A DNA stretch of 64,000 nt, from IMG/VR virus record IMGVR_UViG_3300048074_000120, positions 64,001-128,000 of that record, one strand, 5' to 3'. This document shows positions 1 through 64,000 of the stretch, in pieces. The notes below the pieces were generated by a model, which ran no database searches, was not told the DNA's origin, and saw only the letters and a program-made list of their open reading frames with translations. The translations under genes and the position numbers were made by a program. This DNA comes from a virus. Position 1 is the stretch's first letter; each line of letters begins with the position of its first letter.

Positions 1-1
1 C

Positions 2-724
2 GATGAGAAAGGACGATCTGAAGCCGACTGCAAAGGCATCGCCCTAGAAACCGCTCGGGCCATCAAGAAGCACATGGAATCGCAACAGGGGCGTGGAACT
101 CTTCCAGGCTCCTGGGCAGAGCTCGTTGACATCAGCGAAGCTCAGTTCGAAGTACCTTGGCGCACCAAACTGGCAAACCTAGCAAGGCTTGCCATCGGGC
201 GGGTAAGAACCGGCGGGCTCGACTACAGCATGCGCCGACCATCGAAACGCTCCTACCTGCGTGGAATCAACCTGCCTGGACTGATTGCCTATGACCCGAA
301 CCTCATGTTCATAGTGGACAGCTCAGGATCCATGGGCACCAGTCAACTGGCAGACGCCCTAAAAGTGATGTCCGACGTCATGGTGCAAACAGGCATTCAA
401 CGCGCGTGGTTTCTCGACGCGGACACCGAGGCAAAGCGAGCCCCTATCCTGGTAAGCCCACAAGACCTCAGGTCTCTTGAATTCCTTGGACGAGGTGGAA
501 CTGACTTTCGATCAGTCATCAACTACATCGACACGGACTTCATGCCTAGGCCAAACATGGTCATCTACCTCACGGATGGCGCAGGTACCGCACCAGAGCG
601 CTGCCCGAATGGGATTCAGTTCATCTGGTGCATCGTGCCTACCCGGTTCAAAGCAAAGCCCGCGGACTGGGGTGAACTCATTGAGCTCGATGACTTGGTC
701 GTTGATGAGGAGGCTCTTGAGTGA
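2..724 (+). CDS. VWA-like domain protein (DUF2201 / putative metallopeptidase C-terminal VWA), 5'-truncated by window edge
   Basis: Frame open from base 2 (DEKGRSEADC...). MIDAS-like motifs FIVDSSGSM, GRGGTDF and IYLTDG are typical of the VWA domain of DUF2201-type proteins. Confidence 0.75.
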   Translation, partial: DEKGRSEADCKGIALETARAIKKHMESQQGRGTLPGSWAELVDISEAQFEVPWRTKLANLARLAIGRVRTGGLDYSMRRPSKRSYLRGINLPGLIAYDPNLMFIVDSSGSMGTSQLADALKVMSDVMVQTGIQRAWFLDADTEAKRAPILVSPQDLRSLEFLGRGGTDFRSVINYIDTDFMPRPNMVIYLTDGAGTAPERCPNGIQFIWCIVPTRFKAKPADWGELIELDDLVVDEEALE

Positions 725-739
725 AAACTTCCACAAAAG

Positions 740-763
740 TCCGGGATAAGAAAGGTAGAGGAG
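740..763 (+). promoter_or_regulatory. Conserved GGGATAAG promoter-like motif plus RBS
   Basis: GGGATAAGAAAGGTAGAGGAG at 743-763 is identical to 62616-62636, and both lie just upstream of small plus-strand genes. Confidence 0.6.
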
Positions 764-794
764 AAGTAGCCATCTTGGCTACGACAAGAAGAAC

Positions 795-956
795 ATGTCA
801 AAAACCTGGACAATCATTGTGTACTCGGCCGTTGGCCTCGTCTCGAGTGCTGCCATCTTCGTAGCTGGTCATGTCGTCGGCGCTCGCCGCGCACGCAAGC
901 AGGACGAAGAGCAACAGCAACCGAAACGACAAACGTCCGAAGTCGCACAAGCGTAA
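795..956 (+). CDS. Small single-pass membrane protein (53 aa, below ORF-track cutoff)
   Basis: Read by hand: MSKTWTIIVYSAVGLVSSAAIFVAGHVVGARRARKQDEEQQQPKRQTSEVAQA. Hydrophobic N-terminus then basic RRARK. Sits between the promoter motif and a terminator. Confidence 0.7.
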   Translation: MSKTWTIIVYSAVGLVSSAAIFVAGHVVGARRARKQDEEQQQPKRQTSEVAQA

Positions 957-965
957 TCAGTATCG

Positions 966-998
966 GAAAAGCTCCTCCACTCGAGTAGGAGCTTTTTC
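966..998. terminator. Bidirectional intrinsic terminator
   Basis: GAAAAGCTCCT-N10-AGGAGCTTTTTC inverted repeat with A/T tracts, between convergent genes. Confidence 0.8.
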
Positions 999-1009
999 GT
1001 AGCTCCTCG

Positions 1010-4000
1010 TTAGACCGTACCAGCCGCGCGCCGTGGCGGCAGCTTATTGGGGAGCGGTCGCATATCCACTTGCGTTGCTGCAGCACCATTGGCGCCCAAG
1101 CCTGGCATGCCCCCCTGCGACTGCCCTGTCTGAGGCACTGCATTGCCCGGCATCGTCTGCAGGTATTGAAGCACCAAGTCAGCAAGTTCAGGCGACTGCG
1201 CGCGCAGCTTCTTGATGGCAAGGATCTGGCTAGCCGGATCTTGCTGTGCAAGCTGCATGGCTATCGTCTGCGCCATCGCTAGGATGTTCGAACCACCCAG
1301 CATGGCCTGACCCTCGGGGCCTGAACTTGTACCCATGCCCATGTTCTGCCCCAGTCCAAGCGGGCTTTGCATAGAAGACATTGGGTCGTTCGCCGCCTGC
1401 GACGCACCACCACCAAGAGGCATCGGCATTCCGCCCTGACCGCCGGGAGGTGCCGCGGCAGCTTCGGGACCACCAGGCTCGCCAGGCGCGGCAGGGGCAG
1501 CCAGCGCCGCCTGCGCGTCTTGCTGTGCCTTGGCCTGCATCTTCATCATGATGGCCTGCTGCTTGCCTTGAAGCTCGGCCATTGCCATCTGCTGCTTTTC
1601 CGTGGCCTTCATGCGAGCGGCCGTCTCCCGCTCCATGATCTGATCTTCCTTCTCCTGACTAAGGTCGGAATCTGCCAACAGCGTTGTGTCGCTGACCTTG
1701 TTCGCCTGGTTGAGCTGGAACAGGTAGGCCTTGCGCTGAATGTCGTCCGCCATCTTGAATGGCTTGAAACGAATCTGCGCCATAGGCCAGTCCATGAAGT
1801 CTGCCACTTGTCGCATCACCCAATTGGCCATGCGCTCATGCCGCGACAAGTACACAATGAACTGGTTCTCAAGCATGCGCATCGACACGTTAGTGCCGGC
1901 ATAGCTGAGGCCACCCTTGATGAACTCAAGAGGGACCTGCATACCATTGATGAGCTGCTCGCTAAGCGTCTGCATCTCCTGCACCATGAGGAGAGCTCGA
2001 CCATCGCCACCAATCGTTTGGTTCCCTACGGGCAACGGCAAGATCGGAATGTAGTTCGGGTCCATGCGCCAACGGGCAATCTCAGTTGCCACATGGTCAC
2101 GCCAGTCCACGAGGTTGATGGTCGTGTTGTGTGTGGCTACACCGGCCACGCAAAACGATTTATCACCATGCATTTGAAACCCAATAACCTCGGGCACGTC
2201 ATGCACGTCTTCAATCTCGGAGATGCGCAGAAGCACGTGGTCTCCACGAAAGAGACCACTCTTCTGAGTTCCGTACGCCTCTAAACCTCTGGCTGGCACC
2301 TCGCCAGCAAACAACGAGCGCAGATGGTTGGCGGCCTCCCCATTGAAGTTCAGATGGTACGCAACAGCCCTGTTGATACTGGCCTCTGTGGGTTCCTCAC
2401 ATAGCACCCCGCCAATCAGACCAAAGGATAGTAAAAGACGGCGTGCCTCCATGATCAGTGACGGGTTAGCCAACTTCAACGCTACTCGATTTGTGCTGGT
2501 CTGGAAATCGCAGCCATCGCCTGCGAATAGCGCGCGTAACGCGCACAGCACAACCTGCACGCTGCCCTCAGAAACCTCCGCTGGCATTCGTTTCTCCGCA
2601 AACCCCTCACCGCACAAGGAGAATAGCAGGTCGGACAACAGCACGTCCTCAATAGTCACACTGCGTCCATTCTGTTCTGATCGCTCATGTACAGATACAC
2701 CACGGAACCCTAGACCCTTGACAGCCGCCTCTATCGCCGTTTCAATGTCGACTTCATTCAAGTGCAATGAGAACGACGCCAAGCCGCCCTTACTACTTCC
2801 CTCGGCCAAATAATACCCAATCAACTCGGCCAATCCAAGACTCATGGGCAGGTAGCGACTAACGCGGTCAATCCCATTACCAGCCCGGTGCATGCTGTAT
2901 GCCGTGGCGTAGTCATCTTCGGACCAACCCATAGAGAGCAACAGATCTTTACGCTCACCATGACCGTGCCTTACAGCTGGATGCTGCTCCAGCCATTCGT
3001 ACGCTTCCGCTGCCCCTTGACTCAGCCTGCGGTATACCCAGTGCTCGGTGGCGGCTCTCGACGTGTGCTCAGACAAGTCCAATAGCTCGCTCGGACGTAC
3101 AATACGCGTTATCGGGTACGCAACGTAGTCGCCTTTCCTTAGCTGTGCCGCTGGTATAAAGGCTGGGTCTACAAGTCCTTCTCTAGGTTTCTTCCTACCA
3201 CCCGCCCTTGGTACTGCCAAAATAGGGTGGTCCTCTGACACTACAAACGGAAAGGCTGGCAACGACGCTACCTTGAACCGGTACACTTTCTCTGCAGGTG
3301 CAATACGCCCAGGGATAGTACATGCTGGGTTTACCCCCCTCCGCTTGACCGCCTCTACTCGGCGCCAAGCACCGGTATGACTTCTAAGGTAATCACCCGT
3401 ACTAACTTCTGCTGCTCGAACCAACCCGCCTATGGTTTCTACTAACGTGTCAGGAGACACGCAGTATGGATCAGACGTGCCAGAGCCCGCCTGCGGAAAT
3501 AGAACACGCAACGGAAGAATATGCTCAAGGAGAATCGACTCCTGCGCCTTCTTCATGATCTGCAGATAAAACGTATCTTTCAAACAGGGCAGCAGCAGGG
3601 GCAACCCCCAGCCTCGATCTTGGTCGGCAAGCGTAGGCCGGCGCAGATGAAAGAACATGTCCTGATTGAAGACCACACCCTTTTGCTGACGAAGCGCCTG
3701 GATGAAAACCTCGGGGACCTGCTCAACAGCGTCCTTCTTACCAATGATGACGTCGTTACGAATGGTCGGTGGGATGTTGTAGAAGTAGGTGTAGTTCCCC
3801 GTGAGGTCCGAGTGTGTGACCTCAACATCCTCCGGGTTCCAGCGCATGACGCGCACGCCCGACTCATTCTTGAAGTAGATGTCCTTCGCGCGGGCAGTTC
3901 CTAAATGGCCACAACGCGGGCAGCTCAGCCTGAACTCGAAGTTCGTAAACACCCAGTGTGGGCGTATCCGCTTGGCCTCCGCCTGGTGCCCGCACCCCGC

Positions 4001-4417
4001 ACAGGTCAAGTACTTCTTGAACGGGAAGCTCAAACTCGATAGGCAGTTGCCGTACGTATGGTAGTCAAGACCGCACTCAATCTGGTACGCGCGATAGTTC
4101 AAGTGATCTTCGAAGTACTCCTTCCATTTGGAGGCAACCCTGCTGTCCTCATGGTCAATGAGAATCTCGGTGATGGGGTACTCGGAAAGCTTGAAGACCG
4201 TCGCGTTGATGATCGGGTTGGTGAGGAAGTAGTACCTGCACCACCGAAACATGTTCTTGACCGTAACGGGCAAGTACGTGTGCGCGATGTCGAAGAATGG
4301 GCTTGGGTAGTTGACACCCTGATTGAAGCCATTGTTGATGCGCCCACGTGTGGCAGCAAAACGCAGGCCTCCACCCGCGCCCACGCCACCCATACTCATC
4401 GCGCCAGGGATACTCAT
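1010..4417 (-). CDS. Probable portal protein, intein-containing precursor (1135 aa; about 689 aa after splicing)
   Basis: N-terminal YPSPFF...WCRYYFLTNPII...KLSEYP resembles large-phage portals. Lies in a head-type cluster, with a C-terminal coiled-coil and Q/G/M-rich tail. Contains an intein and a CxxC..CxxC insert. Confidence 0.65.
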   Translation of the reverse strand: MSIPGAMSMGGVGAGGGLRFAATRGRINNGFNQGVNYPSPFFDIAHTYLPVTVKNMFRWCRYYFLTNPIINATVFKLSEYPITEILIDHEDSRVASKWKEYFEDHLNYRAYQIECGLDYHTYGNCLSSLSFPFKKYLTCAGCGHQAEAKRIRPHWVFTNFEFRLSCPRCGHLGTARAKDIYFKNESGVRVMRWNPEDVEVTHSDLTGNYTYFYNIPPTIRNDVIIGKKDAVEQVPEVFIQALRQQKGVVFNQDMFFHLRRPTLADQDRGWGLPLLLPCLKDTFYLQIMKKAQESILLEHILPLRVLFPQAGSGTSDPYCVSPDTLVETIGGLVRAAEVSTGDYLRSHTGAWRRVEAVKRRGVNPACTIPGRIAPAEKVYRFKVASLPAFPFVVSEDHPILAVPRAGGRKKPREGLVDPAFIPAAQLRKGDYVAYPITRIVRPSELLDLSEHTSRAATEHWVYRRLSQGAAEAYEWLEQHPAVRHGHGERKDLLLSMGWSEDDYATAYSMHRAGNGIDRVSRYLPMSLGLAELIGYYLAEGSSKGGLASFSLHLNEVDIETAIEAAVKGLGFRGVSVHERSEQNGRSVTIEDVLLSDLLFSLCGEGFAEKRMPAEVSEGSVQVVLCALRALFAGDGCDFQTSTNRVALKLANPSLIMEARRLLLSFGLIGGVLCEEPTEASINRAVAYHLNFNGEAANHLRSLFAGEVPARGLEAYGTQKSGLFRGDHVLLRISEIEDVHDVPEVIGFQMHGDKSFCVAGVATHNTTINLVDWRDHVATEIARWRMDPNYIPILPLPVGNQTIGGDGRALLMVQEMQTLSEQLINGMQVPLEFIKGGLSYAGTNVSMRMLENQFIVYLSRHERMANWVMRQVADFMDWPMAQIRFKPFKMADDIQRKAYLFQLNQANKVSDTTLLADSDLSQEKEDQIMERETAARMKATEKQQMAMAELQGKQQAIMMKMQAKAQQDAQAALAAPAAPGEPGGPEAAAAPPGGQGGMPMPLGGGASQAANDPMSSMQSPLGLGQNMGMGTSSGPEGQAMLGGSNILAMAQTIAMQLAQQDPASQILAIKKLRAQSPELADLVLQYLQTMPGNAVPQTGQSQGGMPGLGANGAAATQVDMRPLPNKLPPRRAAGTV
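2126..3463 (-). mobile_element. Intein with LAGLIDADG homing endonuclease (446 aa)
   Basis: Starts CVSPDTLVET (block A), contains VVSEDHPI (block B TxxH-like), LIGYYLAEGS and LRALFAGDGC (LAGLIDADG motifs), and ends CVAGVATHN followed by the +1 Thr. Confidence 0.92.
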
Positions 4418-4420
4418 GGG

Positions 4421-5464
4421 CTATTCCAAACCTCCGCTACCACCACTATAACCTGAGCCAAACACCCGTTCGGTGGCGACTTGCCCCGTGTCCCCTGGCT
4501 CAGTTGCAGGGGGACGTGCTGGTTCGTGCGGCACATGCGAAGGAACCGGCTGCTGCCCACCGCGTCGCATGCGGTCGACACCCTTTCCGATCGCACCGCC
4601 TCCTCGCTCGAGCGCACTGCTCAAAGCGAGACTACCTGCCAACGACAAGGGGGCCGCCATGGTGCCCAAGGTGCCACCTGCCAAACGACCAATGCGCTCA
4701 CCCTTGCCCATGCCCTGACCGTTCTCTCCACCCGGGGCACGCAGCGCCTGCACGGCTTGCATCGCGGGGAGACCCACCATCAAGGCCTTCATCCGTGGAC
4801 TCGCGCCAGCCCAGCCCGCGTGCAGTCCTGCCTTAGCCGTCGGCAATAATCCTTCTCGGCCAATGGATTTGGCAATGCCCGGGAGACTAGTAAGGCCCAT
4901 CTCCTGCGCCTTTTCCGTAGCCCCTAACGTGGCTTTTGCTCGAGCAACCTCAACGGGATTGCCCGCCTCCATGGCCTTTGCCAACGCCGCACGCGGACCT
5001 GCTGCGCCGGCGCCAATGCTCTCGACGGACTTTGCCGTGCCGCCTGGAGCCCACCCCGTCAAACTGTGCACTTGCCGCTGACCGAACCGAGAGAACGATC
5101 CGGCAGTGTTGTTCTTGGCCGCCAAGCCCTTGGTCAAATCCTGCACGGCTTGAGGACGCATGCCGCCCGCGGCCGCACCAAGTGCCCCACCCGCCAATGA
5201 ACCAACCATGGCGCCCCGCGCCGCACCACCAAGACCACGCTGCAACCCATGCACAGCAGAAGCGCCAATGCCCTGGCCCTGCCCGCGTGCTTCCCGGTAC
5301 CCTTTGACCAATCCATGGGCGCCACCGACGGCGAGCCCCGCACCAAGGCCAAGTCCGAGCCCACTGCCGAGCCCGGCCTGAATGGCATTGCCTGCAAGCG
5401 CTTCCTTGCTGAGCTGCTCAACAAAGCCGCGCATGACGGGTTCAGTAAGAGTCGGTTCATACAT
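4421..5464 (-). CDS. Gly/Ala-rich probable virion (head) protein
   Basis: ATG at 5464 overlaps the upstream stop. Low-complexity G/A-rich sequence with a SKEALAG motif near the N-terminus, within the head cluster. Confidence 0.6.
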   Translation of the reverse strand: MYEPTLTEPVMRGFVEQLSKEALAGNAIQAGLGSGLGLGLGAGLAVGGAHGLVKGYREARGQGQGIGASAVHGLQRGLGGAARGAMVGSLAGGALGAAAGGMRPQAVQDLTKGLAAKNNTAGSFSRFGQRQVHSLTGWAPGGTAKSVESIGAGAAGPRAALAKAMEAGNPVEVARAKATLGATEKAQEMGLTSLPGIAKSIGREGLLPTAKAGLHAGWAGASPRMKALMVGLPAMQAVQALRAPGGENGQGMGKGERIGRLAGGTLGTMAAPLSLAGSLALSSALERGGGAIGKGVDRMRRGGQQPVPSHVPHEPARPPATEPGDTGQVATERVFGSGYSGGSGGLE

Positions 5465-6254
5465 GACGAAGCACCTGCAGCTGCAGCTCAAGGCGTTGAC
5501 GAGACGCCTCTAAGTATACGTTGGACACAAACATCCGCCGAAGCTGCTCATCCTCAATGCTGTCCCCTCGAGGGGGCCTACCGGCGGCCTTCACTAAGGG
5601 CCACTTCGACTGCACGTATGCGGCATCCACAGGATAGTCAGAAACGTCCACGGTCACAAAATCCATCGGGGCTGTGGGAAAGAGCTCACCCCGATAGCGA
5701 TACACCTGCTGCAGGTAAGTCTTGACCTCGAGACTCCACTGCATGTCGTCGCGAATGCGGTTGGCGATGTCAACGGCAACCATACACTCGGCAATCTCGG
5801 GCACCTGCGCACTGTGAAAATCGGCAAAAGAGCCGTTGAACGCCGCACAGCAATGCAGGAAAATCTCCCACTGCAGCCAAAACGTATCAACCAAATGGAG
5901 CGTTTTGCAGGCCTGCACCTTCTCCAGATTGACCTCAGAGACGGTGGGCGTTCGAAAGTCCTGCTGCACGTGCGCAACCAACGTCTCGAGCTCCCAACCA
6001 AGCCAGTCAGCCCCATACCGATTCAACAGGGCCAAATCCAGCGTGAGCGGGTGTGTGTCGGGGTTCCGAAACAGGTTATCCAGCGCCACGCTGGACACCT
6101 TCGACTTTGGGTAAAGCGACGCTACAGTCGTAGGATTTACCCGCTCGTCACCCTGCGTGGTCTCAACCACGATGGTCGGTTCCTCTTCAATCAGCTGGGC
6201 GGGGTCACGAACTTTGGAGAGGACTTGCTCGTAGATGCCGTTACTGGACGTCAT
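5457..6254 (-). CDS. Hypothetical protein, head cluster
   Basis: 265-aa ORF overlapping both neighbours, with globular composition. Confidence 0.7.
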   Translation of the reverse strand: MTSSNGIYEQVLSKVRDPAQLIEEEPTIVVETTQGDERVNPTTVASLYPKSKVSSVALDNLFRNPDTHPLTLDLALLNRYGADWLGWELETLVAHVQQDFRTPTVSEVNLEKVQACKTLHLVDTFWLQWEIFLHCCAAFNGSFADFHSAQVPEIAECMVAVDIANRIRDDMQWSLEVKTYLQQVYRYRGELFPTAPMDFVTVDVSDYPVDAAYVQSKWPLVKAAGRPPRGDSIEDEQLRRMFVSNVYLEASRQRLELQLQVLRHV

Positions 6255-7692
6255 GGAGACCCGTGGCGCTGTTGTCCGAAGCCGCTCGAGCCATTCTTCG
6301 CTGCTGATCGAGCGGCAGCGACATGAAGATGCCCCAAGGGTCCTTCTTGAATTCCTTCTTGAAGTCAGGTCCGTAATCGTCCGCCAAGGTAATGCCGGCA
6401 GTCACTGAATAGTTGGCAATTTGACGCTTGGTGACGTAATCGTTGCCGCTCAGCCAACTGTCCCCGTCGTCGGCTGCAGTCTTTTCCACGCCAAACGTCG
6501 AGGCATAGGGGTCTAGCACTGCCTTATCGTAAAGGTGGTCAATCTCCGCGAGCTTATCGAACTCACCGAGCGTCTCACAAAATAGGTCTGGGCCGAGCTC
6601 CTCACGGTGCGCGTAGAGCACCTCAAGCACTGCGGCCTGCTTTTCCAGCAGGTGGGGCAAGCGCATGTCGTAGGCCATTTGACTCTGCTCTTCGGGGGCA
6701 AACGTTGACGACGCATACGCCGCGGCTGTCTTACTGAACTCGATACCAAGCTCCGCTGCCCGGGGCACCAGGTTGACCGCGAACTCGCGGCGCATGGCCG
6801 GCTCCATCTGGTTCGAATGCGTATCGAAGTAGGCCGAAGCCATCTTGACTTGGTCATAGCTGTCCAAGGGGAATACACCCCCGACGGCGTAGCGTGACGC
6901 AGCCTTTTCCTTGATCAGCTTGGGCGGCTCCTTATTGAGCACGCCGATGTGGGGACGAAGTGCTGCAACAGGGGCCTGCGGCGCCTTATCGTACTGCTCT
7001 CCAGCTGTGCCCCGCGTGGTCTCGAGCTCGGGCGGCACATCACCGCGGTGCCCGTCTACCAAGTGCCCCACAGCGGCCGACTTCATCACGCTCGTATTGC
7101 TGCTACCAGGCTTGCCGCGGGCACCCGCCGCTGCCAAATCCCCAGGAGGCTGGCTAGGCATGAGGCTTGTCCCTGTGAGCTCCGCACCCTTCAGCATGCC
7201 ACCGAGCGCGCGCTGATTCTGGGGAGTAAGTACCTGACCACCAGCGGCGCTGTTCGCAGCAAGGTTCTGGCTGAGCGCGCCCGCAGCCCCTTTGATTTGA
7301 GACGGAGCCGTGAGCGCTGTGAGCACTGTGTTGACGCCAAGCGCAACCTTCTCAAGCGCTTCAGGAACTTCAATCCCGTACCAGGCGCACGCGACCTTGA
7401 GGTTCTCTGCAGCAAGCTTTTGGGCCTCGGGGGGCAACTTGTGCCCGTGCTTGAAGAAGTACGCCACGTTGAGCTCGGTGTTACCGGCATCGACACACGC
7501 ATACTTTCGAAGACGATCATCCCCGTTCATCAACACCAGGGCAAATACATCATCGGGCAACGCGTCTCGCACATCGGAGGTCAACACCTGCGCGGTCTTC
7601 ACCGTCTCAGGCACTACATCCAACGAGGGGAAGATGCTCTTGAGATCGCTCGGGTTGTCGTACAGGTCCAAAACAAGGCCGGTAGTTTGCAT
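6241..7692 (-). CDS. Probable head morphogenesis/internal protein with many K-x-A motifs
   Basis: 483 aa with GGAG RBS. First gene of the minus-strand unit, downstream of an extended -10 element. Repeated KTA/KVA/KSA/KMA motifs. Confidence 0.65.
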   Translation of the reverse strand: MQTTGLVLDLYDNPSDLKSIFPSLDVVPETVKTAQVLTSDVRDALPDDVFALVLMNGDDRLRKYACVDAGNTELNVAYFFKHGHKLPPEAQKLAAENLKVACAWYGIEVPEALEKVALGVNTVLTALTAPSQIKGAAGALSQNLAANSAAGGQVLTPQNQRALGGMLKGAELTGTSLMPSQPPGDLAAAGARGKPGSSNTSVMKSAAVGHLVDGHRGDVPPELETTRGTAGEQYDKAPQAPVAALRPHIGVLNKEPPKLIKEKAASRYAVGGVFPLDSYDQVKMASAYFDTHSNQMEPAMRREFAVNLVPRAAELGIEFSKTAAAYASSTFAPEEQSQMAYDMRLPHLLEKQAAVLEVLYAHREELGPDLFCETLGEFDKLAEIDHLYDKAVLDPYASTFGVEKTAADDGDSWLSGNDYVTKRQIANYSVTAGITLADDYGPDFKKEFKKDPWGIFMSLPLDQQRRMARAASDNSATGLHDVQ

Positions 7693-7721
7693 TGAGGCTT
7701 CTCCAATAGCGCAATCAGACA

Positions 7722-7731
7722 GTTATACCAT
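7722..7731 (-). promoter_or_regulatory. Extended -10 promoter-like element (ATGGTATAAC)
   Basis: TGnTATAA match 30 nt upstream of the 7692 start, in a divergent intergenic region. Confidence 0.5.
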
Positions 7732-7801
7732 TGAAAGGATACGAGAACATCAGGGAAAAGAGAACTGAGGCAAAGGACAGATAGCTAGCGTTAGGAGAAC
7801 T

Positions 7802-8329
7802 ATGCTGAAAACCAACTACACCACAGAGGAAAAACCAAATTGCTTCGGGAAAATGTACGCAGCCTCAGCGCCAGAATGTGTCGGAGGACATGACCCAGCA
7901 TACCTCAATGAGGAGAACGGAACGCGGGTAAGAGATCGTTGCAACTTCGCGTCATCCTGCGCGGTACAAATGCAAGCCTACAGAAATGCAGGCTCGCCAG
8001 TACATGTGCCGGTTACAAACTTGACAAGACCGGTGACTTCGTTCACTCCAACAAGTCCAGTAGCCCGCCCGCCATGGACTCCACAGCCGCCACAAGCCCC
8101 GATGCAGCCTCAGCAGTGGCAACACGGCGCCCAGCAAATGATGCCCATCAACCACTACATGCCGCAGTACCTGACCGCACGACAGCCCGTCGTCCCCGGT
8201 CAAAGCATGGCCAAGCGCCTACTCATCGAGGCAGGACGCTCTATCGGCAAATCCCTCGGGCATACGATAGCCCACTTCTTCGATGTGGAGATCTTTGGTG
8301 CCGGAGGTAATAAGCCGAACGGGGGATAA
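7802..8329 (+). CDS. Hypothetical protein with Cys-containing N-terminus and P/Q-rich middle
   Basis: AGGAG RBS; CFG..CVGG..RCNFASSC motif; first gene of the plus-strand operon. Confidence 0.7.
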   Translation: MLKTNYTTEEKPNCFGKMYAASAPECVGGHDPAYLNEENGTRVRDRCNFASSCAVQMQAYRNAGSPVHVPVTNLTRPVTSFTPTSPVARPPWTPQPPQAPMQPQQWQHGAQQMMPINHYMPQYLTARQPVVPGQSMAKRLLIEAGRSIGKSLGHTIAHFFDVEIFGAGGNKPNGG

Positions 8330-8337
8330 GGAATCGA

Positions 8338-10170
8338 ATGAAGCTCATCAAGCGTGATCCAAACCTCGCCTACCTAGACAACACGCTCTGGATACCCAAG
8401 AGCCAGATCAATGTGGAAGGCGTAAAGCACGCGCTCGAGTTTGAGCTTCCAGAACGCAACATGATCAAGGTGCTTCAGCTTTGGGAGGAAGCTGAGCACC
8501 ACCTGATCGTCCCCCGCGCATTCTGGAAGCCAGAAGACTTGAGCTTCCCGTGCATCGACTGCCGCCCCGAGTACTTCCCGAGAGCGGACATCCGCAGCAA
8601 CATCTGCCTCGACATGAAGCCAGGCCCTGGTGGGCTACTACAACAGACGGGCAGCGACCTGCAAAAGAGAGCCATTGAAGCACTCCTCAAAGCCACAGGA
8701 GGGACGCTTCAACTGGCTTGCGGCAAGGGCAAGACAGTGGTTGCTCTTCACTTAGCCTCCCTTCTCAAAGTACCCGTCATCATTGCCGTGGACAACACGC
8801 ACTTGCTACGGCAATGGCAAGAGGAAATAGCCAAGCACTTGGTTGTGCCGGGCGGGGTTGGGCTAATACAAGGGCAGGTCAAGGACTGGAAGAAAGACAT
8901 CGTGATGGCCACCTACCAGACGTTGGCACGGTGGGCGGACACGATGCCGGAACACATACGCCGTCGCTTTGGCCTTGTCATCTGGGACGAGGGGCACCAC
9001 GTCAATGCCCCTACCTTCTCGAAGTCAGCGCCTCTTTTTTACGGTTATCGTTTGGCGCTGACGGCAACGCCCGACAGATTGGATGGCTCGCACGTCATCT
9101 GCCAGCACCACGTGGGCGACATCATCTTCAAGGACGTCATCCAGGACTGCCCGCCCAGCATCACATTCAAATGGACCGGGTACCGCCTCGACCTCGAAAG
9201 TGATGAAGTCAAAAAAGAGGTCTGCGACAAGAACAGCGAAATCCACCTCGGCAAAATCGCCAGCCACTTCGGAGGCAACCGCGACCGCCTCGTCAACATC
9301 GTGCTTCCCGAGGTAGCCCGCCTAGTTGCCATGAAGCACAAGGTACTTGTCCTCTCGTACTCGGTCGATGAGGTCATCAACCTCATGACCCTGTGGACCC
9401 GGCAAGACCCAAACACTCTGCTGTATTCGGAGATACCCTACCCAACTCCGAATGAAGTCGGGGAGACGCTAACCCCCGTCGAGCTAAAGCCAGTGGCGGC
9501 AAAGCGACTGGAGGATACCGCAGCCGAAATTCGCCGAAACCTCAATCGCCAGAATCTCCCAGCGGCTAAACGCACCGCGTTCACCGAGCGCCTAAAAAAC
9601 TACACGACGCTCCTCAAGCAGTTCGAGGTCTGGAAAAAGACCGAGAAGGTCTATCGCCAAAGACAACGCCAGTTCATTCAGGCATTGCTCACCGCCCCAA
9701 GCGACTCTGGCCTATTCACAGAAGCAGTCAAACCAGAGGACAGGTTTCAGATGCTGCGCGAGCGACAGGTCATCTTCGCCATCATGAAGTATGGCAAGGA
9801 AGGCCTCGACGACAAAAAGCTCTCAGCCATTGTCGTCAGCGAGCCTATGTCCGACAGAAACACCCTGCAGCAGATCATGGGGCGTCCGCGGAACAAGAGT
9901 AACTCAGAGCTCGTGTTCCTCGAAGACGACATCGCACCGCTAATTGGGCAGTGCCGCAAATTGAGAAGACACCTCCGAGAATGGCCTGTCGAAGAAGGCG
10001 GGCCTTTTAGATACAACCTAGTTGGACACCCAGCGACATTGAGACGGCAAGGAGCCACTACATGGAATCAATTGAGTCAGCAAACAACGGATCGGTGGGA
10101 TCCGCAGAGCAAGAGGCAACCTGGGTTGCGATCACCTGTGGCCCCAACCGGTACATTGCACTCGCGATAG
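8338..10170 (+). CDS. Superfamily 2 DNA helicase (UvsW/Res-like)
   Basis: Walker A LACGKGKT, motif II WDEGHH, motif III LTATP, motif VI QQIMGR. Confidence 0.88.
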   Translation: MKLIKRDPNLAYLDNTLWIPKSQINVEGVKHALEFELPERNMIKVLQLWEEAEHHLIVPRAFWKPEDLSFPCIDCRPEYFPRADIRSNICLDMKPGPGGLLQQTGSDLQKRAIEALLKATGGTLQLACGKGKTVVALHLASLLKVPVIIAVDNTHLLRQWQEEIAKHLVVPGGVGLIQGQVKDWKKDIVMATYQTLARWADTMPEHIRRRFGLVIWDEGHHVNAPTFSKSAPLFYGYRLALTATPDRLDGSHVICQHHVGDIIFKDVIQDCPPSITFKWTGYRLDLESDEVKKEVCDKNSEIHLGKIASHFGGNRDRLVNIVLPEVARLVAMKHKVLVLSYSVDEVINLMTLWTRQDPNTLLYSEIPYPTPNEVGETLTPVELKPVAAKRLEDTAAEIRRNLNRQNLPAAKRTAFTERLKNYTTLLKQFEVWKKTEKVYRQRQRQFIQALLTAPSDSGLFTEAVKPEDRFQMLRERQVIFAIMKYGKEGLDDKKLSAIVVSEPMSDRNTLQQIMGRPRNKSNSELVFLEDDIAPLIGQCRKLRRHLREWPVEEGGPFRYNLVGHPATLRRQGATTWNQLSQQTTDRWDPQSKRQPGLRSPVAPTGTLHSR

Positions 10171-10556
10171 GCACCAGGAAGGACATAGACGTCATTCACA
10201 CCTGTGGGGGCGTTCTTCGCTGCACCGAAGCCTTTGAGTTCGGTAACCCTGTGCAGACGCACCAAGGGCCGCAAGGGATAGAAATCGGCAAGATCCACTA
10301 CTCGACGAGGCTCGACTCCACCCTCTTCAAATGCCCAGTCCAGTTCAACCTGGCCGGATCTACGCTCTACTACATCGAGGACCTCGACAAAAGAGGCGGA
10401 GACTACGACCAATACATGCGGTTCATCCGAAGCGCTAAGATGTCGGCAGAGCAAGCGTACAAGGACCGGGTTAGTCGTTCATCAGGGATCATAGCCGCTA
10501 CAAGCGGGGCGGTAAGTCGTGGAGGAGCTAATGGGCCAGGAAACCGCGGGTACTGA
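10062..10556 (+). CDS. Hypothetical protein
   Basis: AAGGAG RBS, 164 aa, in operon. Confidence 0.65.
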   Translation: MESIESANNGSVGSAEQEATWVAITCGPNRYIALAIGTRKDIDVIHTCGGVLRCTEAFEFGNPVQTHQGPQGIEIGKIHYSTRLDSTLFKCPVQFNLAGSTLYYIEDLDKRGGDYDQYMRFIRSAKMSAEQAYKDRVSRSSGIIAATSGAVSRGGANGPGNRGY

Positions 10557-11439
10557 TCCCAAGCCAGGGGTCGTGGTCAAGCCAGACTTCAGCAAGCCTC
10601 TGCATGAGCTAGAGCAGGAATGGAACAACTGCTCCAAGTGTGATCTCGGCAAGTACCGACAGGCTAACGGCGGCGATGTGGTCTTTGGGGAAGGAAAGCC
10701 CCGAGGCATTCTATTCGTTGGCAGAAGCCCATCGTCCGTTGATGAAAGACATGGCCGCCCGTATATCGACGACCACGGGGGCAGGCTTCTGCGTAAGTGC
10801 CTGGCCCATTACCGCATTCGCACCTACTACATCACCAACGTCACTGCTTGTAGAGCCTGCGCGCCAGTGCTGGACAACGATGGCCAGCCTCGGATGTATC
10901 CCGAGCGCAACGGAAGACCTGGCGGGATCATCTACCAGGATCAGGCACCTACGACGACGCAGCTCACCACCTGCTCCCCACGCCTGTACCAAGAAATCTA
11001 CAGCATCGACCCCATTGTCATTGTGGCTATGGGGCAATCTGCCGCTTCATTTCTGGCACGGGGCAACGTCAACATCAAAAAGCTTCGAGGCACTCCCATG
11101 GAAATAGAAGTTCCAGGGGCAGGCCACCGAGCGGTGTTGACCTCCAAGAAGAGGGAATGGATACACTCCGTCAAAGGAGTGACAGTACTTCCTACGGAGC
11201 AAAACCAAGTCAGGTACCTCATGGTGCCGACCTACGACGTAGCGACCGTCTATGACAAACGCCACGATGCAGCAGAGGGGAGTCTATTTCAAGACTTCGC
11301 TGGTGATGTATTTCTGGCAAAGGTCATCTACGATCGATACTACGAAGAAACCGAAGGTATGATCCCAGAGGCTTATACGGAAGACGTACCGACGGACATT
11401 CTCGACGAGATGGAATTGGAGGACAGCGAAAATGGCTAA
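10531..11439 (+). CDS. Family-4-like uracil-DNA glycosylase (Fe-S type) with divergent catalytic motifs
   Basis: CSKCDL, VVFGEG, LFVGRSP, YITNV.AC, CSPRL, P.VIVAMG match the family 4 UDG scaffold. GGAGGAG RBS precedes ATG 10531. Confidence 0.8.
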   Translation: MGQETAGTDPKPGVVVKPDFSKPLHELEQEWNNCSKCDLGKYRQANGGDVVFGEGKPRGILFVGRSPSSVDERHGRPYIDDHGGRLLRKCLAHYRIRTYYITNVTACRACAPVLDNDGQPRMYPERNGRPGGIIYQDQAPTTTQLTTCSPRLYQEIYSIDPIVIVAMGQSAASFLARGNVNIKKLRGTPMEIEVPGAGHRAVLTSKKREWIHSVKGVTVLPTEQNQVRYLMVPTYDVATVYDKRHDAAEGSLFQDFAGDVFLAKVIYDRYYEETEGMIPEAYTEDVPTDILDEMELEDSENG

Positions 11440-11908
11440 CAAGAAAAGAACACCATCGACCGGCGGAGTTGCCAACGTGACCAAAGCTCCACGGCTCCCA
11501 ATAGCGGAGATACCACAAGTACAAAAGGTGGTTGACCTAAAGCAGGAGATAGACGCGCTCAAAGCCGAACACCCCGGCATCTTCATGAAGCTTGCCGACC
11601 TAGTTGACCAGTACAACACAGCCCTTGAAGAAGCCACCAATGAGGTGCGGTCCCGCGGGGTAACCTGTGGGCCCTTCGAAAACTTCTTCGTGAGCACCAA
11701 GTACGATGCAACGAAGATGTACGAAGAGATTGGAGAAGAGCTGTTCCTGCAGTGTGGCGGGACCAAGGCCAAAGTCCAACAGCTCAAAGTGGATCCCAAC
11801 TTGGTCGAGGCTGCCATCGCATCGGGCAAGATTCCAAAAGAGTGCGTGGACCACTTCCGCACGATCTCCCGCGGCTACCACAAACCTGACCCCATCAACA
11901 TCACATGA
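11432..11908 (+). CDS. Hypothetical protein (coiled-coil N-half)
   Basis: Overlapping, translationally coupled 158-aa ORF. Confidence 0.7.
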   Translation: MANKKRTPSTGGVANVTKAPRLPIAEIPQVQKVVDLKQEIDALKAEHPGIFMKLADLVDQYNTALEEATNEVRSRGVTCGPFENFFVSTKYDATKMYEEIGEELFLQCGGTKAKVQQLKVDPNLVEAAIASGKIPKECVDHFRTISRGYHKPDPINIT

Positions 11909-12204
11909 GCGGAAACAACTTCACGCGTGTCCGAGAATCTTCCACAGGCAGGCATTCAGAGGCTGGGCAAGTCGTAGGGGACAACTACTCAAAGCTGCTC
12001 TCTAAGACCACGAAGGACCCAGCTAAAGTCGCCATCAGCCTATCTGAGAGCTTGGACTTTGGCGCCATGAAGGTGTCGGCCACCGTAAGCTTGGCTTGCG
12101 ACCAAAACGAACCCACCATCAACAAGGCTGGAGAGCTAGCCTTCAGCAAAGCGCTCGAGCTCTTGCGAGATAGCTGGGCTGAATTCAACAAAGGCGGAGG
12201 CTAA
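11905..12204 (+). CDS. Hypothetical protein
   Basis: ATGA overlap with the upstream stop; 99 aa. Confidence 0.65.
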   Translation: MSGNNFTRVRESSTGRHSEAGQVVGDNYSKLLSKTTKDPAKVAISLSESLDFGAMKVSATVSLACDQNEPTINKAGELAFSKALELLRDSWAEFNKGGG

Positions 12205-12206
12205 CC

Positions 12207-12545
12207 ATGCCAGTAAAAGGGATACCTGACTTCGACGGGATAGCGCTACTACAAATCGACCCCATCGACTTCAGCTCTACCGACGTGCGACTAGTGGCAC
12301 ACGGCGCTTTCATCAACTTGACCAACGGCAACACGTACGGAGAAACGACGCTCTCACGCTGGTCAAAAAATACGTTGAACCTGTTGGCACTCCTGCGGGA
12401 AAGTATGGAGCAAGACATGGCTGACGTAGTATTTGTTGCAGACACCATTGGCCAAGATGCCGGGCGGGGAGGATCGCTAGTAAATAAGCCTCCCACCGGC
12501 ATCGGAGAGCATGCCGCTTCTACACCAGAAGCCGGATCCATCTGA
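12207..12545 (+). CDS. Hypothetical protein
   Basis: GGAGG RBS; 112 aa. Confidence 0.65.
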   Translation: MPVKGIPDFDGIALLQIDPIDFSSTDVRLVAHGAFINLTNGNTYGETTLSRWSKNTLNLLALLRESMEQDMADVVFVADTIGQDAGRGGSLVNKPPTGIGEHAASTPEAGSI

Positions 12546-12563
12546 CACGCCAGTTCTTGGTGC

Positions 12564-12634
12564 CATACGTGACCGTATGCACAACATGTTGTGGTGCATT
12601 GCGATTGGGTTGACTTATGCGCGACCCAATCGCA
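12564..12634. repeat. Three consecutive inverted repeats in the intergenic region before the replicative helicase
   Basis: CATACG-TGAC-CGTATG (12564-12579), perfect 14-bp palindrome CACAACATGTTGTG (12580-12593), and TGCGATTGGGT-N13-ACCCAATCGCA (12600-12634). Confidence 0.75.
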
Positions 12635-12672
12635 GTATCATTCCCCCCTTTTGCCAGATGGAGATCATTTGA

Positions 12673-14103
12673 GTGGCCAACACGGAGCATGCTTTACTGA
12701 GCCACATCATTCGAAAGAGAGAGCTAGAGAAGGCGTTGGAGTGGGGCATAGAATCAGAGGATTTCAAGACAAACGAGGGGGCCGCCATTTTCAAGATGAT
12801 GATGGGCATGTACCGCGATCCGCGAAACATGGGAGGCCTGCTCGGTGAGTACGCTGTAAAAGAGCAATTCCCTGAATTCATCTTCTGCAACGACGAAGGG
12901 ACAAATCTAGACACCTACTGCATGCTGGTGCGCCGCCAGCGGCACCTGCGTAGCAATGCCTCGATAGCTCAGGCGCTGGTAGACACGCAAGACGACCCCA
13001 TAAAGACCGCATCCTCCTGTGCCCATCTGATACAGCAAAAAGTACTTTCGATTGGGTACGGGTCAAGGGACGACGTCAGCTTCGCAGATGCCCTAGGAAG
13101 AGCCATCACCGACCATGACCTCAGGCAGTCCGGTGTCGATCTATCGGTATGCCGCTGGCCTTGGGATCCCTTCAATGAGTCCTCAGGCGGCGTCGAGAAG
13201 GACGACTACATCGTTTTCTACGGCAGACCAAAGAGCAAGAAGTCTTGGGTACTCGCTGAGTTCATCGCCAGCGTGTTCAACCAGAACAAGGTGCCGCTGA
13301 TCTACACAAAGGAGATGACCGCTGACAACATCTTCAAACGCGTCGGCGCCTGCCTGCAAAGACTCCCTTACCAAGAATTCAGACTAGGTCGCCTCTCAGA
13401 AGCTGAACGTGCACGGCTAGCCCAGCTACTAGACTTGGCGCAAGACATCCGACGCTACGCCAAGGACATGGTCTGCCTCGATGGCAAGGACACGGACAAT
13501 GGCGACACCATCGAGTGGCTCACCTCCAAGGTGAAACGGTACAAGCCGGATGTAGTGTTCATCGACGGGCTCTACCTCATGAGCGATAACCGTGGCTCAC
13601 GCGGACAGAAGGACAACTTCCGAGTACAGAACATCTCACGAGCTGCTCGTCAGATGGTGCTAGAGACAGGAGTCCCCCTCGTTGCCACCATGCAGGCTAC
13701 GCGCTCCGCTGCAGCACACAAAGGAGCAAACCTAGACGAGATTGCCTATTCAGACGCCATCGCCCAGGACGTCACAGCAGCAATCCGCGTCATCAACGAA
13801 GACCCCAAGGAGGACGACCCCGACCGTCGCCCCAAAATCACCATGGTAATGGGCGGCGCACGCGAGTTCCATTTCGCAGGGTGCCAAATCTCTGGAATCC
13901 CAGCCACGGACTTCAGCTTCATCCGCAACCTATCCGCCAAGGAGGTCAATAACGCCAAGCAGCGGGATGATCGCCAAGATGAAAAGGCCAGCGGCCAAGC
14001 ACCTGCGAAAGGACCGAGCAAGAAAGAACTGAACTCCATGGCAACTAAGGGCGAAAAGCTCAACTACGCCAAGAGCCCATCACTAAGGGGGCACATCAAA
14101 TGA
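12673..14103 (+). CDS. dnaB: Replicative DNA helicase, DnaB/SF4-like
   Basis: Walker A YGRPKSKKS, YTKEM, Walker B VFIDGL, ATMQATR, YSDAIAQD. GTG start; adjacent to primase. Confidence 0.88.
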   Translation: MANTEHALLSHIIRKRELEKALEWGIESEDFKTNEGAAIFKMMMGMYRDPRNMGGLLGEYAVKEQFPEFIFCNDEGTNLDTYCMLVRRQRHLRSNASIAQALVDTQDDPIKTASSCAHLIQQKVLSIGYGSRDDVSFADALGRAITDHDLRQSGVDLSVCRWPWDPFNESSGGVEKDDYIVFYGRPKSKKSWVLAEFIASVFNQNKVPLIYTKEMTADNIFKRVGACLQRLPYQEFRLGRLSEAERARLAQLLDLAQDIRRYAKDMVCLDGKDTDNGDTIEWLTSKVKRYKPDVVFIDGLYLMSDNRGSRGQKDNFRVQNISRAARQMVLETGVPLVATMQATRSAAAHKGANLDEIAYSDAIAQDVTAAIRVINEDPKEDDPDRRPKITMVMGGAREFHFAGCQISGIPATDFSFIRNLSAKEVNNAKQRDDRQDEKASGQAPAKGPSKKELNSMATKGEKLNYAKSPSLRGHIK

Positions 14104-15074
14104 GCAACGATACGTCATCCACGGCCCACATAAAGGACACCGTCTACAAGCACCTATCCAAAGTGCGTCCGGCAGGTCCAGACAACTTGGTGGCAGTCTG
14201 CCCATTTCATGATGACTCAAACCCCTCCTTTGCCATCGATATCCACACAGGACTCTGGCTTTGCTACGCCTGCGGAGAAAAGGGTAACTTCAGGAGCTTT
14301 CTAAGTAAGCTCGGGATGAGCCGTGACGAGATCCGGTTTCATTACGGCAAAACGTTAGAAGAGCTCAAGCAGAATGCGCCTCCACCTCCAGACCCCGGCA
14401 GGCCCGGCGTCGTCATGGAATCAAACCGTCGTATACCGGAGGAATTGCTCGGCATCTTTCACAGGTGCCCGCGATCTCTTTTAGCTGATGGTTATTCACG
14501 AAAGACTCTGAAGAGCTTTGGGGTGGGGGTAGACCTGCTGCACAAGCGGATCACCTACCCCCTGCGTGACCTCATGGGCCATCTCGTGGGGATCAGCGGC
14601 AGGTCCATCAACAATGCATCCCCGATGCGGTACAAGGTCTACAAGGAAGAATACAAAGCGTGGGACCTACCTCCCTACGAGACCGACAAGAAGTGCCTCC
14701 TCTGGAACGCGCATAGGGTGCTGCCGGCAGTAATGAACCAAGAGCTTCCGGAAATCGTCATTGTTGAAGGGTTCAAGGCTTGCATGTGGCTAACACAAGC
14801 TGGTATCCCTAACGTCGTGGCACTGATGACCAAGACCATGAGCTGGGAGCAGCAGTGGATTTTGGAAAAGCTAAGCAGCAGCTATGTCCTCATGTTGGAC
14901 AATGACGAGGCGGGAATGGATGGCTACGTGACCATCAGCAGAGAACTGGCAAAATGCTCACCGCTAGTGAAGATCGTAGAGTACGACAAGCCACAACCAA
15001 CAGATGTTCCTTTAGAAGAACTTCCTCAACTCATAGCATCGGCAGTCAATTACAACGAAATCATGGTTACCTAA
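14100..15074 (+). CDS. dnaG: DNA primase (CHC2 zinc finger + TOPRIM)
   Basis: CPFHDDSNPSF...CYACG zinc finger, IVEG and LDND TOPRIM motifs. Confidence 0.9.
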   Translation: MSNDTSSTAHIKDTVYKHLSKVRPAGPDNLVAVCPFHDDSNPSFAIDIHTGLWLCYACGEKGNFRSFLSKLGMSRDEIRFHYGKTLEELKQNAPPPPDPGRPGVVMESNRRIPEELLGIFHRCPRSLLADGYSRKTLKSFGVGVDLLHKRITYPLRDLMGHLVGISGRSINNASPMRYKVYKEEYKAWDLPPYETDKKCLLWNAHRVLPAVMNQELPEIVIVEGFKACMWLTQAGIPNVVALMTKTMSWEQQWILEKLSSSYVLMLDNDEAGMDGYVTISRELAKCSPLVKIVEYDKPQPTDVPLEELPQLIASAVNYNEIMVT

Positions 15075-15109
15075 GTGAGGCCCTGAGCGGCCACAGAAAG
15101 TGAAACGCA

Positions 15110-16357
15110 ATGGCATTCGGTAAGAACAACGCAAATCTCCAAGGCATGAGCCTTCGTCAAAAGATGAAGCAAGGCGCCCGGAAAGCTCCGAAGGGCGGGG
15201 GTGGAAGAAGCACACCCTATTTCGTCAATCGGTATGAGCCGCCCACAACGGGACCGGCCGACATCATCCGTCTAATCCCGGGGGAGTATGAGGCACCCGT
15301 TGTCGACTACGACAACAAGGACTTTGCCTTCGACGAGAATGGTCAGCCCATCACGGCGGTCTACCCGTTCTACCGCTACATCAACTACTTCCACGGGGGT
15401 AAAAAGCAGGGCTGCATTGGGTCAGAAGGGCCCCTAGGAGAGTTCAAAGGTAAAGGGCAACCCTGCGTTGCTGCTGACTGGTTCTGGTGGGAGTGGCGTG
15501 AGCGCCAACGCCACAGCGTCAACGGCAAGCCCGCAGCCAAACCCAAGGCAATGAGCCGCAGTGATAAGTGGGCCTTTACCGTTGTTGTAGAAGCTCCCTT
15601 CTACCAGGTCCCACAGATCGACAAAAACTCTGGGCAGATCCGCGTCAACCCCAACACGAAAGAGCCCTACTACGACTGGCGCAAAGGCTCCGTACGCGGA
15701 AACGACGAGTACGCCGCAGCTGGATACAAGAAGAAGGATGGTCACCGGCAGCACTGGTCTATGCCGTATGCTCACTTCAACGTGCTCACTGAGTACGGGG
15801 ACAGCCTCGCCAAGCACTGCCGAAGCTGCGGTGGCAACAACACCATCGAGGAACTGGCCCTCGTCTGCCGCAGCTGTGGAGAGGCTATTGTCATCTTCGA
15901 CGAAACAACGCTATCGGACGACGACATCCTCCGCATGCGTGATGAACCCGTGCAATGCCCCCACTGCAAGTACCACGGCTATCTGGACAACGTCATCCAG
16001 TGCACCAACTGCGATAAGCCAGAGGCGGCAACGCTCTTTGACTTTGACCTCGAGGTAAAGCGCATCCCCGGCTCGGACGACGCCAACAACAAGACAACAA
16101 CGCTCTCAATCCTGCGAGCGATCGGACCACGCCCCTTGAACCCAAAGTTTGGGGAAGACCTGCGCAAACCGCTAGACCTACCCAAGATCTTTGCCCCCAC
16201 ACCGCTCGCACAGCAAGAAAAGATGTTTGGCACTCCACCAGACGACAGCGATGAGCCGTTGACAAGAACACCCGTCACCCGAACACCTGAGCCGCCCGCT
16301 GAAGAAGAGGAAGAGGCTCCGTTGGACGAGGGCGAGTACTCTGATTACAACAGCTAA
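15110..16357 (+). CDS. Probable single-stranded DNA-binding protein with zinc ribbons
   Basis: Lies between primase and polymerase. IRLIPG motif, aromatic-rich core, three CxxC pairs plus one more in the C-half, and an acidic tail (EEEEEAPLDEGEYSDY). Confidence 0.5.
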   Translation: MAFGKNNANLQGMSLRQKMKQGARKAPKGGGGRSTPYFVNRYEPPTTGPADIIRLIPGEYEAPVVDYDNKDFAFDENGQPITAVYPFYRYINYFHGGKKQGCIGSEGPLGEFKGKGQPCVAADWFWWEWRERQRHSVNGKPAAKPKAMSRSDKWAFTVVVEAPFYQVPQIDKNSGQIRVNPNTKEPYYDWRKGSVRGNDEYAAAGYKKKDGHRQHWSMPYAHFNVLTEYGDSLAKHCRSCGGNNTIEELALVCRSCGEAIVIFDETTLSDDDILRMRDEPVQCPHCKYHGYLDNVIQCTNCDKPEAATLFDFDLEVKRIPGSDDANNKTTTLSILRAIGPRPLNPKFGEDLRKPLDLPKIFAPTPLAQQEKMFGTPPDDSDEPLTRTPVTRTPEPPAEEEEEAPLDEGEYSDYNS

Positions 16358-16372
16358 CTAACCAATGAAAGG

Positions 16373-16399
16373 AGAGGGCCTCTTTACTAGGGGCCCTCT
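16373..16399 (+). promoter_or_regulatory. Stem-loop between the SD and the polymerase start codon
   Basis: AGAGGGCCTC-TTTACTA-GGGGCCCTCT, with AAAGGAG immediately 5' and the ATG 8 nt 3'. Confidence 0.55.
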
Positions 16400-16407
16400 T
16401 TCTACTT

Positions 16408-18462
16408 ATGGGCTGGAATATTCAGTTACCGGATGCCGAGTACTACGATCTCCAAAGCCCTGGGCTAGATGGGATTGTTCGTGAAATCAGAGACCAAAAG
16501 AGTGTCGCCATCGACACTGAAACCGACGGCCTCTCCATTGTCCGTTGTCGTCCCTATTACTGGTCGTTGAGTTGGACGAGTAAGAACGGGCGTGACCGTA
16601 GGCTTTCCCTCAAGGCCGATGCCTTCCCCGCATTCAAAGAAGTCTTCAACGACTACAACCGCAGCTGGGTCTTTGTAAACGCCAAGTTCGACGCACACAT
16701 GATGGCCAATGGCGGGTTCCCTTTGAAGGGAAAGCTCGTCGATGTCTCGGTCATGCATGCACTGCTGTACGAGGAAGATCCCCACGGGCTAAAGGACATG
16801 GCTCGCGTCCATCTCGGATGGAAGTGGACCGACTTCTCCGATACCTTCGGGAAAGTTCGAGCCAGGACGTGCATCTGCGGCGGCACGGAAGCCTCACACG
16901 GCCCCAACAGGAACTTCTGCAAAAAGACGGGCTGCATGCAGTTTCGCCAGGTCAACTCGCTCGACATGCTGGAGAGAGCCGAACGAGAGAACCCAGAGCT
17001 CCTGGTGGACTACACCGCCAACGACGCCTACGGCACCTGGAAGCTCAAGCAGCTGCTCGACAAAGAACTTGCAGAAGCACAAACGCACAGCCTCTACACA
17101 GACCAGTGGCCTTACATCCACACAATGTACGACTACTTCTACAAGACAGAGGTGCCCTTCACCAGAGTCCTGTGGGGCTGCGAGCGCAATGGCCTCAAAG
17201 TAGACCGGGGGTATCTCGAGCGCATCTCACCGACCATCCTCAGCGATTTAGAGAAGCTTCGCTTTGAGATCAATAGGCTCACCGGGCGCATCATGAAAAC
17301 AGCCGGGCCCGACCTGGTGAAGTACTTCATCGATGAATGCCGACTTACCCCGCACAAGATGACCAAAGGCGGTAAGAGCGGCGTCAAGAAACCCTCCATC
17401 GACGCAAAGTACCTCGGTTGGGTAGCAGAGGAGTATTCCGACGAAACCGTAGGAAAGGTTGCCAAGCTCCTCATCGAGCACGGCGCCATCTCAAAGCAGT
17501 TCAGCACCTACATCGAGAAGATGCCAGGAAGGCTCGACCCTAACGACTGCGTTCACATGAAGCTGAACCAGGATGTGGCCCGCACGGGGCGCCTCTCCTC
17601 CAGTGATCCGAACATGCAGAACGTGACCACTGGCGAGAAGGATCGCTTCCATCTGCGAAACGCCTTCATCTGTGAGGCAGACGAAGACGTTGTAGTTGCC
17701 GACTACTCACAGCTGGAAATGCGGCTACTAGCCGCTGCTGCGCAAGAGCCGGCCATGATGGACATCTTCCACAAGAACTGGGACATCCACACGGGCAACG
17801 CTGTGCTCATGTACGACATCCCCTACGAGGAAATCGTAGAAGCAACGGCGATTGCTAAGCAGGTCAAGAAAGGCAAGCTCCCCGAAACAGCCCTTACGCC
17901 CCGCGTCTGGGAATGCCTCAACGCACGCAGCGATGTGAAGAACATCGGGTTTGGTCTCAACTACGGGATGAAGTCCAAAGCCATGGCCGCCCGCATGGGC
18001 TGCTCTGTCGCCGAAGCCGAAGCCAAGATCAAGCGGTACATGGAGACCTACCCTGCCGTTCGAGCTTACTTCGACCAGGCCATCGTCGAGGTTCGGGATT
18101 GTGGCTATGCCTTTACCCTCATGGGGCGCCGTCGTAGCCTCCCTGACATCTGGGCAAGGCGCGACTACCAACGCTTCAGGGCTGAACGTCAGGCATCCAA
18201 CCTGCCCATTCAGGGCACGGCCGCCGAAGCGTGCAAGATGGCCATGACCAGCATCTTCGAGGACGGAGAACTCGAACGCAAGTACGGCTACAAGATGCGC
18301 CTGCAAGTCCATGATGAAATCCTCGGCACCTGCCCCAAGGAGCACACGGACATCGTGAAGTCCTACATCAAGGAATGGATGGAACACCCATTCCCGAGCG
18401 ACATAGGAGTCCCACTAACCATCGACATTGGCTCAGGCCCCTCCTGGGGTGCCGCCAAGTGA
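16408..18462 (+). CDS. polA: DNA polymerase family A with 3'-5' exonuclease, lacking the 5' nuclease
   Basis: ExoI AIDTETDG, ExoII NAKFD, ExoIII YTANDA; motif A ADYSQLEMR, motif B KNIGFGLNYG, motif C QVHDE. Confidence 0.95.
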   Translation: MGWNIQLPDAEYYDLQSPGLDGIVREIRDQKSVAIDTETDGLSIVRCRPYYWSLSWTSKNGRDRRLSLKADAFPAFKEVFNDYNRSWVFVNAKFDAHMMANGGFPLKGKLVDVSVMHALLYEEDPHGLKDMARVHLGWKWTDFSDTFGKVRARTCICGGTEASHGPNRNFCKKTGCMQFRQVNSLDMLERAERENPELLVDYTANDAYGTWKLKQLLDKELAEAQTHSLYTDQWPYIHTMYDYFYKTEVPFTRVLWGCERNGLKVDRGYLERISPTILSDLEKLRFEINRLTGRIMKTAGPDLVKYFIDECRLTPHKMTKGGKSGVKKPSIDAKYLGWVAEEYSDETVGKVAKLLIEHGAISKQFSTYIEKMPGRLDPNDCVHMKLNQDVARTGRLSSSDPNMQNVTTGEKDRFHLRNAFICEADEDVVVADYSQLEMRLLAAAAQEPAMMDIFHKNWDIHTGNAVLMYDIPYEEIVEATAIAKQVKKGKLPETALTPRVWECLNARSDVKNIGFGLNYGMKSKAMAARMGCSVAEAEAKIKRYMETYPAVRAYFDQAIVEVRDCGYAFTLMGRRRSLPDIWARRDYQRFRAERQASNLPIQGTAAEACKMAMTSIFEDGELERKYGYKMRLQVHDEILGTCPKEHTDIVKSYIKEWMEHPFPSDIGVPLTIDIGSGPSWGAAK

Positions 18463-18463
18463 C

Positions 18464-18784
18464 ATGAACAAGTTCGAGCTAGACCGCATGGTGGCCTTCG
18501 ATATGGACATGGAAATTCAAGAAGTAGCCAGGGTAACCTCACTCTTCTTGGAGCTTGCCGTCAAAGACATAGCAAAAGGCCACCCGCTAAATCTACGTTG
18601 CTTTGGCAAGTTCAAGCTTGCTATCCAAGGTGGTGCACCTCCCCCACATCAACGCTACGGGGGAGGGAATAACAGCGAAGACGGACAACAACGGCGCTTT
18701 CGAGTACACTTCAGAAAGTCGGTCACCCTGGCTAAAGCAATCAGGGCCCAACAGGAGAAGAAGCATGGACAAGTACGCCGTTGA
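18464..18784 (+). CDS. HU/IHF-like DNA-binding protein
   Basis: MNKFEL...VAR...LNLRCFGKF...VHFRKSVTL follows the HU/IHF pattern. Confidence 0.75.
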   Translation: MNKFELDRMVAFDMDMEIQEVARVTSLFLELAVKDIAKGHPLNLRCFGKFKLAIQGGAPPPHQRYGGGNNSEDGQQRRFRVHFRKSVTLAKAIRAQQEKKHGQVRR

Positions 18785-18944
18785 TGAATCAGTCGATCAA
18801 AACGTGATGGAAAAAGCGGCAGCGCAAGGCTGCCCCGAGTGTGGTGCCAAATGCGAACGGCATGGCAACCTGCTCTTTTGCCCGGTCCATGGCAGTTCGC
18901 CGTTCGAGAAGCAAAGAGACGATGGCAGCCAAAAAGGTCAGTAA
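18765..18944 (+). CDS. Small zinc-ribbon protein (59 aa)
   Basis: AGGAG RBS; CPECG...CPVH. Confidence 0.7.
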   Translation: MDKYAVDESVDQNVMEKAAAQGCPECGAKCERHGNLLFCPVHGSSPFEKQRDDGSQKGQ

Positions 18945-20265
18945 GAAAGTCCAAAAGAAGAAGCCGGTACACCGCCAGCCCAGCACAACCAAGGCTGCCC
19001 CGACGCGGGTAGTGACCGATGAAAGTAGACGGCCCGTAGTAGCTACGCGCGGCCGTCTACTGGGTCTCCCCACCGTCACCGCGGCGCAACGAGCTGCCAA
19101 GCTCCGCGCGACAATGAGTAAAATCAACGAAAAGCACAAGGGCAACGTTGTAGTACCCGCAGACAAAGCGAGCTCAAACTCATACCTCCGACGACCCTGC
19201 GGCGTCATGCAGATCGACATCGACACCGGAGGCGGCATGCCAGCGCAGTCCTTCGTGACCATCGGGGGACCTGATAACTCTGGCAAGTCTTCCTTGCTCT
19301 ATTGCTACTTTGCGATGCACCAGCGCCTGTACGGCGATGACGCGTACATCGCTCTGGCCAACTCTGAGGGGAACATCGACTACCTACAGGCACGCCGCTG
19401 CGGCTGGATCGTCCCAGTCCCCATGGACTACATAAAAGCGCAGCAACAGGAGCGAGAGGCAAGGGGGGTACCACTCCTTACCCAAGAAGAAATCACAGAA
19501 CTTCGCCGTAGCGTTGGCACCAACACCATCGTTGAGGCCACCACAATGGAGGACATCCTCGACATCACCGAGGAGCTGCTCGCGACAAACCTCTACGGCA
19601 TCGTCGGCATTGACTCCTATGAAGGGCTGTCCCCCAAGGCTGAGCTTGCTTTAGACTCCCTCGATGATCATGCCCAGCAAGCGCTCAGAGCCAACAACAT
19701 CACCCGCTTCTTTCAGCACTACGGCCCCATCAAACGGGACCCAGGCCACTTCACCACGCTGATGATGACCACCCAGGTGCGCAGCAATCGTAAGAAGGGT
19801 GAGCTGCCTGGGCCCATGGCAAAGTACGCCAAGGACTGGTCCGACGACACAAGCGCCTGGGCACTCAAGCACTGGCGGTCCATTCACCTAAAGGTCTATA
19901 GCGGCGGCAAAATCTACGAGGGGCCCAAGAGCAGCCAACACGTCGTTGGCAAAGACGTCAACTGGGACATCAGCAAGGGCAAAGACGGAACCCACGACGG
20001 CATCAAGGGCTCAACCCCGTACTACTACGACAGCCGGTGCTTTGACACCCTGCGGTCCGTCATCGTCGCAGGCTTTCGCTACGGCATTGTCGTAGAAAAA
20101 GAGGGCCTGCTCACCTTCATGAACAACGGCGAGCCCGACCAATACCTGTGCCGCATTGCGGGACCTGAGCAGTTCATCCAAGCCATGCAGGAAGAACCCA
20201 AGAGTGAATGGCAGCTGCGTGCGGCCATCTTGGCTGCCGCAGGCGTCTCTGGAATCTATCGATAA
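18922..20265 (+). CDS. recA: RecA/UvsX-like recombinase
   Basis: IDIDTGGGMP, Walker A GPDNSGKS, Walker B GIDSY, TTQVR. Start placed at MAAKKV. Confidence 0.88.
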   Translation: MAAKKVSKKVQKKKPVHRQPSTTKAAPTRVVTDESRRPVVATRGRLLGLPTVTAAQRAAKLRATMSKINEKHKGNVVVPADKASSNSYLRRPCGVMQIDIDTGGGMPAQSFVTIGGPDNSGKSSLLYCYFAMHQRLYGDDAYIALANSEGNIDYLQARRCGWIVPVPMDYIKAQQQEREARGVPLLTQEEITELRRSVGTNTIVEATTMEDILDITEELLATNLYGIVGIDSYEGLSPKAELALDSLDDHAQQALRANNITRFFQHYGPIKRDPGHFTTLMMTTQVRSNRKKGELPGPMAKYAKDWSDDTSAWALKHWRSIHLKVYSGGKIYEGPKSSQHVVGKDVNWDISKGKDGTHDGIKGSTPYYYDSRCFDTLRSVIVAGFRYGIVVEKEGLLTFMNNGEPDQYLCRIAGPEQFIQAMQEEPKSEWQLRAAILAAAGVSGIYR

Positions 20266-20606
20266 TGAAACAGCTCTCCGCGAAGGCGACCCGCCGACGC
20301 TCCCAGAGGCAAGAACGAGAGCTCGCTGAGGACACGGGAGGCAAAGTCCAAAAAGGCTCAGGCTGCCTCCCGTGGGCCAAGAGCGACGTCACCAATGTCT
20401 TTGGGAGATTCAGGGCAGAGTGCAAGTTCACCCGCGCTCGCTCATTTACCATCACCCGTGAACTCATCTATAAGCTCCGTGGAGAGTGCGATTTTCACGA
20501 GATACCCGTCATCGACGTTTCATTCGTATCCGCCACAGGGAAGACAGACGAGCGCTGGATTTGCATGCCCTACGCCGAGTGGCTCAAGCAAAACGGCAAG
20601 GAGTAA
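20265..20606 (+). CDS. PD-(D/E)XK Holliday junction resolvase-like nuclease
   Basis: QERELA...GSG...KSDV...AECKFT pattern. Start overlaps the recA stop. Confidence 0.7.
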   Translation: MKQLSAKATRRRSQRQERELAEDTGGKVQKGSGCLPWAKSDVTNVFGRFRAECKFTRARSFTITRELIYKLRGECDFHEIPVIDVSFVSATGKTDERWICMPYAEWLKQNGKE

Positions 20607-20608
20607 CT

Positions 20609-21526
20609 ATGGGATTAGTCCACGTTTCGGACCTCTACACCCAGCCCAATGACGTGATCGCTAACTACATCCTCTGGGCTGGGGACTTAGGGTCTATCTA
20701 CGAGAACTTCATCAAGGAGGACGACGAAGACGTATCCTTTATCGCCGGCTGGCATGGGTCAAAAGCTAGGTCCCGTGGGATCCATGCCTCCGAGATGTCC
20801 GGCGAATGCCGCCTACCTGTCTGGTACTCCCTCAAGGGCGTGCAGCGGGAGGACAAGCAAAGCGATGCCTCCTGGAAGAAGCGCTTTCGCGCCGGGCACA
20901 TGTTCCACGCCATGCTCCAAGAGGACTGGCGGCGCATCTGCGAAAAAAGCGGCGGGCTGATGTCGTTTACCCGAGAGGTTCGCATCGATCCGTCGCTACA
21001 GGCCATTGCTGCCGAGTACGACATCCACTCGAGCTGCGACGGGGTCATCGAGTTTCGGGACGAGCCCTGGGGCGCTGCCGTCCTTCGGGTGGGGCTCGAG
21101 ATAAAGAGTGAGTCCGCCAAGCAGTTCGAGAAAAGGACTGGACCCGAGGACACGCACAAGAGGCAAACCTGCGTGTACATGAAGTGCCTTGACGTGCCGC
21201 TGCTCTGGACGCAGTACATCAACAAAAGCAACTCAAACATCTCACCAAGCAAACCCCCCTACCTGTTTACGTTCGACCATGACCTCTGGAACGTCATCGA
21301 AGCCGAGACTCAGGAGGTTATCCATCTGGCGACCATCAACGAGCAGCCCCCTAAGAAAGAGGGCATCGTGTGCGAATTCTGCGGCTATGCCTGGAAGTGC
21401 AAACCAGACTACCTGGCTCGAAAGCACAGCAGAGACGCAGCCAGAGCCGATCGCGAAAACATGCGCAAGCGCCGCGCCAGGATAAACAATGGCATAGGGA
21501 TGCGCGTACCGAGGAGTCAACCATGA
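20609..21526 (+). CDS. Cas4-like / PD-(D/E)XK exonuclease (solo, no CRISPR)
   Basis: HASEMSGEC, GHMFH, CDG, LEIKS, Q.CVY, and C-terminal CEFCGYAWKC cluster. Confidence 0.78.
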   Translation: MGLVHVSDLYTQPNDVIANYILWAGDLGSIYENFIKEDDEDVSFIAGWHGSKARSRGIHASEMSGECRLPVWYSLKGVQREDKQSDASWKKRFRAGHMFHAMLQEDWRRICEKSGGLMSFTREVRIDPSLQAIAAEYDIHSSCDGVIEFRDEPWGAAVLRVGLEIKSESAKQFEKRTGPEDTHKRQTCVYMKCLDVPLLWTQYINKSNSNISPSKPPYLFTFDHDLWNVIEAETQEVIHLATINEQPPKKEGIVCEFCGYAWKCKPDYLARKHSRDAARADRENMRKRRARINNGIGMRVPRSQP

Positions 21527-22170
21527 ACGACAGCACAATCCACGGCGGTCTTTACGTCCCGCCCGGCATGGATAGCGTAGGTGAGCAAGCCGAAGAGAAC
21601 ATCCACAAACGCTGGGAATACTCAGAGGAAGTATCGGACTACTTGGAAAACGAACTGGGCATCTCTCCCCCCTCAGAGCCTCAATTCGCCTGTCCCACGC
21701 TGTCCTCAGAAGATCTCACAAACCCAGACAGCACGGCGTACTCCACACGCTACGCAGAGTTCATGGCCTGGTACACCTACCTCACCGAGGTGCTGTCCCG
21801 CCACGAATCAAAGCTCCTCGAGTACGAATACGAAATGGAGGACATCGCATCGAACATCCGAGAGTCCCTGCGCAAGAACAGCACTCGGAAGACCAAGGAC
21901 GGAGAAACCAAAGCCCCGTCTGCTGGGGAAATGGAAGACCGCATTCAGGTCAACCCCCGCTTCATCGAACTCAAGCAGAGAAAGCTCAGATCGACTGAGA
22001 TCATAAAACGCCTGAGCGCCAAGACCGAGGGGTTGTACCGGCAAATACAACTACTATCCCGACAGGTTGAAATCCGCCGTCAGAATTTCGATGGCAACAA
22101 CCGCGGAGGTACTGTACAAGGACGAGGCGGCTTGCCTTACGGGATGCGCACGCCGGCAAGGCCCACATGA
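21523..22170 (+). CDS. Coiled-coil protein, possibly a UvsY-like recombination mediator
   Basis: GAGGAG RBS; long helical heptads; position after recA and nucleases. The UvsY-like label is speculative. Confidence 0.5.
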   Translation: MNDSTIHGGLYVPPGMDSVGEQAEENIHKRWEYSEEVSDYLENELGISPPSEPQFACPTLSSEDLTNPDSTAYSTRYAEFMAWYTYLTEVLSRHESKLLEYEYEMEDIASNIRESLRKNSTRKTKDGETKAPSAGEMEDRIQVNPRFIELKQRKLRSTEIIKRLSAKTEGLYRQIQLLSRQVEIRRQNFDGNNRGGTVQGRGGLPYGMRTPARPT

Positions 22171-22631
22171 TCCACCTCACGCTTCCCTGGCTGCCACCTT
22201 CCGTCAACGACCTCTATAAGCCCGTGATCAAGGGCACTGGCTTCAAGAAGATAGCCATCCAGACACTCTCGGCAGCCGGAAGGAAGTTCAAAAAGGAGGC
22301 CATTGCCTACCTAGTCAAAAACTGCCAGCCCCAAATGCGTTGGTTCAAACCCAACGGGACCTACGTCATGTTCACCCTGTTCGGGGTACAAAATCTAGAG
22401 AACAAGGGCTGGCCAAAAACGGCCAAGGCTAGGTATAAGAAGGCCGACGTCACCAACCGAATGAAGGTCCTCGAAGACGTCATCGCTGAGGCCAGTGCCG
22501 TAGACGACTCCGCCTACCTACTGTCCATCTGCCAAAAACGGTCCAGCGATACGGCCGTCACTGACGTTTGGATCTGGAACCTAGACGAGGAGGGTTGCCC
22601 TTTCTATGCTGCCGCTAGCAGCCTTCGATAA
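22167..22631 (+). CDS. rusA: RusA-like Holliday junction resolvase
   Basis: LPWLPPSVNDLY, KADVTNRMKVLED, VDDS match RusA motifs. Confidence 0.8.
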   Translation: MIHLTLPWLPPSVNDLYKPVIKGTGFKKIAIQTLSAAGRKFKKEAIAYLVKNCQPQMRWFKPNGTYVMFTLFGVQNLENKGWPKTAKARYKKADVTNRMKVLEDVIAEASAVDDSAYLLSICQKRSSDTAVTDVWIWNLDEEGCPFYAAASSLR

Positions 22632-22995
22632 GTACAACTTCTCAGAGCTGTACCAACTGTGCATTCGGGCAGAACTCCCAGTGCTACCAACAACCCCCAG
22701 GGAAAAGCTCATTGCGTACCTGACCGGGGATGAAGAACCGCCCGAACTCGAGGAAGACGACCATCCCATTCATTCTTGGAGAAACGCCATCATTGGCTTT
22801 CTGCTCGATCAGTGGAAGAAGATGGCAACTCAAATCACGTGCCCAGCCAAAGCACTCAAAGACCCCATCAACCCCAATCCAAGGCCGTGCTTCGGCTGCG
22901 TCGATACGCAAGTGATCACGTGCCTTGTCCAAAACCACAAAGCTGAAGCACTCATCTCACCCTATCGTTTACTAAGGAGACCCGTAACAAAATGA
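22606..22995 (+). CDS. Hypothetical protein with N-terminal HeH/Rho_N-like motif and Cys-rich C-terminus
   Basis: DKYNFSELYQLCIRAEL...PREKLIAYL; CPAK...PCFGC...C. Confidence 0.6.
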   Translation: MLPLAAFDKYNFSELYQLCIRAELPVLPTTPREKLIAYLTGDEEPPELEEDDHPIHSWRNAIIGFLLDQWKKMATQITCPAKALKDPINPNPRPCFGCVDTQVITCLVQNHKAEALISPYRLLRRPVTK

Positions 22996-23663
22996 CCACA
23001 GCGAAACTGAGCTTGGAAACCGCCCCCACCACCCTCGAAGACATGATGAAGATCGGTAGGTTCAACCTCCGACTTCTCGCGCAGGAGTTTGGCCTGTTCA
23101 ACACCGAGGAATCAAAGGCAGCCTTCATGCAGCTATCAAACGAGGGTCAGGCAAAAGCCCTCCTCGATGCTGCTACAAAACTCCGCGGGGGCGGCAAAGG
23201 CAAAGCCACTGCTGCAACCGGGACCGGTGCCGCCCAGCGCACCCCCGCCACCGGAAAGGGTGCCGGCACCGGCAGAAAGCCAGCCACCAAAACGGAAGAA
23301 CCCCCAGAGGAGACGCCCGCGGACCCGGCCGCAGCCAGGGCTCCGGCGACCGCAGCAGCCGCTGGCGCAGCCAACACCGTAAAGCTCATGCAAGGCATTG
23401 CCGCTGCTTGCGAAGGCATCAAGGGCGCCGTCGAGACCACGGACGGCTCCATCGTGGCCGTACAGAGCACGCTCGAAGCCATCAATATGGCCCTGTGGTT
23501 CAACACCGCCCTGACCGTGCTTCAGATCGAACAAACCATCCAGATTGACCGGGCCGAAATCATCGAGATGGCCATGCAGGAAATCCCGGGCCTCAAGGAT
23601 GCCCTCAGCGCCGCCCAGCCCGCCAGTGGCGAAGAGGAGTACGCCGAAGAGGGAAACGCGTAA
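22992..23663 (+). CDS. Hypothetical protein; N-terminal domain paralogous to 61986..62603; ends at a candidate -1 frameshift site
   Basis: GRFNLRLLAQEFG..EE.K..FMQL.N.GQA shared with the 61986 ORF. A/T/G-rich linker and helical C-terminus. Confidence 0.75.
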   Translation: MTTAKLSLETAPTTLEDMMKIGRFNLRLLAQEFGLFNTEESKAAFMQLSNEGQAKALLDAATKLRGGGKGKATAATGTGAAQRTPATGKGAGTGRKPATKTEEPPEETPADPAAARAPATAAAAGAANTVKLMQGIAAACEGIKGAVETTDGSIVAVQSTLEAINMALWFNTALTVLQIEQTIQIDRAEIIEMAMQEIPGLKDALSAAQPASGEEEYAEEGNA

Positions 23664-23851
23664 AGGTCGAGACTTGGCCCAGCTGCATCCGTGCCAGGAT
23701 TCAAGACACGATTGAAATCGACGAAGGCTACCTACTGAGCCTCGACTACAATCAACTTCGAATCCTGGCCATGCAGCTCGGCGTGCTGGTCCAAGATGAC
23801 CCGAGTCTCGACCTATTGCGACAGAGAATTCGCCAGTGCCAACTGGTGTAA
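23651..23851 (+). CDS. Startless ORF in the -1 frame: candidate frameshift extension of 22992..23663 carrying an HeH-like domain
   Basis: Frame reads GKRVKVETWPSCIRARIQDTIEIDEGYLLSLDYNQLRILAMQLGVLVQDDPSLDLLRQRIRQCQLV*. No ATG/GTG/TTG before the conserved motif. Slippery G GGA AAC at 23651-23657. Confidence 0.55.
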   Translation, partial: GKRVKVETWPSCIRARIQDTIEIDEGYLLSLDYNQLRILAMQLGVLVQDDPSLDLLRQRIRQCQLV

Positions 23852-23891
23852 GGCACTGCGAAATTGCACTCAAGTACGCAGTAAGGTCAAC

Positions 23892-24086
23892 ATGAGTGCA
23901 TCGTGCAAAGGGGAACTGATCTGGCAGGGCATGCGATGGTGCTGCGTCAACTGCGGCTGCGAAAGCACGTATTGGGAGACTACCCATCAGCCCATCCAGT
24001 CCAAAGCAGATCACTTCCTAGGGTGTCTGCTCGTGCTGGCTGAAAGCTCGACGGCGCCAACTGCGACTACAAGCTCCTCAATGTAG
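23892..24086 (+). CDS. Small Cys-rich hypothetical protein
   Basis: SCKGEL...WCCVNCGC zinc-ribbon-like; last gene before the terminator. Confidence 0.55.
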   Translation: MSASCKGELIWQGMRWCCVNCGCESTYWETTHQPIQSKADHFLGCLLVLAESSTAPTATTSSSM

Positions 24087-24088
24087 TC

Positions 24089-24129
24089 GTGGGAAGTGGG
24101 AACCAGCGGAGGCTGACTTCCCACTTTTT
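24089..24129 (+). terminator. Intrinsic terminator ending the replication operon
   Basis: GTGGGAAGT...ACTTCCCAC stem followed by TTTTT. Confidence 0.8.
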
Positions 24130-24221
24130 AGCGTCTTACTACCAGCATCGAGCAGTGGATGGTCTGCCGGGTTTGGGTTGTCTGCGAGACGGCCATGGTG
24201 CACCCACTTCAGCGAACAATA

Positions 24222-24386
24222 TCAGGATATCCCCAACTTAACCCCGGGCTCAGCGATGCATTCAGCGAGCGTGTCGCAGTGGATTGTCTGCCGCGACTGC
24301 GAGAATTTCGAGACCTCGGCGGAGGCGAGAGAGGCGACGAGTAGCGCGGATAATATGATGGCCTTGTTCATTGATATCCAAGTCAT
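24222..24386 (-). CDS. Small secreted or membrane peptide (54 aa, below ORF-track cutoff)
   Basis: ATGA overlap with the upstream stop; MTWISMNKAIILSALLVASLASA-EV resembles a signal peptide. Confidence 0.45.
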   Translation of the reverse strand: MTWISMNKAIILSALLVASLASAEVSKFSQSRQTIHCDTLAECIAEPGVKLGIS

Positions 24387-26716
24387 ACAGGTGCCAATGC
24401 TTTGATTGCTGCGGCGACCAGTGGAGCCAGAATCGCGTGCAGGGCGCTCGTTGGGTGAGTACCATCAACAAAGTACGTTGCGTTCCCCGGCGTCTGTGCT
24501 TCTGTGACTTCGTCAAATCGCACAATTCCGGACGCGTGAATACTGTAGTCGGTCGGGGCTGCTTTCAGTGCTGTGTTTACGACTTGCCTGGCCGCCTCGC
24601 CACCGCCAGTTAGCGCTGAGCTTGACATGCATGTGTTGATGATCGGTATAACTCCGATGGTCTTGCATTTGTCGCAAAGTGATCTGACGTATCCGAGTAC
24701 AGTGTTGGACGTTTCGCTGGCGCCAAGCGAATTTAGGATCTCATGAAACACAACAACATCGCCGCGGCGCAGGCGCGGAAGGGTTTCCGAGTCAAACCGC
24801 GCTAGCATTTCCCCCGTACGCTGCGCTGGTATGCATTGATTTTCTACCGAATACCGCGCGCCAAGTTGCTGCTCGACAAACCAAGGAAACGATCCGCTAG
24901 GCGGCCCTGTGATGATGTTTCCTAGAATCGAATTTCCAACGAACACTACCTTGCGCACTGTCCCGCGTCGCATGAACCGCTCAAATCTCTGCAGGTCCGC
25001 AAGCGTTGGTATGCCTTTGCCTACAATCACGCTGCGGATCGAACCAGTGAACCCGCTGCTCTGGCCTAGGCAATTGGAGCCTGACGTAAAGCTAGCGGGA
25101 GCCGCGGCGTACTTGACCAATCCGTCCAAGTACACGCCAACTTGTGTGCCTGAAAACAGCAACCCCTCAACGTGCGAATTCATGGCGCCCGGGTAGCGCA
25201 CCTCGGCAGACATCGAATTAGCGACAATTCCGCGTCTGGTGATTGTCGCGGTATTTCCGCCGGTTCCAGTGACCGCATTCTCGACGTAGCAATACCCACG
25301 CTGGCCACCGGCTAAAATGCTACCAGCGCCTCCGCCAACATTTGCCCCAACATTTTGGTAAATGTAATTCGTCGCCGGTTGATGAGTGCGGCAATAAAAC
25401 AACATAAACACGTTGCCAAACCCGGTCGCGGACGAAAGCGCGGTTCCGACAAGCGATGGCAAATTCATCCAGCTGCCTGAAAAATTGAGCCATTTTTGGT
25501 TGTTCCACAGCCCACATGTCGGGCGTGACCCCGACGTGATTTGCGTGCACCCACCATACGGGCCGCCGCTGTAACTTCGGTGGTCGTTCCAGTATTGCGT
25601 GAGACCTTCCTCCAAATCGTCCGCCTCAAGCCATAGGGAAATGTCGGAATCTCCAGCGCCCCAACTGAGCGGAGAGAAGCCGTCGTCACGAGGAGCTGAT
25701 GGCAAGGTTACAAGTTCAAAATCCACTCCTGATCCAGGGCGAACTGTGGTACCCAGCGCGGCTGCTCCAGTTGGGACTGCGCGCCAATCGACGCGAGCGT
25801 CCAGCTGTCGGATGACTTTCCCAATCGCCGTCGATGCTGTTGCCAGTTCACCAACCACTGCTACCGATGGGCCTTTTTCGACAAATGCTGGGGTTGCGCT
25901 CCCCGTCGTCGCCGTCTGCTGGTACACCGGGCTCCCCGAACTCCGAACGCACCGCACGGTAACATCTTCGATGACCGAGAAATGCAGATCCTTGTCTGCT
26001 GCGGTGGGCGACGAGGCGACCCAAATCCACGCGTTCGACCCGCTCGGGCAAAGTATGCGATCGCCTTGCCGTAGCGTCGTGCAGCCGTCGAGGGCAGCTG
26101 CGGATGTCTCAGCGGGGTTCCAGGTTGAAGGCGATTTGACGACGTAAAGACAGGAAGGATATTCCTGCGTCAACGCGACAGGTGTGTACACCAAAGTCGC
26201 CAAAGAATCCCCAAACTGGGTGAAGCTATTTCCCCCAGGACCCGCGTGGCGCACAATTACAACACTAGAGAAAACTTGATCATCAGCGGCCAAGTCCGGA
26301 GCACGGGATAAGTCCCAGTTCGCCCCGTTACTTGCCAACACAAATATGCCTACGAAGCCACCTGGTGCGGCGGAAAGAACGCGCTTGCCAGCGGCAAGCA
26401 CACCACTGCCCGGGATGAATGTAGAGGACGGAAGATTAGTCAGCGAAGAAAGAACACCTAACACCAAAAAATCTGCCGTGTAGTCGTTAGGCCCTTCATC
26501 ATCGAGATCCCATGCCGGAGGGTCAAATCCAGTCATTCGCCAGACTTGCTGGCAATCGCTCAAAAGGGCTAACTTCTCGAGGTCATTTGCGTCAAAAGCT
26601 GTCTTGCCTGGAAACGCAGTAGCTGCTGAGAGGGCGGCATAACTTGCCACCGTCATCGCGATTGACCGCGGTATCCCGTCAGTTTCAGACCAATTGGCTA
26701 AAGGTTTGTTTGCCAT
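24383..26716 (-). CDS. Tail-associated protein with lectin/LamG-like middle region and C-terminal SGNH/GDSL esterase
   Basis: SGNH blocks VVFVGNSI, NQCIPAQ, HEILNS, DGTHP. Beta-rich mid region (VYLDG, GSIRSVIV). Located in the tail block. Confidence 0.75.
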   Translation of the reverse strand: MANKPLANWSETDGIPRSIAMTVASYAALSAATAFPGKTAFDANDLEKLALLSDCQQVWRMTGFDPPAWDLDDEGPNDYTADFLVLGVLSSLTNLPSSTFIPGSGVLAAGKRVLSAAPGGFVGIFVLASNGANWDLSRAPDLAADDQVFSSVVIVRHAGPGGNSFTQFGDSLATLVYTPVALTQEYPSCLYVVKSPSTWNPAETSAAALDGCTTLRQGDRILCPSGSNAWIWVASSPTAADKDLHFSVIEDVTVRCVRSSGSPVYQQTATTGSATPAFVEKGPSVAVVGELATASTAIGKVIRQLDARVDWRAVPTGAAALGTTVRPGSGVDFELVTLPSAPRDDGFSPLSWGAGDSDISLWLEADDLEEGLTQYWNDHRSYSGGPYGGCTQITSGSRPTCGLWNNQKWLNFSGSWMNLPSLVGTALSSATGFGNVFMLFYCRTHQPATNYIYQNVGANVGGGAGSILAGGQRGYCYVENAVTGTGGNTATITRRGIVANSMSAEVRYPGAMNSHVEGLLFSGTQVGVYLDGLVKYAAAPASFTSGSNCLGQSSGFTGSIRSVIVGKGIPTLADLQRFERFMRRGTVRKVVFVGNSILGNIITGPPSGSFPWFVEQQLGARYSVENQCIPAQRTGEMLARFDSETLPRLRRGDVVVFHEILNSLGASETSNTVLGYVRSLCDKCKTIGVIPIINTCMSSSALTGGGEAARQVVNTALKAAPTDYSIHASGIVRFDEVTEAQTPGNATYFVDGTHPTSALHAILAPLVAAAIKALAPV

Positions 26717-26728
26717 GTGCTCTATGCC

Positions 26729-27265
26729 TCAGATTGACGCAGCGTGGGTTGTTCCATCGTTTGCTGTGGCCAAGCTGCCGTCTAGCGATGCAGCAAAGAG
26801 TTGAACATCTCCTGCTCCGATCTCGACAGACAGATATACAGCCCCGCATTCTGTGACGAATTCGATCAACCGAGGAACAGGATCAGGAGACGAATTCAAG
26901 TAGTAGCCGGATAGGTCCACATTGTTGGCAAAACCAAGCAGGGTCCTCGCGGGCTCATTCGCAGCAGGAAGCGCAACGGGCATACCGGTAGACGCTGCAT
27001 GGAATGCGATCATGTTGTTGACCGTCGAAACCTCAAGGCGTGGAATCGCCATCTCAAGCTGACGCTTGATCTCGGCAAAATGGATCTGGCCTGACGGCTT
27101 TCCACTGGGCTGGGTAAACGTGCACGTTCCACTAGGGTTGCTGAACGTGAGCGTTAGACCAACCAGCCCCTCAAAAGGCGAAGAAGTGGCCTTCCCGCCA
27201 ATGATACCTCCTTTGATCTTGTAGTTTTCTTCAGCTAGCGTGGCGTACTTCAGGATGACAATCAT
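26729..27265 (-). CDS. Probable virion structural protein
   Basis: 178 aa; preceded by extended -10 ATGGTACGAT (27286-27295). Confidence 0.6.
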   Translation of the reverse strand: MIVILKYATLAEENYKIKGGIIGGKATSSPFEGLVGLTLTFSNPSGTCTFTQPSGKPSGQIHFAEIKRQLEMAIPRLEVSTVNNMIAFHAASTGMPVALPAANEPARTLLGFANNVDLSGYYLNSSPDPVPRLIEFVTECGAVYLSVEIGAGDVQLFAASLDGSLATANDGTTHAASI

Positions 27266-27338
27266 GGCGGCTCTCGATCGAGCCTATCGTACCATGCGAA
27301 ATGAGCTAATCACTAGCCACGGCAAACTGGAAAGTAGC

Positions 27339-28487
27339 TCAAATACTCTCCAAATCCCTCATTTCATACCAGCCATTTCCCCAAAGGGCATACAAGCGGC
27401 GAAAGTACCGTTCATACATAGGGGCCACAGCTTCAAGAGAATACAACCCCAGCGCTCTATCTCGAAGCTTCTGACGATCGGCCTCGGTCAAACCCAAGGC
27501 GGCTGTGGCCGCCTCACAAAACTCTCTGTGTGATGCACAGCGCCACCGAGGCTCCACCGTTTCCATAAAAGCCCCATAGTCCGTCGTAATGCACGGGGTG
27601 CCGCAGATTTGGCTCTCAACAGCAACGCCCCCAAAGGGCTCTCGATAACGAGTCGGCGCGAAGCAAGCAATGGCATTTGCCATCAGCTTGGACCGCTCTT
27701 CGACCGTAGCGTGGCCCCAGTTCAATACGTGTGTCCATTCGCTCTTGAACGGCCCTTGCCCTGCCACAAGAAGCTTAGCCCCAATGGTTTCAGTGGCTTG
27801 AACTGCTGTCATCCACCCCTTACCGTCAATGAGCCGCCCCATGAACAAGTAGTACGGCTCGCTGAGTATCTGCTGCAGCTTTGGATCATCCGAAGTCTGC
27901 TTACCAAAGCAAAAGTCTGCGGGATCAAAGTAGTTCGGAATCACCGCGTCAAAGTAGTCAACGACCGTGTTGTCTAATCTGCCATGAACCCACTCCCGGT
28001 GCCCATGGCTCTCAAAAACTCGGTACTTGCTGAACGTCCCGTAGTAACCGATACCAAACTCAACCAGCATCACCTTGGTAGCAATGTCGCTGTAACTCCC
28101 TGGGAACATGTCACCAATCGGCTGATGACAGTTTCTGCCAGCGGGGGTCAAGATGAAATCGCGTTGCTGCGAACGAAGAATGATACCTGCCCCAGCACGT
28201 CGATTGAACAAGTCCCAGTAGGGCTCGGAGGCATCCCACTTCAAGTTGTAAAGCGCACCCCTAGAGTGAGGCCCAAACCACTGCTGGCGTTCCGCCTCCG
28301 TGAGAATCTGAACGAACTCAACCCCGGACGGGACGTAAGAGCCCTCGTTGGCATACAGAATAATCTCGTGGCCACGTGGGGCCATCATGTCCATAAACTT
28401 CAACACCTTCTGCGTATAGGCGCAAGCGTTGTACTCATGATTGACCACGGTATGTGGGAGCCCGAGCAGATGAAATCGAAACTTCAT
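27339..28487 (-). CDS. Glycosyltransferase, GT-B fold (family 4 / Glycos_transf_1)
   Basis: LFMGRLIDGKG and EPFGGVAVESQICGTPCITTDYGAFME (E-x7-E motif). Confidence 0.9.
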   Translation of the reverse strand: MKFRFHLLGLPHTVVNHEYNACAYTQKVLKFMDMMAPRGHEIILYANEGSYVPSGVEFVQILTEAERQQWFGPHSRGALYNLKWDASEPYWDLFNRRAGAGIILRSQQRDFILTPAGRNCHQPIGDMFPGSYSDIATKVMLVEFGIGYYGTFSKYRVFESHGHREWVHGRLDNTVVDYFDAVIPNYFDPADFCFGKQTSDDPKLQQILSEPYYLFMGRLIDGKGWMTAVQATETIGAKLLVAGQGPFKSEWTHVLNWGHATVEERSKLMANAIACFAPTRYREPFGGVAVESQICGTPCITTDYGAFMETVEPRWRCASHREFCEAATAALGLTEADRQKLRDRALGLYSLEAVAPMYERYFRRLYALWGNGWYEMRDLESI

Positions 28488-28523
28488 GCTCGAACAATTA
28501 CATACTAATCGGGAAATACAAGG

Positions 28524-29786
28524 TCAGGCCGGGGTTGGAGGAGGAGAATCCACCTGCAGCAGGTGACAAACCCTGGCAGAAAAGACCGTAGTCCCAGCAG
28601 GAACCAAACCAGAATTGTTGGTGTTATCGATCTGAATGCCCCACCCAGTCAACGTTACCGGGGCGCCAAAGGCAGGGGCCCAGCCGGAGGCAGAGTGTAT
28701 TCGTGTCCAATGCAGGCGATCATAAGAAACGTCAATGGTGTACGTGGCGCTCGGAGTTGAGGTGTACCCAAAACGTAAAAACCTCAACTTCGCAGCCTCC
28801 GTCAAAACCATATTGTTCGATGACGAAGAATAACCTGGGATTGCCGCATAGTAATGCGCACCTAAGGCAGGGAACCGGGTATCTGCCGTGAAATGAAACA
28901 CGCTGAATCCAGTCGAAGTACTAGCAGGGACGCTCTGTGAGAAAAATAGGCCAAACGCGGCGTAGTATGTCAAGTACATGTTGCTCAAAGAGTCAATGCC
29001 CAGCTCAACGTAGTACTCACCATTGCCGTTCTTACTCATCGAGCCAACCAACCACGCACGCAGCACAGTACCCAGCGTCTCTGTGGTATTGAGCCGCCAG
29101 AACGGCCCTTCTTGCGTGAGCGTGGTCCCGGCGTTGCTGTTTATGGCAGCGAGCGTAGACGCATCCACAGGGGGCGGCTGAACAAGAATTCCTTGGCAGA
29201 AAGGCCGCCAGGCGGCACCATCCGAAATGAACGTACAGGAAGGAACATCAGAAACAATCTGCTGCGAGCCTGCCCCTGCAGTCGCTGCTGCCGGCAACGT
29301 CGCGTACGTATATGTGCCCGGGTAAGTTCCGCCGCCGCTGCCCGGAGCACCGGAGGCACCAGTAGCGCCGGGGGATCCCGATGCCCCTGTTGCTCCTGGT
29401 GGACCAGATGCCCCGGGTGTCCCAGAAACGCCCGTTGCACCGGGGGTACCAGCTGCTCCCGGCGTTCCCGAGGCACCGGGGAGGCCAGGTGTACCGCTGG
29501 CGCCAGGCGTGCCAGAAGCGCCCGTTGCTCCAGGGGGACCGGGCACACCAGGATCGCCAGGTGTACCTGGAGTGCCACTTGCTCCCGTTGCTCCACGCTG
29601 GCCAGAGGCACCGGGAGTTCCCGAAGCTCCGGGCGTGCCAGACGCCCCGGTGGGTCCGGGGGGACCACTTGCGCCCGTTGCACCAGTTGCTCCGACATCA
29701 CCTGGCCCAGGCCCAGGCCCACCGCCGTATGGCAGCATTTTAGGACCGGTCGAAAACCAGACCAGAACTTCACCTGTCTCAGCCAT
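28524..29786 (-). CDS. Collagen-like fibre protein
   Basis: About 41 uninterrupted Gly-X-Y triplets followed by a beta-rich globular C-terminal domain. Confidence 0.85.
29334..29702 (-). repeat. Gly-X-Y collagen repeat, dominated by GAT/GAS/GTP
   Basis: Counted 41 triplets from GDV to GSG in the translation. Confidence 0.9.
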
Positions 29787-29801
29787 GCTGGATCAACTCT
29801 A

Positions 29802-30800
29802 TCACCAGATGGGGAACACAAGGGAATTCCACGGATGATCGAAGTAAACGCTCGAAATAGGACTTCCTGCAGTCCAGAGCTTTGTGCTTCGTGAATACGT
29901 CAATGGAGTAATCGTATTGCCACCGTAGTCTGAAACCAACGCCGTATCACCAATACCGTCGTTAGCAACAACGACCGCACTCACGTTAGTAAAGCCCGTC
30001 AACGTCTGCCCAGGCGTGAACGTCTTCGTTGCCGGATCATAATCGATGACGCGCACGTTATTGCCGAACCCACCAATCAAAGATCGTCCGTCGGGCCTCC
30101 AAGTGGCGCTGAGAAGCGTAACGGGAATGGATACACGATCCCAAGAAGAACCGTTCCAAGTGAGGCCGTCTGATTCAACGCCAGTTGTATTGCTGCCAAT
30201 GAGGATGGCATTGCCATCAGGGGAAAAGCCTGCACCAAAAAAGCGCTCACCACCTGCGTTTATGGCAATCCCCGCAGCGGCAGACCAAAGCCCCGTACCA
30301 GGGTTTCGGAACAGCGGGAACGCGTAATCATCATACTTAGGGACAGCTATTGCGCGCAACCCATCCACAGACATCTGCACCGTATTGAAATGCGTCGACG
30401 AGAGGCTGATACTCGATCCCGCCACCCAGAGACCCGTTGCCGTGTTGTACTCGTAAGGTGTTACCGCCGTCGCAAAGTCCCCCGAAGAGAGTGCGTGCAG
30501 ACCATCCCCTGACATCGTTACGGCCGCACAATTGCCACTCCCTTGTGAAACGGGAGTACCCGGAGTCCAAGTGCCGCCGGCGTAATCGAGTGGCACAACA
30601 GCGCCCGACACGTAGTTGGCATACAAGACCCGCGAACCCTGCGTATTAGCTGCCAATGAGGAAAGGTTGTTTGACGTCGGCCCTGCCGTAATGTTCTCAA
30701 ACGGGGTCCACACGCCACCGGTGTAAAGCAAGTGCGTCACTTGGTTGGTAGAGTAGTTCTCAACCAAGGCGTGCATCGAATAGAGGAACTTACGCGGCAT
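29802..30800 (-). CDS. Beta-propeller (YncE/lactonase-like) virion protein
   Basis: Repeating blade motifs such as [36 protein letters not shown]. Confidence 0.75.
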
Positions 30801-30812
30801 ACCTAATCAACC

Positions 30813-31418
30813 TCACGGAAGACCCTGCCACAATAGGTAAGCGGTCACTGTCCCCGTTGTCGGACTGCCAGTCACTGCCACGTTGGCATAAGTGCTCTGC
30901 CCGGCTGGGTACATCGCCTCAAAGCCAGTGGCTTGAGACAAAGCTGCTCCCAAGGAGGTAAGAGCAAAACCTCCCACGATGGTCCCGGCCGCTACCGAGC
31001 TATCAATGACTTGATCAAGAATTATCTGCGTGCCACCCGAGGTCGAACCGATAGACAATTGAGCCGTCGGGGTTGTACCTCCCGACAGAGCAACCTTCAC
31101 CCGAAGGTCAATAGAGACCAACTTCCAACGATTGTTCCCTGTGGGAGTCGCCGGACGGGTGTCAATGATGGGGTTCCCTGCTGTCGTCAGATCGATGTCA
31201 TACGTCACTAGCTTCAAGGGACTTGCGCTGAGCTCGAGCCAAGAAAGGGGACCTACGCCAAGAAGAAACCAGACGGAGCTATTGTCCGTCTGGATAGCAA
31301 TCTTCCCGATATCGGCAGCTACAAGCGAGCTGTCTCCAAGCCGCGCGGCGGCATTGGCGTACTCGAATGAACGCGTGGTGTGGATGCCTTCTTCTTTAGT
31401 GCAATGTCCGTGGTCCAT
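30813..31418 (-). CDS. Probable virion structural protein
   Basis: 201 aa, beta-rich, in the tail block. Confidence 0.6.
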   Translation of the reverse strand: MDHGHCTKEEGIHTTRSFEYANAAARLGDSSLVAADIGKIAIQTDNSSVWFLLGVGPLSWLELSASPLKLVTYDIDLTTAGNPIIDTRPATPTGNNRWKLVSIDLRVKVALSGGTTPTAQLSIGSTSGGTQIILDQVIDSSVAAGTIVGGFALTSLGAALSQATGFEAMYPAGQSTYANVAVTGSPTTGTVTAYLLWQGLP

Positions 31419-31439
31419 TCGAATACGCCGTAGCCTCTC

Positions 31440-32183
31440 TCACATCACTAGAGCCAACGCCTTTTGCAGCTCGTCTAACTTGAATCCCTGTACCGACTGC
31501 CCCACCGTGTTGACCCAGTGATGACTGACGATCACAAAGCACTCTGGCATGTAGATATCAGCACCCTCGGGGGTGATTATGTAGGAAGGGTCTCCCCAGG
31601 ACACCGCCGTAAGATTCAATGATGAATCGTAATCCGGGGAATACACACAATGCCCGCCCCAGGTGTTTGGACGCCAAATACCTGATTGGTTCGGGCCAGC
31701 TCCCCACGTCGTCGTATTCTGCCAAGCCATCGGCATGTACAGAATTACGTAGAGGCCACCAAAAAGGTTGTGCCCCCTGGCGATGCTTGCCGAGTCAAAA
31801 AGGTTGACGCGTGCATACGCAGCAATCTCCTTGATTCGAACAAAGTAATCCAAGGCCTCAACCGCGTTAGCACCATTGTCCGTGGACGGATCATCCTTAC
31901 GGAAGCCCGTCACATCGCTGTACCAGCCAAGGACTTGGTCGGTGGTAACTACCTCTTGCGTACCCGTGGCATTAGCACTAGCACACTGCTTGTAGTGACC
32001 ATAGCCGGCAAAGATACAGCAGCCGTAGTCGATGTTGCCGAGGTCACCCCAGGCGTCCTTCATACCGGCTGAGTAACGGCTCTGATCAGGAACCAATGGC
32101 AAAGCCGTCGGCTCAAGGTAGTCTTGGAGAAGAGGCACCTTCGCCAATACATGCGGAGGTGTCGGATTTGCACCTAACTTCAT
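31440..32183 (-). CDS. Papain-like cysteine peptidase (C1/C39-like)
   Basis: N...GCCIFAG (catalytic Cys region), WGGHCV (His), and SWG downstream. Start placed at MKLGAN. Confidence 0.6.
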   Translation of the reverse strand: MKLGANPTPPHVLAKVPLLQDYLEPTALPLVPDQSRYSAGMKDAWGDLGNIDYGCCIFAGYGHYKQCASANATGTQEVVTTDQVLGWYSDVTGFRKDDPSTDNGANAVEALDYFVRIKEIAAYARVNLFDSASIARGHNLFGGLYVILYMPMAWQNTTTWGAGPNQSGIWRPNTWGGHCVYSPDYDSSLNLTAVSWGDPSYIITPEGADIYMPECFVIVSHHWVNTVGQSVQGFKLDELQKALALVM

Positions 32184-32187
32184 GGCG

Positions 32188-32526
32188 TCACCTGCAACTC
32201 GCTGGTCCGCACTTCTGGGCGTCCGTCGGTGTCTGCGCATTGAATCTACAACTGAGAAAACGCTGAGCGTCTTCTGGCGTCGGAGAGAACCTCGTGTCGG
32301 TAATGATGACTCCGCAGAGCCTAACGCACTGAGGTTGGTCTTGCCCGTCCGGGCAGGGGAGTACCGCAAGGTGGGCACACATCTGCTCGCACGTGACAGC
32401 TCCGGGGGGCACCGGAGTGGATCCCCCTGTACCCTGAACAGGGCCGGGGGTGGGCTGGGGAGGCGTAATGGGGGCGGTACACGCCCCCACGAACCCCAGC
32501 AGCAAAGCTAGGATTGCCCGATTCAT
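32188..32526 (-). CDS. Cys-rich lipoprotein
   Basis: Signal peptide with lipobox FVGA-C, Pro-rich linker, 8 further Cys. Confidence 0.7.
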   Translation of the reverse strand: MNRAILALLLGFVGACTAPITPPQPTPGPVQGTGGSTPVPPGAVTCEQMCAHLAVLPCPDGQDQPQCVRLCGVIITDTRFSPTPEDAQRFLSCRFNAQTPTDAQKCGPASCR

Positions 32527-32972
32527 TGCGCCAAAGATGCTTTCACCCGAGCTTGGTGCTCGAGAATGTCCGCTGCTGCTGCCTTGGCCTGTAGTTTAGC
32601 CACATCGTTGCCAATCGTTGTCACCAAGACCACGAAGGCCTCGACGGCTTCGACCACGGCCTGCGTCAGTTTGCCAATATCGATACCATTCCAACTATTG
32701 GCGGCAATGGCGGCTTGAAGCGCCCTGTCTTTGGCAGAGAGCGCCGCAGTTAGCTTACCCGATAAATCATCGAATTGTGCCTGGTAAGACTGGCGCTGAT
32801 CGGGGGGCAGTGTAGCGATAGCGGCGTTGGCTGCTGCCGTCAGCTGCTGAACATAACCCTGCACCGAGTGCTCAAAAACCAGCACAGTGTCGAGCTGCTT
32901 TTGGATGCTGCCGCACCCCGTACTAAGCAGAGTCACGGTGAACAGCAAACCAAGTAACTTCAAAAACCTCAT
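32523..32972 (-). CDS. Helical lipoprotein (spanin candidate)
   Basis: Signal peptide with lipobox LSTG-C and an amphipathic helical body. Confidence 0.65.
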   Translation of the reverse strand: MRFLKLLGLLFTVTLLSTGCGSIQKQLDTVLVFEHSVQGYVQQLTAAANAAIATLPPDQRQSYQAQFDDLSGKLTAALSAKDRALQAAIAANSWNGIDIGKLTQAVVEAVEAFVVLVTTIGNDVAKLQAKAAAADILEHQARVKASLAQ

Positions 32973-33265
32973 GATGCCTTTTGCTCCTCTGCCCCGCTGT
33001 CTTGTTGTACTAGTTGGCCCTTGCGGGACGCGGCGGCCAACTTCTTGAACTCTGCCGGGTGAACTTGATCAAAGACCGCACCGAAAATGACACGCGCCAC
33101 GATGAAAAGCCAATTGCTCGGCACAATGTGGTACCGCGCCAAGTACGTAGTCAACATCAAGCCCAGCGCTGTCAGCTCCGCAGTTACCTCCTTAGGATGA
33201 TTATCGAAGTAAACTTGAATGGCGGTGTTGATCGCAGTGAGAGTGTCCATAAGTAAACCTTTCAA
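32969..33265 (-). CDS. Small membrane protein (holin candidate)
   Basis: Two short hydrophobic segments and a charged C-terminal tail; directly upstream of the lipoproteins. Confidence 0.5.
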   Translation of the reverse strand: MKGLLMDTLTAINTAIQVYFDNHPKEVTAELTALGLMLTTYLARYHIVPSNWLFIVARVIFGAVFDQVHPAEFKKLAAASRKGQLVQQDSGAEEQKAS

Positions 33266-35367
33266 TGATCAGAACGAATGGCGTACCAACCAGTTGACGC
33301 CGGGGTTACTACGTACCTGAACTTGTAGTGCACGGTGATATACCCGGCACTAGGGCCACCAGGGACATACCCATCAGGAATTACATCGTCGTCTCCGCCG
33401 AATATGAAATCTCCAGGCCACGTCATGCTCAGTGTACCAAGGACGGTGCCTGCCGTAATAACGTAGTACAGGTCAAACTCGTCACCCGCCGCGGGGGCAT
33501 AACCGGTAGAAGTATCAATGCTGAAGGTAACAGGCGACGAGGTGCTTAGAGCTGCGCTCGTGTAAATTTGAACATGGTTACCGTGCGTATACGGATTCCA
33601 GCTAACGGTGCGACCACCTTCCCCGACCGAGAAGTTGTGTGACTTGTGCCCATTCAAATTGAATGACTGCCGCCCACCGTTGCAAGTGATACCACCGTCG
33701 CCATCGAGGACACCGCCCACGCTCCAAGACGCGCCGGCAAAACCGCCCCACGCCATGGCGCTGTGTAGATTGCCCGATGCCAGCGCGGCCCGATCAGTAA
33801 CCGCTGACAAGAAGATGGCACTCAAACTCGAGCGATTTGCCGAGAAAGGTGTCACCGCCGGAGAAGGCGCCAACACGGAGAAGTAAGGCAGGCCATTGGA
33901 CGTATCAATCTCGCGATAGCGCCCACCGAGCTGCATCGTCGGCTGAAGCCAGCGCAGACGCACGGGGGATGCAACGCCAGAAATCCCGATCTCAGGAAAA
34001 ACGCCCGTCACCGCACGCAAAATCATGCGGTTCGTCCCAACGGAGGTGTACATCCGATACGTGCCAAGAATCTGCCCGGTGGCGTTATCGGTCACCTCAA
34101 TCAAGTCGGTGTTACGGATTGACTGATTCCCTAGGCCATCGACGACAAAGTCACCAGCGGCCACCTGCACTGTGCACAGTGCGGTTAACGACGTCCCCGC
34201 ATCCGGGTTCAATGAGCCAACCGCCGTCGGAGTAATCTTGGTGGAAACCGAGCTACCACCAATGACTGAATCCCGTATCTCTCGAGGGGTGACGTCGAGC
34301 ACCAGAGGTCCAGATACGAAGTCGTAGGCGCCTTCGTCAGGATCACTTGTACTACGCCAAGGAGACTCTTGGTACAGGCCAACGTCGCCGCCGTAATTCT
34401 GGTTGTAGGCGCCATCCACATTCAGCCGAAGCGGCATTATGCGGTAACAGGCCAAGATGGGATCGGGGTAATACGTGCCCGAGCCAATTTTCCCTAGCGT
34501 GTCCAAGTGTGAGGCAGGAATTTGCGCACGCAGCGCAAGCCCATCTCGAGTGTAAAAGCCGCCTGCCCCTGGGGTATTGTAAGGCAGCGCCGACTCCGTA
34601 ACATCCAGGCGGTACGCCCCATTCAAACCACGCTGGGCCAATGCGGCAACAGAAGCCGGCCAAGCCGCATTCCATGCTAAACTAGCGCCGTGTAGGTACT
34701 TGAAGAGGTACTCGACTTCGGCCGATACCTCTTGCGCACCACGAATCTTGATCGTGGTGAAGGCATCCTGCGGAAGGTCAGCGAGGTTGCTGCGCTCACC
34801 GTAATAGACACGGTAAGTAACCCCAGCCGGGATTGGGACGTTGAAGTTGATCGTCGGCGTGTCGAAGAAGCCCGAGGCCTGCGTGCCAACCAGGTTCGTC
34901 GAACTGATGTTGTTGTTGACGATGGACGAGGCAACGATCTTCGTGCCAGAGGCATCCATCAGCTCGTTATCGTTGCTATCTAAAACGCTAATGAGCAGGT
35001 CACGATTGGCCTGTGTATTGGGGATGCCAAATGTCCCTACAAAGACCTGTCCCGTAATGACAACGCTCGAGACCGGACTTCCCGCCGTTACATCAGAGAT
35101 CCTGGCGCTGATCGCCAAATCCTTCCGCAGGATGTCGTCGATAAGGTCAGTGTTCTCAGCGAGGGCTTTGATGCCGCGGTTGGCAAAGTTGCTGGTAGCA
35201 TCCTCACCAAAGGCAACGGCGTACGTCCCGTCATTGGGGCCGCCTACCTTCTTGCCATCCATAAACGCGGGGGTACCAGTGCCTCCGCTGAGTGAAGGGG
35301 TGTTGAGGTAATCGAAGCCTGCAGGAAGGCCTCCAAAATACGTCGGTACGGACAAGCGGTGAAACAT
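33262..35367 (-). CDS. Tail fibre / baseplate-associated structural protein
   Basis: 701 aa, G/S/T/V-rich beta composition; N-terminal NRGIKALAEN motif; in the tail block. Confidence 0.65.
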   Translation of the reverse strand: MFHRLSVPTYFGGLPAGFDYLNTPSLSGGTGTPAFMDGKKVGGPNDGTYAVAFGEDATSNFANRGIKALAENTDLIDDILRKDLAISARISDVTAGSPVSSVVITGQVFVGTFGIPNTQANRDLLISVLDSNDNELMDASGTKIVASSIVNNNISSTNLVGTQASGFFDTPTINFNVPIPAGVTYRVYYGERSNLADLPQDAFTTIKIRGAQEVSAEVEYLFKYLHGASLAWNAAWPASVAALAQRGLNGAYRLDVTESALPYNTPGAGGFYTRDGLALRAQIPASHLDTLGKIGSGTYYPDPILACYRIMPLRLNVDGAYNQNYGGDVGLYQESPWRSTSDPDEGAYDFVSGPLVLDVTPREIRDSVIGGSSVSTKITPTAVGSLNPDAGTSLTALCTVQVAAGDFVVDGLGNQSIRNTDLIEVTDNATGQILGTYRMYTSVGTNRMILRAVTGVFPEIGISGVASPVRLRWLQPTMQLGGRYREIDTSNGLPYFSVLAPSPAVTPFSANRSSLSAIFLSAVTDRAALASGNLHSAMAWGGFAGASWSVGGVLDGDGGITCNGGRQSFNLNGHKSHNFSVGEGGRTVSWNPYTHGNHVQIYTSAALSTSSPVTFSIDTSTGYAPAAGDEFDLYYVITAGTVLGTLSMTWPGDFIFGGDDDVIPDGYVPGGPSAGYITVHYKFRYVVTPASTGWYAIRSDH

Positions 35368-35379
35368 CTGGCTAAATCC

Positions 35380-36057
35380 TCACGCGGCTACAGCCGCCAT
35401 CCTGTTGACAGTACGTAATCTATGGCAATTAGCACAAACCAAATCGCACTTTTGAATTTCCTGCAGTACAAAATCCCAAGAGTAACTCCAAAGGGATGCT
35501 ATGCTTTTGAATTTTGTACCTCTTACGTGATCAAAATCCATTGCCACAGATTCGAAACACTCTCCACAATCTAGGCATGGCATGGATTTCAGCTCGTTGA
35601 TCCTTGTCCTGAAGTCCAGCAATCTCTGATTGCTTGTAGATGCACGACGGGATTTTGTCCTAACACGATGACAGTTACAGCAAACGACCTCACAAAGAGC
35701 TATCTCAGCTGCAATTTTGTCAACGGAGTAATTTCTCATCTGTGAAATATTGGCCGATTTACCATTGTCCACATGATCGAATTCCATGCATGGCGCTGGA
35801 AACGAGTGATTACAATCGCTGCATGGGCACAGCTTCAATTCAGCCATTGACTCATTATGCCGCCGTTGCCTACTGGCATAATATTCAGGACTAAGAACTT
35901 GCGGCTTACGCCCCACCAACTTGTACCTAATACGTTTCCTTTTACGCACGCAGGCTCTGCACACTGCCTTACGACGTACAGGATGGTAGCGCCCATCAAG
36001 CTCGAATTCGGCTTCTTGCTTTAGAGCATTACAGCGAATACAGGTAAATTCAGCCAT
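35380..36057 (-). CDS. Free-standing HNH endonuclease with two tandem HNH repeats
   Basis: CSDC...MEFDHV...CEVVCCNCHRVRT and CLDC...MDFDHV...CDLVCANCHRLRT. N-terminal CxxC. Visibly AT-richer than its flanks. Confidence 0.88.
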   Translation of the reverse strand: MAEFTCIRCNALKQEAEFELDGRYHPVRRKAVCRACVRKRKRIRYKLVGRKPQVLSPEYYASRQRRHNESMAELKLCPCSDCNHSFPAPCMEFDHVDNGKSANISQMRNYSVDKIAAEIALCEVVCCNCHRVRTKSRRASTSNQRLLDFRTRINELKSMPCLDCGECFESVAMDFDHVRGTKFKSIASLWSYSWDFVLQEIQKCDLVCANCHRLRTVNRMAAVAA

Positions 36058-36061
36058 ATTA

Positions 36062-36691
36062 TCAAAATCGGATCGTCCATTCGCCTTCGAGCTCGAAAGC
36101 GCCAGTCTTTGATAGAGTATCGAAGGTATCGTAGGCGACTCCGGTGTTATTCGGAACACCAATAGGTATCGCCCTTGAGGTAAAGAGCATGATCTCGCTG
36201 AGCGGCACGGTGACAAAAGATGAATAGCTCACCTCAGTCTGCGAGAATACCCGCACAAAAGTCACCTCAGTCGGCGTGCTGTGGATCGGAGGAGCTTGAA
36301 CCGTCCCTAGCCACACATCGCTCGGTGAGTACGGGTCGGTAGGTCCCGTTGTACTCCCTGAGATGCGCACAGGGCGCTCGAGCCGCTGTACGTCAGGATC
36401 GATGTCCGTCTGAAGATTCGACCCCGGATAGGCCACCGACATAGGAGCGACGTTGGCAACGCCGGGGGCAACCTGCCGGCTACCACCTATCCCTAAGCCC
36501 ATGTACTTGATGCGATTGTCCTCCTGCGGAGCATCAGGGCCGTAGGAAGCAAGTGCGATCAGGTTCGCCAGATACTCCCTCCCTAAGTTCAGCCAAATGT
36601 TATGGCCCTCACGCCTGGCCATAATTTTCCCACGCTCGCGCACGGTGAGCTTGAGATTGCTCCGCACTTCGATGAGATCTACTAGCTTCAT
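36062..36691 (-). CDS. Probable baseplate/tail structural protein
   Basis: 210 aa; LERPVRISG, PLSEIMLFT, YDTFDTLSK; start placed at MKLVDL. Confidence 0.6.
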   Translation of the reverse strand: MKLVDLIEVRSNLKLTVRERGKIMARREGHNIWLNLGREYLANLIALASYGPDAPQEDNRIKYMGLGIGGSRQVAPGVANVAPMSVAYPGSNLQTDIDPDVQRLERPVRISGSTTGPTDPYSPSDVWLGTVQAPPIHSTPTEVTFVRVFSQTEVSYSSFVTVPLSEIMLFTSRAIPIGVPNNTGVAYDTFDTLSKTGAFELEGEWTIRF

Positions 36692-36719
36692 TGTACTTCC
36701 AGCAATTCTATCACGCGAT

Positions 36720-39700
36720 CTAGGCTGTTCGTTCAAAGTAGTAGCCACCCTCGGCTATACCGTTGTCAAAAGTAAAGGCAAGTGCCGGTGTCTGCGCAAG
36801 AACAACCTTTATGTACGGCCAATCCACGGTGACGGCGGCTCCAGTGGTTCGGCGCAGGCGCAGCGTCAGCACATCCCCTGCAGTTATCGCTATCGAAGGT
36901 GCGGGAGATGCCTTCTCAACCGATCCATCGAGACCAATGATGACACCAATCGTATCGACGTCGGTGCCATTGAGCACAACAACGTACTCGTAGTCACTCA
37001 CAGGGGTAGTCCCCTGAATCGTATGCTTCAGCATACTCAGGGTCCCAGACTCCTGCGCGGTGTAGCTCCCTGGCAGTGTATAGCCGCCGGGGCCGCTAGG
37101 AATTGACGTTACGCTGGTGTCCTCGAACAGGTAGCAGAGCCGATTGCTCGCATCAAAGGCAAACCCCTCGTCATACTGCACTACGCCACCCGGGTGGTTG
37201 ATGATCCACCAAAATACAACGATATCCTCAGGGCATAGATACATCTTGTCAAAGCCCCACGTAATGTTCGTGTCTGGCGTGGGAAAGACAGGGGGCGCCG
37301 TAGACTGGTCACTATCAGCGTCAAACTGATTACGAACACCATAGGCAGCTGGGCTATAGTCGTCGAAGATCTGAGACGCCCCAAAGTTGGGGAAACACAC
37401 GCCAGCATTCAACTTCAAAAAGCCTCTGGCAGTAAACGTGTCAACTACATTGACCTCCGCCACGTCCATGCTCTTTTGCACAACGAAGACGGGCCGTGTC
37501 CACGTGGGTTTGATGCGCAGAATGAAACTCATCACGAACATGAGCGAACTCAGGCTAAACACCGAGCTATTGACGCGCACCATGAACTTGTGAAACTTCT
37601 CTACCTCAAGGAAGTTCCCCTGTGACAAAAGACCCTGAAACCACCTGGGGTCCTTCACGTAGTCAAGCACCTCAGAACCCTCAACCATCGGGGATAGTTG
37701 CCGAACGATGTCACCCACAACATAGCGGGCCTTCGTCTCTGGATTGACCTCAAGCGAAAGCGCATTGGGATACGTATACGCACGCACGATAGCGGGATTA
37801 GCCACGTCCCGCAGCAGGAGCCTCCCCTGTACCGTAGAGAAGTCAGCACGTATCTCCTCGATAACCCCTTCCTCCTCGGCAAAAGGCAACCCCAACAAGA
37901 TCTGTACCCCCGCTCGCATGTTGAACAGAGTGGGGCCATTCAAGTAGGCGTACCAAAGCCCCTGCACCGCCGACAAATAGTCCAAATCGGCATCGAGCTC
38001 TTTGAGCTGATCCAAGGTGAACTCCGCAGGGATACCAAAGTTAGCCTCAACCGTGGGACGGTTGTCGAGGTACGTCGTCTCGGCCCACATCCTATCGGGA
38101 GGAACACGCCCCTCCCAAACATCGCCGAGGTCTCCCGTGAGCGCGCCTACCGCAAAGCGAATGGTGTTCTGGCCCCTAAATGTCTCAATGAAATAGTCGA
38201 CGTTACGTCGAAGAACAGCCCCGTCGTCTGGCTCCTTGATCTGCTCCTGAAGACAAGGCACATCCAAGACAAGAGGGCCCACCGGGATGTGCACCTTGCG
38301 CTTCACAAAGGCGAGCTGTGACGTCACCCCTGTCAATGACAGGTACTGATACACGTTAGTAAGGTCCACCGCCAACTTGTTGGCGTCCGCCGCGCAGGCA
38401 CCAAGCACGGGGGCAGCCATCAAGGTCAGCCCGCCCGCTGCAGTGTTGATCACTTCCAGCGTGGCGATGTCACCCACGTCCAAAAGGCCCGCGTAGAAGT
38501 TCAGCAACTTACTCGTGACGTAGGAAGGTATGATCCAGTCCGATCCTGGCAGAAGGGGTAGGTCGGACTCCACAATCACCCGCTGATACGGAAGAACATC
38601 CGTCGCGTCATCCACCACACGCAGAATTCGATACGCCACGCCGCCGATTACCAACAAATCGTAGGGCTTGATATCCAACCCCTGCAACGACTGCTCCACT
38701 AGGTAAGTACGAGGGGTCAGACGAGTTCCGCTTGTTCCTGCCGCGGGCAGGTTCATGGCACCCACCGCAAGGTAAGGGAAAGTCGTGGCCGGCCCAACTT
38801 GAAATAAAAACGGAGCTGTGATGCGCACGGACGAGCCGCTGCCAAACACAATGACGTTGTACCTACTATCGACCCACTGCAGCTTTCTCTTCAGGATGCC
38901 CTGTAGAACCTCCGCGGTATACGGATTGGCTAAGGGAAATTCAACGGTAATCGGGTCATGCACAGGTGAACGTATCTGCAAGGAGGTCCCCTGCACCGCT
39001 GTGAAGGCGCCCTCAGCGTCAATACTCCCGTACATCTGGCGCACCGAGGTGAGATCAGGGGCAGGCTCTGGGAGCTTCAAGTCATAATGCAGCCAACGCC
39101 GCTGAAACGTTCGTTGAATGTCACGCAGACTCTTTGAGTAGTCTGCCTGCCAAAGTGTGAGCAACTCCGAGGCAACAACCTGGGCCATCCCCTCCCAGAA
39201 CACTTGAATCCGCTCACGGTCATCAACGAGCTTCCAAAAGTCGCTCAAGTACTGCCACACAAACCCGAGGTCGGGCGTGCAACCCTTGGGGACTTGGCTT
39301 TCCAGCACGTTGGCAATCACATAGGCGGGGGCTCCCAAGTACTTTCCATTGAAAACAACAAGGTCGAACTTGTAGATACCAGGCACGTCTGGGAAGAAAG
39401 TGGGCTTAGCGGTTGTAGCCCCCGACAGGAACCTGTTGCGCAACAGCTTGAAGTGAACCGCGATCAGGTCGTCCTTCAACACGTTGTCGTTCAAACGAAT
39501 GTAGTAGCCAAGGCCATCTATTCCGGTCTCGCGCACGCTCGCAGGCGCCAAGTATGTAACGGGGCTCGTTCCAGGGGCGCTCGTTTGCATGCGCAAAACC
39601 AGCACGTCCCCCGTAACAACAGGGTCTATCGCTGCCGCATCCCCTAGCTCGCTCGAGTAGAACTTATCCGTATACCCGTTGGGGATCGGGGCTGAGACCG

Positions 39701-40634
39701 TAAAGCCGTCAGAACCTTCAACGGCAAATGAGCTGCCTACGGGCGCATCGGTGAGACGCCAGCTGTATGCAATAGAGCCCCCTTCCGGGTCATAGCTGCC
39801 CGTCCCATCGAGCTGCCCCAGCGAGCACATCCTAAGCGCCTGGTCTTTGCCTGCGTCAGAGACAGGAGGCGGCACCTGCAAGATGATGTCTGAGGAAAGG
39901 CACAGCGTAGAGAAACACACAGCGGACGGGTGCTTCTGTGTCCCCACCACGCTAATTGTAGTTCCATCAGGCGCTATCCCGCCGTTAGGGGTACCTGGAA
40001 GAATCGCAACCAGCGTTAGCGGCGTCAGGTAGTCGGTGGTGGACAACGGCTCCGCCATGAAAATGTACGTAGTAGACGTGACGCCATCGACGACAATCTG
40101 AAAGCGATAGAGCTTATTCGTCTCGATAGACCCAGCGGTGCCGGGGATTATTTGAAACGAGCCACCAAGATGAAGCAGCCCACCCTCTAATGAGATCGAA
40201 CCAGAGTAGGCTAGCCCAGCGGCAGAGACGAAAAGCCCAGCGGCAATGCCTGTCGAGTTCGTTGATCCAAAGTAGATGTGGGAGGCAACGACGTCCACAA
40301 AATCCGTTGGAAGCTCACCGAAGATGGCGTCCACCCTGAACGTCCAAGAAGGCGTAACTGCGTAATTGAGCCGCATGAAGGCGTTGGCATTCGTCGGCGC
40401 AACACCGTTACTGATGACGCACAGGTCATTCGATGGCGAGATGCTGAACTGATCTGGGTGGGTTACCTCAATTCTGGGGTCAACCAGAATGGTGTCCATC
40501 CTGCCCGGCTCGCAGTAGCAGTAGATGTCGTAGCCTTCTGGGCACAGCGCCGGAGATGGTGGTGCCTCGCTCGAAGGCAGCAAGAATCCACCCCAGGGCA
40601 GGCCTCCCCAGTTAGTACCCCAGCCGCCGCTCAT
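36720..40634 (-). CDS. Large baseplate wedge/tail protein with PKD-like domain
   Basis: PKD-like PVSDAGKDQ..LDGTGSYDPEG..YSW and PTFFPDVPGIYKFDLVV. Wedge-like C-terminal YLSAVQGLWYAYLNGPT. Confidence 0.65.
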   Translation of the reverse strand: MSGGWGTNWGGLPWGGFLLPSSEAPPSPALCPEGYDIYCYCEPGRMDTILVDPRIEVTHPDQFSISPSNDLCVISNGVAPTNANAFMRLNYAVTPSWTFRVDAIFGELPTDFVDVVASHIYFGSTNSTGIAAGLFVSAAGLAYSGSISLEGGLLHLGGSFQIIPGTAGSIETNKLYRFQIVVDGVTSTTYIFMAEPLSTTDYLTPLTLVAILPGTPNGGIAPDGTTISVVGTQKHPSAVCFSTLCLSSDIILQVPPPVSDAGKDQALRMCSLGQLDGTGSYDPEGGSIAYSWRLTDAPVGSSFAVEGSDGFTVSAPIPNGYTDKFYSSELGDAAAIDPVVTGDVLVLRMQTSAPGTSPVTYLAPASVRETGIDGLGYYIRLNDNVLKDDLIAVHFKLLRNRFLSGATTAKPTFFPDVPGIYKFDLVVFNGKYLGAPAYVIANVLESQVPKGCTPDLGFVWQYLSDFWKLVDDRERIQVFWEGMAQVVASELLTLWQADYSKSLRDIQRTFQRRWLHYDLKLPEPAPDLTSVRQMYGSIDAEGAFTAVQGTSLQIRSPVHDPITVEFPLANPYTAEVLQGILKRKLQWVDSRYNVIVFGSGSSVRITAPFLFQVGPATTFPYLAVGAMNLPAAGTSGTRLTPRTYLVEQSLQGLDIKPYDLLVIGGVAYRILRVVDDATDVLPYQRVIVESDLPLLPGSDWIIPSYVTSKLLNFYAGLLDVGDIATLEVINTAAGGLTLMAAPVLGACAADANKLAVDLTNVYQYLSLTGVTSQLAFVKRKVHIPVGPLVLDVPCLQEQIKEPDDGAVLRRNVDYFIETFRGQNTIRFAVGALTGDLGDVWEGRVPPDRMWAETTYLDNRPTVEANFGIPAEFTLDQLKELDADLDYLSAVQGLWYAYLNGPTLFNMRAGVQILLGLPFAEEEGVIEEIRADFSTVQGRLLLRDVANPAIVRAYTYPNALSLEVNPETKARYVVGDIVRQLSPMVEGSEVLDYVKDPRWFQGLLSQGNFLEVEKFHKFMVRVNSSVFSLSSLMFVMSFILRIKPTWTRPVFVVQKSMDVAEVNVVDTFTARGFLKLNAGVCFPNFGASQIFDDYSPAAYGVRNQFDADSDQSTAPPVFPTPDTNITWGFDKMYLCPEDIVVFWWIINHPGGVVQYDEGFAFDASNRLCYLFEDTSVTSIPSGPGGYTLPGSYTAQESGTLSMLKHTIQGTTPVSDYEYVVVLNGTDVDTIGVIIGLDGSVEKASPAPSIAITAGDVLTLRLRRTTGAAVTVDWPYIKVVLAQTPALAFTFDNGIAEGGYYFERTA

Positions 40635-40666
40635 GCTGCACCTTCCCTACTTGATTCAGACATCAG

Positions 40667-41581
40667 TTAGCTTCTCTTCGTAATGAAAAACTGAATCGTC
40701 GTGAGCCAGAATAAATCCAGCTCGGTTGGGGTGGAGCCTGACGGAACCCCCTGTAGGCCAATAAAATGGCCCGAGTGAGAACTGGCAATCACCTTGTGCG
40801 GAAACACCATGGGCCCCGCTCCATCCACGGGGGCAGGATCTGCTCCGCAGAACACAGACTCTCCCGTAGCTAGGTGGGTCAACACCCGCGCGCTATTCAA
40901 GCGAAACAAGCTCATCCTTTTGAGGTACCCGCAGTTGTTACCGTCGGCATTGTCAACAATCACGTCAAACTCTGCCCGGATGTAACACGGCGGGAGGTCT
41001 TCCACAGAGAACGTAGCAAGCCAAGTCGGCGTAGCCGTTGTAGTGTGCGTCTCAAACTGCCACAGCTTGCCCGTGTCGACGTTACGAATGAGCTGACCAA
41101 GAAAGCCATCGGTGTGCCCATCCCCTGCAAACCCAGTGAGCTGCCCACCGAAGTTGAACTCATTGGGCTTCGCCCCAGCTAGCCCCGTTCTGGGGTCTGG
41201 CAGAGGTAATGGAAAAACCTGTGAAGGAGGGACGATCATCCCGTTGAGCTCCTTCACGCAAAAGATTCGAATGTCCACATCAACCGGCGTACCTACGCGG
41301 TTAGGTACATCCCAAACTTTCAGAACCCACCGGTAACAGCCAGGGACGTCCGGCTCGAATGTCGTAGTGGGCGTCGTGTTGTTGTTGTTGAAGGCAAACT
41401 CGTCTTGCACTGAGTATGTGCTGTTGGCATCAACAGCCACTAGATCAATCTGCCAGGATTTGACGCCAGCGTTGTCGACGTTGAACAGCGTTACAACCTC
41501 GCCTGCAACTCCAATCAACGACTCCCCATCCCCACCAATAACTATTCCCTGCGAAAACTTGAGCAATGCGGTTGCAGACAT
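40667..41581 (-). CDS. Virion structural protein with PKD-like N-terminus
   Basis: PTTTFEPDVPGCYRWVLKV resembles the PKD segment of the neighbouring gene. Preceded by CTGGTACAAT 6 nt upstream of the ATG. Confidence 0.6.
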   Translation of the reverse strand: MSATALLKFSQGIVIGGDGESLIGVAGEVVTLFNVDNAGVKSWQIDLVAVDANSTYSVQDEFAFNNNNTTPTTTFEPDVPGCYRWVLKVWDVPNRVGTPVDVDIRIFCVKELNGMIVPPSQVFPLPLPDPRTGLAGAKPNEFNFGGQLTGFAGDGHTDGFLGQLIRNVDTGKLWQFETHTTTATPTWLATFSVEDLPPCYIRAEFDVIVDNADGNNCGYLKRMSLFRLNSARVLTHLATGESVFCGADPAPVDGAGPMVFPHKVIASSHSGHFIGLQGVPSGSTPTELDLFWLTTIQFFITKRS

Positions 41582-41662
41582 AATCCGATTGTACCAGGCT
41601 ACTGGAACACCGACCTAAAGGCCAGCGTTGCCGACTTGTACCAGGGCATTTACACTAGCAGT

Positions 41663-42016
41663 ATGGCAAACCATGGCATACCTCTTACCTTTCAAACACT
41701 AGATCCAGAGGTGGCCCTAAAAGCGATTGAAGGCATCCCAGACGTGCTGTCGCCCAAGAGCGAGAAAGCCGAAGCCCTTTATCGACAGCACAGAATGTGC
41801 CCCAACGGCTGCGGCCCTACCATGGAAAAATCGTTTGGGGGTACGGCGTTTGCCTTCTCCGATCCGAACTGGCTCGTTCCACGCTGCATCATGAAGTGCT
41901 ACAAGTGCGGCTGCTCCATCAACCCCTTCGATGGGATGCTAGTGGAAAAGGGAAATCCGGACATCGCACGCTACGGCGACATTCCCATCATCAACCCGAG
42001 CGGCGATTCACGTTGA
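41663..42016 (+). CDS. Small zinc-ribbon protein inserted antisense within the baseplate block
   Basis: CPNGCG...CYKCGC; TACACT 6 nt before the ATG. Confidence 0.65.
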   Translation: MANHGIPLTFQTLDPEVALKAIEGIPDVLSPKSEKAEALYRQHRMCPNGCGPTMEKSFGGTAFAFSDPNWLVPRCIMKCYKCGCSINPFDGMLVEKGNPDIARYGDIPIINPSGDSR

Positions 42017-45000
42017 TGACGTCAACTAAGAAGGCGGCAAGCCTGCCTGTATTGAGTGCGTTCTGAGAGCGCTGCGCCCAAATCGTCCTATCGTAGTTGT
42101 AGACCAAAGCGACCAGGTCGATGGGACTCACCACGGATGTAGCTCCCCGCTGATAAGCCTTATTGACCAGGTCGCTCGACTCCAGGTAGTCCGCCGGGAA
42201 CAGCCCCGTAACGTAGTTGGCAAAGTCATTCGACACAACATCGGAGCTTGACCCACCCACGTATTCGAAATCGAATCGAATAAAGTGCGGTATCAAGTGC
42301 CTAGCCAGTGGGTTCGAACAGACCACGCGCTCTGTCTCGGAATGCACGAAGTTCTGCACGTCGCTGGTCAGCGTAGACCTATCGTAGGAGATCTCTAGAT
42401 TCTGCCCACTGAGCTGCGTTGCATTCGAAGGGCTGTCAGAAACTCCCACTTCCAAAATCGACCGAGAGACATGTAGTCGCGGCTTCTCCACGGTAGAGAA
42501 CGCCAAGTTGGGATCATCCGTGGTCAAGTAATAGCCGTCACTGCGGTAGCCCTCAGCCCGAAGCTGCACACCACTATCGATGTTGTAGAGATCGCCCGTG
42601 CCTTCGCTGACGAGCTCCACGTCGAAGTAGTAAAGGCCCGCCGCAGCGGTGTTCCCATTCATCTGCGTGGAGCTACAACGCTGCGTTGATGGACGCCTCA
42701 CCCGCCATTTGACCCTAGACTCCGTCACGCTAAACGGGGAGGACACAACCACCGAGCCACCGCCTAGCGTGTCGGCGTTCACCACCGAGATGGTGTACCC
42801 GTCAGAGTGCCTATTGGCTGAGTCATTCGTCAAATCAACAAGGCCTAGCCCAAGCGCAACGTTGGCCGTGCCTATACCTCGAATGATGACTGAGACATCC
42901 GCCACGAACTCCAAATGGTTGGTCGCCGACAGGCTAGCGATAACTCGACCGACCGCCGTGTTGATCTGGGAAGCTACCTCGCTACGAAGTACATCGGTCA
43001 AGTTCGGAGCCCCCGCATGGCCGAAGGTCACCAACTGATCTGCGCCACCATCAATCGACAAGAGCAGCGTCTTGCGCACCAAGTTGGCCAAGATGGTGGG
43101 CAGTACAAGGCTTCCTGTGATGGGCACATACAGAAGATCCAAGATGTCCCCGGGAATGATGGACTCCATAGAAAACTTGTAGCCGGCAGAGAACACAGCC
43201 CCCGCAGCCGTCACACTGCCATCGCTAGGGAGCGTCGTTGCCGGATACGCCGGAACTTTGACGTAGTCCAGCGTAGGGTCGGGGAAAAACCTAAGCAGAG
43301 CCCCACCCGGTAGCGTCACCGAGAACATGGAAGTCGGCCCAAACTCAACGCTCGTTGGCGACAAGAAGTAGCAACGGGCACCACCCAAGGAACGAGCCCC
43401 TACACGAACATGTCGATTGAGCTCGGGAGCAAACGCTGACCCCACTGCTATGAGCACCGTGTCTGCTAGTGGCACTTGCAAGCTACCGTAAAAGCCAGGC
43501 TGCACCCCATCAACCACCTGAACCACGTCAAGGTTGCCCGCGGTAATTGCCGGGGGCCAATCGGAGGCAGAGGGCACTCGGATGTCACCCACCGTGCATC
43601 GGAAGAAAGTCCCGAGAAGGACAAGCATGGCATCCCCGGTGTTGATCTCCATCAACGGATCTAACGGAACGAACCCAACGTAAGTGTGCCCTTGGTTCGT
43701 CAACGGGACTGCCAGTACTGTGTTGGGGCCAAGGGCTAGCACGGCAGCTGCATTGATCTCAGCAATGACCTGCACCGCCGTCATAGATGACCCGTAAAAA
43801 CCAGTGGCGAAGTTCACCGTAATGGACGTGGGATACCCAGGGGGAGAACTCGGTAGCGAAACAACGAGGCTATGGTCCCCGATCAAGAAGCCACCAATGG
43901 GCTCTGCGACAGAAATAATCCCAAGTCGCGCCGCAGTGGTCTCATACTTCACGCCACGCCCTGGGTTCTCAAAGGCACGACTTTGTATGTCGACAATCTT
44001 GGCGTAAGGAACCACTGATCCGACGGGCTGCCCCGAGGAATCGAGCAACTCAATCTTACTCACGCGGACGAACGGCAACTGCAGGCCCCCTGCCGCATTA
44101 GCCCTAAATATAGTGTACGACAGGTCAATGTTGGTTGACGTCAGCGCTCGATCCAACTTCACGGAATCGAAGGCAGGTAGCGACTTCACCACGTAGTCGT
44201 TGGCATCGGGGCCCTCCAAGATGCGAAGGACATCATTCTCGCTAACGCCTAGCGACAGTAGATCCGTAGTCCCTGCAGTGGTCACCACATCGGAGTTCTG
44301 TATCGTCTGTAGGTCAGTACCAGAGACTCGAGTCTCCTTGGGCTCCAGCAGGTCAATATCAATGACGTCCACCAACCGCCAGCGTGAATCGGTCGCCGGG
44401 GGAACTGCGGGAGCTGGAGAAATCTGAAGCAATGGGTGCGAGCTCAGCACCTGGGTGACCTGCGTTACACGATAATCTCCAGCAGCTATTCCATCGAGAA
44501 TCTGCAGTGTGTACCCGAACTGCTGCGCGTTGACGAGCGCGTTGTAGATGTCATCGCCCACCGAGTAGTTGTCACCAAAGGCGTTGCCTAGCGTCAAATC
44601 ACCCAGCTGCACGGTATCGGCAGAAACAAAAGATAGATGAATACCCTCCGCCGCGGGCGTTGCATCCGTGATGCTGTCGAGCACGAGTGAACTACTATCA
44701 AAGGAACTTCCCCGCACGGACACATCGAAAAGACCACCGATATGAATCTCCCCATCGGGGATCGCCACGGTGCCATTGGCCGTATCTGGGAAGAGCAACC
44801 CGCCAGGGATACCGCTGAGAGTCAACTCCCTCTTTCGAAGCATCCACGGCCTATTCGTGTAAGCCGGCAAAAACACCTGGTCCACCACGTCTACCGTCTG
44901 CGCATCAACGGCTCGCAGGACCTGCAGGTCCCGAATCAATGGAGTGCTTGCAAACGCTTGAATCACCGTCAGGTAAAAGGACCCTGGGGTACTCGAGTCA

Positions 45001-45971
45001 ATCAGCGCCGTAAAGTCTATCCCCACGTCATCCACGGCAAACCTGCGAGTCGTAGGCTTACCAATACCGTCGGAGATGGTTTTGCCATAGATGCCACCGG
45101 CAAGAGGACCCCCGAGCCCGCCCCCAGTCAGGACATCTCGCTGCATCTCCGGATCGCCAAATCCCACCACGGCAAGGCGAGACACATCTGGAAAAGCCTT
45201 TGGGACGCGTGCGCCAATGCCCCGCAACGTCACCATAGAGCGCTCAGTCAACTCCTGCTGCGTGCGACCCACAAAGTCCACTGCCGTCTCCGCGGTGTTG
45301 CCGCTAGAGAACCGCCTTAGGTTCACCACACGTGCAGTGCCCTCGAGGTTGGCGATGTTCGCGAGCTCGTTGGGGCCAATGTTGTAGGCAGTGCCCGGCT
45401 GCTCAGCGATGGTGTTGATGTCGAAGTAGTACAGGCTACCGTCGAGGTTGAGCAGCATCTCATCGACCGTGATGTCCTGCTTGCCATCAGGGAAGAAGTG
45501 CAGACCGCCCTTCGATGTGAAAAAGTTCGCAGGCGTCACTGACACATTGCGCGGCTGCGCAAAGTACACACGGCCAACACCGCGGGCATAGTCCCCAAGT
45601 TGGCGCGTACTAAAGAGGTTAGCTCCGAGCGCGTCCGCCTCCTCTGTCGTGAGAGTTGTAGGATCCTTGAAGCTCAAGCTGTTTCGAACCCTAAACACCT
45701 CACGCACGAACGGGTCAAACAACAGCACGCTGGGCTTTACCAAAAGGTCGATGAGCGCGTCACCCTCTTCCGTCGACATCTCCGGGAAGGCTTGCTTCAA
45801 CCGTGTGCTGAGGAATGTTGCCAGATCGACCGTAAACGGGTCTGTCCCAAGCCTACGCAAGACGGGTTGGATGATTTGAACATCCGCAGGAGAGCCCGAT
45901 GAGACGTCCATGTTCTCATCAAAAGCTCGCAATCGTTCTTGGAGAAATACCTGTAGGTCGAAAACAGCCAT
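41991..45971 (-). CDS. Baseplate J-like / wedge subunit (large, multi-insert)
   Basis: N-terminal baseplate J-type segment (DLLVKP, YARG, ET..DFV.R, ERSMVT, VVGFGDPEMQRD) and C-terminal HSETERVVCSNPLARH. Start placed at MAVFDL. Confidence 0.75.
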   Translation of the reverse strand: MAVFDLQVFLQERLRAFDENMDVSSGSPADVQIIQPVLRRLGTDPFTVDLATFLSTRLKQAFPEMSTEEGDALIDLLVKPSVLLFDPFVREVFRVRNSLSFKDPTTLTTEEADALGANLFSTRQLGDYARGVGRVYFAQPRNVSVTPANFFTSKGGLHFFPDGKQDITVDEMLLNLDGSLYYFDINTIAEQPGTAYNIGPNELANIANLEGTARVVNLRRFSSGNTAETAVDFVGRTQQELTERSMVTLRGIGARVPKAFPDVSRLAVVGFGDPEMQRDVLTGGGLGGPLAGGIYGKTISDGIGKPTTRRFAVDDVGIDFTALIDSSTPGSFYLTVIQAFASTPLIRDLQVLRAVDAQTVDVVDQVFLPAYTNRPWMLRKRELTLSGIPGGLLFPDTANGTVAIPDGEIHIGGLFDVSVRGSSFDSSSLVLDSITDATPAAEGIHLSFVSADTVQLGDLTLGNAFGDNYSVGDDIYNALVNAQQFGYTLQILDGIAAGDYRVTQVTQVLSSHPLLQISPAPAVPPATDSRWRLVDVIDIDLLEPKETRVSGTDLQTIQNSDVVTTAGTTDLLSLGVSENDVLRILEGPDANDYVVKSLPAFDSVKLDRALTSTNIDLSYTIFRANAAGGLQLPFVRVSKIELLDSSGQPVGSVVPYAKIVDIQSRAFENPGRGVKYETTAARLGIISVAEPIGGFLIGDHSLVVSLPSSPPGYPTSITVNFATGFYGSSMTAVQVIAEINAAAVLALGPNTVLAVPLTNQGHTYVGFVPLDPLMEINTGDAMLVLLGTFFRCTVGDIRVPSASDWPPAITAGNLDVVQVVDGVQPGFYGSLQVPLADTVLIAVGSAFAPELNRHVRVGARSLGGARCYFLSPTSVEFGPTSMFSVTLPGGALLRFFPDPTLDYVKVPAYPATTLPSDGSVTAAGAVFSAGYKFSMESIIPGDILDLLYVPITGSLVLPTILANLVRKTLLLSIDGGADQLVTFGHAGAPNLTDVLRSEVASQINTAVGRVIASLSATNHLEFVADVSVIIRGIGTANVALGLGLVDLTNDSANRHSDGYTISVVNADTLGGGSVVVSSPFSVTESRVKWRVRRPSTQRCSSTQMNGNTAAAGLYYFDVELVSEGTGDLYNIDSGVQLRAEGYRSDGYYLTTDDPNLAFSTVEKPRLHVSRSILEVGVSDSPSNATQLSGQNLEISYDRSTLTSDVQNFVHSETERVVCSNPLARHLIPHFIRFDFEYVGGSSSDVVSNDFANYVTGLFPADYLESSDLVNKAYQRGATSVVSPIDLVALVYNYDRTIWAQRSQNALNTGRLAAFLVDVINVNRRSG

Positions 45972-46010
45972 TGTGCTTACGCCTAGCATAGCACGCAAGA
46001 ACACTGCAAA

Positions 46011-46036
46011 TTCGGGAATAAGATAGATAGAAGGAG
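46011..46036 (+). promoter_or_regulatory. TTCGGGAATAAG promoter-like motif plus RBS
   Basis: Variant of the 740/62613 motif directly upstream of the lipoprotein gene. Confidence 0.5.
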
Positions 46037-46042
46037 AAGACC

Positions 46043-46945
46043 ATGACTACCAAGCTTTTATCGATTGCGTTCGCATTGATTGTTACAGCTTGCAGTGGAC
46101 AAGCCTTCGAGAATTCAGCCGTGTCAGAGCCAGCTGCCGCAGGAACTTCAACCATTGAAAGTACAAGCGCGCCTATGGCTACCGGCGGATCCTCGAGCAT
46201 TGCCACAACCACGCAGGCTACAGGGGGAAACACGTGGGCAACAACAACCTCAAGCACCGGTGGCGAATCGGCCACGGGTGGCACAACCAACCTCATTTCC
46301 GCAACCGGCGGGCGCTCAAGCGTCTCTACAACGGGCGCAACTGGCGGCGCTGGAACAACTGGAGGAATGAAGGCCACAGGCGGATCGCCGGCAACCGGCG
46401 GAACAACTGCCAAAGCCGCCACTGGCGGATCCAACGGATCAGGCGGAAGTACTTTCTCGGCAACCGGCGGGAAGAACTCCACGGGAGGCTCCTCTGCAAC
46501 GGGCCACACCTGCAACCAGCTATACCCGGCTTGCTCGACGGTTTGCGACAAGTCTCAGATCACCAACTGCAAGTACATCAGCGCTGGCGCAACCGATCTC
46601 ATCGACAGCGACTGCAATGCCTTCTGGGACGCCTTCTGCACCGGCTCGGCTGGCACAGGAGGAGCGGCTGGGACTGGCGGATCACCTTCGACGGGTGGCT
46701 CATCGGCAACCGGCGGATCATCTGCCACTGCTGGTGGAAACCTCTCAACCGGCGGGAACCAAGCCACGGGTGGTTCAGCACAGAGTACCACGCTGTCCTG
46801 CGAGGCCGCCTCCGCAGATGTCTGCCACAACACCTGCTATGCAGGGGGCATGGCCTGCGATGGTGATGGGGCTCGATACCAAGTCTGCGCCGACTGCCTA
46901 AAGAACTGCTGCATCCAAAACTGCGGCACACATGCAGGTTGTTGA
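46043..46945 (+). CDS. Gly/Thr/Ser-rich, Cys-rich lipoprotein of myxobacterial type
   Basis: Lipobox IVTA-C, many ATGG/TGGS repeats, two Cys-rich modules. Confidence 0.8.
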   Translation: MTTKLLSIAFALIVTACSGQAFENSAVSEPAAAGTSTIESTSAPMATGGSSSIATTTQATGGNTWATTTSSTGGESATGGTTNLISATGGRSSVSTTGATGGAGTTGGMKATGGSPATGGTTAKAATGGSNGSGGSTFSATGGKNSTGGSSATGHTCNQLYPACSTVCDKSQITNCKYISAGATDLIDSDCNAFWDAFCTGSAGTGGAAGTGGSPSTGGSSATGGSSATAGGNLSTGGNQATGGSAQSTTLSCEAASADVCHNTCYAGGMACDGDGARYQVCADCLKNCCIQNCGTHAGC

Positions 46946-46954
46946 GCGTAGGTA

Positions 46955-46984
46955 GAAGAACTAGCCCAAGGCTGGTTCTTCTTT
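46955..46984 (+). terminator. Intrinsic terminator
   Basis: GAAGAACTAGCC-CAA-GGCTGGTTCTTC followed by TTTAGC. Confidence 0.7.
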
Positions 46985-47038
46985 AGCCACTTGAAAATAC
47001 AGCCAATGTTCGGGCACAAGAACACTGGAGGTTTCTGC

Positions 47039-47551
47039 ATGAAACTAGTTAGTTGGGAGTTCAAGGCACTATTGATCGCTATGGTCAAATTAGATAGCGG
47101 AGAACTGCTATGTACAACCCAGGCACTATTGAGCGCACTGGGACTAGACCGCAAGCAACTGGAGTGGGTAATGCAAAAGTACCGTGGCAGGTTCAACCCG
47201 CTTAGACCCGAGAAACTAGGGGCTAACGTGTTGGAGTTCCTTCAACTGAATAGGGACACGCTGGGTATAAGACGCGTCAGAAGTGACATGCTGCTGTGGC
47301 CCCTGAAAGACGCCCTGGCCGTAGCCTTCCATGTCCATACGGACTTGGCATGGGAATTCCATCAGGCAGCCATTGAGCTGGTAGAAAAGAACGCGGCAGA
47401 GCGCAGTGTATCTAGGGAAGAATATGACTCCATGCTCTCAAGAATAGCCCTTCTTGAGCAAACTGTACCCGCGCTGCAAAGCATGGCGTCGCTAGCTGGG
47501 TCGAACCTCAGAGCACAGCGAGACACCAAAGCGCTTAGGGCCATGAACTGA
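47039..47551 (+). CDS. Antirepressor/Bro-like DNA-binding protein
   Basis: GGAGG RBS; LCTTQALLSALGL helical N-domain and coiled-coil C-terminus resemble phage antirepressor architecture. Family call is tentative. Confidence 0.45.
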   Translation: MKLVSWEFKALLIAMVKLDSGELLCTTQALLSALGLDRKQLEWVMQKYRGRFNPLRPEKLGANVLEFLQLNRDTLGIRRVRSDMLLWPLKDALAVAFHVHTDLAWEFHQAAIELVEKNAAERSVSREEYDSMLSRIALLEQTVPALQSMASLAGSNLRAQRDTKALRAMN

Positions 47552-47559
47552 TATCAACT

Positions 47560-47592
47560 GAAAAGACGGAAGTACGTACCCGTCTTTTCTTT
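47560..47592. terminator. Bidirectional intrinsic terminator
   Basis: GAAAAGACGG-N10-CCGTCTTTTC followed by TTTAGC, between convergent genes. Confidence 0.8.
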
Positions 47593-47751
47593 AGCCCCTC
47601 GAAAGAACAACCTCTTTCACGGCATAAGAGCTACGAGTTGAAAGCATGTAACGCGTTCATCACTTGAAGAAGCGCCGCGTTGTCTCGAAAGAGAAAGTAG
47701 CCACTCAAGTGGAGGCACGCCGCAAGGCGTGCACCATTTCTTAGCGCCTCA

Positions 47752-48408
47752 TCAAGCTTCGAAGCGCGCCACAGCGGACTTACCCGCTTGCGAGGTGAGC
47801 TCGATGGAAACCAAGATCGCCGTCTCATTCTTGTTGAATCCAGCGGACAGCACCTTGGCTGAAAGCAAACGCTCATCAGGAGGAATCGCCTGATTGCGGC
47901 CCTGCACCTGAACGATCTGACGTGCCGTTGCATCCACGCTCACGATGATGCCAGCAACCACATCTGAGCCTTCGTTGGTCCCTACGCTTTGCCCGAGATG
48001 AACCAAACCGCCTCCGCCTGACTTTGGTGCGAATATATCAGTCCCAGGCGTCGTCAGAAGGAGCTTCAAAAAGAGCTGCATCAACTTCAAGATGCCGCGA
48101 GTCTTACTCGGCGTACGGCCAATACTGAAACGAATGTAGCTCCTTGGGGAAACCAACAGTTTTCGACTGAGCACCGAAATCGAAGTGATAGTTGAATTCA
48201 CCAAAGGCTTCGGAACTTCGGCGAGCAAACGGGTCTTACTGAGCACGACGAAGGAGGGCACAGACACTTGATTCATCAAGACGTCTTCGACCGCGCGAAA
48301 ATCATCCCCGTAGATGTCGAGCGTTCTGACAGGCAGCCTCGGGACAGTCTTGACCTGACTGATCTTCACGAACTCTTGAGGAAATATACATTGAAAATCA
48401 ACTGGCAT
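47752..48408 (-). CDS. Baseplate wedge initiator (gp25-like) with IPT/TIG-like N-domain
   Basis: LDIYGDDF..V..V.MN..VLSKTRLLAEVP (IPT-like) and GILKLMQLFLKLLLTTPG (gp25-like). Start placed at MPVDFQ. Confidence 0.65.
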   Translation of the reverse strand: MPVDFQCIFPQEFVKISQVKTVPRLPVRTLDIYGDDFRAVEDVLMNQVSVPSFVVLSKTRLLAEVPKPLVNSTITSISVLSRKLLVSPRSYIRFSIGRTPSKTRGILKLMQLFLKLLLTTPGTDIFAPKSGGGGLVHLGQSVGTNEGSDVVAGIIVSVDATARQIVQVQGRNQAIPPDERLLSAKVLSAGFNKNETAILVSIELTSQAGKSAVARFEA

Positions 48409-48412
48409 TTGG

Positions 48413-48928
48413 TTACCCCAGATGCTTCCAACCAATATGCAAAGCATAGTACACTGAGGACAACGCCACGCCATACTTCTTAGCTAAATAAGACAGCGTG
48501 ATTTTTCTCGGAATGTATTCGTCTCTAATTTTCTTCACCACAGCTTCGGTGAGTATAGCATTACCGTGCTGCTCACCATGCACATGAACAGTTCCACTCA
48601 CGTGGCGCCCTTTGGCCACTTTGTCCCGCATATTGTCTAAAGGAGTGCCCTCAAATAGATGACCAGGATTGCAACACGAAGGACGATCGCAATGATGGAG
48701 TACTTGTAATTTCCCTAAGTATCCCTTCTCGCTCAGCCAGGCTACCCGATGCGCACGCATCGACTTGATCTTCGTACTTACACCGAAGACCCCATAGCCA
48801 TCCTTGTCCACTGCCCCTTTCCAAAGCCAACAGCGGGTCTCTAGGATCGGATGTACTGGCCCATTCTTATCGACGTGCGACCAGAATCGAGCTAACGTTC
48901 TCTCGTCCATTTTGAAATTGCCTTTCAT
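48413..48928 (-). CDS. Free-standing HNH homing endonuclease
   Basis: RFWSHVDK, CWLWKG, GYG, RAHRVAW, VLHHCDRPSCCNPGHL, DN..D motifs. Confidence 0.92.
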   Translation of the reverse strand: MKGNFKMDERTLARFWSHVDKNGPVHPILETRCWLWKGAVDKDGYGVFGVSTKIKSMRAHRVAWLSEKGYLGKLQVLHHCDRPSCCNPGHLFEGTPLDNMRDKVAKGRHVSGTVHVHGEQHGNAILTEAVVKKIRDEYIPRKITLSYLAKKYGVALSSVYYALHIGWKHLG

Positions 48929-48934
48929 GGACCT

Positions 48935-48965
48935 ACCCCCGGTCGAGTAGAAGCGACGCGGGGGT
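48935..48965 (-). promoter_or_regulatory. Hairpin sequestering the RBS of the HNH gene
   Basis: Minus strand: ACCCCCG-C-GTCG-CTTCTACT-CGAC-CGGGGGT then AGGTCC-ATG. Confidence 0.55.
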
Positions 48966-48990
48966 TCTTACTGTAACACAACGAGACGCT

Positions 48991-49024
48991 AAAAAAAGAA
49001 CGGCCCTCCTGGTGAGAGAGGGCC
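48991..49024 (-). terminator. Intrinsic terminator
   Basis: Minus strand: GGCCCTC...GAGGGCC then GTTCTTTTTTTAGC. Confidence 0.8.
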
Positions 49025-49099
49025 ATTCCATCCAAACAACCTGTAACCTGCAACGGACTCAAGTACGCCTGCCAAAGCTAGCTTCTTCGAAAACAAGTG

Positions 49100-49774
49100 T
49101 CAACTGGCGTCGCCGAGCAGAGTGATGTCCCTCACGCAGGACTGGTCAACTGCATTAGGGGCATTGTCCTTTTGAATCTCGGAGAACATGGGCCCAACCA
49201 ACGTTTGAGCCAGTGACCAAGGAACACCGCCCGGAGTTGAAATTTTATCCGGATCAGGTGGAGGCTTACCGTTGTAGTTGTACCTTGGCACCCAGAGCTT
49301 ATGCGTTAGCCACCAGGCAGGTTTATTGAGCATGGCCCACGTTGAGGTACCCCCGTAGATATAGAGCTCCTCATATTTATCCACGAGCAACTGGATGTAT
49401 TGCTCGATCTTGGGGTTCCACGACGGCGTAGGTTCAGTCCAAACGTTTCCTGATTGCTTACGCGTAACGTAACGCTCTACATCGATCGCAGGAATGATGT
49501 AACTGTAGCCAGCGTCCCCATACCCCACAAGCTCCGCGCCTCGAAGGAAAGTCGCAAACTGCTGGTCTACATCGACGTCAGGGCGAAAGAACGTGTAAAG
49601 ACCAAAGGGCTTACCCGTCTTCTGAATAGCAGCGGTGTGCGGCTGCAAGTTCTTTGAAAGGGTATTGCCCTCATTGCACTTGACGATACCGCCCACAATA
49701 CGAGAATCGTCCCACGGAACCAAGGTTGGAGCTTGGTAGCCAGATACGTCACAAACGATGTTGTACTTACTCAT
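49100..49774 (-). CDS. GH25 family lysozyme/muramidase (endolysin)
   Basis: CDVSGYQ, GLYTFFRP, AIDVE (DxE), IYGG, LWVPRY, VDQS. Confidence 0.88.
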   Translation of the reverse strand: MSKYNIVCDVSGYQAPTLVPWDDSRIVGGIVKCNEGNTLSKNLQPHTAAIQKTGKPFGLYTFFRPDVDVDQQFATFLRGAELVGYGDAGYSYIIPAIDVERYVTRKQSGNVWTEPTPSWNPKIEQYIQLLVDKYEELYIYGGTSTWAMLNKPAWWLTHKLWVPRYNYNGKPPPDPDKISTPGGVPWSLAQTLVGPMFSEIQKDNAPNAVDQSCVRDITLLGDAS

Positions 49775-49786
49775 CTTAGCTCGCTT

Positions 49787-50509
49787 TCATTGGTTTGCTG
49801 CTGCGCGCTCCTTGTAGGTGCAAGGAACATCCGTAGCACCAGTATAAACGACATCGCTTGAACTATTCAGAGCCTTCGCCCAGTTGTTCGCGATGGTGCA
49901 GCGGAGCTTGGCCTCAGCATCAATGTAGTAGCCATGGCCCTTGTTGATGTGCGGACACTTGCCGGAGCGATAGGCTGCGAGCCAGACGCTCACCGGAGCA
50001 AACTTGTTCCCTGAATCTAAGCACGTATTCTTCCAGTGGCGCAGAATGCCGTAAGCCGCAACAACGTTCGTCGTTGGCTCCCGCAGATCCTTCTCACTCA
50101 TCTTCGCAGGCAACTCTGCACGGAGCTCTTCCCACGCCTTGAAATTGTAGATGGTCCCTCGACCCACCTGCATGGGCCCAACTGAGTTACAAACCGTCTT
50201 GATGACGGGCTTGTACCCATCCGGCCAGAGCCCACTTGGGACCTTTGAGTACTTGTGGGAAAAACCACAATCCCCATCGGGCGCGGGCAGCCGCATCCGA
50301 TTCTCCCTGTAGTTCACCGCAGCCAGGAGCACAAAGTCGTACCCGGGGTCTACTAGATAACCCTCCGTAGCAACCCTTTCGTGTACCTCGAGCATCTGGG
50401 TGATGTCCTTCTCAAAGTCACTCTTCAACTGATCATTACGGGCAACATTTGGTGCCTCACGCAGGATCATTGCCAACACCAAAGAAGCCAATGTGTGTAC
50501 TAACGTCAT
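49787..50509 (-). CDS. SLT-like lytic transglycosylase with N-terminal hydrophobic anchor
   Basis: LAAVNYREN (catalytic Glu), SVGPMQV, LREPTTNV, LAAYRSG. Confidence 0.75.
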   Translation of the reverse strand: MTLVHTLASLVLAMILREAPNVARNDQLKSDFEKDITQMLEVHERVATEGYLVDPGYDFVLLAAVNYRENRMRLPAPDGDCGFSHKYSKVPSGLWPDGYKPVIKTVCNSVGPMQVGRGTIYNFKAWEELRAELPAKMSEKDLREPTTNVVAAYGILRHWKNTCLDSGNKFAPVSVWLAAYRSGKCPHINKGHGYYIDAEAKLRCTIANNWAKALNSSSDVVYTGATDVPCTYKERAAANQ

Positions 50510-50521
50510 GACGATTTTCCT

Positions 50522-51169
50522 TCAGCAGGCGTCATCGGGAACTACATCGCGGCAGCACCGAAACCCTGTCTCGTAATAATGCCAAAGCGGGGAATGCGTT
50601 GTAATGGCGTAGGCGCAAGAAGCTCCCTTGGAGGCCCAGTAGCCACCCACCAAACACCAGCCGTAAAGGCCGCTGTCACAGCGCACCCACTCCTCGGCAT
50701 TGCCAACCATGTCGTAGGCCCCTGCGGAGCTTACGCACTTACCAAACGATCCAGATGGAGAACTCTGGTTTAGCTTGACGAGTTCTCGTTCATCGCGTTT
50801 CGCCACCTTCTCGGCGTTGACCTCCTTCCAGCGTGCGCCGGTATTGCACGCCATCGCGTCATACTTGTCCCCATAGGGATACAAAAATCCCTCTGGGCCA
50901 CGGCAGGCCGCCATCCACTCTGTTCTTGTGCACACACGCTTACCAACAGAGAGGCACAGCATCGATGCATCAATCGGGGAGCCATAGACCTCTGGCTCTC
51001 CACTCACAGCCAGCAGCGGGGGCACCCCTGGGGTGTTGGGCCACTCGTAGGCATCGATACAAACGTTGTCCGTCGCACGAACCATTCCTAAAGGGCAATC
51101 CTCCACGCACGGCGCTTTTGCTGTAAACAAAAACACAGCGCTAAAGCAAGTACATGCTCTTTTGCTCAA
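50522..51169 (-). CDS. FGE-sulfatase (SUMF1-like, C-type-lectin fold) domain protein
   Basis: CIDAYEWPN, VGKRVCTRTEWMAAC, YPYG, YDMVGNAEEW, GGYW, GFRCC. TTG start after GGAGG. Confidence 0.85.
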   Translation of the reverse strand: MSKRACTCFSAVFLFTAKAPCVEDCPLGMVRATDNVCIDAYEWPNTPGVPPLLAVSGEPEVYGSPIDASMLCLSVGKRVCTRTEWMAACRGPEGFLYPYGDKYDAMACNTGARWKEVNAEKVAKRDERELVKLNQSSPSGSFGKCVSSAGAYDMVGNAEEWVRCDSGLYGWCLVGGYWASKGASCAYAITTHSPLWHYYETGFRCCRDVVPDDAC

Positions 51170-51242
51170 TAGAACCTCCACTAGCTCTTATAGCATGAGA
51201 CAAATGCCGAAAATGTAGTCGGCGACTCAATGCTTGAGGGAA

Positions 51243-51599
51243 CTACTTGCTGCGGGGCGGGATTGTACCAACCACCGCCGCCAAACCTTTCTCCACTTCC
51301 TCCTCTACTTCTTCGATTATGCCATGGTCCAACTGCAGGTTATCGAGGCTGGTTCGAATCGACTCAAAGCCGTTGCGGACAGTTGTCGTTAGGCCATTTA
51401 TCGCCTGAATCAATCCCTTTTCCGTCAGTTGCATGTTGTTGATGGATTCAACCATTGCCAGCTGCCTACTCGACAAGTGGGCAATGATTCTCACATGCGG
51501 GTCATCGCTCTGAAGCAAAGCCGACGTCAACCCGGACTGATCTTTGTAACACGCACACTCAGAATTCATGCATGTAGGAGGCGGGGCGGAGTCGCTCAT
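51243..51599 (-). CDS. Hypothetical coiled-coil protein
   Basis: Start placed at MSDSAP, 6 nt after a GTGCATAAT element. Confidence 0.55.
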   Translation of the reverse strand: MSDSAPPPTCMNSECACYKDQSGLTSALLQSDDPHVRIIAHLSSRQLAMVESINNMQLTEKGLIQAINGLTTTVRNGFESIRTSLDNLQLDHGIIEEVEEEVEKGLAAVVGTIPPRSK

Positions 51600-51700
51600 G
51601 CCCCCATTATGCACGAAGGCCGTCAAAGAGCAAAAGCTACGCCCCGGCCCAGTGCTGAGGGGGATGGCACGAGCCAGGGCTGTAGCAGGTCTTTGTACAA

Positions 51701-52132
51701 TCACGCGGAGTCTGGGTCGACAGGGGTATTGACGTCGCGTGAAGGATCGTTCAGCAAGAAGCTCTCGGGCGGGATATTCCGAATCTGCTGAACAGCATTG
51801 AGCATATCACTCTCGATTTTATTGACCCTCTCAAGCTCATTCGGCCTGGTTGTAGTACCCGCCCCAGTGATGCGCTCGATCTGCTGGCTCGCCAGTTCCT
51901 CGTACGTTATCGCTGCAAAAGCTTCTGCAGTTTGACGACCCTGTACTGCGCCAAGGGACTGGTTGATAACCAGCCGAAGCTGGAAGTTCAAGTCCAGCCC
52001 ATTGGACTCTTGCTGGGACTGCTGAGAGGGGCTGGCTACCGACGGCACTAGGTAAGTGTACCAGGCGACGGCGGGTATGGCTGAGAAGATGCCTGTTTGG
52101 TCAACCACCAAATTGCTAGCTTCCCTATACAA
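51701..52132 (-). CDS. Hypothetical protein, probably virion-associated; start uncertain
   Basis: TTG-start ORF heading the minus-strand late block. Confidence 0.5.
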   Translation of the reverse strand: MYREASNLVVDQTGIFSAIPAVAWYTYLVPSVASPSQQSQQESNGLDLNFQLRLVINQSLGAVQGRQTAEAFAAITYEELASQQIERITGAGTTTRPNELERVNKIESDMLNAVQQIRNIPPESFLLNDPSRDVNTPVDPDSA

Positions 52133-52617
52133 GCCAACTGCACCGCATCCGGTTTCGCCTGCTCAAACGGCGAATACAACCTAATACATTCCTCCGGCCT
52201 AGGTGAGATGCCTGGGGAGACTTGTGCTGCATGTATCCCGCCCTGCAAAATGACACCACTATCAAACAAAGAAAATTCTCCACACAGGGCTACTAACCCT
52301 CGTGTCGGATTCTCTACGGGAATAACTACCCCTGGACGGCTCTTGGCGGCCTCCTCCAAGGAAAGAGACGCAATCGACTCAACCACTTGATCAGCGATAT
52401 GCCCTCGAGCAAGGGTGACAGGAATCACCGAAAGAATCTGCGCCACACTACTTACCTTGACTGAGCTCACGGTGGGATCAGGCAGTTCCACGGCAAAGCT
52501 CGCAATGTAGAAGCCATCCTCCTTCTGCTTAGTTGCCCAGGGCTCTGACGGCTGAACCGCCATCGTGTAAATGCGCTCTTCCCCAGGCTTCCACATGATC
52601 CAAATCGTCTTGATCAT
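52048..52617 (-). CDS. Hypothetical protein
   Basis: ATGA-coupled start MIKTIW preceded by GGAG. Confidence 0.55.
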   Translation of the reverse strand: MIKTIWIMWKPGEERIYTMAVQPSEPWATKQKEDGFYIASFAVELPDPTVSSVKVSSVAQILSVIPVTLARGHIADQVVESIASLSLEEAAKSRPGVVIPVENPTRGLVALCGEFSLFDSGVILQGGIHAAQVSPGISPRPEECIRLYSPFEQAKPDAVQLACIGKLAIWWLTKQASSQPYPPSPGTLT

Positions 52618-52823
52618 TCGGTATCTCCAACGTAGAAATTGTCCTCGTCCCTTGGGCACTCCTCTTTCATCAGCACAAGGCAGCGCTTGATGCTGCCAGC
52701 ACCGGTGCCCCAGGACTTTGTGACATGACCGCAATCGCTACAGGTTGCCTTGGTGCAATCTTGCATGCGACCACGGTCATTGGTCTCTTGTGTGAACTCT
52801 ATCTCGCACTCAACCCGGGCCAT
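52614..52823 (-). CDS. Small Cys-containing hypothetical protein
   Basis: MARVECEI...CSDCGH...CP. Confidence 0.6.
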   Translation of the reverse strand: MARVECEIEFTQETNDRGRMQDCTKATCSDCGHVTKSWGTGAGSIKRCLVLMKEECPRDEDNFYVGDTE

Positions 52824-53295
52824 CGGTTTCTTCCTTGAACCAGTCGGGCTGATCTCGACGAAGGATAGCTTCAACCTCCTGCGCCGAATAATCCCGAGTG
52901 GCCACAACCTCACAGCCCCACACCTTGACCTTGGTGAAGAGCTCTCGAAGGATCTCAGTTACTGCTGCAGTAGCCTTGTCCACATCCTCCTTCTTCAGTA
53001 CGGTGTCGTCTCCGTCAGGGCTCCAGTACTCCTCAAAGTCCTCGATGAGAGCCTCCGTTGCCCGTTCCATGGCCTGCTCGGCGCAGTGAGCAATCATCTC
53101 ATCGGTGATCTCACGGGGGTTCATCGCATTGACGGTCAGCGGGCAATCCTCTGCAATCTTGTCGAGGAGTTCTTGCCCATGAAGTGACTCACCGTCGAAG
53201 TACTCAACGATCTCTTCCTCGGGATCTTGCGCGGAAAGAATCTCGCGATCCCGCGCGTCGTAGAACTTAGCATTCGCAAACTTGTCTTCGCACAT
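52810..53295 (-). CDS. Acidic hypothetical protein
   Basis: GGAGG RBS 7 nt before MCEDKF. Confidence 0.65.
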   Translation of the reverse strand: MCEDKFANAKFYDARDREILSAQDPEEEIVEYFDGESLHGQELLDKIAEDCPLTVNAMNPREITDEMIAHCAEQAMERATEALIEDFEEYWSPDGDDTVLKKEDVDKATAAVTEILRELFTKVKVWGCEVVATRDYSAQEVEAILRRDQPDWFKEETDGPG

Positions 53296-53311
53296 AGCTA
53301 CAACCTCCGAC

Positions 53312-54112
53312 TTACCCGTTGTGACAACCGTAGCCAGAACCATAGGCGGCATCAACAGAATCAGAATCTGCTGGTGGTAAGTTCGCTGCATTGATTCCAG
53401 TTGGTTTAGTCACCTGATTTTCAAACTGACGATAGGCCATAGAAGGGACAGGGCCCAGAGAGGCCTCACCGGTGTAATTACCCCTCTGCTTGTAGTCGGT
53501 GACCTCTCCTTTGAGCGTGTGAAAGCGCATCTGGCCAAAGCGCATCCCTGGATAAACGATGGTCGGGTACTGGGCAACAACCTCAAGGGTGTATTGACCG
53601 TCGAAGCCAGTGTCTCCGTAACCAGCGGTGACATGTACTGTCAAGAAGAGTCGACCGATGGAAGACTTGCCGTCCAGCACGGGGACGTAGTCCATCGTCC
53701 AGATGCGCTCAACGGTGTGCATGAGATACCCGATGCCGGGCTTCAAAAGCCAACCCTTAGCAGGATCAATCTCAAACTCCCACACGTTGAGCTTCTTCCT
53801 GGCGTCAAGAACTCTCGACAAATCACGCTGAATATTATCGCCCCGTCTTCTGCTGACGCTGGTCTTAGTGTGATCTGGAAGAATTTGATCTCGGTAATCG
53901 TAGAATGATTGACCCATGCCAGCCATGGGGTCCGAAATACTAACGACATCCGAATAGACAGCAACCCGGTTGCCGAGCGTCAGATCGTAGGAGTTCGAGT
54001 TGACACGGTCAGGGTCCAGTACCCTACCGCCATCCCCATCAATAATGGTGATGCGATTGGCACGGCACTGCTCGAGTATCTCGAGCCCAGTTAGAATTCC
54101 AGCGTTATCCAT
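53312..54112 (-). CDS. dcd: dCTP deaminase
   Basis: NSYDLTL, DGKSSIGRL, AGYGDTGFDGQYTLE, GMRFGQMRF. Confidence 0.9.
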   Translation of the reverse strand: MDNAGILTGLEILEQCRANRITIIDGDGGRVLDPDRVNSNSYDLTLGNRVAVYSDVVSISDPMAGMGQSFYDYRDQILPDHTKTSVSRRRGDNIQRDLSRVLDARKKLNVWEFEIDPAKGWLLKPGIGYLMHTVERIWTMDYVPVLDGKSSIGRLFLTVHVTAGYGDTGFDGQYTLEVVAQYPTIVYPGMRFGQMRFHTLKGEVTDYKQRGNYTGEASLGPVPSMAYRQFENQVTKPTGINAANLPPADSDSVDAAYGSGYGCHNG

Positions 54113-54656
54113 TCTCAGCCACCACATCCGCATTGTTCGGGTTTTGCACCCAATCACGCTTTGAGACTTTTTGCCAAGTTGCCTCGAGGATACTCAGGAA
54201 TGTTCCGCCCTTGACCGCGTGCGCTGACAAGGCCTCCATCTGAAAGAGGATGTTTCGAAACAACCCCTCCATCATCCGTGCGTGGTGCTCAGCTCCTCCA
54301 CGGATGTTTTGCTCGCCCTTGAGCTGGTGGTGCGCGATGGCGCGCATCAAGGGGGTAACAAAGTGCGGCATACGCTCGGCGTTCTTGTCTCGAGGTTGCC
54401 GCATCTCGTACAAGCTAGGCAGCTCCCATCCTGCAATGTTGCAGTAATTGAGCATGTAGATGCCAACGTCTCCTATAGAATCGAACAGCTTCTCCTTGCT
54501 GTCGAGCATCCACGCCTCAGCCACCTCCCCTAGCTCCTCAATGAGGCCGAGCGCCATGCGGTGCGCTTGCTGAACCCCAAAGTTCCTCAGCGACCACTCA
54601 CGCTGCTCCCGCTGAATCTCTGCCAATCGTTGTGCTACCGTCTTGTCCATACTCAA
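54105..54656 (-). CDS. MazG-like nucleotide pyrophosphohydrolase
   Basis: LGLIEELGEVAEA...DSIGDVGIY (EExxE...DxxD). Confidence 0.8.
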   Translation of the reverse strand: MSMDKTVAQRLAEIQREQREWSLRNFGVQQAHRMALGLIEELGEVAEAWMLDSKEKLFDSIGDVGIYMLNYCNIAGWELPSLYEMRQPRDKNAERMPHFVTPLMRAIAHHQLKGEQNIRGGAEHHARMMEGLFRNILFQMEALSAHAVKGGTFLSILEATWQKVSKRDWVQNPNNADVVAENG

Positions 54657-54952
54657 TGTCTCATTCCTGGTGGAAATGATGGAGGGCCTTGAACAGGAAG
54701 TTCATCACCCTCTAGTTGTTCTTTGCTCAACAGCGCAGCCCTCTGGTACACAAGCACCAGGCCGCGGTCAGCCTCCCTGCCCAGCATAGTTTGCATGACG
54801 AACCCCTCGCCAGTGTTGGCGTTCAGGGACTCCTGCAACTTACGGGCAAACTCTACCGAGTTATCCTCGACAATAGCGTCGCACCGATACTCGATGCTCA
54901 CCGGTTGCCCCGTGCTGGAAACCGGATAGCGTCTACTCATCATCGTCTTCAC
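54653..54952 (-). CDS. Hypothetical protein
   Basis: Coupled ORF in the operon. Confidence 0.55.
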   Translation of the reverse strand: MKTMMSRRYPVSSTGQPVSIEYRCDAIVEDNSVEFARKLQESLNANTGEGFVMQTMLGREADRGLVLVYQRAALLSKEQLEGDELPVQGPPSFPPGMRH

Positions 54953-55391
54953 TTTCTCGTTCAGCAGCCGGATCTAGCACAACGGTGCGAGCGATTGTAC
55001 TCTCCATTGCCTGCCCTACAACGTCCCAGTAAAGTCGAAGAGCCATACGAATCTGTGCCGGGCTGAACTCTATGGTGTACTTCCTCTTCTCAGCCATGTC
55101 CTCAACGTACGGCCTAAAATTCGTTTGAGCCTCGAGTATCTCGCCAAGCAGGCGGATGAAACGTACCGTCTTCTCCTGCGCACGGACTGCAGTGCCCGTC
55201 TTCGTGAGCTGATCCTGAAGATTTCCCTCAGAGCGCGCCAACTGCTCCTGCAAATCCTTGATGATCTCTCCGGTGCCTCCGTCGGTTGCCACCTCATTCA
55301 GTGCGGCATTGAACTCTGTATTGGCTTGTGGATCTCTGCGCAGAAGACCATGCAGGCGAGGGTACTTCGACAAAATGGGACGTCCAGACAT
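54933..55391 (-). CDS. Hypothetical coiled-coil protein
   Basis: AAGGAGG RBS; 152 aa. Confidence 0.65.
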   Translation of the reverse strand: MSGRPILSKYPRLHGLLRRDPQANTEFNAALNEVATDGGTGEIIKDLQEQLARSEGNLQDQLTKTGTAVRAQEKTVRFIRLLGEILEAQTNFRPYVEDMAEKRKYTIEFSPAQIRMALRLYWDVVGQAMESTIARTVVLDPAAERESEDDDE

Positions 55392-55396
55392 GCCGG

Positions 55397-55573
55397 CTAG
55401 CCTCCTTCGCGTCCCTTATCACCGCGCTTCGGCCAGTACTTGCCGACCAGCACGGCCAGGACACAAATGGCGAATACAAGGGCGCACCACCAAAGCCAAA
55501 GCTTGAATGCCCAATGGACGATGAATACCGCGGCGTGGCCTAGCACAATCAGAACCTGAGCTACTTCATGCAT
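55397..55573 (-). CDS. Small membrane protein (58 aa, below ORF-track cutoff)
   Basis: GGAGG RBS; MHEVAQVLIVLGHAAVFIVHWAFKLWLWWCALVFAICVLAVLVGKYWPKRGDKGREGG, two hydrophobic segments. Confidence 0.7.
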   Translation of the reverse strand: MHEVAQVLIVLGHAAVFIVHWAFKLWLWWCALVFAICVLAVLVGKYWPKRGDKGREGG

Positions 55574-55628
55574 ACTGCCTCCAAACGAGGGGCTACGCTG
55601 AAGGCGCCCTTTCGAGCGCCCAGCTTTC

Positions 55629-56303
55629 CTACGTCACAAGCGTCATCTGCTTTCCCCACTGCCTTACACAACGTTCGACCTCTTCCCAGCTGCTCACGTG
55701 AACGAGGCCTTCTTGAATTGACATCCCAGGCGATAGCCAGCGCAATGGAACACTGCCTGGCCAAGCTTCTCTGAACTCCAAGCAGTTCTCGGGTTTGTCA
55801 TCGACGAGGAAATCGCCGAGGAAATCGCCGTAGACCAGGTACTTGTGGTCGGTGAAAACCCAACGGCTGCCAAGGTCAGGGCCGAAGTGACTCTCGAGCC
55901 ACTCCATGCGGTCAAAGCACCAGGTGGCGCTGCCCTCCACGGGGGTTGTCACAAAGGCCACATCAAACAAGCTGGCCAAGCGCTTCACGCCTTGTACCGC
56001 CCCGGGGAATGGGAGCAGCATGTTGGCGGAACCGGGAAGACGAAGCACTTCGTAGACCTCGTCCTCCTGCTTGTGCGTGAGCCCCAACTCCTTGGCGACA
56101 TCCCACTTGGTTGGCCTCCAATTGATAGGGATGTCCCGAAACTTGAGGTTCCGAACGGCATTGACCATCAACTGAACGAAGTCAGCTACGACCCCGTCAA
56201 CATCCAGCAATACCCTGGGGCGCCTACTAGTAATGCCCGACGACGTGGGCGTCAGCTTAGAAAGGGAATTCGTCGTCTTTGCCTCTGCGTCTTGGCTCGC
56301 CAT
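55629..56303 (-). CDS. HAD-family 5'(3')-deoxyribonucleotidase (NT5C-like)
   Basis: LLDVDGVVADF (motif I), FVTTP, DKYLVYGD, LVDDKPENC. Confidence 0.85.
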   Translation of the reverse strand: MASQDAEAKTTNSLSKLTPTSSGITSRRPRVLLDVDGVVADFVQLMVNAVRNLKFRDIPINWRPTKWDVAKELGLTHKQEDEVYEVLRLPGSANMLLPFPGAVQGVKRLASLFDVAFVTTPVEGSATWCFDRMEWLESHFGPDLGSRWVFTDHKYLVYGDFLGDFLVDDKPENCLEFREAWPGSVPLRWLSPGMSIQEGLVHVSSWEEVERCVRQWGKQMTLVT

Positions 56304-56583
56304 CGGGTAGTTCTCCTGAATCTCCTGGATGCTCCATTACTTGCTCACTGCGTTCAGCTTCCTTGGTTGGCACCAGCGAAAGACAAACATCATCGGTCCA
56401 GTCTAGTCGAACACCTGGGTTCAGCACCAGGTTGAACTGCCCGAAGCGAACTGGGAATACTGCACCGGCAATGGTTCTGTGCTTTGGGTTCACCTTGCTG
56501 GTGATTCGTAACAAGTACGGCGGTGGGCCACGATACGGGGCCTCTGTTGTACTTTTCATCAAACTGCTCCTTGTTGAAATCAA
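56257..56583 (-). CDS. Hypothetical protein
   Basis: Coupled ORF ending DDEFPF, a C-terminus seen in ssDNA-binding proteins. Confidence 0.55.
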   Translation of the reverse strand: MISTRSSLMKSTTEAPYRGPPPYLLRITSKVNPKHRTIAGAVFPVRFGQFNLVLNPGVRLDWTDDVCLSLVPTKEAERSEQVMEHPGDSGELPDGEPRRRGKDDEFPF

Positions 56584-58307
56584 TCGTAGAAAATGTCTGC
56601 TGCTTTCATCTCCTTGTAGCCATCAATGAGCTCCAGCGTACGCAGGCGGCTCAATGCATTGTCGAAGCCACTACTCGTTTGTGAATACCCCGAGTGTTCA
56701 GCGATGTACTCCTTACCGACGGCAAAAGGCCCGCCCGGCATCTTCCCAGCGTCGTAGATGACCGTGAGCAAGGTCCGCTCACACTTGTGCAGCTTGGCGC
56801 ACCAGTACTCGAGTAGAGCTTGCCCCTTGGGGAGCGGCTCAACCTTCCCGGCTACCTGCCTGCCACCAGCCGTGATGGACAGGGCACTTCGGGGGCCCTC
56901 GATCAGGTTTCGCGTGCGAAGAGTCGACAGGCTGTTATCGAAACCGCTGCTCTTGATCGAGTACCCAGTGAGGATGGCCAACTGCGTGTCAGTCGTCGTC
57001 TCGTGCTGCCGTTCCGCTAGAACAGCCAGCATTGCCCGCGGGCAAGCGCTAAGGCCCTTGGAGGCCTCGGTCGAAATTGTGGGCAATTGGTGCTGTTTCT
57101 TCAGTGGCACTTTCAGAGGCACCCTCGGCTCCGAGGTCGTTGGGCCGGGTTTTGCTCGAGCAACTGGAGGCTCACCGCTGGACACGATCGCCTTCACATC
57201 CCACAAGCGGTTGAGGGTTTCCTCGGTTTGTGCCGACGCCGCCCCCAACTTCTCGATGAGAGCATTGAGCTCCTGCAGGTCGACGGCGGGGCGCTCCTTT
57301 TGCTGACGTACCTTCCGCTGTAGATCCTCGAGCTCTTCTCGCGTCTTGACGAGCTCGCGCTCGGTGACCCGCAACGCCGCACGCAGCGTTGCCAGATCGT
57401 CCTTCTTTGCCGCCTCGAGCGTTTCTGCGATGCGACCTCGTAGCTTGTCGATGTCGACGTCAGCCAAGCTCGCCACCTTGCGAGCCGCACTGCCTTTGAG
57501 ATTCTTTGGCGTGGCGCCAGAATCGAAGGTTCTGCTGAACCTGAACTTTAACCGTTCGGTCTTCTTCAGAAAGTGCGGCGACCACACCCAGGCTTCGCCA
57601 TCGGCGAGCCCAGACAGCGTCGGCAGGAGGTCCTCCCCAAACGCGTGATACTTCGTCCAGGCCTTGATCGCTTCGATGTCCTGCGGACCTGTGGTGCGCA
57701 TGACGAAGAGCGTCTCGACCTGCGTCAGCACATCCTTATTCACCACAGCACTTCGTTGCGTTGCGAGCGTAATCCCAATGCCCCGCCCACGGCCGCGCCG
57801 CACGATGTTCTCCCAAGCACGCTTGAGGTGCAACTCGTCGCGCATGGGCCGCTGGGGGATGTAATCATCCGCCTCCTCTAAAAAGAGGTGCAGTGGGTCC
57901 CGGTTCTTGGCGTAGATGCGCCGGGCGAACGCCAGCAGGAAAGCTTTCCTGTCTGCCTCGGAGTCGAACCCTGAAAGGTCCAGAATCGAGGACAGCCGCT
58001 GGGATACGATGACATCCGCAACGAGCTCTCCCGAGCCGCGCGTGAGCGGGACATCCCCATGTTCGCCGCCGAAGATGAAGACGGGCAGGCCCCCGCCGGC
58101 GGATCCATCCCGCCCAGAGCGAAGGCCATACCAAGAACCAACAGGGTCAACGACCACGAATGGAAGCGAGGCCTCGAACATCTCCTCCGCCATGGATCGC
58201 ATGGCATTGGTCTTACCGGCTCCACGTACTGCCAGGAGCCCGAAAGTACTCGTCACCGCGTCGAGCGGCAGTTGCACCGTCTTTGAAATGTTCAGCAATT
58301 GAGACAT
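56580..58307 (-). CDS. HerA/DUF87-family ATPase with coiled coil and C-terminal winged-helix-like repeats
   Basis: Walker A AVRGAGKT, VVVDPVG, Walker B FLEEAD, RGRGRG, ATQRS; two SSGFDN.LS.LR repeats at the C-terminus. Confidence 0.85.
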   Translation of the reverse strand: MSQLLNISKTVQLPLDAVTSTFGLLAVRGAGKTNAMRSMAEEMFEASLPFVVVDPVGSWYGLRSGRDGSAGGGLPVFIFGGEHGDVPLTRGSGELVADVIVSQRLSSILDLSGFDSEADRKAFLLAFARRIYAKNRDPLHLFLEEADDYIPQRPMRDELHLKRAWENIVRRGRGRGIGITLATQRSAVVNKDVLTQVETLFVMRTTGPQDIEAIKAWTKYHAFGEDLLPTLSGLADGEAWVWSPHFLKKTERLKFRFSRTFDSGATPKNLKGSAARKVASLADVDIDKLRGRIAETLEAAKKDDLATLRAALRVTERELVKTREELEDLQRKVRQQKERPAVDLQELNALIEKLGAASAQTEETLNRLWDVKAIVSSGEPPVARAKPGPTTSEPRVPLKVPLKKQHQLPTISTEASKGLSACPRAMLAVLAERQHETTTDTQLAILTGYSIKSSGFDNSLSTLRTRNLIEGPRSALSITAGGRQVAGKVEPLPKGQALLEYWCAKLHKCERTLLTVIYDAGKMPGGPFAVGKEYIAEHSGYSQTSSGFDNALSRLRTLELIDGYKEMKAADIFYD

Positions 58308-58313
58308 AGGCTC

Positions 58314-59087
58314 CTACAGCGTCTTGGTGTCGAGCCACAAAGCGATCATGAAGGAAACGGACTTATCCGAGCGACTGTGCTCGATACGCCCGATCAACAT
58401 TGGGTCAGGCCGCGGTCGACTGGTGTTTGGAAGAATGCCAATGGAGTCGAAGATCAGGGTCTTCTGGGCCCTATCCAAGTTCTCCAAAATCGCCATGCGT
58501 GCGAGCTTCACCGGAAAGGAGACTTTCTGAAAGCCTTTGGCGACACGCCACTTCTCGATGGATCCTTCCTTGTCGCCAGGCCTCTTCTCGATCTCGTTTT
58601 TGGTCTCAGGGGAAACATACCTGCCTTCACCGAGAGCCGCCCCATCAGGAGAGACCGCGGGCATCGAGCCGCCCCAGGTTACTTTCCGTTCCACAGAGGC
58701 GGGTTCTTCTGCCACCGTGCGCACGGCGATGATCTGCACGGGAAAGTCCGGCACAATGCAATACCCGGCGGCGAGCGCCGCATGAAGCTTCTCGTAGAAG
58801 ACTACATCGGCGGCGGCGTCATCGACCTTGCTCTTGAAGGCAGCTGTGCGCTGATGCATCTCCTTGACCTTGGCAAGCTCAGTCTCTGCCGTGGTCAACG
58901 CCGCTTTTGCTTCAGCGATCTTGCCTAGCGGCCATTGGCCAAGCTGCTCGCGCGAACTTGCCATCTCGGAGGCGTTGCGTGCCACAACAACCAGATCAGT
59001 AGCCACCGGGAGAGGAAGCTCGATGGTGGCCTCTGCCGGTTGAATGATAGTGACCTCGGGAGTCTTTTCGATAGCTGTTTCAGTCAT
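58314..59087 (-). CDS. Hypothetical protein with coiled coil
   Basis: ATGA-coupled start MTETAIE. Confidence 0.65.
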   Translation of the reverse strand: MTETAIEKTPEVTIIQPAEATIELPLPVATDLVVVARNASEMASSREQLGQWPLGKIAEAKAALTTAETELAKVKEMHQRTAAFKSKVDDAAADVVFYEKLHAALAAGYCIVPDFPVQIIAVRTVAEEPASVERKVTWGGSMPAVSPDGAALGEGRYVSPETKNEIEKRPGDKEGSIEKWRVAKGFQKVSFPVKLARMAILENLDRAQKTLIFDSIGILPNTSRPRPDPMLIGRIEHSRSDKSVSFMIALWLDTKTL

Positions 59088-59353
59088 CGTCGTCTTTTCC
59101 AATCTGCGGGAAGAAACCCGCCCTTTGTGAGCCACTCATCGAGGGCTTCAAAGTTTGCAATGAACTCGAGCATTGGCTCGTAGTCGATATTGTGCGTGCG
59201 TCGAAGCCGCAACCCTGGATCGGCGGCAAGCGCAGCTTCATCTCGATACTTAGCATCGATGACTGCCTCACGAAGACTCGCGAGGGCTTTATCTGGATCC
59301 ATCATGCTCTTTCCTGGCTCCTGCATAGCGCAGTCACCAACCTGAATTGTCAC
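59084..59353 (-). CDS. Hypothetical protein (start may be 59305)
   Basis: Coupled ORF ending LDEWLTKGGFLPADW. Confidence 0.6.
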   Translation of the reverse strand: MTIQVGDCAMQEPGKSMMDPDKALASLREAVIDAKYRDEAALAADPGLRLRRTHNIDYEPMLEFIANFEALDEWLTKGGFLPADWKRRR

Positions 59354-59661
59354 CAGCGTTGTGTATCAGCAATCTTCTGAGCTACTCGTTGAACCAACGC
59401 GCCATTGGCCAAGGTTGCTTCAAAAGCTGCGAGCAACACCGATCGAATCCTTGCCTGCTGTTCTGGTTCCTGCAGTATCTCGAGCATCATTGTGTGCACG
59501 TGATTATTTACTGCCCGCACAAGAGCGCTGTTATCCCCTTTCGTTGCTTGCTCCAGCTGCTTCGTCAGCGCCTCAGAGAATATCGAACGCTGCAGCTCAA
59601 CAGGGACAACTTCAGCAATCGCCTTAGAGACGGCTGCCGTCAATGCTTCATGTAACTCCAT
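59350..59661 (-). CDS. Hypothetical helical protein
   Basis: GAGGT RBS; 103 aa. Confidence 0.65.
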   Translation of the reverse strand: MELHEALTAAVSKAIAEVVPVELQRSIFSEALTKQLEQATKGDNSALVRAVNNHVHTMMLEILQEPEQQARIRSVLLAAFEATLANGALVQRVAQKIADTQRW

Positions 59662-59668
59662 TACAACC

Positions 59669-59905
59669 TCACTTAGTAGTTTGCTGCCCTTGAGGATTCT
59701 CAGACGACTTTTTTGATCGTCTGCGCGGGGGTGCTTTTGTTCTGGGCTTTTGCTTGAAGTGCCCGTCCTCGATCAGCTCCTTGACGAGAGGGGGCGCATG
59801 CTTTGATGCGATTGGCGCTCCGTCTTTTCCCCACCTGATGCTGAAAACTCTGCCTGCCATTTGCCTCCAGGTAAGCCGCCATGCCCATGGTAAGGGTTGG
59901 GTCAT
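59669..59905 (-). CDS. Small basic hypothetical protein (competes with overlapping ORF 59700..59933)
   Basis: Tight packing with the downstream gene; cannot tell which frame is used. Confidence 0.4.
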   Translation of the reverse strand: MTQPLPWAWRLTWRQMAGRVFSIRWGKDGAPIASKHAPPLVKELIEDGHFKQKPRTKAPPRRRSKKSSENPQGQQTTK

Positions 59906-59953
59906 CGCTTACAACGAGTTGAATTCGAACCATGGTTGCCTCAACTATCGTTC

Positions 59954-60181
59954 TTATCCCTGTCTTCTGGCGATCTCGTCAGCCAGTGCTTGCGGGTCGA
60001 TACTGTAATAGTTGAGCAGGAGCCCGTCTACATGTTCCCAAACGGCGGAGAGCTCGAAGTTGGGATTCTGCTCCATCAACCAGTTGAGAAACTCCTTGAT
60101 GGTCTTCATCGGAAGACGCACCGCGTGCACCTTGGCCAATTGGGGAAACATCTCTGCTGAAAGAGCTGGGTTATCAGTCAT
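59954..60181 (-). CDS. Hypothetical protein
   Basis: AAGGAGGAG RBS; 75 aa. Confidence 0.7.
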   Translation of the reverse strand: MTDNPALSAEMFPQLAKVHAVRLPMKTIKEFLNWLMEQNPNFELSAVWEHVDGLLLNYYSIDPQALADEIARRQG

Positions 60182-60597
60182 ACTCTCCTCCTTACTCCAC
60201 GGAGTTTACGGAGTTTACGGAGTGCCATACATGTCTTGTCACCTGGTGTCACAGCCGTACGACAAACATGAGGACGATCCTTATAAATAGTGCAGCGCAC
60301 CTTTTTTCCTGGAACCCCCTCCAGAAGGGCGCAGGCACACACGGAATCATCGGCTGCATCCACCAGCTCCTTAGTCTTTATTGCACCAGCCGGAACGTAT
60401 GAGCCCGACAGCGTAAGTGCCAGGCGATCAAAAATTGATGGCAAATGCACCAGTGTGCGAAACTTACTGCCTAGAGTTTTCCTAAGCGGAGCTAGTTCAT
60501 CCTGCCTAAGGTCAGCAAACACTATTTGATGTGATAGCGCTAGGCAGCAAGCCCCACATTTACAACAATCGAATTTGCGGTTGGACATGCAAATCAA
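60178..60597 (-). CDS. YkgJ-family (CxxCxxCC) cysteine-cluster protein
   Basis: FDCCKCGACC...CALL...RCTIYKDRPHVCR. Confidence 0.8.
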   Translation of the reverse strand: MICMSNRKFDCCKCGACCLALSHQIVFADLRQDELAPLRKTLGSKFRTLVHLPSIFDRLALTLSGSYVPAGAIKTKELVDAADDSVCACALLEGVPGKKVRCTIYKDRPHVCRTAVTPGDKTCMALRKLRKLRGVRRRV

Positions 60598-60979
60598 TCC
60601 CGAACTGACGGGTCTCGGTCAAGCCCAAACGAACGATGCTCATAGCCACGCAGTTGTGAGAAGAGCGCATAGACGTGTAGAGCATGTTGCCAACGTATGT
60701 GACCAAGACCACCTCATAGCGGTGAGTGTATTTGCCAGGGTTGTCTTCTTTGTAGAGATCGTACTCATCGAGCACGTACTCGGACAGCTTCAGCACGTCA
60801 CCAACGTGAAAGCTTCTGTCGTGGTTTCGGCGAATCTCGTAGGTCTTTGCCAGCCTGCGCACTGCATGGAATTCAGCAGGCCACGTCTTGAGATCATGCG
60901 CCACGTGGATTGTATTTCCGTCCAGCAGTTTGTATGCCAGAGGGGCTTTGAGGTGGAGTAACCACCTTGGATACCGCAT
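60560..60979 (-). CDS. DUF3850/ASCH-like domain protein
   Basis: HDLKTWPAEF..V....KTYEIR.NHDR.FHVGDVLKLSEY. Confidence 0.8.
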   Translation of the reverse strand: MRYPRWLLHLKAPLAYKLLDGNTIHVAHDLKTWPAEFHAVRRLAKTYEIRRNHDRSFHVGDVLKLSEYVLDEYDLYKEDNPGKYTHRYEVVLVTYVGNMLYTSMRSSHNCVAMSIVRLGLTETRQFGIDLHVQPQIRLL

Positions 60980-61159
60980 CGCTCTCTCCTTCAGTGAAGG
61001 GCTTTCACTTTTTCTTTTTTGAAATTTATAACGATCTGGAGAAGGGATCTCTCAGAGGGTGTTCTCTCTAAAGCTAACTACTGAACAGGGTATTAGTAAA
61101 AGTAGCAATATAACTTTTGAAAATAATTTGGAGAGAGTGCTCGCGAGACAGAAAGCGCA

Positions 61160-61657
61160 CTAATCGGCATCTTCGCTGCCACTTCTTTCCGGAGACCTCT
61201 GGGAAGACCCATTTCCGGAACCACGTTTCTCTGGCCACCGATGGACCAGGGTAAAGGTCACTGGCCACTCTCCCCGGCGGCAGTCTCCACCCTCTTTGTC
61301 GATGTGAGGGACCAAGCTGTACCCCTCTGGCAATGACATGAGACCAATGGACACTGGGTTGGAGAGCCACTTCTCGAGCCGTTGCTCGATAGTTCGGAAC
61401 GGGTGTGGGGTCACAACGACGGTCTTGTCCTCGCCAAGGGCCATATCGACACCGACTTGGACATGCCCATTCTCCTCAATGGGCAGATTGGCCTTCACGG
61501 CTTCTACGGGGGTTGCTTCCTCAGGCACCGGATAGACGATGGTGTGCCTGGTCTTGTCTTCGTACTTCTTGCCTTTCTCAGCGGCATCCTTTTGATCAGT
61601 TGCCTCAAACTCGCCAAGGGGCTCTCTGGTTCTCGCACAAACGACTCTGAACTTCAC
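61160..61657 (-). CDS. Hypothetical protein
   Basis: GAGGAG RBS; GTG start overlapping the upstream stop. Confidence 0.6.
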   Translation of the reverse strand: MKFRVVCARTREPLGEFEATDQKDAAEKGKKYEDKTRHTIVYPVPEEATPVEAVKANLPIEENGHVQVGVDMALGEDKTVVVTPHPFRTIEQRLEKWLSNPVSIGLMSLPEGYSLVPHIDKEGGDCRRGEWPVTFTLVHRWPEKRGSGNGSSQRSPERSGSEDAD

Positions 61658-61920
61658 TTGGTTCTCCTCTCCTGCAGCGTTGCTGCCTTTTCAATCCCGT
61701 TCTCGAGTAATCGCTTCAACTCCTCCGTGGGGCCACTGAGACTCTTGTCCTTGCCATGGACTAGGGCCAGAGCGTCTGCAACAGCAGTCGCCTCGTCCAT
61801 GGTGAGCGTCACGCTGATAAACACCTGCTCGTAGGGAAGTAGATGGCTGATCATGGTTGAAGCTTCTGCATGTACCAGAACTTTGGCATGAAGTCTTCCT
61901 TCCTGTGCAAAGGACCTCAC
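61654..61920 (-). CDS. Hypothetical protein
   Basis: First gene of the leftward unit from the divergent 61921-61985 region. Confidence 0.55.
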   Translation of the reverse strand: MRSFAQEGRLHAKVLVHAEASTMISHLLPYEQVFISVTLTMDEATAVADALALVHGKDKSLSGPTEELKRLLENGIEKAATLQERRTK

Positions 61921-61985
61921 TCACGGCCTTATCTCGCAATCCAATTCGTTTTGCAGAGATAAGAGACGCGTAGGAGGAAAACACA

Positions 61986-62603
61986 GTGCACCACGCTTTA
62001 GACGATATACCGATCAACGCAACAACCAACGATTTACTCAAGAGGGGACGCTTCAACCTACGCCTACTGGCGGAAGAGCTTGGAGTGTTTGTTGATGAGG
62101 AAGCAAAAAGTTCATTCATGCAGTTAGACAACCAAGGGCAAGCTGAAGTTGTTCGCAATGCCTTACTGAAATCCAGGGGTTTGCCCCCTGTGGAACCCGT
62201 GGACATGCGACAGAAGGTAAGTAATGCCGTCCTGGCTAGGGTCACCAAAATGCGCGCCGATTCATCCGATACGTGGCACCTCTACAAAACTCAACAGAAA
62301 GTTGAATCTGTTAGAGGAGAGCTTGTCAGACAGTACGAGGCGCAACTCAACGCTCTTCGTATAGAAAACTATGGAGGCATTGAGCTTAGGGACAGGGCCC
62401 TCCTTCAGCTTCGCACAGAGTCAAACACGACTTGGGAAGAACTGAATCTTGAACGTGTGAGGCACAAAAAGACGAGCGTAGAGTTGGTACAAGCCAATGC
62501 ATTGCTGTCTGAGCTGCGCGCAAGAATCAGACAGCTGGAACTCCAGGTGCAGAAGCGCGAACGAGCTTCGAAAAGAAAGAAGAAGCCAGCTAGGCGCAAA
62601 TAA
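61986..62603 (+). CDS. Protein with N-terminal domain paralogous to 22992..23663, coiled coil and basic tail
   Basis: AGGAGG RBS and GTG start; GRFNLRLLAEELG..DEEAK..FMQLDNQGQA. Confidence 0.7.
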   Translation: MHHALDDIPINATTNDLLKRGRFNLRLLAEELGVFVDEEAKSSFMQLDNQGQAEVVRNALLKSRGLPPVEPVDMRQKVSNAVLARVTKMRADSSDTWHLYKTQQKVESVRGELVRQYEAQLNALRIENYGGIELRDRALLQLRTESNTTWEELNLERVRHKKTSVELVQANALLSELRARIRQLELQVQKRERASKRKKKPARRK

Positions 62604-62612
62604 CCTCAAATC

Positions 62613-62636
62613 TCGGGGATAAGAAAGGTAGAGGAG
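62613..62636 (+). promoter_or_regulatory. Conserved GGGATAAG promoter-like motif plus RBS
   Basis: 21-nt identity with 743-763. Confidence 0.6.
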
Positions 62637-62643
62637 GAAACAC

Positions 62644-62982
62644 ATGCTCAAAGCCAATTCAAACGTTGCCATCGATGCCGCTGTTTTCAAGAAGGACACC
62701 ATCCCTCCAGCGAATCCCCAGACCCACATAACAACGCTGGCAGAAGGCTATACGCTCAGCTACGAGATGTACATGGCCCTCAGCAGAATCCCCATCGTGT
62801 ATGGGTCAGAGGACAACACAGCACTCATCTCCAAAGCTGACGCTTGGGCAGACATGGTTGTGCTCGGTGCTGCTCTGCGCGAGCAGAGTCTGCAAAAGCA
62901 AATCGAAGAGCAAGTAATACAACTTGAAGACTTAGAGATACAAGTGGCTGAAAGCGGTCTACGGACGCTCGGCACCTTGTAG
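62644..62982 (+). CDS. Hypothetical protein
   Basis: GAGGAGG RBS; 112 aa. Confidence 0.7.
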   Translation: MLKANSNVAIDAAVFKKDTIPPANPQTHITTLAEGYTLSYEMYMALSRIPIVYGSEDNTALISKADAWADMVVLGAALREQSLQKQIEEQVIQLEDLEIQVAESGLRTLGTL

Positions 62983-63260
62983 TTTTACACTTGGGAGAGC
63001 CACACGGCTTTTCCTTAGCCCACCATCAACCATGCCGCGGGTGTAGACTGGTAGTTGCCGACCAGGCGTACAAAGGCCTCGGAGCATTGGTGCTTCCGGG
63101 GCCTTTTGCTTGGAAGCAACCGGCCCGCTGTATCGAAACATTCAGGGTTCAAGGGGATCGAGGCGTAGAATGGAATCTGCTCAACGTGTGGTCCTTTGCT
63201 GCCCCCGTGTGCGAAGAAAGGCCTCGGTTGGAAACGACCGGGGCCTTTCACTAAGTTGCC

Positions 63261-63839
63261 ATGTGCTCGTTGCACCTCAGTACTCCGGAAGAGCTGTTCA
63301 ACAACTACAAACGGCTTGTCGCCCCTATTGTCAGTCACTACTACAAAAAGCTTGGCGCTAGCGCATCGTACGACGAGCTCTACCAGTGGGGGCTGATCGG
63401 CCTTTGGGATGCCAGCAAGCGCTGGGTGGGTGAGATCGGGGGGTTTTCTTCTTACGCCAAGGGGCGCATCAGTGGGCAGATCATTGACGAGTATCGCGTC
63501 AGCACAAGTTACATTCGACGCCTTGGAAATAGCAAACAGCCCAAGTACGTAAATCTCGATGATGATAATGATGAAGAAAGACCCAACCTCCAGCTAGTTG
63601 CGTGTACACAGCCCCTAGAGCAAGTCATCCATACCCATAGGAACCTGCGACGTCTAAGTGCCGCTTTCTACGAATTGACTGGCAAAGAAATCTGTATCCT
63701 TCTTCTTTTCTACTTCGACGGCATAAAACTCCAAGAGATTGCAGAACAACTCGAACTCAGTGAAGCCCGCATCTGCCAGATCAAGACGGCCGCCATCAAG
63801 AAGCTCAAGCAGGCTACTTGCCTCGAGATTGATTTCTAG
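63261..63839 (+). CDS. Sigma-70 family RNA polymerase sigma factor, FliA/WhiG-like
   Basis: Region 2 YDELYQWGLIGLWDA..FSSYAKGRISGQIIDEYR; region 4 LTGKE..ILLLFYFDG.KLQEIAEQLELSEARICQIK. Confidence 0.9.
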   Translation: MCSLHLSTPEELFNNYKRLVAPIVSHYYKKLGASASYDELYQWGLIGLWDASKRWVGEIGGFSSYAKGRISGQIIDEYRVSTSYIRRLGNSKQPKYVNLDDDNDEERPNLQLVACTQPLEQVIHTHRNLRRLSAAFYELTGKEICILLLFYFDGIKLQEIAEQLELSEARICQIKTAAIKKLKQATCLEIDF

Positions 63840-63897
63840 CTACCTTGTCCTTGCCAGCTGGGCTCTTCAACCAGTCACCAGCCAGCGGAAGGACAAT

Positions 63898-64000
63898 ATG
63901 GAAACACCTAACAAGATAGCTGAGAACTACCAAGACAGCCCCATTCTCACGCACGGGACACGGCCTCTACTTGAACCCAGCAAGATCGAATGGGCTTCTT
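63898..64000 (+). CDS. Partial ORF running off the window end
   Basis: GGAAGGA RBS then METPNKIAENYQDSP..., open to the end. Confidence 0.45.
   Translation, partial: METPNKIAENYQDSPILTHGTRPLLEPSKIEWAS

Follow-up and report, generated by a model that had tools for sequence, protein, structure and literature searches.

The gene described here lies in a 64,000-nt stretch of DNA, the window, which covers bases 64001-128000 of a 188,971-bp single record from an uncultured phage (IMG/VR record IMGVR_UViG_3300048074_000120). Among its genes are one for a major head protein and one for a multi-subunit RNA polymerase in fused form, which is beta/beta-prime-like, 2143 aa long and lies at G000:C1 54062-60493 on the - strand (L067). 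No cultured relatives were found among the GenBank phages searched, and no matches were found in GTDB genomes. One distant relative (L063) sits in a record classed as a provirus. On the + strand of the window we identified an operon with, in order, genes for a DnaB-like helicase, primase, DNA polymerase A, an IHF-like protein, a RecA/UvsX-like protein, a Holliday junction resolvase, a Cas4-like nuclease, RusA, and a 129-aa cysteine-rich protein. These are followed by the 223-aa gene that carries the candidate frameshift and by a 64-aa zinc-ribbon-like gene. The frameshift gene is near the end of this replication/recombination operon, the setting that an earlier reading of the letters alone (the sequence-only reading) had assigned to it. 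The features of the locus are as follows.

22606..22995, + strand: upstream coupled gene, 129 aa, with conserved cysteines (ORF and homologs)
22992..23663, + strand: 0-frame gene, 223 aa, the short isoform, with HeH head, disordered linker, coiled coil and acidic tail
23028..23192, + strand: predicted N-terminal HeH (Rho-N/SAP/LEM-like) domain, residues 13-67 (structure model)
23352..23537, + strand: long amphipathic helix, residues 121-182, a predicted self-associating coiled coil (structure model)
23634..23639, + strand: SD-like GAGGAG, 11 nt upstream of the heptamer, which codes for Glu-Glu of the acidic tail
23651..23657, + strand: slippery heptamer G_GGA_AAC, the proposed -1 shift site
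23657..23851, + strand: -1 frame extension of 64 codons, a W-P-x-C motif and then a second predicted HeH domain (about 23717-23848)
23673..23698, + strand: weak 6-bp hairpin that can form between 23673-23678 and 23693-23698, with one G-U pair and a 14-nt loop
23892..24086, + strand: zinc-ribbon-like gene, 64 aa, with its own ATG and SD, last in the operon here (from sequence)
24108-24121: terminator-like site 3' of the zinc-ribbon-like gene

The heptamer G_GGA_AAC is in X_XXY_YYZ phase with the 223-aa ORF, and the TAA stop at 23661 lies 3 nt (one codon) beyond it. The open -1 frame spans 23549 to 23851, with 64 codons after the slippery site, and the trans-frame product is predicted to be 286 aa long. 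The 65-codon -1 stretch that starts at 23654 is without ATG, GTG or TTG ahead of codon 40, and the -1 codon that overlaps the 0-frame stop is GTA. The hairpin begins 15 nt past the heptamer. The statements that the sequence-only reading had made about the letters themselves (the heptamer, the GAGGAG 11 nt upstream, the hairpin, the 64 codons in the -1 frame and the lack of an early start) all hold.

We compared the window locus with 28 distinct relatives (29 loci altogether), which are independent assemblies from IMG/VR, JGI, ENA and Logan. Fifteen close loci came from similarity to the extension or the 0-frame protein, 4 distant loci from a profile search with the extension, and 9 distant loci from similarity to the upstream neighbour alone. 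The last set is unbiased as to the junction because it was found through the upstream neighbour only. A 524-bp low-coverage contig with A_GGA_AAA (L035) looks chimeric and was excluded from the loci, and P0010 and P0013 were treated as repeat artefacts. Homologs of the 0-frame protein are present in all 29 loci, and in each of them an in-phase slippery heptamer stands ahead of the extension, including all nine found through the upstream neighbour alone. The heptamer is G_GGA_AAC in 15 loci, G_GGA_AAA in 13, and A_AAA_AAA in one. Retention of the heptamer and of the open -1 frame among homologs was a check that the sequence-only reading had proposed, and throughout the set the heptamer is either kept or replaced by another slippery heptamer.

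The loci are deeply diverged. Identity between 0-frame proteins falls to 20% and that between extensions ranges from 17 to 97%, and the 0-frame tails range from acidic to basic. Ahead of the Gly stands a codon for Glu, Gln, Ala, Lys, Leu, Pro, Thr or Ser whose last base is nonetheless invariably G. The encoded residues thus vary (x-G-N or x-G-K, and Arg-Lys-Lys on A_AAA_AAA) while the X_XXY_YYZ pattern persists. In the ordinary genes of this genome, a set from which the target gene is excluded (an opposite-strand ORF stands in its place), x-Gly-Asn is coded in this way in 1 of 125 cases and x-Gly-Lys in 1 of 191 (2 of 316 in total). GGA accounts for 14% of Gly codons genome-wide and AAA for 24% of Lys codons. 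The remaining conserved Gly positions in the same proteins have mixed codons, and synonymous sites are near saturation in the 15 close loci (pS 0.66). The varied residues, the rare background coding and the mixed codons of the control Gly positions place the constraint on the nucleotide pattern and its phase. The per-locus codon probabilities multiply to 10^-45, a product that disregards relatedness and is not a P value; the tree of loci has about ten long independent branches.

These comparisons bear on whether the break between frames could stem from faulty assembly or from a recent indel, as in a pseudogene, in a single fused gene, or whether a C-terminal Gly-Asn/Lys could be kept for protein reasons next to an incidental -1 ORF. 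The head-gene C_CCU_UUA junction of the same phages, which is split in some relatives and single-frame in others, lends the indel version some plausibility. However, the identical break occurs in 28 independent assemblies, an in-frame fusion of the 0 and -1 frames was found in none of the 29 loci, nor in a (weak) search of longer proteins, and the constraint at the codon level goes beyond any protein need. Both versions are largely refuted by the comparative data, and we consider them extremely unlikely.

The -1 frame is under selection as coding sequence. Across the 15 close loci pN/pS is 0.35 in the -1 frame versus 0.91 and 1.61 in the other frames, and it is 0.47 for -1 codons 4-20, which lie ahead of any plausible internal start. 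The -1 frame is free of stops in 15 of 15 close loci, and its third positions are the most variable. Distant-locus extensions that are outside the profile match it (E 1e-13 to 7e-7 in four loci, and 0.006 in L057). The heptamer and the conserved Trp are separated by 7 to 11 codons, with no intervening stop. The full extension is present in 26 of the 29 loci. Among the distant loci it is cut at 20 codons in L061, diverges past the Trp motif in L057 and is diverged throughout in L065, so it is not universally required.

How ribosomes would enter the -1 frame is addressed by the variation around the stop. The overlapping -1 codon differs by locus (GTA, ATA, CTA, CTG, GTG or ATG) and there is therefore no conserved start. 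A canonical start is near the site in three loci (GTG in L036, ATG in L039 and L066), and all three retain the heptamer despite the usable start. In L059 the 0 frame runs on 159 nt beyond the site, so that reinitiation coupled to a stop is excluded there. The -1 frame of L018 opens only one codon ahead of the heptamer, excluding entry further upstream. A -1 shift at the heptamer would account for the lack of a fusion, the variable start, L059 and L018 together. The circumstances that the sequence-only reading had named as counting against a frameshift, an in-frame fusion or a separate gene with its own start among homologs, are not what the 29 loci show.

The extension might nevertheless be a small gene in its own right, whose translation would start by termination-reinitiation at the stop-overlapping codon (GTA here) with the purine-rich run as its ribosome-binding site. 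The spacing from stop to Trp is fairly constant among close relatives, the TGA stop is overlapped by GTG in L036 and by ATG in L066, and the ATG of L039 is one codon ahead of the Trp. In addition, other genes of the operon use ATGA overlaps, and gene callers annotate some extensions as free proteins. Against this, the stop-overlapping codon is a canonical start in only 2 of 29 loci, L059 is without a stop near the site, and the heptamer is still kept where a real start exists. Reinitiation would also leave unexplained the invariant GGA and AA[C/A] codons and the swap to A_AAA_AAA. We regard it as unlikely.

Slippage by the phage-encoded RNA polymerase rather than the ribosome could also yield both forms, and the fused multi-subunit enzyme and the run of seven A in one relative are consistent with it. 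Sites of transcriptional slippage typically consist of some nine A or T in a row. The motif here, G3A3N in strict codon phase, is instead the pattern of tandem tRNA slippage and includes no long homopolymer, and its codon phase is kept in 29 of 29 loci, making slippage of the polymerase very unlikely.

We therefore favour a programmed -1 frameshift, as the sequence-only reading had proposed, in which a minority of ribosomes would shift at the heptamer and produce a 286-aa form beside the 223-aa protein. We put the probability of this reading at roughly 0.88. The alignments directly show the site, its phase and conservation, coding selection in the -1 frame, and the lack of both a fusion and a conserved start; from these we infer that the slip occurs in vivo and, as no RNA stimulator is conserved, at a low rate.

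Two further patterns were noted close to the junction. At 23666-23671 of the window, 8-13 nt after the site, a Val codon that lies five codons into the -1 frame has C as its third base in 16 of 16 close relatives, and the following codon keeps a third-position G although its residue varies. This is a possible small constraint at the RNA level. At most of the 29 junctions the closest 0-frame stop is TAG or TAA, and at only four (L036, L057, L065 and L066) is it TGA, whereas TGA is the commonest stop genome-wide (66 of 139). Possible reasons for the scarcity of TGA are the overlapping -1 codon, a need to avoid GTG as a start, or pausing.

The sequence-only reading also invoked stimulation of the dnaX/IS3 type by the SD-like run and the 3' hairpin, and named conservation of the SD spacing as a check. 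This part is not supported, as neither element is conserved or enriched. The stimulatory SD window for -1 shifts is 9-14 nt upstream (PMC5009743), which includes the position of GAGGAG. We synonymously recoded the 12 codons upstream of the site and compared anti-SD pairing. In the window it is -8.6 observed versus -8.8 kcal/mol recoded, the means of the 29 loci are -5.5 and -5.6 kcal/mol, respectively, and the SD-like run is absent in several loci. As recoding gives equal pairing, we rejected the run as a selected stimulator; the acidic tail generates SD-like runs by itself. It may still act in the window locus, though as no conserved part of the site.

Similarly, RNA structure downstream is no more stable than chance in pseudoknot-free folding of 73 nt (z +0.58 versus shuffles and +0.33 versus recoding). 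The consensus fold of 14 close loci reaches only -1.05 kcal/mol and is without covariation. The 6-bp hairpin is 82% paired, is matched by 103 of 500 shuffles and has no covariation support. Given the z-scores, the covariation result and the 15-nt distance from the heptamer, as against the 5-9 nt or so at which stem-loops or pseudoknots of dnaX/IS3-type sites lie, neither the hairpin nor the consensus structure is supported as a stimulator. Several distant loci beat their recoded controls (z -2 to -4), a comparison that is confounded by G+C because the control uses the codon usage of this genome. In E. coli, A-site AAC and AAA codons shift less well than AAG (PMC5009743). Together with the lack of a conserved SD or 3' structure, this indicates that efficiency may be small, and the lack of any conserved RNA stimulator likewise points to a low shift rate.

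Other candidate shift sites were identified in the same genome, outside the window.

G000:C1 8957-10303, - strand: second -1 site (L040), G_GGA_AAU, one codon ahead of the stop
G000:C1 31739-32845 and 29684-31510, - strand: two adjacent genes near the major head gene (L041)

The G_GGA_AAU site is followed by 141 open -1 codons and by a strong stem (-38 to -46 kcal/mol), and it is kept in 6 of 6 genomes. Its retention with strong structure indicates that this clade selects such sites. The gene has a G/GT-like arrangement, yet no match to a tail chaperone family. The contrast with this structured site suggests that the site in the replication operon shifts at a lower rate. Each of the two genes near the major head gene has C_CCU_UUA at its end, and the -1 frame stays open there for 125 and 56 codons, respectively. 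The split form of the first gene is kept in two relatives; in three others the matching stretch is in an open frame of 528-599 aa, and C_CCU_UUA occurs upstream in two of the three.

The structure model of the 0-frame protein begins with a four-helix domain at the N-terminus. A disordered linker (68-124) separates this domain from a helix of 62 residues, which is followed by another helix and a disordered tail. The model of residues 13-67 is most similar to the Rho N-terminal domain (1a62; Z 6.5, rmsd 1.7 over 48 residues), followed by SAP and LEM entries, and in the Atlas it matches Rho_N with a TM of 0.61. The extension is modelled with a pLDDT of 83. Its top structural match is also the Rho N-terminal domain (Z 5.3, rmsd 1.9 over 43 residues), and SAP, LEM and endonuclease VII domains come next. 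In the Atlas, the extension falls with Rho_N and HeH clusters, the top one being labelled 'putative HeH/LEM domain' (0.86), which we treat as a lead only. Profile comparison of the N-terminal domain with the extension gives a probability of 64% (E 6e-5 over 31 columns). Folds and profile comparison agree with the claim of the sequence-only reading that the appended domain is HeH-like and echoes the N-terminus, and in the models a coiled coil is flanked at both ends of the long isoform by Rho-N/SAP/LEM (HeH) folds. With Z-scores under 8, these matches indicate likeness of fold only, not function.

The predicted helix-extension-helix fold would place the N-terminus and the extension with the HeH superfamily, which includes the Rho N-terminal, SAP and LEM domains and the C-terminal domain of T4 endonuclease VII. 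Unlike known members, neither part has a sequence match to Pfam Rho_N, SAP, LEM or HeH, and the extension bears an extra conserved W-P-x-C segment. Searches of Pfam, PHROGs, NCBIfam, PDB sequences, the PDB with Foldseek, and BFVD gave no name for either part of the protein. The net charge of both HeH domains is near neutral in most members, so any nucleic-acid binding is putative. Based on this charge and on the conserved hydrophobic motifs of the extension, we lean towards a protein partner. N-terminal HeH paralogs are encoded in the same genome at about 61980-62600 of the window (+) and at about G000:C1 151850-152050 (-) (tblastn E 2e-15 and 7e-8), and by inspection neither ends in a slippery heptamer.

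A three-copy model of residues 115-212 is a coiled coil with a score of 0.62, versus 0.01 for the best control. Contacts agree by at least 80% between runs, and pLDDT is at least 74. The mark for self-association was calibrated on two copies and is reached by 20 of 30 solved homo-pairs and by 1 of 23 single chains; coiled coils may pass this test through likeness to solved ones, and copy number is not fixed by the model.

The 129-aa cysteine-rich gene, for which 269 homologs were identified, precedes the frameshift gene in every locus whose DNA covers that side. In one distant locus (L065:3001-4044) a single uninterrupted ORF spans both the cysteine-rich gene and the HeH/coiled-coil gene, an in-frame fusion that is a single hint that the two proteins may work together. 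Any HeH likeness of the upstream neighbour is unproven, as profile comparison with the extension gives a probability of only 2%. On the downstream side, HNH homing endonuclease genes replace the zinc-ribbon gene after the extension in two close relatives (L009:3860-4324 and L033:3949-4422), and L009 has a further HNH homing endonuclease gene upstream of the neighbour gene.

The closest known parallels are lambda gpG/gpGT and g-t of halovirus HCTV-1, in which G_GGA_AAN (reported as G_GGA_AAC in HCTV-1) stands just ahead of the 0-frame stop, short and C-terminally extended products are made, and the extension probably adds a binding module (PMC5009743). The predicted phage site would work like lambda G/GT rather than dnaX, given that the SD-like run and hairpin are unsupported as stimulators. 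It differs from lambda G/GT in that the gene is in a helicase-primase-polymerase-RecA-RusA operon and the added domain is HeH, and the genome's own G_GGA_AAU site fits the G/GT pattern better. The gene does not lie between major tail and tape measure genes, the position of tail chaperones, and no tape-measure context was seen; its neighbours encode RecA-like, resolvase, Cas4-like nuclease, RusA and zinc-ribbon proteins. No match to a tail chaperone family is listed for it in Pfam, PHROG, NCBIfam or BFVD. The dnaX and IS3-family (IS911) sites share a heptamer-type -1 shift on bacterial ribosomes and, in part, a replication context. In contrast to those, the site here is not A_AAA_AAG. The E. 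coli dnaX shift shortens its product, whereas that in the phage gene would lengthen it.

Apart from tail chaperones, most known phage frameshift cases are capsid and tail extensions. The Ig-like extensions of T3, A2 and Listeria A118/A500 resemble the present case in placing a small accessory domain on a fraction of oligomer subunits, and differ from it in that the operon here is non-virion, HeH is not Ig-like, and no in-frame variants occur among the 29 loci. T7 gene 5.5-5.7 sits among T7 DNA-metabolism genes, and gp5.7 is also made as a free protein. This non-virion phage locus yields a fusion by -1 frameshift (bioRxiv 10.1101/299180). The extension here differs in having no conserved start, and the likeness is one of arrangement, with no homology expected. 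A2 cro is another precedent outside virion genes. Tail chaperone genes make up 2397 of the 2476 annotated phage frameshifts in the PRFect training set (PMC10885494), and non-virion phage frameshifts are known but rare among annotations. The sequence-only reading was thus fair in calling a frameshift in a replication operon unusual, with the qualification that such non-virion precedents exist. No literature on this gene family was found within the reach of the library searched.

As we envisage it, most ribosomes would stop at the TAA at 23661 and release the 223-aa protein, with its HeH head, flexible linker, coiled coil and acidic tail. A minority would move back by one base at G_GGA_AAC and read past the stop, extending the protein by 64 residues that are predicted to fold as a second HeH. 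Tentatively, and at somewhat less than even odds, we suggest that the two isoforms co-assemble via the coiled coil, following the logic of lambda gpG/gpGT. The shift would then set the share of subunits that carry the second HeH, an adaptor through which the oligomer could be held to nucleic acid or to a protein of replication or recombination. That the heptamer stays perfect across deep divergence while neither SD nor RNA structure is conserved raises the improbable idea that the site is switched in trans, with the Rho-N-like product itself or the coupled upstream protein binding the mRNA just downstream and tuning the shift.

Overall, a broad uncultured clade strongly conserves a candidate shift in a replication/recombination operon, and gene callers miss or mis-start the extension. 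The locus also provides a natural cassette, with variants, for asking how well bacterial ribosomes shift on G_GGA_AAC/AAA when the usual stimulators are lacking; the structured G_GGA_AAU site in the same genome serves as an internal comparison. If the switch in trans were true, the phage would have a -1 frameshift that a protein regulates on bacterial ribosomes and that determines how a replication or nucleoid scaffold is composed.
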